Shown in pieces: positions 1 to 32,000 of a stretch of DNA of 32,000 nucleotides. Every line of letters starts with the position of its first letter. The stretch's first letter is position 1. Where the stretch lies: assembly GCF_000018105.1 (NCBI RefSeq), contig NC_009925.1, positions 750,001 to 782,000 of the forward strand, in the 5' to 3' direction. The translations under genes were made by a program, and so were the position numbers. This stretch comes from Acaryochloris marina MBIC11017 (lineage in GTDB: Bacteria > Cyanobacteriota > Cyanobacteriia > Thermosynechococcales > Thermosynechococcaceae). The notes beneath the pieces are model-generated. The model made no database searches. It was not told the DNA's origin and was given only the letters and a program-made list of their open reading frames with translations.

Positions 1-140
1 TCTACCGAATAATTACGGAGTGCAAAGGTTTTTCTAGGAGAATTTTCGGAGTAAGCAAAATGTCTATGAAGAGTAAAAAAAAGAACGTCAAAAAGTTCCG
101 TATTTATACGGAGGTCTTCTCGTCATCAATACCATGCCAC

Positions 141-169
141 TATAAAACCGACAGGCTAAATCCCGTCGG
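141..169 (-). terminator. Hairpin plus T-tract, second of two tandem terminator-like hairpins downstream of modBC
   Basis: The minus strand reads CCGACGGG-ATTTAG-CCTGTCGG followed by TTTTAT. This is an 8-bp stem containing one G-U pair. The stem sequence is nearly identical to the hairpin at 192-216. Confidence 0.35.
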
Positions 170-180
170 TGCGCCGTTTT

Positions 181-216
181 CAAAAAAAACACCGACAAGC
201 TGAACCAACCTGTCGG
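181..216 (-). terminator. Rho-independent terminator (minus strand), about 150 nt downstream of the modBC stop
   Basis: The minus strand reads CCGACAGG-TTGGTTCAG-CTTGTCGG-TG-TTTTTTTT. This is an 8-bp GC-rich stem (one G-U pair), a 9-nt loop and an 8-T tract. Confidence 0.55.
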
Positions 217-363
217 ACGTATGTGTGTTCCCCAATGACGACTCAGATAGCACTAAGTCTTCTTTAATATCGCTGTAATAAATGGAAGTTAGTGTGATCT
301 AAATCACCTTAACTAAGCAATCTTTATCACTTACAAAAATAGCCAAGAAAAAGAGGGAAATCA

Positions 364-2166
364 CTACTCCCGAAGTAATAAAATGTTCATGGGGTCAAGG
401 GTAATAGACCAGGGAAAAGGCAGATTTTTGAGCTGTTGCCATTTATCTTTGAATACTTCAGCCTGAAGATAGTAATCTTCTGCGTGGGTGGGAGGAGAAT
501 GGAGTTTTAAATAAAGGGTCATCCGGTGAGGAGTTTCCCGGGTCATCGCTAGCCAGCCTAGAAAAGTATTACTAGGGGGCGTTACGGGTACTTCTAAATC
601 TAAAAACCGAATTTGATGGGCTCGAATACCAATTTGAGAATGGTGGGGCCGAATAGGCTCCAAGGTTTGTAGGGGGCACTCCCAGTCCAGGGCAAATACC
701 TCTTCCGGGCCACTCTGCTGGATGCGGGAGAAGTTTTTACAGCCCGTCAGTTGGGCAATACTGAGGGTTTCGGGCTGTTCTAGGATTTGATGTTTGGGGC
801 GTAAGGTAGAGGGTTTGCCTTGCTCCACCACCATCAACTGATCACAGAGTCGATAGGCTTCTTCCACATTGTGAGTGACCCACAGGGTCATGCCATCAAA
901 AGTAGATAGACGAGATACCATCCCTTTCTCGATCTGGTTACGAAGGTGGGTATCTAAGGCTGAGAAGGGTTCATCAAACAGCAAGAGTTGGGGCCGACTT
1001 GCGAGGGCCCGAGCGAGGGCTACCCGCTGTTGCTGTCCTCCAGATAATTCCTGGGGCAAGCGGTGGCCGTAGTCAGCCAACTGCAGCGGTGCTAAGTGGG
1101 ATGTCACTTTAGTGGTATTTAACGATCGCCCTGCTGATAAGGCAAAGGCAATATTCTCAGCAGCGGTGAGGTGGGGGAACAAGGCATAGTTTTGGAACAG
1201 GATGCCAATGTTGCGATCGCAACTCGGTATATTAATACCCTGCGCAGAATCAAACAGCACTCGACCATTCAGAACAATCCTGCCCCGATCAGGAGTCTCA
1301 ATGCCAGCAATACAGCGAAGGAGCATACTTTTTCCAGCCCCTGACGCTCCCAACACCCCCAGAGTCGTTTCTTGGGTTTGGAAGGAGATATCCAGCTGGA
1401 ATCCAGCCACTCGCTTTTGCAAATCAACCCATAAGCCCTGATCAGCAGACGAGTAGGAAGCATCTGGGAGCAATCTGGGTCTCAAAGGGCGGCGACGACG
1501 GAACTTTAGACAGCGAGGTTTTTGACTGAGCCAAAGATTCACCCCCACCAGGAATCCTAAACTAACGAAAAGAGTGAAGCTGCACCAAATCAATGCTTCC
1601 TCAACGGCCCCACCTTCAACGGCAAAATAAATGGCCATTGGAATGGTTTGAGTCTGCCCTGGAATATTCCCCGCCAACATCAGGGTGGCGCCAAATTCCC
1701 CCAGGGCTCGGGCAAAGGCCAGACTTGTACCGGCCAATATGCCTGGCCCTGCCAAGGGTAAGATCACTTGTCGAAATACGGTCCATTCGGATGCCCCCAA
1801 CGTGCGAGCCGCCGCTGGCAGATTGGGATCGAGCTGTTGGAAAGCCCCCAACGCGGTTTTGTATTGCAAAGGGAAAGATACGACCGTCGCTGTAATCACA
1901 GCAGCATACCAAGTAAATACAGGGTTCAATCCCAAAGGGGTTAAGAGCCGACCGATGGGACCTTGAGTCCCCAGAAGGAAGAGGAGCATAAACCCCAACA
2001 CAGTGGGGGGTAGGACCAAAGGGATCAGGAGGATACTCTCCATCACCGCTTTGCCATTGCCCCGATAGCGGTGCATGGCGTAGGCCACTGCCACTCCCGA
2101 GATAAAAGTGATACCCGTTGCGATCGCAGCAATCCTCAAAGAGGTCCACAGGGGGGCAATGTTCAC
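364..2166 (-). CDS. modBC: Fused molybdate ABC transporter permease/ATPase (ModB-ModC fusion)
   Basis: 600-aa ORF with a GTG start 3 nt after the modA stop. The N-terminal ~215 aa are polytopic and resemble the ModB/CysTW permease type (EFGATLMLAGNIPG loop). The C-terminal half has Walker A GASGAGKS, ABC signature LSGGQQQRVALARAL and Walker B LLLFDEPFSALD, followed by a TOBE-like tail. Fused modBC is known in cyanobacteria. Confidence 0.9.
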   Translation of the reverse strand: MNIAPLWTSLRIAAIATGITFISGVAVAYAMHRYRGNGKAVMESILLIPLVLPPTVLGFMLLFLLGTQGPIGRLLTPLGLNPVFTWYAAVITATVVSFPLQYKTALGAFQQLDPNLPAAARTLGASEWTVFRQVILPLAGPGILAGTSLAFARALGEFGATLMLAGNIPGQTQTIPMAIYFAVEGGAVEEALIWCSFTLFVSLGFLVGVNLWLSQKPRCLKFRRRRPLRPRLLPDASYSSADQGLWVDLQKRVAGFQLDISFQTQETTLGVLGASGAGKSMLLRCIAGIETPDRGRIVLNGRVLFDSAQGINIPSCDRNIGILFQNYALFPHLTAAENIAFALSAGRSLNTTKVTSHLAPLQLADYGHRLPQELSGGQQQRVALARALASRPQLLLFDEPFSALDTHLRNQIEKGMVSRLSTFDGMTLWVTHNVEEAYRLCDQLMVVEQGKPSTLRPKHQILEQPETLSIAQLTGCKNFSRIQQSGPEEVFALDWECPLQTLEPIRPHHSQIGIRAHQIRFLDLEVPVTPPSNTFLGWLAMTRETPHRMTLYLKLHSPPTHAEDYYLQAEVFKDKWQQLKNLPFPWSITLDPMNILLLRE

Positions 2167-2169
2167 AGG

Positions 2170-2949
2170 TCAATCCTTCGACACTAAACCAAATCCAGCC
2201 TGGGTGAAGCGATCTTGCGCTTCAGGCGTGGATAAAAAATCGATAAAAGATTGAGCCGTCTGGGGCTGGGAGCTTGCAGCCACAATCGCAATCGGATAGA
2301 CAATAGGAGAATGGCTTTGGGCTGGGGCAAGGGCCACCTGCTTCACCCGGTCGGACTGGCGCACATCCGTGGCATAGACAATACCGGCATCTACATTGGC
2401 ACTGGCCACCGCCGCCAGAACCCCACGCACGTTATTAGCAAAAATCAGCTTAGCCTGAAGCTGTTGAGATAAATCGAGTTTCGCAAACACTTCTTGGGCA
2501 TATTGTCCCGCTGGCACACTCGCTCGTTCCCCCACCATAATTTTTTTAACTTGGGGTGACGTTAACTGCTGAAACCCAGTCAGAGACATCTGAGACTGCT
2601 CAGGCACAATTAGAGCAAGTTGGTTCGTAACCACAGACCGATGGGAGTCTTGGGTAATGAGCTGCTGTTCCAGCAGACGATTGATGGGTTGAGGCGCAGC
2701 GGAAAAGAACACATCCACAGGTGCCCCTTGCTCTATTTGGCGCTGTAAGACCCCCGAGGCCGCAAAATTAAAGGTGAGATCCACCTGGGGATATGCCTTC
2801 TCAAATTCGGGTTCTAGGGTTTGTAAAACGGTTCGCAGACTGGAAGCAGCAGATATCCTGAGCTGTCGGGTTTGAGGGAGAAGTTGACATCCCCCCAAGA
2901 TTAACGCCCCTAGGCTGATTATCAGTTGTGGGGCGGGAAGTTTCACCAT
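2170..2949 (-). CDS. modA: Periplasmic molybdate-binding protein ModA
   Basis: 259 aa with a lipoprotein-like signal (LGALILGGC). It carries ModA-type motifs ISAASSL, NFAASGVLQRQIEQGAPVDVFFSAA and VYATDV. It lies directly upstream of modBC. Confidence 0.88.
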   Translation of the reverse strand: MVKLPAPQLIISLGALILGGCQLLPQTRQLRISAASSLRTVLQTLEPEFEKAYPQVDLTFNFAASGVLQRQIEQGAPVDVFFSAAPQPINRLLEQQLITQDSHRSVVTNQLALIVPEQSQMSLTGFQQLTSPQVKKIMVGERASVPAGQYAQEVFAKLDLSQQLQAKLIFANNVRGVLAAVASANVDAGIVYATDVRQSDRVKQVALAPAQSHSPIVYPIAIVAASSQPQTAQSFIDFLSTPEAQDRFTQAGFGLVSKD

Positions 2950-3120
2950 GCTGAAGCTGTAAAGGAGGATGCCTTTATCCTAGAGGCAAAAAGACCTGTG
3001 TAAATTCCAGGAGAACACAGTGATTTTTCTCTGGTCAAATTCATTATAAATACCGAAGCGTAAGGCTTTCAGATGAGGCAAATTTGTGTATACGAACACG
3101 TTTTCCCTTGGATCACACAC

Positions 3121-3336
3121 ATGTATAATCCCTCTTTGACAGAAGAAAACCGTAATCAGGTTAGCCCCGTAATTGCACCTCGCAAAAATACGTCTCTATA
3201 TGACTGGTTAGAAGAGAATGGTCGCTTCCGCAAAAACGACAACTCCGATTTCGACTGGTCTACGGACGATGAAGAGCTGCTTTCGGAATATTCCAGCAGC
3301 AACGAAGAAGCAAGCTATGTCCCCAAGGCTGCATAA
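3121..3336 (+). CDS. Small acidic hypothetical protein (conserved cyanobacterial type, possibly DUF3134-like)
   Basis: The ORF runs 3073-3336. The internal ATG at 3121 gives MYNPSLTEENRNQVSPVIAPRK...LYDWLEENGRF followed by an acidic Ser/Glu tail. The family name is from memory only. Confidence 0.45.
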   Translation: MYNPSLTEENRNQVSPVIAPRKNTSLYDWLEENGRFRKNDNSDFDWSTDDEELLSEYSSSNEEASYVPKAA

Positions 3337-3394
3337 AACGATTGTTTGTCTTGGAAGGATATGGGTATCCCCAATCTGGACCGGTGAGATCAAC

Positions 3395-3985
3395 TCAACT
3401 GATCTTGCCAGATGTGCTTCCCATAGAATTGACGCGATCTAATAGGCTCAATAGCAGTTGATCCATCACCTGGGAAGCCTTGAGTTGCAAGGTAGCTTCA
3501 CGATGGGAGTACCATTGCCACTCTTGATACTCCTTCGGATCAAGGCAAAGGAGTGGCCTCTCTGAATCAGTCAATGCGACTAAATAGGTGAGATTGAGGC
3601 TGTGTAAGCCCCGATCCTGGGGGGCTTGCTGCCGATGGGCAAAACAGGTGGAATAGACGCCCACAAACTGGAATCGATCGGTTGTGATCGCAAGTCCTGC
3701 TTCTTCCTTCGCTTTCCGCTGGACAGCTTGTAAGGGGGACTCTCCGGCGATCATACGTCCGCCAATCACCCACCAAGATTTTTGAGGATAGGTACTGCGT
3801 TTTGCTAATAACACCTGATGTTGATGGGTAAAGACTAAATCAACACAAGTAATGACCAAATGATCCAGGGCTTGGCTAAAGACCTCTGTTGGTAATCTGG
3901 CATCAAGTTCAGCCTGATAGGTGCGTTCTGGCTCATGATAATGGGGCACCTGACCAGGAGAGTTAGGTTGCTTTGATAAAGACAT
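3395..3985 (-). CDS. NUDIX hydrolase
   Basis: The Nudix box is GGRMIAGESPLQAVQRKAKEEAGL (GX5EX7R[K]UXEEXGU, with RE changed to RK). I chose the ATG at 3985 because the longer ORF to 4096 would overlap the upstream DUF423 gene by about 100 nt. Confidence 0.8.
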   Translation of the reverse strand: MSLSKQPNSPGQVPHYHEPERTYQAELDARLPTEVFSQALDHLVITCVDLVFTHQHQVLLAKRSTYPQKSWWVIGGRMIAGESPLQAVQRKAKEEAGLAITTDRFQFVGVYSTCFAHRQQAPQDRGLHSLNLTYLVALTDSERPLLCLDPKEYQEWQWYSHREATLQLKASQVMDQLLLSLLDRVNSMGSTSGKIS

Positions 3986-3999
3986 TGCAGGAGTCCTAG

Positions 4000-4386
4000 C
4001 TAGCTGATAGGAGATGATTTTAAGGCTGCGATCGCAATGCATCCCCACCCGACTAAAAAGGCAACACCTCCTAATGGGGTAATGGGGCCAAACCACTTGA
4101 TCTCAGATAGGCTCAATCCATAGAGGCTGCCAGAAAATAGAACGATACCGGCCATAAAGGCATAGCCTGCCAGGGTCAGTAATCCTTCTCCTCCTTCTGC
4201 CCGACTCAACAGCAGTGATACCAGGATCAAAGCGAGAGCATGATACATCTGATACTTAGTGCCAGTCTCAAAAATCTGTTGTGACTTTTCACTAAGTTGA
4301 GCTTTGAGAGCATGGGAGGCAAAAGCCCCTGCTGCCACTGAAAGGCCACCGAAAGCAGCACCAGCCATTAGGAATATTTTCGCCAT
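4000..4386 (-). CDS. DUF423 (YgdD/UPF0382-like) small membrane protein
   Basis: 128 aa with four predicted TM helices. The N-terminus GAAFGGLSVAAGAFASHAL and the motifs YQMYHALAL and GIVLFSGSLY are typical of DUF423. Confidence 0.75.
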   Translation of the reverse strand: MAKIFLMAGAAFGGLSVAAGAFASHALKAQLSEKSQQIFETGTKYQMYHALALILVSLLLSRAEGGEGLLTLAGYAFMAGIVLFSGSLYGLSLSEIKWFGPITPLGGVAFLVGWGCIAIAALKSSPIS

Positions 4387-4723
4387 GAATTCCTGATTCT
4401 CTTGATGAAAGTAACATTATGGATCATGGCATTGTTTTAATTCATCTTTATGATCCATTCAGGCATGATGCAAGGCGCTACCCCCAAAGTCATCCTGGTG
4501 CGTTCTACCCTGGCAACCTACCTAAATATTCAATCGACCTGTACTCAATAGCTGATAGCCCCCCACAAAACATCTAAAAGATATACAGAACTACCACAAG
4601 CTTGTGGGATTGAGAACCGCGTGACTGCCAAAGAAAATCAGTAGCACTCCAATTCCCATCAGAATCCATCCGAACATTTTTCTCATCTAGGCAGCAGAGA
4701 GAAAACTCAAGAACTCCTACTTT

Positions 4724-5251
4724 TCATGATGGGTAGGGTGGAACTTGGGGCAGAATAAGCTGCATGATGGCAACATCTTGCCAGCGATCGGCAACATGCC
4801 CAACTTCTCTTTGCACACCGACCATTTCAAACCCAAAGCTTTTGTGGAAGGCAATGCTGTCATCATTGGTCGCGACAATTTTTACGACTACGTGGTGATA
4901 TCCTAGCCCAACCACCTTTTGCAGTAGAGCCGTTTGCATCATTTTCCCTAACCCTTGGCCCTTTTCTGCAAAGGTCAGATAAATCGATGTTTCGCAGCAG
5001 ATCCGATACCCAGGGCGATCGCTATATTGTTTGACGATGCCCCAGCCTAGAACCTGCTGTTGACGCTCAATGACCAACAGACATTCGCGATCGCAAAATT
5101 TATTCACCCAGGCTTGAATATCTGACGCTTCGAATTGACGAGTATCGAAGGTGATACTGCCTGTTGCGATCGCTTCATTGTATATAGATGCGATCGCAGC
5201 ATAATCCGCTGATGTACTTGCTCGAATCTGAACCGGCTCTGAGTCTGACAT
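4724..5251 (-). CDS. GNAT N-acetyltransferase, phosphinothricin/methionine-sulfoximine acetyltransferase-like
   Basis: IRASTSADYAAIASIYNEAIATGSITFDT is a PAT-like N-terminus. The acetyl-CoA loop is EKGQGLGKMM. The ATG at 5251 is preferred over the TTG at 5272. Confidence 0.8.
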   Translation of the reverse strand: MSDSEPVQIRASTSADYAAIASIYNEAIATGSITFDTRQFEASDIQAWVNKFCDRECLLVIERQQQVLGWGIVKQYSDRPGYRICCETSIYLTFAEKGQGLGKMMQTALLQKVVGLGYHHVVVKIVATNDDSIAFHKSFGFEMVGVQREVGHVADRWQDVAIMQLILPQVPPYPS

Positions 5252-5521
5252 GTAAGGCGTTTTCCCTGGCAACTCAAGCCAGTTCTAGCACGTCTAGGTA
5301 GACAAGTTATACCTCCCTCATGGATAGGAAAATATCTCTCCTAGGGCAGGGGGACTAATGAGGGAAGTACAAAGTTCCAAATAAGATTATTTTTGGGAAT
5401 AAAGTACTAAAATTTTAATTATAAGACTCTAATAGATTATTTCGTTTCCATTTATTTAAGCTGGAACCAAAATAATCGGCTATCCATCATTTATCACTGA
5501 AAATCATTTTTGGTGACCTGT

Positions 5522-6883
5522 ATGATGACACCCTCACAACAATGGAAATCTTCAACCGCTGCACTTTTGAGTTTGGGTCTCTCTTCTGCATTGGCTAGTC
5601 CCTTCCTAGTTCAATCCACCGTTCTTGCCCAAACTCGCTTTTCAGATACTACGGGGCATTGGGCTCAAAGCTGTATTCAATCCCTGGCCCAACGCAACAT
5701 TATCAATGGCTATCCCAATGGAGAGTTTCGTCCCAATGCTCCAGTGACTCGGGCCGAGTACGCAATAATGGTCGTCAATGCATTTCCCAATGCAGCTCGA
5801 AGCCGCAGTGCTCGTTCCTTTACAGATGTTCGGTCTAACTTTTGGGCAGCCAACGCCATTCGGACCGCCTCCCAAACAGGATTCCTGACAGGATATCCCA
5901 GTGGTGAGTTTCGGCCTGCTCAGCAAATTCCTCGAACTCAGGTATTGGTTTCTCTCAATAACGGTTTAGGATATTCGCCCACAGGATCCATTAATGCCAC
6001 CCTCGGCAACACCTATGCCGATGCCAGTGCGATACCGAATTATGCACGAGGAGCGATCGCATCCGCAACCCAACGCCAGCTTGTCGTCAACTATCCCGAT
6101 GTCCGCTACCTGAATCCCAACAGCCGAGCCACTCGCGCTGAAGTGGCCGCCTTCCTTTGCCAAACCCTGAAAAACCCTCAACAAGCCTCTCTTATTTCTG
6201 GGAATTACATTGCTGGTTCCCCAGCAGAAGGCCTACAAGCCAGAACCGATATTCCAGTTGTCTACGATGTCGCCAAGAAAGTGATTGTCTCTCCCCAAGA
6301 GACAGCTCCTTTAAACGTCAAAGTCACCGAAGATATCAAAGATAATCGGGGAAATACAGTTATTCCTAGAGGCAGCTCTATTCTGGGAGAACTGCAACCT
6401 CAAGGGAGTGGCACTCAATTTGTAGCCCGTGAGGTCGTGATTGATGGCAACTCCTACCCATTAGAAGCTTCGTCTGGAATTATTACCCGTACTGTGAGTG
6501 CCCGCGATCCGAATTTATTAGCCCTAGCCCGCAATGCAGTATTAGGGGCTGGCGCGGCAGCTGGCCTGTCCACTGTCATTGGTGATGGCACCATCACAGC
6601 GGAAAAAGTACTGACTGGAGCCGCTGTGGGAACGGCGATTGAAACCAATCGGAATCGTCCTTGGCAATCGGTGGCGAGAGACTCTGCCCTGGGAGCCGCA
6701 GCAGCGGCTGGCTTATCCGCCGTTATTGGCGATCGCACTATTACAGCCGAAAAAATTCTGGCCGGGGCCGCTTCGGGGGCCACCATTGGTGGGGTGATTG
6801 ATCCAGCCCTACAGGAAGTGATTGTGATTGATTCACAAACTGACCTCAACCTACAGCTAGAGCACCCCTTTAGCTTGAGCTAG
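5522..6883 (+). CDS. Secreted S-layer-homology (3x SLH) domain protein with a duplicated Gly/Ala-rich C-terminal module
   Basis: There is a signal peptide followed by three SLH repeats (FSDTTGHWA..GYPNGEFRPNAPVTRAE; FTDVRSNFWA..GYPSGEFRP; YADASAIPNYA..ATRAEVA). The C-terminus carries two 38-aa repeats with a 49-aa period. The ATG at 5522 is preferred over the TTG at 5510. Confidence 0.85.
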   Translation: MMTPSQQWKSSTAALLSLGLSSALASPFLVQSTVLAQTRFSDTTGHWAQSCIQSLAQRNIINGYPNGEFRPNAPVTRAEYAIMVVNAFPNAARSRSARSFTDVRSNFWAANAIRTASQTGFLTGYPSGEFRPAQQIPRTQVLVSLNNGLGYSPTGSINATLGNTYADASAIPNYARGAIASATQRQLVVNYPDVRYLNPNSRATRAEVAAFLCQTLKNPQQASLISGNYIAGSPAEGLQARTDIPVVYDVAKKVIVSPQETAPLNVKVTEDIKDNRGNTVIPRGSSILGELQPQGSGTQFVAREVVIDGNSYPLEASSGIITRTVSARDPNLLALARNAVLGAGAAAGLSTVIGDGTITAEKVLTGAAVGTAIETNRNRPWQSVARDSALGAAAAAGLSAVIGDRTITAEKILAGAASGATIGGVIDPALQEVIVIDSQTDLNLQLEHPFSLS

Positions 6884-6907
6884 CGATTGCGCTTGATTCA
6901 TTGACGG

Positions 6908-6956
6908 GCCAGTCAGTCTTTATGCCAGTGGAGAGACTGACTGGCTCTCCCTTTTT
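6908..6956 (+). terminator. Rho-independent terminator of the SLH gene
   Basis: There is a perfect 12-bp stem, GCCAGTCAGTCT (6908-6919) paired with AGACTGACTGGC (6934-6945), with a 14-nt loop. It is followed by TCTCCCTTTTT. Confidence 0.8.
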
Positions 6957-7405
6957 AAAGGTGATTTTCTCCAAGCAAATAAATATAAATTCAGCTTTTC
7001 TGGCTGCTTAGGATAAAAATCATCTGTTTATAGTCAGCTATGGCTTTTAATCCATAGTATTCAAAATATATCTCTTAGCCGAATATACTAATCACTTTAA
7101 AATGAGTAATGACTAGTAATTATTACTCAAAAAATTAGATTTATGTGATCTCACTAAGAGGCAATATTTTATTTCATAAAATAATATTTATGTTTTTTTA
7201 TGAAACTCTATAGTAAGCACTTTTTCACCAAGTCTTTAATGCTTATTCATGTAATTTTCATCACTTCACGAAATTAAAATCATCTGTAATAATCACTAAC
7301 GTTGGTGTGAGCATCTGCATTATTCTGCATACATTCTGATTGCAGAAAAATATTTCTTAGAAGAAAAAATGAATTCAAGTACTTCACCTATATGAAGGAA
7401 TCAAG

Positions 7406-8431
7406 ATGAAAAAAGTCCTGGCCCACATTAATCTAAAGAAGAAAGAATTTGCGCAGCTACCATTGTTTGAGTTCCTTCAAGATCAAACCATCGATCCAAG
7501 GCAAAGATTGGCCTTTGCACCTTGCATTGCACCGTTTGCCATGAGTTTTGGAGAACTCAATCGCAACGTCTTTCGGGTTGAGCCAACGACAGATGAAATC
7601 CAGAAGATTATCAATGTCCATACCTATGAAGATGATCATCATTGGCCATGGCTACTGAGTGATATGGAAAAGCTAAGGTTTAATCCCACCTTGAGCTTTA
7701 ATCAATCCTTAGAGTTTCTCTGGAATCAGCAAACGGTTAATGCCCGGGCAGCCGCATACTATCTGTACAATGCGACCTATAAAGCCAGTCCCGTGCGGAA
7801 GTTCACGATTATTGAGGCGACAGAATCCACTGGGAATATTTTGTTAGCCAATTCTGCAATGCCCGCTCACGAACTGTCTCAAGAGACCAATGATGACTAT
7901 GAGTATTTTGGGGCGGGTCATTTAGAAGTGGATACGGGGCATACCTTTTGCTCTACAGAGTCTCGTCAAGTCATTGAAGCGGTCGAGCTTTCGGAAGAGG
8001 AGCGTGACGCTGCGATTGTTGCAGTCGATCAGACCTTTGACGTGTTTACGAACTTAATGAATGAGTTATTGGCGTTTGCCCAGCAAGCCAATATTCAGCC
8101 TGAAGCTCCGCTAGAACATGAATATCTTGACTATCTCAAAGGGGTCAACCATAACAATCTCTATACTGACCGCCAACCCACCTCAGCGCCGTCGATACCG
8201 GTCAATACCAATCTCAAACCTCTAGGTTGTTATCTATTGGAAGCGAATTTAGTGACTCATGCTCAGCTTGAGGAAGTCTTACAAGAGCAACAATCAGACC
8301 ATAAGCCAATTGGTAATCTGTTAGCTGAAAAAGGCTGGATTCACCAGAATACAGTCGAGTACATGATGAAAAATATTATTCAGCCTCACCGAAAGTATCA
8401 ACAGCAAGCATCTATTATCAATGTCGGCTAA
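7406..8431 (+). CDS. Hypothetical protein: heme-oxygenase-like diiron (HDO-like) N-terminal domain fused to an MshEN/T2SSE_N-like C-terminal domain
   Basis: 341 aa with an AAGGA ribosome-binding site before the ATG. Candidate metal ligands are E75-x2-H78, E137/E140 and H172-x3-D176-x2-H179. The C-terminal residues 272-324 form two 24-aa xLGxxLLxxGLLxxxxLxxxLxxQ-like repeats separated by 5 aa. The gene and both flanks are visibly AT-rich. Confidence 0.6.
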   Translation: MKKVLAHINLKKKEFAQLPLFEFLQDQTIDPRQRLAFAPCIAPFAMSFGELNRNVFRVEPTTDEIQKIINVHTYEDDHHWPWLLSDMEKLRFNPTLSFNQSLEFLWNQQTVNARAAAYYLYNATYKASPVRKFTIIEATESTGNILLANSAMPAHELSQETNDDYEYFGAGHLEVDTGHTFCSTESRQVIEAVELSEEERDAAIVAVDQTFDVFTNLMNELLAFAQQANIQPEAPLEHEYLDYLKGVNHNNLYTDRQPTSAPSIPVNTNLKPLGCYLLEANLVTHAQLEEVLQEQQSDHKPIGNLLAEKGWIHQNTVEYMMKNIIQPHRKYQQQASIINVG

Positions 8432-8758
8432 GGCTCGCATAAATTAGATACCGAGATATGGCTCAGATCTTGTTATCGGCAGGACAAAATTTACTAGTCA
8501 TCCAAAAATTTTCGTTTAATTCGATCTAGATCTCTTTTTCTTGAATGGGATTAGAGCGATGAGATCTAATGATTCAATTCATTAGCCATATCTTGATGTC
8601 AATCTAATTAGAATTCTGTATTTACCAATAAAAAAATCTTTCTATCTTGCAATAATTTTATCAGAAATCTTTTTCTACATCAATCTATATTTTTTATTTT
8701 ATCTAACTATTTTTCAGTAAACTTTTGCATGTTATAACCTCTTTCTAGGAGCGATAAG

Positions 8759-10135
8759 ATGGTTAGCCAGAAAATATTTTCGTTGGCACATCAAGTTAGT
8801 GAAATGGGCATCCCGTTTGATCGAGATGCCGCAGTATTGGCAGCCGCAAGCACAGATTTTGGTCACCTTATTCAGGGGCAGTCGCAGTTAGTCGTTCAAC
8901 CTCGACAGGGAGAAGATGTTGTGGCCTTGATGCAGAAGGCCAATCGATATCAGCTGCCGATCACTCTAAGGGGCAAAGGGTGTAGCCAAAATGGGCAGTC
9001 CATCAGTCCCAGGGGTATGACTTTAAATACGTCGCGACTAGATGATATTCGCTACTCTAAAGCGTTGCCGCAGCAGGTGACCTGTGGTGCAGGTACGACC
9101 TGGCGACAACTGGTTGCGATGCTGAAGCCCCATCAATGTCTACCTTGTATGATGCCGCTCAATCTCAATCTGACCATAGGGGGCACGCTATCGGCGGGAG
9201 GATTTGGGGCTAATAGTCATCGGTATGGTCCTGCGATCGCAAACGTAATCGCCCTAGAAGTGGTGACGGGTGCAGGAGAACGACTTTGGTGTACTCCTGA
9301 TAAACACCCAGATCTCTATGCTGCAGTTCTGGGGGGACAGGGGCGATGTGCGGTCATCCTTTCAGCAACTCTAGCCACCCGACCGATTAAACCTCAGATA
9401 CGCACCTATTTTCTGGTCTACGAAGATCTAGAAACCTGGATTAGGGACCAGCATCAGTTGTGCGATCGCATCGATTACCTAGAAGGATTTTGCTCTGCAA
9501 ATATGCAGGGCTTACAGAAAACGCCGACAGGTCGACGTCCTCTAGTGCAGTGGTTGTGGGGGCTACATGTCAGCGTAGAGTTTGATCCTGCAACGCCTCC
9601 CCAGCAAGAACAGGTATTAGCAGGCTTGAATTACCACAAGCTCCTCTATATCGAAGATGACGATACGGCTGACTATGCTGCTCGTTACGATCTACGATTT
9701 CAATCCATGCAGGCCAGCGGGGCTTGGCAGCAGCTTCATCCCTGGTTTGACTGTCTATTGCCCGTAAGTACTGCAACAGAGATCATCCCTCAAATTCTAG
9801 AGATTTTGCCCCCCTGCTTTGGCGATGGTCATCGCGTGCTGTGGGTTGCTGAACGACCAACCCCTCGTTTTCTAATGAAACCTGAACAAGCCTTTCTATT
9901 TGCCGTATTGCCGACAGGCATTCCCCTTTCGTTAAAGACTCAAGCATTGACGGCACTAGAACAAGCGCATCAGTTAGTGATAAAAGCAGGCGGCAAACGC
10001 TATTTATCCGGCTGGTTGGGAGAGATTACCCCTGACTTTTGGTCTCAACACTTTGGGCCTAATTGGCCAGCGTGGCAGCAGGCTAAAGCCACCTTCGACC
10101 CCAATCATGTCCTTTGCTCTAAGTTATTTCCCTAG
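8759..10135 (+). CDS. FAD-linked oxidase of the cytokinin dehydrogenase (CKX)-like / PCMH family
   Basis: 458 aa with an AGGAG site 9 nt upstream. FAD_binding_4-type motifs are LRGKGCSQNGQS, GAGTTW and IGGTLSAGGFG. CKX-like C-terminal motifs are IDYLEGF and LHPWFDCLLP. Confidence 0.75.
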   Translation: MVSQKIFSLAHQVSEMGIPFDRDAAVLAAASTDFGHLIQGQSQLVVQPRQGEDVVALMQKANRYQLPITLRGKGCSQNGQSISPRGMTLNTSRLDDIRYSKALPQQVTCGAGTTWRQLVAMLKPHQCLPCMMPLNLNLTIGGTLSAGGFGANSHRYGPAIANVIALEVVTGAGERLWCTPDKHPDLYAAVLGGQGRCAVILSATLATRPIKPQIRTYFLVYEDLETWIRDQHQLCDRIDYLEGFCSANMQGLQKTPTGRRPLVQWLWGLHVSVEFDPATPPQQEQVLAGLNYHKLLYIEDDDTADYAARYDLRFQSMQASGAWQQLHPWFDCLLPVSTATEIIPQILEILPPCFGDGHRVLWVAERPTPRFLMKPEQAFLFAVLPTGIPLSLKTQALTALEQAHQLVIKAGGKRYLSGWLGEITPDFWSQHFGPNWPAWQQAKATFDPNHVLCSKLFP

Positions 10136-10196
10136 CCAAGGCTTTTTCATAACACCACCCGCAAAAGAACCTCAGAGAATCTGGCGGGCAAATGAT

Positions 10197-10958
10197 ATGA
10201 ATGGAACAGACCCTTCCTCTTTTCCTAGCTCCATGTCAACGTCTCCTCCTTATGTGCTGCGTCCCGCCCAAGCCCAAGATAAATGGGCCATCCAACAAAT
10301 GCTTTGGCAATTCACCTGGGATGAGGGCATTGGGCTAGATGTGCGACTCTTTAGCTTTGCCTTTTTCCGTTTAGGGTTGGTGGGGCTGGCTTTGTGGTTA
10401 CAGATCTACTGGCGTCAATCGACAACGATGGTCGATGTGCAGTTTATTTTGGCCATCGCGAATGTGGCGACAGCAGGGCTGGGCTTGTACCTCGCCAGTC
10501 TGGTAATGGGTCAGTTGATAATGCGATTTTTTGGGGTTGTCTTTAACTGGTCTCGATTTCAGGTGATTGAGCAAGCAGGAACCCTAGCAGGCTGTGCACT
10601 ACTCAATGCCTATAGCAGCCATAGTGAGCTAGCCTATGTTTTTGTCCAATCTCAATTCCGTCATCAGGGGTGGGGGTCTCAAATCGTCCAAACCCTGATC
10701 CAGGAATCTGATAAAGATGTGTATCTTGCCTGTAAACCTCAGGTGGTGCCTTTTTATGAACGGCAAGGATTTACGGTGCAGTCCTGGCTCGATCTCCCTC
10801 CTGGTGTCAAACGCTGTTTCCGCATCTTCCGTCCCCATCCTCGGTTATGGGGATTTAAGTTGAACTTTATGCAATGTCCCATTGCACCGACAGCCATAGC
10901 ACCTGAATCAATTGCTGTGGAAACCCCTCACCTATCAGAATCTACCCCCCACTCATAA
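10197..10958 (+). CDS. GNAT family N-acetyltransferase with an internal pair of predicted TM helices
   Basis: The acetyl-CoA motif is VFVQSQFRHQGWGSQIVQTL, followed by FYERQGF. Hydrophobic segments FAFFRLGLVGLALWLQIYW and ILAIANVATAGLGLYLASLVMGQLIM sit between the N-terminal and core GNAT elements. I chose the ATG at 10197 (10233 is an alternative) because the ORF from 10053 overlaps the preceding gene. Confidence 0.7.
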   Translation: MNGTDPSSFPSSMSTSPPYVLRPAQAQDKWAIQQMLWQFTWDEGIGLDVRLFSFAFFRLGLVGLALWLQIYWRQSTTMVDVQFILAIANVATAGLGLYLASLVMGQLIMRFFGVVFNWSRFQVIEQAGTLAGCALLNAYSSHSELAYVFVQSQFRHQGWGSQIVQTLIQESDKDVYLACKPQVVPFYERQGFTVQSWLDLPPGVKRCFRIFRPHPRLWGFKLNFMQCPIAPTAIAPESIAVETPHLSESTPHS

Positions 10959-11022
10959 AGCGCTGCGAACAGGGTACGGTGATTACATACGCCTGAGCAA
11001 AGCAGAAAAGGGGACCAATCGG

Positions 11023-11955
11023 GTGCAGTTACAGCAAGTCATCATCGTCTATAAAGCTGGGGATACCCATAGCCAACGATGGGCAGAGAAATGTGCCCGT
11101 CAGTTAGAAGCCCAGGGCTGCCATATCTTGATGGGACCCAGTGGTCCAAAAGATAATCCCTATCCGGTTTTTCTAGCCTCTGCCACACAGGCCATTGACC
11201 TCGCTATTGTGCTGGGCGGAGATGGAACGGCTCTAGCCGCTGCTCGACATTTGGCTCCCGATGGGATTCCGATTTTGGCGGTCAATATTGGAGGGCATTT
11301 AGGATTCCTGACTGAACCCGCCGATCTATTTATGGATACGGAACAGGTATGGCAAAGAATTCTTGAAGATCGCTACGCCGTTCAACAGCGAATGATGCTA
11401 CGAGCCCGCGTCGCCGATCGCGATGTTGATCCAACGGATATCCCGGAAGAAGAACCGTTTTACACCGCCCTCAATGAAATGTGTATCAAGCCCGCTTCTG
11501 CTGATCGCATGATTACTTCAATTCTAGAGTTAGAAATTGATGGCGAAGTGGTGGATCAGTATCAAGGCGATGGATTATTAGTTGCTACACCTACGGGTTC
11601 CACCTGCTATACCGTCGCGGCTAGCGGACCGATTTTGCATCCGGGCATGGAAGCTATGGCGATCACGCCAATTTGCCCCTTGAGTTTATCCAGTCGGCCC
11701 ATTGTATTGCCGCCAGGATCACGGGTGAGTGTCTGGCCCCTTGCGGATCGGGAACTGGCGACCAAGTTATGGATGGATGGGGTCCTGTGTACTTCAATTT
11801 GGCCGGGACAGCGAGTGGATATCTGGATGGCCAAATACCGGGCCAGGTTTGTATTACTGCGGGAAAATTATTCGTACTATCGCACTCTACGGGAGAAATT
11901 AGACTGGGCAGGTGCACGAATACAGTACAATAACAATCATCGCATTACAAATTGA
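11023..11955 (+). CDS. nadK: NAD+ kinase
   Basis: Motifs are VLGGDGTALAAAR, NIGGHLGFLTE and GDGLLVATPTGSTCYTVAASGPI. The in-frame GTG at 11023 gives (M)QLQQVIIVYKAGD, preceded by AAAGGGGA. The TTG at 10912 would overlap the upstream GNAT gene. Confidence 0.88.
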   Translation: MQLQQVIIVYKAGDTHSQRWAEKCARQLEAQGCHILMGPSGPKDNPYPVFLASATQAIDLAIVLGGDGTALAAARHLAPDGIPILAVNIGGHLGFLTEPADLFMDTEQVWQRILEDRYAVQQRMMLRARVADRDVDPTDIPEEEPFYTALNEMCIKPASADRMITSILELEIDGEVVDQYQGDGLLVATPTGSTCYTVAASGPILHPGMEAMAITPICPLSLSSRPIVLPPGSRVSVWPLADRELATKLWMDGVLCTSIWPGQRVDIWMAKYRARFVLLRENYSYYRTLREKLDWAGARIQYNNNHRITN

Positions 11956-11978
11956 TATATATCTCATAAGAATTTAAT

Positions 11979-12164
11979 ATGGATTTATTTAGACCGTTAC
12001 TTTTAGTCATAATTCTTTTCTTCCTAACGGTGGTCATGTGTGCATTAGGTAGCCTAATCGCCGTTGCTAACCCTTTACTTTTCATTCTGGGAATCATGGG
12101 CGGTATGCTCGGAGCCCTGATGGTGATGGACTTTATTGATACCCACTGGCTTCATAAGTGGTAA
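11979..12164 (+). CDS. Small two-TM membrane protein (hypothetical)
   Basis: 61 aa with two clear hydrophobic helices. Its stop codon TAA directly abuts the GTG start of nfi. Confidence 0.45.
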   Translation: MDLFRPLLLVIILFFLTVVMCALGSLIAVANPLLFILGIMGGMLGALMVMDFIDTHWLHKW

Positions 12165-12854
12165 GTGCAAGTTCCTAAGATTGAGAATTGGCCCCAAACG
12201 GCTCAAGACGCTATTCAACTCCAAAAACAACTTTGTTCCCAGGTCATCCCCACCGACGACTTTAATGAAGTGCGCTTTGTCGCGGGAGTGGATGTAGGTT
12301 TTGAAAACCAAGGTAAAACGACTCGCGCTGCGATCGCAGTTCTGACTTGGCCTGAGCTAAAACTGCACGAAACGACGATTGCTCGCCAACCCACTAAGTT
12401 TCCCTACATTCCAGGCTTGCTATCGTTTCGAGAAATTCCAACGGTTTTAGCAGCTTTAGCCCAAATTCAAACCACCCCAGATCTCCTGCTTTGTGATGGT
12501 CAGGGGCTTGCCCATCCCCGACGTTTTGGGATTGCCTGCCATTTAGGCGTGCTGGCGGATCTACCGGCGATTGGTGTAGCCAAATCACGTTTGGTGGGAA
12601 AGCACGAGCCTGTAGATCAAACCCGAGGGAATTGGCAGCCTCTAATCGATAAGGACGAACGGATTGGGGCAGTCCTCCGCACTCGCCCTAATACAAAGCC
12701 CCTGTACATTTCTTTGGGACATCGAATTAGTTTAGACAGTGCCATTGAGTATGTAATGAGCTGTACCACCCGCTATCGGCTACCGGAGACTACCCGTTGG
12801 GCCGACAAGTTAGCGTCTTCCAAAATCCCCCCCAACCCTGAAAAGAGGAGTTGA
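12165..12854 (+). CDS. nfi: Endonuclease V (deoxyinosine 3' endonuclease)
   Basis: Motifs are VAGVDVGFE, PGLLSFREIP, CDGQGLAHPRRFGIACHLGV, IGVAKS and SLGHRISL. It has a GTG start. Confidence 0.88.
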   Translation: MQVPKIENWPQTAQDAIQLQKQLCSQVIPTDDFNEVRFVAGVDVGFENQGKTTRAAIAVLTWPELKLHETTIARQPTKFPYIPGLLSFREIPTVLAALAQIQTTPDLLLCDGQGLAHPRRFGIACHLGVLADLPAIGVAKSRLVGKHEPVDQTRGNWQPLIDKDERIGAVLRTRPNTKPLYISLGHRISLDSAIEYVMSCTTRYRLPETTRWADKLASSKIPPNPEKRS

Positions 12855-13105
12855 AATCTCCGAGCTGAGCGAAGTCGTAGTCTTTGACTCCAGGTGTATT
12901 CCAGATTTAAGCAACGTTTGTCAGAATTAATGTCCAGGCATCAGAATCCTGCAATCTTTTTTACCTAGACTATAGGATTCATACGCTAAGAATGTGTGTA
13001 GAGAGAAGTACTAACTGCTAAAGTGTCACACATCTATCCAGATAAGGCATATTATCCAATATATGAATCGAATTTCTTTGAAATGGATGTTATCTGTCAA
13101 CGAGC

Positions 13106-13411
13106 ATGAGTCTAAGCAGTCACGCTAACGTCTACAACACTTGCCTCCGTATCCTCCGTGAACGTGGCTTCGAGTTGCGAGTCGATGGAGACTTGACAGA
13201 TGACGGGGCGGTTCCGGCCGACCATTTCTGGTTCGCAACGAATAACGAGGTTCAACTTACCGCTGATAATCCAATTGAACTACTTGGACTGGCGGCAATT
13301 TATGATCGCAAGAAACCAGTGGCCGACGAACCGTACTGGTGGGTAGTTGAAGGTAATGATATCTGGGATGAGCTATATGAAAACGCATGGGGGCCTTTTG
13401 GTGATGACTAA
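13106..13411 (+). CDS. Hypothetical small acidic protein (orphan)
   Basis: 101-aa ORF, Asp/Glu/Trp-rich, with no motif I recognise. Its codon usage looks richer in CGN/CCG than neighbouring genes. Confidence 0.45.
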   Translation: MSLSSHANVYNTCLRILRERGFELRVDGDLTDDGAVPADHFWFATNNEVQLTADNPIELLGLAAIYDRKKPVADEPYWWVVEGNDIWDELYENAWGPFGDD

Positions 13412-13644
13412 CTCACCTTGTATTCGAGGTGGTGCAGCCTGATCATGAGTGTGTTGTCACTCAACACAACGGTGCTGTACACGATGTCATATCGGACAAC
13501 TGTGAACATTTTGACATGCCGTGACATCCTTATCACAGCGGATAGATGACAACCTTATGCACTGAAACTGCCACCCGATCGTGTTCACATGGAGCATCCC
13601 TCACGGCGGCCCGGTGATGCTGATCGTTATGTATTGAGCCGAGC

Positions 13645-14019
13645 ATGCATGTTTTCTCAACAGTAAAACCCCAACCTCAGTTAGCAGACCCTTCAGATGA
13701 AAGGGATTTAGAGGCATTAGGATTAGAGATTTTGACTAATTCTGATGAGGTTATATTAGTCTTGCTGATTAGATACTACAGCCTAGATCCGGTCAACGTT
13801 GAAGGTGATAATTTGTTCTACAGTCTTGAAGAACTAATTGATACTACTGAGAACTACTACGGGATTCCTCGGGATAAGTGGAGGCTGTCTTCGGAAACAG
13901 AAAGTGGAGAGTTGGGTGTAAAAGTAATGGAAGCAGCGAGAAAAATATATCCTTGTGACAGTGGGTCCATCAGATTTTTCCCGACTGACGACGAATACTT
14001 TTCCAATAGTGAGAAGTGA
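13645..14019 (+). CDS. Hypothetical small acidic protein (orphan)
   Basis: 124-aa ORF that is acidic and has no recognisable motif. It is AT-richer than ORF 13106. Confidence 0.45.
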   Translation: MHVFSTVKPQPQLADPSDERDLEALGLEILTNSDEVILVLLIRYYSLDPVNVEGDNLFYSLEELIDTTENYYGIPRDKWRLSSETESGELGVKVMEAARKIYPCDSGSIRFFPTDDEYFSNSEK

Positions 14020-14311
14020 TTGTCTTAACTTCGCTAATTTTTCGTGCTACGTTCGAATTCCTGACCGCCTCACCCCGACCCTCGCAAACCATATACAACA
14101 TTAAAGCTGGACAACGATTCCAATAATTCTGGAATGTACACCAGGGATTTGAAGTTGGTACTGTATTTTCAGGTACGTCCCCAGGTTAAATATTGCCGTT
14201 GATTTGGCTGATCCGAGGGACTCTATACCCGTTAAGCTATTGAATATTAAGCCCGTTTCCTCCTTGATGTGATTTGACGGTAGGGGAGGATGAATCGTTA
14301 GAGCGATACCC

Positions 14312-15409
14312 ATGTCTGCCAAGCACCCCTCCAAGCCCAATTTGGGTCGTCTAGAGAAAGTCGATGTCACCCAATATTGGCAGTCCGCCACTGAGGATTT
14401 TGCGCCTTGGCTATGCCAGGAGGAGAATATGCAGCTTTTAGGTGAAGCCATTGGTCTTTCTTTGGAAGTGGTTTTAGATGCGCAGCAAATGTGCGATCGC
14501 CAAGGGGATTTGCTCTGTCGGCAGGCGGGCACCAAAAACTGGATTTTAATTGGCAGTCAGCTTTGCCCCACCGATGAGCAGCATTTCGGGCAGCTACTGA
14601 CGGAAGGGGCTGATATTAGTGCAGCAGGCATTATTTGGATTGCCAGTCAGTTTTCGGCAGAACATCTCAAACTGCTCAACTGGCTCAATCAACATGCCCA
14701 ACCCTCCCTGCAATTTTGGGGCGTAGAAATCGAGCTATGGCAAATTGGCAAAACCGCAATGGCTGCCCAGTTTAATCTGGTCTCACCAGCTGAAGAATCG
14801 ACTGAAGATGCCCCAGATGACCCCACCGAGTTGGATCTAGAGAGTCAGCTCGAACAACAAGCCGAAGCATTGCCTGATCCTGAGCCAGAGCAGGAGGAGC
14901 CAGAACCGGAGCCATTAACAGCAGAACAAGAACAGCATGTCGCGTTTTGGTCGGAACTCTGCGATCAGCTAGAACAACGGGGCAGTGTGGTCAAAGCCGT
15001 TGCTCCACCTCCGGATGATCATATTGATTTTGCCATTGGAAGAGCGGGATTTTTGCTCTCTGCCCATTTGAATCGAGAGCATACATCTCTAGCCATTGAG
15101 CTGCGGTTATTTGATGAAGATGCCCAAGCCCATTACGAGTTACTCGCCGCGCAACAGGAACAGATTGAATCCGAACTGGGATTTGCCCTGAACTGGGAGA
15201 ATCTGGTTTCCGAATGTGTAATCTACTGCCCTCTCCCCGAGACGGATATCAATGCCACAGACCAATGGCCCGACTATATTGATTGGCTGTGTGGCGGGTT
15301 GGAATGTTTTCATCTCACCTTTGCCGATCTGGTGCAGTCTCTAAATGCCGATGACTATCATCGAGGACACCACCATCCAGTCCCTGATGTATTGAGTTTG
15401 CCAAGTTGA
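14312..15409 (+). CDS. NucS/PD-(D/E)xK-like N-terminal domain plus DUF4268 C-terminal domain protein
   Basis: The N-terminus reads LGRLEKVDVTQYW..EDFAPWL..ENMQLLGEAIGLSLE...GDLLC...WILIGSQLCPTDEQHFGQLLT...IIWIASQFSAEHLKLLNWLN...FWGVEIELWQIG. This matches the conserved layout of the DUF4268-associated nuclease-like family. A PE-rich acidic linker and FWSEL.. (DUF4268-like) follow. Confidence 0.7.
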   Translation: MSAKHPSKPNLGRLEKVDVTQYWQSATEDFAPWLCQEENMQLLGEAIGLSLEVVLDAQQMCDRQGDLLCRQAGTKNWILIGSQLCPTDEQHFGQLLTEGADISAAGIIWIASQFSAEHLKLLNWLNQHAQPSLQFWGVEIELWQIGKTAMAAQFNLVSPAEESTEDAPDDPTELDLESQLEQQAEALPDPEPEQEEPEPEPLTAEQEQHVAFWSELCDQLEQRGSVVKAVAPPPDDHIDFAIGRAGFLLSAHLNREHTSLAIELRLFDEDAQAHYELLAAQQEQIESELGFALNWENLVSECVIYCPLPETDINATDQWPDYIDWLCGGLECFHLTFADLVQSLNADDYHRGHHHPVPDVLSLPS

Positions 15410-15486
15410 GATAAATATTTTATGCAATCATCAGCTATTCTGCTTCATGATTTTATGAAGGACTTTTTTGCATAGAAGGTTGAGGT

Positions 15487-16056
15487 ATGACGGCAGAGGA
15501 ACTGATGGAGCGATATGCTTCTGGAGAGAGAGATTTCACTGGCATTGAACTCCAATATGTCCGATTGAATAGAGTCGTTTTGAGTGGTGCCAACTTCAAT
15601 GGAGCTAATTTGAGAGGAATCTTTCTCGTCGATTCTGATCTGGCAGGATCGACCCTGAGACAGGCAAACTTAGTAGATTCAACATTGACCAACGTAAACT
15701 TCCAAAATGCTGATCTGACAGAAGCCGATTTATCTTGTGCCGATTTGGATCACTCCATTTTAAGGGAGGCAACCTTGGTTGGTGCTCAAATTTACCAAGC
15801 CTCTTTAAGAGGAGCCTGTCTCGCTTATGCCAACTTGAGAGGGGCTGATATGGGACAAGCTGGAGTGGATGGGGCTGACTTTACTCATGCAGATTTGCGA
15901 GATGCTTTTCTCAAAGAAGTTGCCTTTGAAGCTGACCTCTCATATGCCGATTTCAGAGGAGCTGAAACTTGGGATAATATCGAAGCTATCTTCACACCGG
16001 GCATTCTCTGTAACACCTTATTGCCTGACGGGCGTATCAGAAATGATGACTGTTGA
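15487..16056 (+). CDS. Pentapeptide-repeat protein
   Basis: It has continuous A(D/N)LXX repeats, for example ANFNGANLRGIFLVDSDLAGSTLRQANLVDSTLTNVNFQNADLTEADLSCADL. Confidence 0.88.
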   Translation: MTAEELMERYASGERDFTGIELQYVRLNRVVLSGANFNGANLRGIFLVDSDLAGSTLRQANLVDSTLTNVNFQNADLTEADLSCADLDHSILREATLVGAQIYQASLRGACLAYANLRGADMGQAGVDGADFTHADLRDAFLKEVAFEADLSYADFRGAETWDNIEAIFTPGILCNTLLPDGRIRNDDC

Positions 16057-16101
16057 TTGCCATCGTGCAAAAGACAGGCAATAAGAAAATGCTACAAACC
16101 C

Positions 16102-16147
16102 CCGATTTTACTGGAAGTTTGGCAGCACCCTCCAAATCGGCTTTTTT
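16102..16147 (+). terminator. Probable intrinsic terminator after the pentapeptide-repeat gene
   Basis: CCGATTT (16102-16108) pairs with AAATCGG (16134-16140), with an extra GGA/TCC extension. It is followed by CTTTTTT. Confidence 0.45.
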
Positions 16148-16518
16148 CTGGCCATGAAATCTCATTTTCTACTGGTGAAAGCAGCAAAACCCTAAAACGG
16201 GCTGTTTTATGATCTGAAGTTGTTGGACAATGTGATAACGAATGATGGGGTTGACTTAGCCAAGATGTTGTTGAATAAAGCCATAACCCCACGAAAGCCA
16301 TAAGCTAATATCAATTTCGTATCGAGATAAACTGTTTGACTCCAATGATTAACCTATCTTCAATGCTTTCGACGAGCTATACAGGTCATTTAGCTGGGGA
16401 ATTGGTATAACGAGGTTTTGGATAAAACCGGAAAATCGAATTTCGAGATCTGCATGATTTACCGTAAAAACTCGCACCCTTGTAAGCTACGGGTAATCGT
16501 CGAGGGTCAGTTTTCCAG

Positions 16519-17226
16519 ATGACAAAGGGACAGATTATTGCAATCGGTGGCGGTGGCTTCTCCGAGGGTTCAGAACCTGGCCTCGATTCTTACGTGTTGG
16601 AGCAGAGTGAGGCCAATATTCCCAAAGTTGGTTTTATTGGCACGGCCAGTGGTGATGCAGAACGCTATTTACTCAAGTTTTACTCTCGATTTTCTCAACT
16701 CAATTGCACCCCATCTCATCTACCCTTGTTTCGGCGGACCCCCAACTTGACTGATTGGATTATGGCTCAAGATATCATTTTCGTTGGGGGTGGCAATACG
16801 TTCAGCATGCTGGCCGTCTGGCAAGCATGGGAATTGGCCCCTTTACTGAAGGAAGCTGCAGCCCAAGGAACCATCTTGTCAGGCATTAGCGCAGGTGCAA
16901 ACTGTTGGTTTGAGTCCTGTTTAACCGATGCTAAAGCTGATGAGTTTGGCCCGCTCCAATGTCTTAATTTTCTGTCAGGAAGCTGCTGTCCTCACTATTC
17001 GTCTGAAATTGGCAGACAAAAGACCTTCGAACATCTGATTGAAACAGAAGCATTACCCCCTGGTATCGCTATTGATGATGGTGCAGCAGCCTATTTTATG
17101 GACGGCCAGCTTATCCGAATCATTTCAGGAACAGATGGTGCGGCAGTCTATTCCGTTTCTCCCACTCCCACAGGTGTAACCTCCAACCGGATTAAAGGGA
17201 TTGAGGTGGTAAATCTGGCAATATAG
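16519..17226 (+). CDS. Peptidase S51 family (dipeptidase E / cyanophycinase-like)
   Basis: Motifs are IIAIGGGGF, IGTASGD, FVGGGNTFSML and the nucleophile elbow GISAGANCW. Confidence 0.78.
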   Translation: MTKGQIIAIGGGGFSEGSEPGLDSYVLEQSEANIPKVGFIGTASGDAERYLLKFYSRFSQLNCTPSHLPLFRRTPNLTDWIMAQDIIFVGGGNTFSMLAVWQAWELAPLLKEAAAQGTILSGISAGANCWFESCLTDAKADEFGPLQCLNFLSGSCCPHYSSEIGRQKTFEHLIETEALPPGIAIDDGAAAYFMDGQLIRIISGTDGAAVYSVSPTPTGVTSNRIKGIEVVNLAI

Positions 17227-17422
17227 AAGCATTGAATGGGGAATGCAATGCCTTTGTTTACCTCACCATTTAGTGATCAATTGATCAGCCCCCATTACAA
17301 CAACCGTCACTCACCCACAATATTGCGAATGATTGGGTTAAGTTACGTCTCTCTCCTAATGGGTTGATCTAGAACAGATCCTCTATGATTTGAAGGTTAC
17401 ATGCCAAGAGCGGTTCCTTGTG

Positions 17423-20362
17423 ATGTCCTCTAAGGTTGTTGGTTGGTTGGTTAAAGCTCTACTCCTTGCATTGGGAGTGGTATTTGGTCTAGATCTGCTG
17501 GCTCATTTTATTGCTGAGTTTGCCTGGTTCAAAAATCTAGGCTATTTATCTGTATTTCAAACCCAACTAGCAGTCAGAATAGGACTTTGGATCCTAGCCC
17601 TCGCGAGTACTGGAGGGTATCTCGTTGGTAATTTAGTCCTAGCCCGCCGCTGGCGCTATCACCAACCCGTTGATATCGACAAAACTGAACCCGGCACTCT
17701 TAAGCTGACACAATTACTGCTGGTATTAGTGGGACTAAGCCTGTTGTTGGCGAGTCTGCTGACCCATATTGGTCAGGTGATCATCCAGTTTTGGTATCCC
17801 CCCACCGAAATTGCTACGTCCAGTTCTCAGAATCTGCAGCAGTTTACCTTTTCGGCTACGACCGATTTGCTCAAACATTGGTTGCAGATGCCCTGGCAAC
17901 TTCTGTTAGTCGCTGGTTTCACAGCTTTTTTGCTCTGGCACCCTGGGTTTGTACTCGGTGCGATCGCACTTTGTCTTAGCCTAGGGCTCGGGTTAGTCGC
18001 CTCCAACCACTGGACCACCGTTTTAGCCTTTCTGCACGCTACTCCTTTCAAAAACATCGATCCGCTGTTTGGCCATGACATTGGCTTTTATGTCTTTGTT
18101 TTGCCCCTTTGGGAACTGCTGCGATTTTGGCTGATGGGGGTGACCCTTACCGGATTTATCAGCGTCGCTTTCACCTACCTTTTAGCTGGCGATAGTCTCA
18201 GTCAAGGCCGTTTCCCAGGATTCAGCCTGCCTCAGAAACAGCACCTCTATGGACTAGGAGGTGCCCTCGCCTTATCCTTGGCTTGGGGCTTTTGGCTAGA
18301 CCGCTATTCCCTACTCTATTCCACCCAAGGCATTCTCTATGGGGCCGGTTATACCGACGTTACGGTAGATTTACCCACGAAAACAATTCTCTGTTTTGGC
18401 GCAGCCACCATTGCAGTCGTCTTTTTTGGGCGAGCGGTGTTTTCTCGTCCAGCTCGGCGTCCAGTTAAACTCTCCTGGATTCTCAGTTTTTATATCGGCA
18501 TTGCCGTTGTGGCAGGTTTGATTTTGCCCCGAGGGGTCCAGGCCCTGGTGGTTCAACCCAATGAGCTGGCCCGAGAAGAATCCTATATCGAAAAAAGTAT
18601 TCAACTGACCAGAGCGGCCTTTGACCTCGACAATATTGAGACCAAAACCTTCCAGCCCAAAGCCGACTTAACCCCCGCCAAACTCCAGGCCAATGATTCT
18701 ACATTGCGCAATATTCGCCTATGGGATACACGACCGCTACTAGAGGCCAATCGTCAGCTCCAGCGCATTCGCCTCTACTATGAGTTTCCCAGCGCCGACG
18801 TGGATCGCTACACCCTTAAAACGTCCCGGCCTGCCAACCCAGACAAAGAAAGCACCACGCCCCCATCGAGCACCGAAAAACGCCAGGTGCTGGTGGCAGC
18901 TCGTGAGCTAGATTATGGCAATGTCCCTCCCGAAGCCCAGACCTGGATTAACCAGCGTCTCATCTATACCCACGGTTACGGCTTTACCCTCAGCCCTGTG
19001 AATACGGCTGAGTCTAGTGGTTTGCCCACTTACTTTGTTAAAGATATTGGTGCGGGAAATAACGAGGGAACCTTACAAACAGCAACCTCAGACATCGCCG
19101 CCAGCATTCCTATCAATCTGCCTCGGATCTACTTTGGAGAACTGTCGAACACCTATGTTATGACCCGCACCAAGGTGCAGGAGCTGGACTACCCCAGCGG
19201 TAATGACAATCGCTACAACACCTATGATGGTACCGGTGGTGTCGCCATTGGATCTTGGTGGCGACGGGGGCTATTTTCCCTCTACTTGCGGGATTGGCAA
19301 ATGCTGTTTACCCAAAACTTCACTCCCCAGACGGAAGTTTTGTATCGCCGCCAAATTAAAGAACGTGTGGAAGAGCTGGCTCCTTTTCTCCGGTTTGACA
19401 GTAATCCCTATTTGGTGACCGCCAATGTCGATGTAGAAGCCTTCAATCGAACCAACAAACCCGCAGTTCCTGGCACTTTATTCTGGGTCATTGATGCCTA
19501 TACCGTTAGCAATCATTACCCCTATTCCGATCCAGGCCAAGAAAGTTTCAATTACATCCGCAATTCCGTCAAAGTAGTGGTGGATGCATACAACGGCTCG
19601 GTAACATTTTATAGCGTCGATCTTAACGATCCCATCCTCAAAACCTGGCGGGAAATTTTCCCCCAGATGTTTCAGTCTTTAGCGGCCATGCCCCCCAGTC
19701 TGCGCAGCCATACCCGCTACCCCACGGATCTATTTCGAGCCCAATCCCAAAGCCTACTCACCTATCATATGACCGACCCTCAGGTGTTCTATAACCGGGA
19801 AGATCAATGGCGGGTCCCCAATGAGATTTATGGCGAGAAAAGTCAGCTCGTCCAGCCCTATTACTTGACGATGAAGCTGCCGGAAGCCGATACGGAAGAA
19901 TTTATTCTGCTCTATCCCTTTACCCCGGTGCGCCGTAATAACTTGATTGCCTGGTTAGCGGCCCGATCCGATGGCGAAAACTATGGCAAGCGGCTGCTCT
20001 ACCAGTTCCCCAAACGAGAGCTGATTTTTGGCCCTGAACAAATTGAGGCCCTAATCAACCAGGATCCCGTGATTTCTCAACGGATCTCTCTGTGGAATCG
20101 ACAGGGGTCACGGGTGATTCAGGGAAATTTGCTGATTATTCCCATTGAAGACTCGCTGCTCTATGTGGAACCACTGTATCTAGAAGCAGAAGAGAATAGC
20201 GTACCAATTCTAGCAAGGGTAATCGTTGTCTATGAAAACAAAATTGTGATGGCCAAAACCCTAGACCAAGGGCTGGCAGGCATCTTTCAGACTAATGGAC
20301 AGGATACTGAAGCTATTGTCCGCCCAGTTGATACGGAAGAGTTAGCTCCACCACCTTCATAA
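17423..20362 (+). CDS. UPF0182 family large membrane protein
   Basis: About 980 aa. The N-terminal ~370 aa contain multiple TM helices, followed by a large soluble part with RLWDTRPL, YTHGYGF and LLIIPIEDSLLYVEPLYL motifs typical of UPF0182 (COG1615). The ATG at 17423 is preferred over the TTG at 17390. Confidence 0.85.
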   Translation: MSSKVVGWLVKALLLALGVVFGLDLLAHFIAEFAWFKNLGYLSVFQTQLAVRIGLWILALASTGGYLVGNLVLARRWRYHQPVDIDKTEPGTLKLTQLLLVLVGLSLLLASLLTHIGQVIIQFWYPPTEIATSSSQNLQQFTFSATTDLLKHWLQMPWQLLLVAGFTAFLLWHPGFVLGAIALCLSLGLGLVASNHWTTVLAFLHATPFKNIDPLFGHDIGFYVFVLPLWELLRFWLMGVTLTGFISVAFTYLLAGDSLSQGRFPGFSLPQKQHLYGLGGALALSLAWGFWLDRYSLLYSTQGILYGAGYTDVTVDLPTKTILCFGAATIAVVFFGRAVFSRPARRPVKLSWILSFYIGIAVVAGLILPRGVQALVVQPNELAREESYIEKSIQLTRAAFDLDNIETKTFQPKADLTPAKLQANDSTLRNIRLWDTRPLLEANRQLQRIRLYYEFPSADVDRYTLKTSRPANPDKESTTPPSSTEKRQVLVAARELDYGNVPPEAQTWINQRLIYTHGYGFTLSPVNTAESSGLPTYFVKDIGAGNNEGTLQTATSDIAASIPINLPRIYFGELSNTYVMTRTKVQELDYPSGNDNRYNTYDGTGGVAIGSWWRRGLFSLYLRDWQMLFTQNFTPQTEVLYRRQIKERVEELAPFLRFDSNPYLVTANVDVEAFNRTNKPAVPGTLFWVIDAYTVSNHYPYSDPGQESFNYIRNSVKVVVDAYNGSVTFYSVDLNDPILKTWREIFPQMFQSLAAMPPSLRSHTRYPTDLFRAQSQSLLTYHMTDPQVFYNREDQWRVPNEIYGEKSQLVQPYYLTMKLPEADTEEFILLYPFTPVRRNNLIAWLAARSDGENYGKRLLYQFPKRELIFGPEQIEALINQDPVISQRISLWNRQGSRVIQGNLLIIPIEDSLLYVEPLYLEAEENSVPILARVIVVYENKIVMAKTLDQGLAGIFQTNGQDTEAIVRPVDTEELAPPPS

Positions 20363-20449
20363 AGACCTGTAAGAGATGGCCTGCGGACACTAAACATCCC
20401 CCATCCCAAAACGATTGGGAGATCAACTGGCAGTCATCACTTATCCTTT

Positions 20450-21073
20450 TCAGCTTCGAAAGCTACCCTCTTTTAAGCCAGACAAGATCGTCGCCACTTC
20501 GTAAAGTCTATTTTGACGAGATAAAAGGGATAACGGGTCAGAAAAATCGTATATCCCATCCGCTACCTTACAAAAGATAAAATCACTGCCATTCGTGACC
20601 ATGCCAAAGCTAGGTTGCTGTGGCGAAGCGCTCACATACGCTAAACATTGGGGTAAGGCCAGATCCGCTGCGAATTTCGACCGTTTAGCTTCCACCGTTA
20701 GAACCCACAAATTCTCCCGAATCACCAAGACATCCATGCGCCCTCGGTAAATTTCGTTTCGCTCCTTCACTTCAAGGCTAACGGGAACTTCAGATTGAAC
20801 AAAAAAAGGTGGTTCATGAAAGCCTAAGCGCTCCAGCAGCGGAGCAACAATCGATAAAAGCACCGTACCTTCAGTTAATAGCCCCGCATTGTAATAGTTG
20901 TAATAACGCTGTTTTAAGTGATCTAAAAAAGTTTTTTCACTGTCAGCGAGTTCAATTGTTGGTAATTGCCACTCAGGGAAAAATGATACATCTGAGGTCC
21001 GGTGTAGATTCAAGCGTTCGTGCAATGCTTGAAAGCTTGAAATCGTTTGTTCGATGGCTAGTTGGGAAATCAT
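20450..21073 (-). CDS. PD-(D/E)xK (restriction-endonuclease-like / HsdR-N-like) fold hypothetical protein
   Basis: The motif layout is PLLERLGF ... GRMDVLVI ... LTVEAKRS, which is E...D...ExK. Numbered from the ATG at 21073, the residues are E81, D114, E128 and K130. The TTG at 21163 is the alternative start. Confidence 0.6.
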   Translation of the reverse strand: MISQLAIEQTISSFQALHERLNLHRTSDVSFFPEWQLPTIELADSEKTFLDHLKQRYYNYYNAGLLTEGTVLLSIVAPLLERLGFHEPPFFVQSEVPVSLEVKERNEIYRGRMDVLVIRENLWVLTVEAKRSKFAADLALPQCLAYVSASPQQPSFGMVTNGSDFIFCKVADGIYDFSDPLSLLSRQNRLYEVATILSGLKEGSFRS

Positions 21074-21167
21074 ACAGAATGCTAGCTCAGAGTAATGCCA
21101 TTGTAACCAACGGAGAAAAACGAAAAACGTTGAAGCTACTTCTATTGGCACTCTAAATGGCAAAAAC

Positions 21168-22130
21168 TCATGAGATGGTTTGAGTTTGTCTTACAGGTGT
21201 AACGCCTGCCTGCTCCAGTATTTGAGGAATCAAGTCTTCTCGACGGACCGCCATCATATGGACCCCCTGGCAGAGTTGACGGGCCTGTTGGACTTGCTCA
21301 GATGCGATCGCAATTCCTTCTTGCAGCGGATCGGTGGCTTTATCCAAACGGTTGATGATGGCATCTGGAATATTAACCCCAGGAACACAGCGATTAATAA
21401 ATTGGGCATTCTTGGCAGATTTAAGCAGAAAAATCCCTGCCAAGATCGGTTTTTTGGCAGGGGTCGCAATTTCTGTCATAAATTTTTCCAGGCGATCAAA
21501 GTCAACGATTAATTGACTTTGGAAAAATTCAGCCCCCGCCATCACTTTCTTCTCAAATCGGCTTTGTAACCCTGACCAGCTCGCCAATTGCGGATCTACA
21601 GCGGCACCCACTAAGAGGTGGGTTGGGCCATCAGGAAGAGGTTTCTCATTTCCATCCAAGCCATTGTTGAGCTGTCGAATGATGTTCAACAAGCGAATGG
21701 ACTCTAGATCAAACACCCCTTTTGCTTTAGGGAAATCTCCTGCCTTGATGGGATCTCCCGTCAGGGCCAAGATGTTGTGAATCCCCAAGGCATGGGCTCC
21801 CATTAGATCAGCTTGGAGGGCAATCCGGTTGCGATCACGGCAGGCCATCTGACAAATCGGTTCAATTCCCTGCTGCCGCAAGATAGCAGCAACGGCTAAA
21901 GAGCTCATTCTAAGAACTGCTCGACTACCGTCAGTAATATTAACTGCATGAACCCAATCTTTGAGGTGGAGGGCCTGGTCCAGCATATGCTGGATGGAAC
22001 CACCTTTAGGAGGCATCACCTCTGCGGTCACTAAAAACTCTCCAGCATGAATTGCAGCCTGGAATCGATGTGCAATCGGGGAGGATAGCTGTTCAGATAG
22101 ATCATGAACAGGAGCAATAGGAGAGGTCAT
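21168..22130 (-). CDS. metF: 5,10-methylenetetrahydrofolate reductase
   Basis: MTHFR-type motifs are FLVTAEVMPPKG, AVNITDGSRA, LALTGD and AVDP. The ATG at 22130 is preferred over the TTG at 22151. Confidence 0.85.
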   Translation of the reverse strand: MTSPIAPVHDLSEQLSSPIAHRFQAAIHAGEFLVTAEVMPPKGGSIQHMLDQALHLKDWVHAVNITDGSRAVLRMSSLAVAAILRQQGIEPICQMACRDRNRIALQADLMGAHALGIHNILALTGDPIKAGDFPKAKGVFDLESIRLLNIIRQLNNGLDGNEKPLPDGPTHLLVGAAVDPQLASWSGLQSRFEKKVMAGAEFFQSQLIVDFDRLEKFMTEIATPAKKPILAGIFLLKSAKNAQFINRCVPGVNIPDAIINRLDKATDPLQEGIAIASEQVQQARQLCQGVHMMAVRREDLIPQILEQAGVTPVRQTQTIS

Positions 22131-22304
22131 AAAAGATTCACAGGTTAGCAATAAAGGGTGTCTTTATACCTAAAAAAACAGGTATGAAAAATAAATAGGT
22201 ATGAAAAAAATTTAAATCAGTTTCAATACTTGTATCATCCTGGCGAGCATGCTTGCCAACCGTCAAGTTACAATCACCAGATTTTGGGGCTATTCTGCAA
22301 AATT

Positions 22305-22850
22305 TTACGATTCAGGGGAAACAGGCTGAATCGGGATGAGATCGCCTGTCTGAATCCCAAGCTCAGCTGCTCTTCCCCCCCGAAGCTCAATCACTTGATC
22401 AATGATTTCGCCTTGAGGTCCATAGGTCGGACAAGGAATGGATGTACAGGGTGGAGCACTGTGCTGAATCGAAATGACCTTCCCTTGGCGTAAAAAAATC
22501 ATGTCCAAATCAATCAGGACATTTTTCATCCAAAAGCTGACGGTTTGAGGAGGGCTGAAGGGGAATAACATGCCACGATTATCTGCCAAACTGTCTCGGC
22601 TCATTAATCCCGTCGCTTGCTGTTGGCGAGTTTGGGCAACTTCCAGTTCCACCACGTAGTCTTTAATTTGGGCTTGGGCCGTTATGGGTAACCGTTGCCC
22701 AGGGGTTGCGGCTACCGCTACGGAGGGTTTTGGCTGGGGAGTTGTCGCCTCTGTCGCTTGGTTCAGGGGTTGACACCCCAGCATCAGGACCCCAGCAATT
22801 AGACCAAACAGGTGTAATATTCGATGTTGATTAGGCTTCTCGGAGGACAT
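22305..22850 (-). CDS. DUF192 domain lipoprotein
   Basis: The core GLMSRDSLADNRGMLFPF...VSFWMKNVLIDLDMIFL is the DUF192 signature. The ATG at 22850 gives a lipobox-like LMLGC. This start overlaps the response regulator's 3' end by 20 nt. Confidence 0.75.
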   Translation of the reverse strand: MSSEKPNQHRILHLFGLIAGVLMLGCQPLNQATEATTPQPKPSVAVAATPGQRLPITAQAQIKDYVVELEVAQTRQQQATGLMSRDSLADNRGMLFPFSPPQTVSFWMKNVLIDLDMIFLRQGKVISIQHSAPPCTSIPCPTYGPQGEIIDQVIELRGGRAAELGIQTGDLIPIQPVSPES

Positions 22851-23538
22851 ATCCAACTCCACGAACAGTATGAATAAGACGCTTTTCAGGGGCAACCTGC
22901 ACCTTAAGCCGCAAATAGCGGATATAGACTTCAATCACATTCGACTCCCCCCGAAAATCGAATCCCCAAACATTTTCTAAAATTTGCTCACGGGTTAATA
23001 TTTCCCGAGGATGCTCCATTAGATATCTCAACAGCTCAAATTCTTTCATGGTCAGTTCTATGGTTCTGCTTCTCCGTTGCGCACGACGGGTGGCTAAATC
23101 GAGCTGTAAATCTTGGAAACTGAGGACTTTCGATGGCAAGCCAGAATCTGATTTAAAGTACTGTCGTACCCGCTGCAATAGCACTTCCCCGGCATGAGGG
23201 CTAAGGATATAATCATCCGCTCCAGCCTCTAGGCAGACGATCCGATCCTCCCGCGAATCTTTTTCCATCAGCAGTAACAGGGGGATACTGACCCCTTCAG
23301 CTCTCAACTGACGACAGAGCTGTACTCCTGATTGTTCCGAAATTTGTTGATCAATCATGGCTAATGCAGGGGGTTGGGTTTTGCAGTGGGCGATCGCATC
23401 TTCTGCATCCCCAACCACCGTGACATAAAAGCCCTGGGCTAGAAACGTATCACGCAAGCGCCGAGATAGCTGGGGCTGATCGATCACCAGCAAAACATGG
23501 GGCAGATTCCCTGGCATCACCTGTGACAGGTCAGACAT
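22831..23538 (-). CDS. OmpR-family winged-helix response regulator with an atypical receiver domain
   Basis: The C-terminal part ELTMKEFELLRYLMEHPREILTREQILENVWG...IEVYIRYLRLK...IHTVRGVGYVL is an OmpR/PhoB DNA-binding domain. The receiver keeps D63, but DD is DQ (20-21), the Thr position is M91 and the Lys position is S113. Confidence 0.85.
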   Translation of the reverse strand: MSDLSQVMPGNLPHVLLVIDQPQLSRRLRDTFLAQGFYVTVVGDAEDAIAHCKTQPPALAMIDQQISEQSGVQLCRQLRAEGVSIPLLLLMEKDSREDRIVCLEAGADDYILSPHAGEVLLQRVRQYFKSDSGLPSKVLSFQDLQLDLATRRAQRRSRTIELTMKEFELLRYLMEHPREILTREQILENVWGFDFRGESNVIEVYIRYLRLKVQVAPEKRLIHTVRGVGYVLREA

Positions 23539-24153
23539 TTAGTCTTCTCGATAGGAATCATCAAACTCATCCCAGTCATCATCCACTTTCGGTCGTTGGG
23601 GTGGTTTGATCACGCGATATTCCGCATCAAAGACGGATTCTCGCTGACTGCTCTGCTGGGCAAATTCAGGATCGCGATAGCTATAAGAATAAGCCGAATC
23701 CCGTTTCTCCCAAGGAGGTGTTGGATCGTCATAGTCCTCCTCTTCCAGATAGTCAACCGGATCGTCATAGTATTCCGGCCCATCGTCAAAGAAGGAATCA
23801 GCGGGTTGAGTATTCCACTCCGTGGCAACGGGTTCATCCCAATCTGAATACCCAGAATAGTAGCTCTCCCGTTCTGTTCTTGGTTTAGCCGGACGCTTAA
23901 AGGGAGACCATTGGGCTGAAGAACGACGTCTCGCCTTGCGAGAGGGGGCAGGGGTCGCTGAGAGAATGGCAAATAAACCAAGGCTGAGGAGAGCACCGAT
24001 CACAACGGCTGCAGCAATCCAAAGTCCCAGAGGTAAGGGTTGCGATCGCATTCCCAAAAACACTAGCGCTAGTGTTGGACTTTGATTTTGGAGCAGGACC
24101 GTGATCACACCCAGTAGGATACCGATCATCGTCACTATTCGAGCCAAGACCAT
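23539..24153 (-). CDS. LapA-domain (DUF1049-like) membrane protein with a long acidic, aromatic-rich tail
   Basis: The N-terminus IGILLGVITVLLQNQSPTLALVFLGMRSQPLPLGLWIAAAVVIGALL is a 2-TM LapA-like module. The C-terminal ~130 aa are rich in D/E/Y/W. The stop abuts the response regulator start at 23538. Confidence 0.65.
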   Translation of the reverse strand: MVLARIVTMIGILLGVITVLLQNQSPTLALVFLGMRSQPLPLGLWIAAAVVIGALLSLGLFAILSATPAPSRKARRRSSAQWSPFKRPAKPRTERESYYSGYSDWDEPVATEWNTQPADSFFDDGPEYYDDPVDYLEEEDYDDPTPPWEKRDSAYSYSYRDPEFAQQSSQRESVFDAEYRVIKPPQRPKVDDDWDEFDDSYRED

Positions 24154-24251
24154 CACAAGGACTTCCTTCCCATTGCACCTTCATTCTATTCTTTCGTTAG
24201 CGCAAGTGAACCAGCCCTATTAAACCTCTGAGATAGGGCTATTGAAGGGAT

Positions 24252-24512
24252 TCACTGATACTTTATTTCTTCCACTAATCTTTTGAGTAACTCTTCAGGG
24301 GAGATCTTGCTGAGCTGATCAGAAAAACCGTTGATGTTGACCCGTACCACTCGCTCTAAAACAGGGGTGACGAGAACTAGTCCGGGACCATCAGCACGGT
24401 GCGGTTTCTTTCCTCGAAAAATCACCACTCGTTCCGTATATTTGCAAATGACCACGGACTTGATTATGAAAACGACTGGCACGACCAAGACCAGAATGAA
24501 CGTTATTTCCAT
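24252..24512 (-). pseudogene. Short ORF resembling only the N-terminal TM helix and first strands of an SPFH/stomatin (band 7) protein; probable gene remnant
   Basis: The 86-aa sequence ILVLVVPVVFIIKSVVICKYTERVVIFRGKK...GPGLVLVTPVLERVVRVNI matches the start of SPFH proteins. Similarity stops after about 55 aa, and no continuation is evident downstream. Confidence 0.35.
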
Positions 24513-24666
24513 AGTGATGAAACCCGATTTATGTTGATAACGGTGTTATGGTAGCCCTCTTACCTATCGACCAATTATTCCAGATATATGGATGAGCACT
24601 TTTTTCCTACACAGATTTTTTGGCGGTACTCAAGGCTATGCCTATAGTTCGTTTGGATATTGGAGT

Positions 24667-25200
24667 TTACTGCGTAGTGGAATTGAGAGATTCTTTCAGA
24701 TCGCCACGATCACCAATGGTAAGCGTTAAGTTGATGGGTAGACTCGGACAGCACAGGCCATCATTCTCACCATAGCCAAAACCAGATAAAACCAGAGCCT
24801 GATTTTCATAGCTCAAGGTTGTAAATAAACGATCACCTTTGCCCCCAACTCGCTTAAATGAAATGAGGCGATATTGATTAGGGGCTTTGCCCAGCTTCAG
24901 GTCTGCATTGATGCCATAGACAGCAACATATTGGTTATTGGTATTGCCACCCGCCCAGCCCCCCATACTCATCAAAACAGCAACCCCTGACTTGAATCCT
25001 AAAGATGGATAGCCAGATATTTCAACCATTTGAGATTGTTCAGGATAGAATTTGGCATATCCATCACTCAGCATCTTGCTCAAAGCAGCTGATTCTTTCG
25101 CGAGATCTTCTGGCAATGCCATCAGCTGAGTTGGGTATGTAACACTAAACATCGTCAGCAGAATCGCCACACCAAGTCTTCTCTTCATTCCTTTTCCCAT
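24667..25200 (-). CDS. Secreted hypothetical protein
   Basis: 177 aa with a signal peptide MKRRLGVAILLTMFSVTYPTQLMA. I recognise no other motif. Confidence 0.55.
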   Translation of the reverse strand: MGKGMKRRLGVAILLTMFSVTYPTQLMALPEDLAKESAALSKMLSDGYAKFYPEQSQMVEISGYPSLGFKSGVAVLMSMGGWAGGNTNNQYVAVYGINADLKLGKAPNQYRLISFKRVGGKGDRLFTTLSYENQALVLSGFGYGENDGLCCPSLPINLTLTIGDRGDLKESLNSTTQ

Positions 25201-25492
25201 CTCACAGAAAATTATCCTTAACTACTGCAACTGAATCTCTGAGACCACACCAATATCAGCCTTGGCCGCTAATCTTCCCCACCGTGCCTTTTGCTTCGAT
25301 CTAATGGTCTCTCTTATCAACGCATCCCTACTCCCCCCTTGTCAGTGACCCAAAACAACCGTCATGGCTATTACGACTAGACCACCCTCCCTAGCGCCTC
25401 AGGAGGATCTATTTCTCCCGATCACGGCAAGAAAAACCAACCCAGTATTAGTTTCGTTAAACTCTGAGTAATCCTCTGTGAGTGAAATACCC

Positions 25493-26035
25493 ATGACCAA
25501 AATTGTTGGCATTGGCGGTAGCCTCAGAACCGCTTCTTACAGCATGATGGCGCTAGAATTAGCAGCCGAGCGAGTTCAAGCCCTGGGTGCTGATATTCAA
25601 ATCTTGGATCTGAGAACCATGACCCTCCCTTTTTGTGATGGTGGCAAAGACTATTCAGAGTTTCCAGACGTTCATGTCCTGCAAGAGGTCGTCACTGCAG
25701 CCGACGGTTTAATCTTGGCTACCCCGGAATATCACGGCAGTGTCAGTGGGGTGATTAAGAATGCCCTGGACTTAATGGGGTTTACAGAGCTGGGCGGCAA
25801 AGTCACTGGATTAATCAGTGTTTTGGGGGGACAGCCCAATAGCAATGCCCTTAACGAAATGCGACTAATTATGCGGTGGGTTCACGCATGGGTCATTCCA
25901 GAACAAATTGCCATTGGTCAAGCTTGGCGGGCTTTTGATGAAGACGGAAAATTAATGGATGACAAACTAGCCGAACGGTTAGATTCCTTTGCCCAAAGTT
26001 TGGTTACCAATACCCAAAAACTGAGTCAGAAATAG
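25493..26035 (+). CDS. NAD(P)H-dependent FMN reductase family oxidoreductase
   Basis: Motifs are IVGIGGSLRTASYS and LATPEYHGSVSGVIKNALD. The ATG at 25493 is preferred over the GTG at 25478. Confidence 0.8.
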   Translation: MTKIVGIGGSLRTASYSMMALELAAERVQALGADIQILDLRTMTLPFCDGGKDYSEFPDVHVLQEVVTAADGLILATPEYHGSVSGVIKNALDLMGFTELGGKVTGLISVLGGQPNSNALNEMRLIMRWVHAWVIPEQIAIGQAWRAFDEDGKLMDDKLAERLDSFAQSLVTNTQKLSQK

Positions 26036-26218
26036 TATCAAAACCAACCTTAGAATCTGTATCGGAGTGGAAAAGTGGGGCAAGCCAGGGCACTATTGTT
26101 AGTGACCCATCTCGATGATGGGAAAAACCATTTTTGGGGCTGTGGGAGCTTGCAGACTATCTTCCACCACCGCCCTGTCTCACCCTTCAAACGGAACTAG
26201 CGACTCAACTTCACTTTT

Positions 26219-27136
26219 ATGTCTAACGCGCATTCATCTAAGGTTTCAATCTATGCAGCCATGGCTGCCAATATTGCCATTGGCATCGCTAAGTTTATCG
26301 GTGCCGGAATTAGCGGCAGCTCAGCCATGTTATCAGAGGGCATTCATTCTGTGGTGGATTCCACCAATGAAGTGCTATTACTCTACGGTCTTCATAAGAG
26401 TGAAACGGGACCAGATGAACAGCATCCCCTGGGCTATGGACAAGAACTTTATTTCTGGTCTTTGATCGTTGCTGTTTTGATCTTTGCTTTAGGCGGTGGC
26501 CTTTCCATCTTTGAAGGCATTACGAGCATGCAAGTGCAGGCCCCAGCCCATGATCCTATGCTCAGCTATATCGTCTTGGCCGCCTCCGCTGTATTTGAGG
26601 GAATTGCTTTATTCGTCTCGATTCGTGAGTTTAATAAGGCCACCCCGAAAACCTCCAGTAGTTTCTGGAAAACCTTAAGCAACAGCAAAGATCCCAGCTC
26701 GTTTATTGTTATTTTTGAAGACTGTGCTGCGTTGATTGGTCTAGGGGTGGCCTTTATCGGCGTATTTATGACCGAACTGAAGGGCAATTCTATCTACGAC
26801 AGTATTGCCTCCATTATCATCGGGCTATTGCTAACCGTGGTTGCCGTTGTGCTGGTTATTGAAACCAAAGGTTTACTCATTGGTGAAAGTGCTTCACCAG
26901 AAACCCGCGAGAGTATTAAACAGATTGTTAAATCGGATGATGCCGTCACTCGCATGGAGTCCCCCATCACCCTCCACTTTGGTCCCCAAGATATAATGTT
27001 GGCCATGAACATCGAGTTTAGAGATGACCTCTCTTCCGATGAGATCGAAGCGGCTACCCGCCGTATTGAGCGAAAAATCCGAGAATCCCACACAGAAGTA
27101 AAGCGTATCTTTCTAGAAGCAGCTTCTGTCGTCTGA
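26219..27136 (+). CDS. Cation diffusion facilitator (CDF) family metal efflux transporter
   Basis: There are six predicted TM helices. TM2 carries SEGIHSVVDSTNE and TM5 carries FEDCAALIGLG. A cytoplasmic C-terminal domain is present. Confidence 0.82.
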   Translation: MSNAHSSKVSIYAAMAANIAIGIAKFIGAGISGSSAMLSEGIHSVVDSTNEVLLLYGLHKSETGPDEQHPLGYGQELYFWSLIVAVLIFALGGGLSIFEGITSMQVQAPAHDPMLSYIVLAASAVFEGIALFVSIREFNKATPKTSSSFWKTLSNSKDPSSFIVIFEDCAALIGLGVAFIGVFMTELKGNSIYDSIASIIIGLLLTVVAVVLVIETKGLLIGESASPETRESIKQIVKSDDAVTRMESPITLHFGPQDIMLAMNIEFRDDLSSDEIEAATRRIERKIRESHTEVKRIFLEAASVV

Positions 27137-27161
27137 CCAGCACTATCTAGGGAGCTAGGTG

Positions 27162-27467
27162 ATGAGTCCCCAGCCTTTCCAACCGCCAGACGAATTTGAG
27201 TCTTTACTGTCAACTCAACGCCAAACGAACGCTGATTTGGAACGAGATTTAGCTGAACTGTCAGAAGACAGTCGTCGGGCGGTAGCAGATAACCAACGGA
27301 CGATGCAGAAATTTTTTGGAATTCTGCTGGTGGTTGGGTTAGCGCTGGGAGCGGTCACCGCCGTTGGGGTCGTGCATTTTATCCAGTGGTTGCGCTCGAC
27401 AACGAACTCTGAACCTCAGCCACCTAATCAGAGCTGGGTAGATACCTCTAAGGGTTTTAAAATCTAG
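27162..27467 (+). CDS. Hypothetical single-TM protein
   Basis: GGAG lies 8 nt upstream of the ATG at 27162. A charged, coiled-coil-like N-terminus is followed by one TM helix (FFGILLVVGLALGAVTAVGVV). Confidence 0.5.
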   Translation: MSPQPFQPPDEFESLLSTQRQTNADLERDLAELSEDSRRAVADNQRTMQKFFGILLVVGLALGAVTAVGVVHFIQWLRSTTNSEPQPPNQSWVDTSKGFKI

Positions 27468-28669
27468 AGCCGATTTGCTGCAAATAATTGCGAGAGTTTC
27501 TCTACTTCAGTTTCTATATTGTGATCCGCAAGTACCCGTTCAGACCCAACTTGTCCCATTTCTTGGAGTTGGACTGTACTGGTGGCTAAACTAACTTGAA
27601 TCGCATCCTTTAAAGCTGTAACTGACCCCGCTGGAATCAACCAGCCATGGCTAGGTTCTACTAATTCAGGGATACCTGCAATATAGGTGGAAATTACAGG
27701 ACGTCTTAGGGCTAAAGCTTCCATTAAAACGACGGGTAAGCCTTCTGCAAAGCTCGGTAAAACTTTAACTTTGGCCCCTAGTAAATAGTTCCGAATATGG
27801 ATACTGCTCACCCATCCTGTGATGGTAACTACCTCTTCTAAATGTACTGCGGCAATGGCGGATTCTATGGCAGCACGGGATTCACCATCTCCGACCAAAG
27901 TCAACTTAATTTCGACTCCCTCTTGGATCAACTGGGAAACAGCCTCAACCAACAAAAGTTGTCCCTTTGCAGGACAAAGACGGCCAATACAAACGATATG
28001 AGGCGTTTCTGGCAACGCGGTAGGGGGTTGATGCAGAAATATTTGATCTAATCCACAGCGAACAATGTGGATTTTAGACCAATGTTGAGGGTTACTCCAA
28101 CGATAGAGTTGGCTTTGGCCAAAGGAGCTAACTGCCACCACAAAATCAGCACGGGCAACCTTGGTCGCTAAGTGAAGAATCTGGGGTTTATCAAATTCGT
28201 CGGGCCCGTGCACCGTAAAGCTATAGGAAGGTCCACCCAAGGCATGACACAACATGGCGACGGCAGCAGGGTTCGTGCCGAAATGGGCATGAACATGGTC
28301 AACCCCTGCAACGCCTAGCCAAAACAGGAAAACACTTGCTTCTGCCAAGTAGATAAAGTGCCGCCACAAGCCACGATCAGAATGCCAACCAATCTTAAGG
28401 GTTAACCCCAGAGCTTTAACAAAGGCAAGGGGGCGGCTAAACATGACCCAAATCAATGCTAAAACAAGTCCTAAGACGCCAACGGACAGCAGGACTTGAG
28501 TCTTATCTAGCTCTGCCACATCATCAGGATCGATGAGCTGATCAGGACAGGGACGAATGGAATAACGGCGAATATTCAACCCCTGTGCTTCTAAGGCCAA
28601 AATTTCACGGCGAATAAAGCTATGACTGACCTTGGGGTATTGATTAATCAGATAAGCAACCGTAGTCAT
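27464..28669 (-). CDS. Glycosyltransferase family 4 (WcaL-like exopolysaccharide GT)
   Basis: The N-terminus VAYLINQYPKVSHSFIRREI is typical of WcaL-like GT4 proteins. The C-terminal EGLPVVLMEALALRRPVIST carries the EX7E motif. Confidence 0.82.
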   Translation of the reverse strand: MTTVAYLINQYPKVSHSFIRREILALEAQGLNIRRYSIRPCPDQLIDPDDVAELDKTQVLLSVGVLGLVLALIWVMFSRPLAFVKALGLTLKIGWHSDRGLWRHFIYLAEASVFLFWLGVAGVDHVHAHFGTNPAAVAMLCHALGGPSYSFTVHGPDEFDKPQILHLATKVARADFVVAVSSFGQSQLYRWSNPQHWSKIHIVRCGLDQIFLHQPPTALPETPHIVCIGRLCPAKGQLLLVEAVSQLIQEGVEIKLTLVGDGESRAAIESAIAAVHLEEVVTITGWVSSIHIRNYLLGAKVKVLPSFAEGLPVVLMEALALRRPVISTYIAGIPELVEPSHGWLIPAGSVTALKDAIQVSLATSTVQLQEMGQVGSERVLADHNIETEVEKLSQLFAANRL

Positions 28670-28904
28670 AATTGGGTCGGCAATGGTAGTCCTAGACTAC
28701 CCTGGGTAGCAATTTTTCTTGCGCTGCGTATGGGGATGAACGGTCTGAAGTAACATCAGCTCCAGCACCTTTCACTCACATACTACTGCGGTGGAGAAAT
28801 ATCACGTAGTGATTTAGATCTGTATCTTCTTCTTTGAAGTGGCTAATAGATATCTACTCTTTGAACAAGATAGGATCCGTGTTAGTGCACGATAGGAATT
28901 CCCC

Positions 28905-29819
28905 ATGGCAAAGTCCCGCATTCTCCTGCTTGGTGCGCAAGGACAATTAGGCCAAGAATTACAAAAAACGTTGCCAACGATGGGTGAACTGATTGCTGTG
29001 GGAAAAGAGACGGTCGATCTGGCTGTCCCTGAACAATTACACGAAGCGATCCTACCCGTTCAGCCAGACATTATCGTTAATGCCGCAGCTTATACGGCGG
29101 TTGACCGGGCTGAGTCAGAGGTTAAATTAGCTCATACAGTAAATCAAAAAGCCCCTACAGTCCTAGCCGAACTCGCCCAGACATTAGGTGCGTTACTCAT
29201 CCATATTTCGACAGACTATGTGTTTGATGGAACTCAAAGCCATCCTTACACTGAATCCGATGCTCCCCATCCTCAAAGTGTCTATGGCCATTCAAAATGG
29301 CAAGGAGAAGAGGGCATTCGCCAAACCTGGGATCAGCATATTATTTTACGGACGGCCTGGGTTTACGGTACCCAAGGCAAAGGTAATTTTGTGAAAACGA
29401 TGTTGCGACTCGGCAGGGAGCGATCAGACGTTCGGGTTGTGGATGACCAAGTTGGCACGCCCACATGGGCCAAGGAGATTGGAGACGCGATCGCATCCCT
29501 GATTCACCACTGGTCCACCTCGGATCCGGTCACCCAAGCAGAACTGTATGGCACCTATCATTTCACCAACCGTGGAGTCGCCAGCTGGTATGATTTCGCC
29601 GTTGCCATCTTTGCTGAAGCCCAAGCTCTGGGTGTTCCCCTTCAAATCGAACGGGTCATCCCCATTACCACGCCGGAATATCCGCTACCGGCCCCAAGGC
29701 CAGCCTATTCTGTCTTGAGCAATTGCAAAATTACCCCCATCCTGGGGCAACCTGCCCCCCATTGGCGACAGTCTTTACGCCAGATGTTGCAGGAGCTAAT
29801 TCAAGACGCCTCCATATAA
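28905..29819 (+). CDS. rfbD: dTDP-4-dehydrorhamnose reductase
   Basis: Motifs are ILLLGAQGQLGQEL (Rossmann fold), NAAAYTAVDRAESE, STDYVFDG, the catalytic YGHSKWQGE, and TPTWA. Confidence 0.88.
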   Translation: MAKSRILLLGAQGQLGQELQKTLPTMGELIAVGKETVDLAVPEQLHEAILPVQPDIIVNAAAYTAVDRAESEVKLAHTVNQKAPTVLAELAQTLGALLIHISTDYVFDGTQSHPYTESDAPHPQSVYGHSKWQGEEGIRQTWDQHIILRTAWVYGTQGKGNFVKTMLRLGRERSDVRVVDDQVGTPTWAKEIGDAIASLIHHWSTSDPVTQAELYGTYHFTNRGVASWYDFAVAIFAEAQALGVPLQIERVIPITTPEYPLPAPRPAYSVLSNCKITPILGQPAPHWRQSLRQMLQELIQDASI

Positions 29820-30803
29820 TGGAGCCACTTCAGGGTAGCCGTTATAAATTAACGTGGGCTGTCGTTCCCATACGGCTGGATGCACCCCAGTGCCAATCAA
29901 ACGCTCCTCCGCTTGAGACCAACGAGGATGGGGAATATTCGGGTTGACATTGGCTTCAAACCCATATTCATCCGGCGCTAAGGTATTCCAAAAGGTGGGG
30001 GGCTGAAAGTTCATAAACTCAATTTTAACAATGGATTTCGCACCCTTGAATCCATATTTCCACGGCGTAACCATGCGGATCGGTGCCCCATGCTGTTTCG
30101 GCAAGAGATGGCCATAAATCCCCACCGCAAAAAACGCTAAGTCATGGGCCATTTCATCAATTCGCAAGCTTTCTGTGTAGGGCCAGGGCAAACCGCTGGA
30201 ATCCGTAAACCCGCCGGGGCCAGGGGTGACCTGGGGATCGTAGTAAGAGGTAAAGCGCACAAACTTGGCATTGGATTTGGGTTCGACGTCTTGCAGTAGC
30301 GATCGCATCGGGAATCCCAACCACGGCACCACCATGGCCCAAGCTTCTACACATCTAAATCGGTAGATCCGTTCCTCTAGGGGGAATTTCTGGGTTAAAT
30401 CATCCAAATCATAGGTCTGAGGCCGATTTACCAGCCCCGTCACCTCCAACTTCCAAGGATCCGTCGGCAGCGCTTGAGCCGCTTGCCAAATATCTTTTGT
30501 CCCGCCAAATTCATAGAAATTGTTATAGCGACTCGTTTTCGCCTCTGGCGTCACCGTCAATCCCTGTCCAGAATAGATGGGAGACCGTTTGACATTAGGA
30601 AGCTGGCCTTGAGGTAACGTTGCCTGGAGGTCCGGCTCAATCTCGCTATCTGACCGAGAACAACTAATGCTGGGAAAGACGGTTGCACCAATGCCAAAGC
30701 CAATCATATTTTTTAGAAATCGTCGCCGATGCCAATAAGCCGTTTCTGAAGTGATCGGCTGCGATTCGATCTGCCAAGGCTTAGGAATGCGAATAAGAAC
30801 CAT
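29796..30803 (-). CDS. msrP: Molybdopterin-dependent protein-methionine-sulfoxide reductase catalytic subunit (MsrP/YedY-like)
   Basis: It has a Tat signal HRRRFLKNMIGFGIGA and motifs YNNFYEFG, RCVEAWAMVVPW and HGAPIRMVTPWKYGFKGAKSIVKIEF. I chose the ATG at 30803. Confidence 0.85.
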   Translation of the reverse strand: MVLIRIPKPWQIESQPITSETAYWHRRRFLKNMIGFGIGATVFPSISCSRSDSEIEPDLQATLPQGQLPNVKRSPIYSGQGLTVTPEAKTSRYNNFYEFGGTKDIWQAAQALPTDPWKLEVTGLVNRPQTYDLDDLTQKFPLEERIYRFRCVEAWAMVVPWLGFPMRSLLQDVEPKSNAKFVRFTSYYDPQVTPGPGGFTDSSGLPWPYTESLRIDEMAHDLAFFAVGIYGHLLPKQHGAPIRMVTPWKYGFKGAKSIVKIEFMNFQPPTFWNTLAPDEYGFEANVNPNIPHPRWSQAEERLIGTGVHPAVWERQPTLIYNGYPEVAPLYGGVLN

Positions 30804-31060
30804 GAAGTGAACCTGATAGCGGGATATCTGTATCTTTCCCGTTCGCTGCAGTACTTCAACTACCAACGGGCATCAACCCCGGACCTCTAGCTTAGCGAAG
30901 TCAGAGAGCCTGGCGAATCTCCACCATAATCGCTATGCTCTTGCCAGCACGAATCAGGCAGTTTTTAATTGAAAAGATGCCCTGAGCATTCGTTTCATCC
31001 AATGGTTCCGAAGATCATCCATAGTCTTCAAGTGTCCAGCCACTCTAGTCTTTGAGCAAC

Positions 31061-31987
31061 ATGACTGATTCAACCCCCGAACCTCAAATCGTCAATATCA
31101 GAGATCGACAGCAGCAGCTCATTCGCCAGCGCAAACAAAAATTTCGGCGCGGTGCTTGGCGGACATTGATCATCTTAGGCATGACGGTAGGATTGGGATG
31201 GGCAGTCTGCCAACCCGAATGGCAAATTCAACAATCGAATCAAGTCACCCTAACGGGGAATGAAGCCATCGACAGCCAGACCCTGGAACACCTGATGGTG
31301 CTACAGTTTCCGACTTCTCTGATTCGCTTTCAGCCTCAAACCTTGATTGCTCAGTTGAAAAACAACGCCCATGTTAACCATGTGATTGTGACGCGGAAGC
31401 TGTTTCCTCCTAGGGTAAATGTGGTCGTGCGAGAATTACCCCCGGTGGCCATGACGGAATGTAAAGGATGCACCCTCGTCCTAAAGCCCGGTCAAGCTGA
31501 TTCCACCACCTTGGGGCCGGCCAATGTTTGGTTATTAGATCAGCGGGGCGTCGTTCTACCCGCTGATAGTTATCCCAAACTGGAAAAAGCCCATCAACTT
31601 CCCAAACTCACCTTAAAAGGCTATTTACAACCTGAAGCCAATGAGGACACTTCAGACAATCCCCCTGTCGATTCAGCGACGCAACTTGTTTCAATTGACC
31701 GTCAAAAACAACAACAATGGCAGCAGATGTATGCCTCAATGGAGACGAGTCCCGTTCAGATTAAACATCTCAATTGGGAAAACCCGAATAAACTGATGCT
31801 GACCACCAAATTGGGCCAGATTCATATTGGTCCATTTAGTGACAATTTTGATCGGCAACTTCAAGCCTTAGATGAAATGCGAACATTGCCTAAATCTGTC
31901 GATCCGAAGCAGATTGTTTATATTGACATCCAAAATCCTGAAAGTCCCGTTCTAGAATTGCGGAAACCATCCCCACCTAGTTCTTAA
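31061..31987 (+). CDS. ftsQ: Cell division protein FtsQ/DivIB-like (POTRA domain)
   Basis: A basic N-terminus is followed by a single TM helix (WRTLIILGMTVGLGWAV). A POTRA-like segment follows (VTLTGNEAIDSQTLEHL...VIVTRKLFPPRVNVVVRE). The ATG at 31061 is preferred over the TTG at 31052. Confidence 0.7.
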   Translation: MTDSTPEPQIVNIRDRQQQLIRQRKQKFRRGAWRTLIILGMTVGLGWAVCQPEWQIQQSNQVTLTGNEAIDSQTLEHLMVLQFPTSLIRFQPQTLIAQLKNNAHVNHVIVTRKLFPPRVNVVVRELPPVAMTECKGCTLVLKPGQADSTTLGPANVWLLDQRGVVLPADSYPKLEKAHQLPKLTLKGYLQPEANEDTSDNPPVDSATQLVSIDRQKQQQWQQMYASMETSPVQIKHLNWENPNKLMLTTKLGQIHIGPFSDNFDRQLQALDEMRTLPKSVDPKQIVYIDIQNPESPVLELRKPSPPSS

Positions 31988-32000
31988 CCTTAAGAAAAAC

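Follow-up and report, generated by a model that had tools for sequence, protein, structure and literature searches.

The characterised members of the AetD/SktA family of heme-oxygenase-like diiron oxidases (HDOs) deliver a toxin precursor in one case and skatole together with cyanide in the other, and what unites them is that tryptophan is converted with Fe(II) and O2 through a substrate-triggered peroxo-diferric intermediate. AetD is the nitrile synthase of aetokthonotoxin biosynthesis, and its crystal structures (PDB 8TWW, 8JI3) place the metal ligands at D76, H79, E140, H172, E176 and H179, the last three within an HX3EX2H motif (PMC11611611, PMC10654658). Around this centre, Y167 contacts the substrate carboxylate, while F44 and F48 stack on the indole. 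SktA, from Nostoc punctiforme NIES-2108, is an oxygen-dependent skatole synthase whose products are skatole and cyanide (PMC11869266); at three positions it carries T139, T142 and F214 as opposed to the M139, A142 and S214 of AetD (review PMC13108848). The HDOs described so far gate O2 activation through the substrate only, without a protein effector (2026 review PMC13108848).

A second point of reference is MshEN_N, the subdomain with which Vibrio cholerae MshE binds c-di-GMP (53 residues, PDB 5HTL; PMC5013675), which in MshE and PilF sits on a secretion or pilus ATPase. The full MshEN (T2SSE_N) domain comprises MshEN_N and an alpha/beta subdomain, MshEN_C (T2SSE_N1), and extends over about 145 residues. 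An enzyme domain with a C-terminal module of this type behind it has a precedent in NfrB of E. coli, which is reported to be a c-di-GMP-activated glycosyltransferase with a C-terminal MshEN (PMC8669469; NCBIfam NF008411). NfrB is a membrane protein, and its module was entered as a full MshEN in Table 4 of Wang et al. (PMC5013675). No cyanobacterial MshEN or MshEN_N domain has been assayed to date (PMC12448109, PMC10124867).

The gene considered here, AM1_0779, brings these two systems together in one polypeptide. It occupies positions 7406..8431 on the forward strand of the window, i.e. the whole 32,000-nucleotide stretch of Acaryochloris marina MBIC11017 DNA that was analysed, and all features given below lie on that strand. 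The open reading frame list, the translation and an exact-sequence look-up (ABW25823.1 / WP_012161406.1, recorded as 'hypothetical protein') agree on a complete gene with an ATG start, 341 codons and a stop, the coordinates and the length of 341 residues being those that the preliminary description had stated. That description had also correctly located the N-terminal motifs HTYEDDHHW (residues 72-80), IIEATE (135-140) and GHLEVDTGH (171-179), as well as the C-terminal arrangement of a first motif (272-295), a spacer (296-300) and a second motif (301-324).

The protein is laid out as an HDO domain (residues 1-234, 7406..8107), a disordered linker (residues 235-271, 8108..8218) and an MshEN_N module. 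Both domain matches stand far beyond chance: a profile search of the PDB retrieved AetD with E 1.3e-76 over residues 1-234, and the NCBIfam model NF053729 ('c-di-GMP_motif, MshE-related'; curated cutoff 38 bits) scored 45.5 bits at E 4.7e-12 on residues 272-319. A Pfam scan of the whole protein returned a single, sub-threshold match to DUF4388 (E 0.087); the N-terminal HDO family has no Pfam entry yet. The AF2 model of the full-length protein has a mean pLDDT of 87.4, which falls to 41-60 over residues 231-270 and below 50 at 251-264, and in the family alignment the poorly conserved linker differs between homologues in both sequence and length.

In BLASTP, the N-terminal domain aligns with AetD without a single gap at 38% identity, so that residue numbers are the same in both proteins, and its identity to SktA across the HDO domain reaches 47.5%. 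Its AF2 model, with pLDDT mostly above 90, forms a seven-helix heme-oxygenase-like bundle, and Foldseek places 21 AetD chains on top (8tww, 8ji7 and others; E <2e-11, TM 0.88-0.93, rmsd 1.8-2.4 A); next come PolF, UndA, CADD, BesC, TenA and heme oxygenase. The heme-oxygenase-like diiron fold that had been proposed from the letters alone, with a structure prediction and fold search suggested as the check, is thereby borne out. The kinship to CADD, UndA, BesC and SznF proposed along with it holds at the level of fold only, since the CADD/UndA/BesC-type matches show Foldseek E values of 0.01-0.04, 9-15% identity and target-normalised TM scores of 0.51-0.74, and none of these four enzymes appears among the PDB sequence-profile matches up to E 10; the nearest relatives, AetD and SktA, had gone unnamed. 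Both the sequence and the model thus mark residues 1-234 as a clear homologue of the AetD/SktA branch, one that stands nearer to SktA than to AetD.

For the assignment of the iron ligands we relied on the two independent AetD crystal structures and on the gap-free alignment. By homology, the predicted ligands of AM1_0779 are D76 (Fe2) and H79 (Fe1) on core helix 1 (codons 7631..7642), E140 (Fe2) on core helix 2 (7823..7825), flanked by the SktA-like second-sphere residues T139 and T142, and, on core helix 3, H172 (Fe1), the bridging carboxylate D176 and H179 (Fe2) in the arrangement H172-x3-D176-x2-H179 (7919..7942). AM1_0779 thereby presents the same complement of three histidines and three carboxylates as AetD, the one exchange being that of E176 for aspartate, and each of the 39 tabulated family sequences has either D or E there. 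In a family alignment of 36 sequences, E75, D76, H79, E140, H172 and H179 are invariant, while H, N, C or Y occurs at position 78 and E, D, T or S at position 137. E75, H78 and E137 are absent from the ligand set that the AetD structures and the alignment predict, though the invariant E75 could still be of importance. These results bear directly on the six ligands advanced in the preliminary description, of which E140, H172, D176 and H179 stand, but E75 and H78 are each off by one with respect to the D76 and H79 of AetD, and the proposed conservation among homologues holds for E75, E140, H172, H179 and the carboxylate at 176 and fails for H78 and E137. It follows that a generic oxidase of the CADD/UndA/BesC/SznF kind, with E75-x2-H78, E137/E140 and H172-x3-D176-x2-H179 as its metal site and a full MshEN/T2SSE_N domain behind it, is exceedingly improbable, even if the likeness in fold to UndA, CADD, BesC and PolF is genuine and E140 and the Hx3Dx2H motif were rightly recognised; the helix-1 ligands seen in the AetD structures, the variation of H78 and E137 and the low identity to CADD, UndA and BesC all speak against it, and in its details we have rejected it on the AetD ligand positions, the gap-free alignment and the family variation.

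The substrate pocket points in the same direction as the overall similarity. F44, F48 and Y167, the substrate contacts of AetD, are present in AM1_0779 and nearly universal in the family, and the translation shows T139, T142 and F214, i.e. the residues of SktA and not the M139, A142 and S214 of AetD, in which S214 touches the 7-bromine of the substrate. By homology, F44, F48, L146 and F214 would line a hydrophobic pocket holding an aromatic alpha-amino acid, the likeliest substrate being L-tryptophan without a 7-halogen; the amine and carboxylate of the substrate would chelate Fe1, Y167 would grip the carboxylate, and chelation would set off O2 activation at the D76/H79/E140/H172/D176/H179 centre. 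Because AM1_0779 has the SktA residues at positions 139, 142 and 214, we infer that C-alpha/C-beta cleavage would be favored over nitrile formation, giving a skatole-type product, cyanide and CO2; an SktA-like product is thus suggested by three residues and by overall similarity. SktA and AM1_0779 further share the six metal ligands, the F44/F48/Y167 contacts, a cyanobacterial host and an adjacent flavoenzyme gene. They differ in that SktA stands alone, with 237 residues and no MshEN_N, in that its neighbours are a tryptophan halogenase and an FMO whereas that of AM1_0779 is a cytokinin-dehydrogenase-like (CKX-like) oxidase, and in that giant Ser/Thr-kinase/GAF/His-kinase genes flank SktA but are missing from the AM1_0779 window. 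AetD likewise lacks a C-terminal extension, and its gene belongs to a toxin cluster.

The C-terminal module consists of motif I, PLGCYLLEANLVTHAQLEEVLQEQ (residues 272-295, 8219..8290, preceded by K271), the spacer QSDHK (residues 296-300, 8291..8305), whose five residues are the canonical length (PMC5013675), and motif II, PIGNLLAEKGWIHQNTVEYMMKNI (residues 301-324, 8306..8377, preceded by K300). The curated model NF053729 recognises two 24-residue motifs separated by five residues, and a profile of the family matches PilF (E 9.4e-10) and MshE (E 3e-4) in the PDB, with a weak match of the AM1_0779 C-terminus to the NfrB model (E 4e-4). When residues 265-341 were modelled alone, AF2 returned four helices in which the motifs reach pLDDT 90-95, and the best structural match was 5htl_B, MshE with c-di-GMP (rmsd 0.7 A over 47 columns, E 0.3); N-terminal domains of MshE, PilF or PilB, mostly in the c-di-GMP-bound form, make up almost all of the 15 best Foldseek matches, whose E values of at least 0.3 are weak because the domain is tiny. 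The last helix runs long and unbroken through the C-terminal extension (residues 325-341, 8378..8428), from 314 to 340 in the full-length model and from 50 to 75 in the 77-residue model. AM1_0779 and MshE accordingly agree in motif lengths, spacer and four-helix bundle.

A full MshEN/T2SSE_N domain, on the other hand, is not what this protein carries. A search with PF05157, the model that had been suggested for the C-terminus, found no match in AM1_0779 up to E 10, and since the protein ends 17 residues past motif II there is no T2SSE_N1 (MshEN_C) subdomain, which counts further against the generic oxidase with a complete receptor domain discussed above. Of the earlier assignment to MshEN/T2SSE_N, the MshEN-type double motif survives on the strength of NF053729 and 5htl and the full domain does not; by sequence and model, residues 272-324 are best described as a stand-alone MshEN_N module, carried here by an oxidase in place of the ATPase of MshE and PilF.

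Whether such a module could bind c-di-GMP depends on how its deviations from the consensus are weighed. Arg1 of the motif stacks on guanine through a cation-pi interaction. The strict RLGxx(L/V/I)(L/V/I)xxG(L/V/I)(L/V/I)xxxxLxxxLxxQ consensus is absent from both motifs of AM1_0779, which show four key deviations: Pro for Arg1 in both and Asn for Gly10 in motif I, as had been pointed out before, and additionally Ile for Gln24 in motif II, which removes hydrogen bonding to the ribose-phosphate backbone. Apart from P1 and N10, motif I retains its hydrophobic positions, G3 and Q24, motif II reads P1, V17, M21 and I24, and both preserve L or I at position 2, G3 and hydrophobic character at 6, 7, 11, 12, 17 and 21. 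The features of MshE and of PilF GSPII-B that are kept are therefore Gly3, the hydrophobic triad positions and the motif I Gln24, and across 93 family instances G3, the hydrophobic residues 2, 17 and 21 and the motif I Gln24 show either no change or a conservative one. Wang et al. identified these very residues as the most important, substitution of the hydrophobic ones lowering the affinity more than 10-fold, while the loss on changing Arg9 or Gln32 was about 5-fold at most; in MshE, guanine O6/N7 are read by the main-chain amides of Gly3 and of the residue after it, which discriminates against adenine, and the relaxed search motif permits Pro at position 1 (PMC5013675). In motif I, moreover, a Pro at position 1 is preceded by K or R in 50 of 55 instances, as compared with 7 of 30 when position 1 is itself R or K, and both AM1_0779 motifs have the preceding lysine. 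Slight deviations can nonetheless abolish binding in the GSPII-A of PilF, where restoring the consensus is by itself no rescue, and binding by D. geothermalis PilB_3 was undetectable. On balance, the motif evidence makes c-di-GMP binding by AM1_0779 plausible, at somewhat less than even probability.

The same deviations can be read in two other ways. The module might be a degenerate, nucleotide-free four-helix docking element that tethers the oxidase to other tagged pathway enzymes, or to a further partner such as a PilZ-like or signalling protein, and that would thereby build a metabolon or localise a cyanide-releasing reaction, all without c-di-GMP. Such a role is suggested by the loss of both Arg1 and the motif II Gln24 in AM1_0779, the latter missing family-wide, by the ability of MshEN-type domains to form protein-protein interfaces, as in the complex of the PilB N-terminus with PilZ (7lkm) found among the fold matches, by the tagging of several enzymes per cluster, as in two loci (L002, L083) where HDO-MshEN_N is followed by an MshEN_N-tagged O-methyltransferase, and by the scaffold and signalling domains DUF4388, TPR, pentapeptide and FHA, the commonest partners in 65 longer proteins with MshEN_N of the same subtype. 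A pure docking element, however, would have no obvious need for an invariant Gly3 in both motifs, for Gln24 in motif I or for a lysine that compensates Pro1, and NF053729, which was built for c-di-GMP-binding motifs, scored above its curated cutoff; docking and nucleotide binding are in any case mutually compatible, and we consider docking instead of binding a serious but somewhat doubtful explanation. Alternatively, asymmetric motifs may have been adapted to another small anionic ligand, e.g. (p)ppGpp, a cyclic dinucleotide of another kind or a pathway metabolite that resembles a nucleotide. Motif II of the family is indeed distinct, its position 24 being V, I, L or F in 93 of 93 instances and never Gln, positions 10-11 almost always GW and position 21 Met, and the asymmetry is widespread among the 289 related motif-pair instances examined, where motif II has L, W or F at position 24 more commonly than Q; the guanine-reading Gly3 in both motifs and the lack of a precedent in the MshEN literature examined render this explanation quite improbable.

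The best overall account, which sequence and models favor above the others while leaving it slightly short of an even chance, remains that of a tryptophan-cleaving HDO of the AetD/SktA branch whose MshEN_N module couples it to c-di-GMP. A flexible linker of about 40 residues would connect the four-helix bundle to the HDO domain, and the module would most likely make the activity of the enzyme, its assembly or its contacts with partners responsive to cellular c-di-GMP, as the C-terminal MshEN does in NfrB; c-di-GMP-gated chemistry would be one consequence. The disordered linker offers no obvious allosteric route into the active site.

The association of MshEN_N with the AetD/SktA-type pathway is recurrent. 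Of 166 family genes, 24 carry the module (the tree contains 22 non-redundant ones), and it is also found on neighbouring enzymes, namely the two O-methyltransferases mentioned above and a Pyr_redox_3 flavoprotein (L084), and two proteins of 890 residues (L131, L132) combine an AetD-like HDO domain with Pyr_redox_3 and two MshEN_N copies. Its Pro1/non-Gln24 subtype extends to 831 representative clusters. A gene-fusion or assembly artefact was rejected on account of 24 HDO genes in independent assemblies and dozens of protein clusters. A single origin of the fusion was likewise rejected, the fused forms being mostly early branches interleaved with stand-alone ones in a rough, distance-based neighbour-joining tree that has no bootstrap support and is indicative only.

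Parts of this picture have been in print for some time. Residues 264-341 of AM1_0779 were already listed among the A. marina MshEN_N proteins in the supplement of Wang et al. (2016), whose Supplementary Table 4 also contains the architecture 'UNK-TrxB-MshEN_N' (AM1_1657) from Acaryochloris and Pseudanabaena (PMC5013675). Given the HDO-Pyr_redox_3-(MshEN_N)2 architecture of the two 890-residue proteins, this 'UNK' is most likely an AetD-like HDO domain; its HDO nature was not recognised in 2016. AM1_1657 belongs to the same organism and MshEN_N subtype as AM1_0779, and its type differs by an extra flavoprotein domain and a second MshEN_N copy. The novelty surmised for the fusion must therefore be narrowed, the C-terminus having been printed as MshEN_N in 2016, while our literature search found no paper tying AetD-type enzymes to c-di-GMP, nothing relevant on MshEN in cyanobacteria or Acaryochloris, and one false match only for the locus tag AM1_0779.

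Downstream of AM1_0779 lies AM1_0780 (8759..10135), an FAD-linked oxidase of the cytokinin-dehydrogenase type (Pfam FAD_binding_4 and Cytokin-bind) whose best PDB matches are plant CKX enzymes (E 2e-37); it reads G-C-S at the point where the plant enzymes read G-H-S. A CKX-like gene follows HDO-MshEN_N after 33-52 nt in three other lineages (L006, L161/L162 and L164/L165) and after 486 nt in L001, and the corresponding gap here is 327 nt, so that AM1_0780 is a conserved neighbour and a probable pathway partner; the HDO product would probably pass to this flavoenzyme, with the two genes co-transcribed. The pairing is frequent and not universal, as one family context (P0016) has no CKX-like neighbour. 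A scan of 6800-10300 found no terminator on the forward strand between the two genes, and promoter and terminator counts over the same interval were no better than in shuffled sequence, for which reason the scan is uninformative on operon structure; the 327-nt gap leaves room for separate transcription. Rfam and ARAGORN searches of the 32-kb window returned nothing, i.e. neither a c-di-GMP riboswitch nor a tRNA, and no tryptophan halogenase, FMO or giant kinase was found within it. Other family members adjoin giant Ser/Thr-kinase/GAF/His-kinase sensors, which hints that AetD/SktA-type products may themselves lie within a signalling circuit.

These findings provide a functional hypothesis for a protein hitherto recorded as hypothetical, and the combination of an HDO with a CKX-like oxidase would constitute a new pathway flavour within the AetD/SktA family. 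Cyanobacteria possess many c-di-GMP cyclases and few validated receptors (PMC12448109, PMC10124867), and AM1_0779, being small and soluble and having an enzymatic read-out that can be assayed, would be well suited to testing the Pro1/non-Gln24 MshEN_N subtype. In its widest form, which we hold to be rather unlikely as a whole, the proposal is that in Acaryochloris and related cyanobacteria c-di-GMP would act post-translationally, by way of MshEN_N tags carried by the diiron enzyme and its tailoring partners, to switch on or assemble a pathway from tryptophan to a volatile indole of the skatole type and cyanide. If true, it would provide the first example of effector gating in a heme-oxygenase-like diiron enzyme, and a built-in second-messenger receptor would represent a new regulatory principle for the fast-growing HDO class; it would also add to the known outputs of c-di-GMP, i.e. 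motility, secretion and polysaccharide synthesis, a new class consisting in the production of small molecules and volatiles.

The open reading frame at 7406-8431 (forward strand, ATG start, 341 residues, from the ORF list and its translation) is by exact-sequence look-up AM1_0779 (ABW25823.1, WP_012161406.1, UniProt B0CFD6), labelled 'hypothetical protein', and every motif quoted in the preliminary description agrees with the translation in residue and nucleotide position: HTYEDDHHW (residues 72-80), IIEATE (135-140), GHLEVDTGH (171-179) and two 24-residue MshEN_N motifs, I (272-295) and II (301-324), all on the forward strand and the last two separated by exactly five residues. The N-terminal domain found no matching model in a Pfam search; a homology search returned 239 relatives, essentially all cyanobacterial and none with a protein name, and a 36-sequence profile of this family matched AetD, the nitrile synthase of aetokthonotoxin biosynthesis, in the PDB (E 1.3e-76, residues 1-234). 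BLASTP aligns AM1_0779 to AetD at 38% identity without gaps, so that AetD numbering is directly valid, and in the structure search with the AlphaFold2 model (mean pLDDT 87) 21 AetD chains align at TM 0.88-0.93, ahead of PolF, UndA, CADD, BesC, TenA and heme oxygenase, with which it shares 9-15% identity. Profile match, pairwise identity and predicted structure together bear out the earlier assignment to the heme-oxygenase-like diiron oxidases (HDOs); the likeness in fold to CADD, UndA and BesC also holds, but the true family, AetD/SktA, had not been named.

In two independent crystal structures of AetD, Fe1 is held by H79, H172 and E176 together with the substrate amine and carboxylate, and Fe2 by D76, E140, E176 and H179 (PMC11611611, PMC10654658). 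AM1_0779 has D76, H79, E140, H172, D176 and H179 at these positions, all invariant in the family alignment except position 176, which is D or E throughout. E140, H172, D176 and H179 had accordingly been identified correctly in the proposed six-ligand set, whereas two ligands were displaced by one residue from D76 and H79; E75, H78 and E137 must be given up, position 78 being H, N, C or Y and position 137 E, D, T or S across homologues, while E75, invariant in the family, is not an iron ligand in AetD.

Two members of the family have been characterised: AetD, which converts 5,7-dibromo-Trp to the corresponding indole-3-carbonitrile, and SktA, the skatole synthase of Nostoc punctiforme NIES-2108, which makes (5-bromo-)skatole, cyanide and bicarbonate from (5-bromo-)Trp (PMC11869266). 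In one multiple alignment of both enzymes, with the SktA sequence taken from L034 (one of our collected HDO loci, numbered with L), the HDO domain of AM1_0779 is 47.5% identical to SktA and 35.5% to AetD. It keeps the substrate contacts F44, F48 and Y167, and at the three positions singled out in a 2026 review (PMC13108848), M139/A142/S214 in AetD as against T139/T142/F214 in SktA, translation and alignment give T139, T142 and F214. Together these features argue for SktA-like tryptophan chemistry: the substrate is most likely an aromatic amino acid, probably a tryptophan not halogenated at position 7, and we infer a reaction that would be an SktA-like C-alpha/C-beta cleavage.

The next gene, AM1_0780 (8759-10135, 'FAD-binding oxidoreductase'; Pfam FAD_binding_4 and Cytokin-bind), has plant cytokinin dehydrogenases as its best PDB relatives (E 2e-37). 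Such a CKX-like gene is paired with an HDO gene in several lineages, across gaps of 327 nt in the window, 486 nt in an Acaryochloris MAG (L001), 52 nt in L006, 35 nt in L161/L162 (protein P0008 of the homology searches) and 33 nt in L164/L165 (P0021); the HDOs of the recurring pairs are 43-75% identical to that of the window, and the CKX-like oxidase is a conserved operon partner in this subclade. By analogy with VAO/PCMH-type flavoenzymes that oxidise benzylic methyl groups, a chemically plausible guess is that it oxidises the skatole methyl. Residues 71-79 of AM1_0780 (RGKGCSQNG) carry G-C-S in place of the G-H-S of the aligned plant cytokinin dehydrogenases, in which the His is the site of covalent FAD attachment; L001, L161, L164 and L165 likewise have Cys here and L006 has Asn, a pattern suggesting that the CKX-like oxidases link their flavin differently or not at all. 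A GNAT ORF, as delimited in the mechanical ORF list (10053-10958, 301 aa from a TTG start), shares 83 nt with the end of AM1_0780 and, since its L001 orthologue has 237 aa, probably starts further downstream. Upstream, an SLH-domain protein (5510-6883) contains an internal near-duplicate of ~35 aa, GAGAAAGLSTVIGDGTITAEKVLTGAA and GAAAAAGLSAVIGDRTITAEKILAGAA, as read from the translation.

We gathered 80 genome and 80 metagenome loci, giving 166 HDO genes with the window. Of these 166 AetD/SktA-family genes, 92 have a giant multidomain sensor (Pkinase, AAA_16, GAF, HisKA, HATPase_c; ~1,500-2,000 aa) encoded no more than 3 kb away, in several cyanobacterial orders (for example L014:1686-7025; L034:1620-7478 and 12101-16672; L020:1603-7677). 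The published skt cluster has a giant gene on each side, of which the one outside BLAST cluster c14 was domain-scanned; the SktA paper describes a three-gene cluster and does not mention giant sensors (PMC11869266). The window has none of these sensors, and a search of its 32 kb for a Trp halogenase, an FMO or a giant kinase found none. In L161 a PAS-HisKA-HATPase-REC hybrid kinase (8590-11982) directly follows the CKX-like gene of an HDO-MshEN_N operon, with two REC-containing kinases upstream (2977-5493), and in L163 a GGDEF-EAL gene (9031-9746) lies ~5 kb downstream of such an operon.

For the C-terminus of AM1_0779, the MshEN-type double motif proposed earlier stands. NF053729, a 53-position NCBIfam model ('cyclic di-GMP-binding domain-containing protein, MshE-related'), covers residues 272-319 with a score of 45.5 bits against a cutoff of 38 (E 4.7e-12), weaker NCBIfam matches being models of NfrB-type glycosyltransferase, and the family profile finds PilF (9.4e-10), MshE (3e-4) and also PilB N-termini in the PDB. 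Residues 265-341 are modelled as four helices (pLDDT 90-95), whose closest structure in the PDB is c-di-GMP-bound MshE (5htl, rmsd 0.7 A, 47 columns). PilF GSPII-B structures with c-di-GMP come next, and the very small size of the domain makes for weak Foldseek E-values throughout. The full MshEN/T2SSE_N domain, however, is not what the protein carries: a Pfam search gave no match to PF05157 and motif II ends just 17 residues from the C-terminus, so the module is MshEN_N alone.

In MshE, guanine O6 and N7 are recognised through the backbone amides of Gly3 and of the residue after it, with a hydrophobic triad (Leu2, Leu17', Leu21') packed on each base, Arg1 stacked on the guanine and Gln24 in hydrogen bonds to the ribose-phosphate backbone. 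Hydrophobic substitutions lower the affinity by more than 10-fold and changes at Arg9 and Gln32 by at most ~5-fold, while G11L and G40I abolish ligand stabilisation (PMC5013675). In AM1_0779 both motifs retain h2, G3, h17 and h21, and motif I its Gln24 as well; Arg1 is replaced by Pro in each motif, Gly10 by Asn in motif I and Gln24 by Ile in motif II. These deviations are softened in that the relaxed search pattern of Wang et al. 2016 permits Pro at position 1 (PMC5013675) and that, among 93 MshEN_N instances tied to the HDO family, K/R precedes motif I Pro1 in 50 of 55, as against 7 of 30 where position 1 is R/K, a compensatory shift by which a cation would stay at the site mouth; in AM1_0779 these residues are K271 and K300. 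Against binding count the missing motif II Gln24, found in none of the 93, and the precedent of PilF GSPII-A, where modest deviations can abolish binding and restoring the consensus alone brings no rescue (PMC12002112). According to the literature no cyanobacterial MshEN domain has so far been assayed (PMC12448109, PMC10124867). Judged from its residues, the module may bind c-di-GMP, at slightly less than an even chance; the main rival to an oxidase coupled to c-di-GMP, in which the module would serve docking without a nucleotide, is somewhat less likely. The Pro1/non-Gln24 subtype is large (831 representative clusters at E <= 1e-3, including P0121-P0268), and a Pfam census of 65 longer members shows fusions mostly to DUF4388 (PATAN), TPR, pentapeptide and FHA domains; the Pfam models DUF2949 and FumaraseC_C match the same four-helix unit.

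Wang et al. 2016 show residues 264-341 of AM1_0779 in their alignment of MshEN_N sequences and place the protein in the first of two sub-columns of Supplementary Table 3, a table in which one column header reads 'Predicted c-di-GMP binding' (PMC5013675). Its N-terminal domain had no known identity in 2016; AetD and SktA were characterised in 2023-2025. The SktA paper calls the other AetD homologues all of unknown function and leaves fusions unmentioned (PMC11869266), and a search for 'AetD' together with 'c-di-GMP' found no paper among those searchable. According to the 2026 review, the HDOs studied so far require no protein effector (PMC13108848). HDO and MshEN_N are thus both of known kinds, and it is their combination and its spread over a pathway that appear new to the literature.

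MshEN_N shares an ORF with 24 of the 166 HDO genes, the fused forms falling mostly among early branches of a rough NJ tree, interleaved with stand-alone forms. It also occurs at the N-terminus of an O-methyltransferase directly after HDO-MshEN_N (L002:9351-10601, Altericista; L083:9203-9730), as the C-terminal part of a Pyr_redox_3 flavoprotein encoded after a stand-alone HDO (L084:3028-4809), in an 890-aa HDO-Pyr_redox_3-(MshEN_N)2 fusion (L131/L132:8001-10673) and as a 91-aa MshEN_N-only ORF beside an HDO gene (L088:2632-2907). This triple fusion agrees in architecture with AM1_1657, given as 'UNK-TrxB-MshEN_N' by Wang et al. 2016 (PMC5013675), and the 'UNK' there is, judged by architecture, most likely an HDO domain of this family. 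One tag shuffled among the enzymes of one pathway is an argument that MshEN_N matters to that pathway, and the shuffling would fit either shared ligand regulation or mutual docking. The best explanation, which we advance tentatively, is that an SktA-like diiron oxidase would cleave tryptophan while its stand-alone MshEN_N tail would couple activity or assembly to c-di-GMP.
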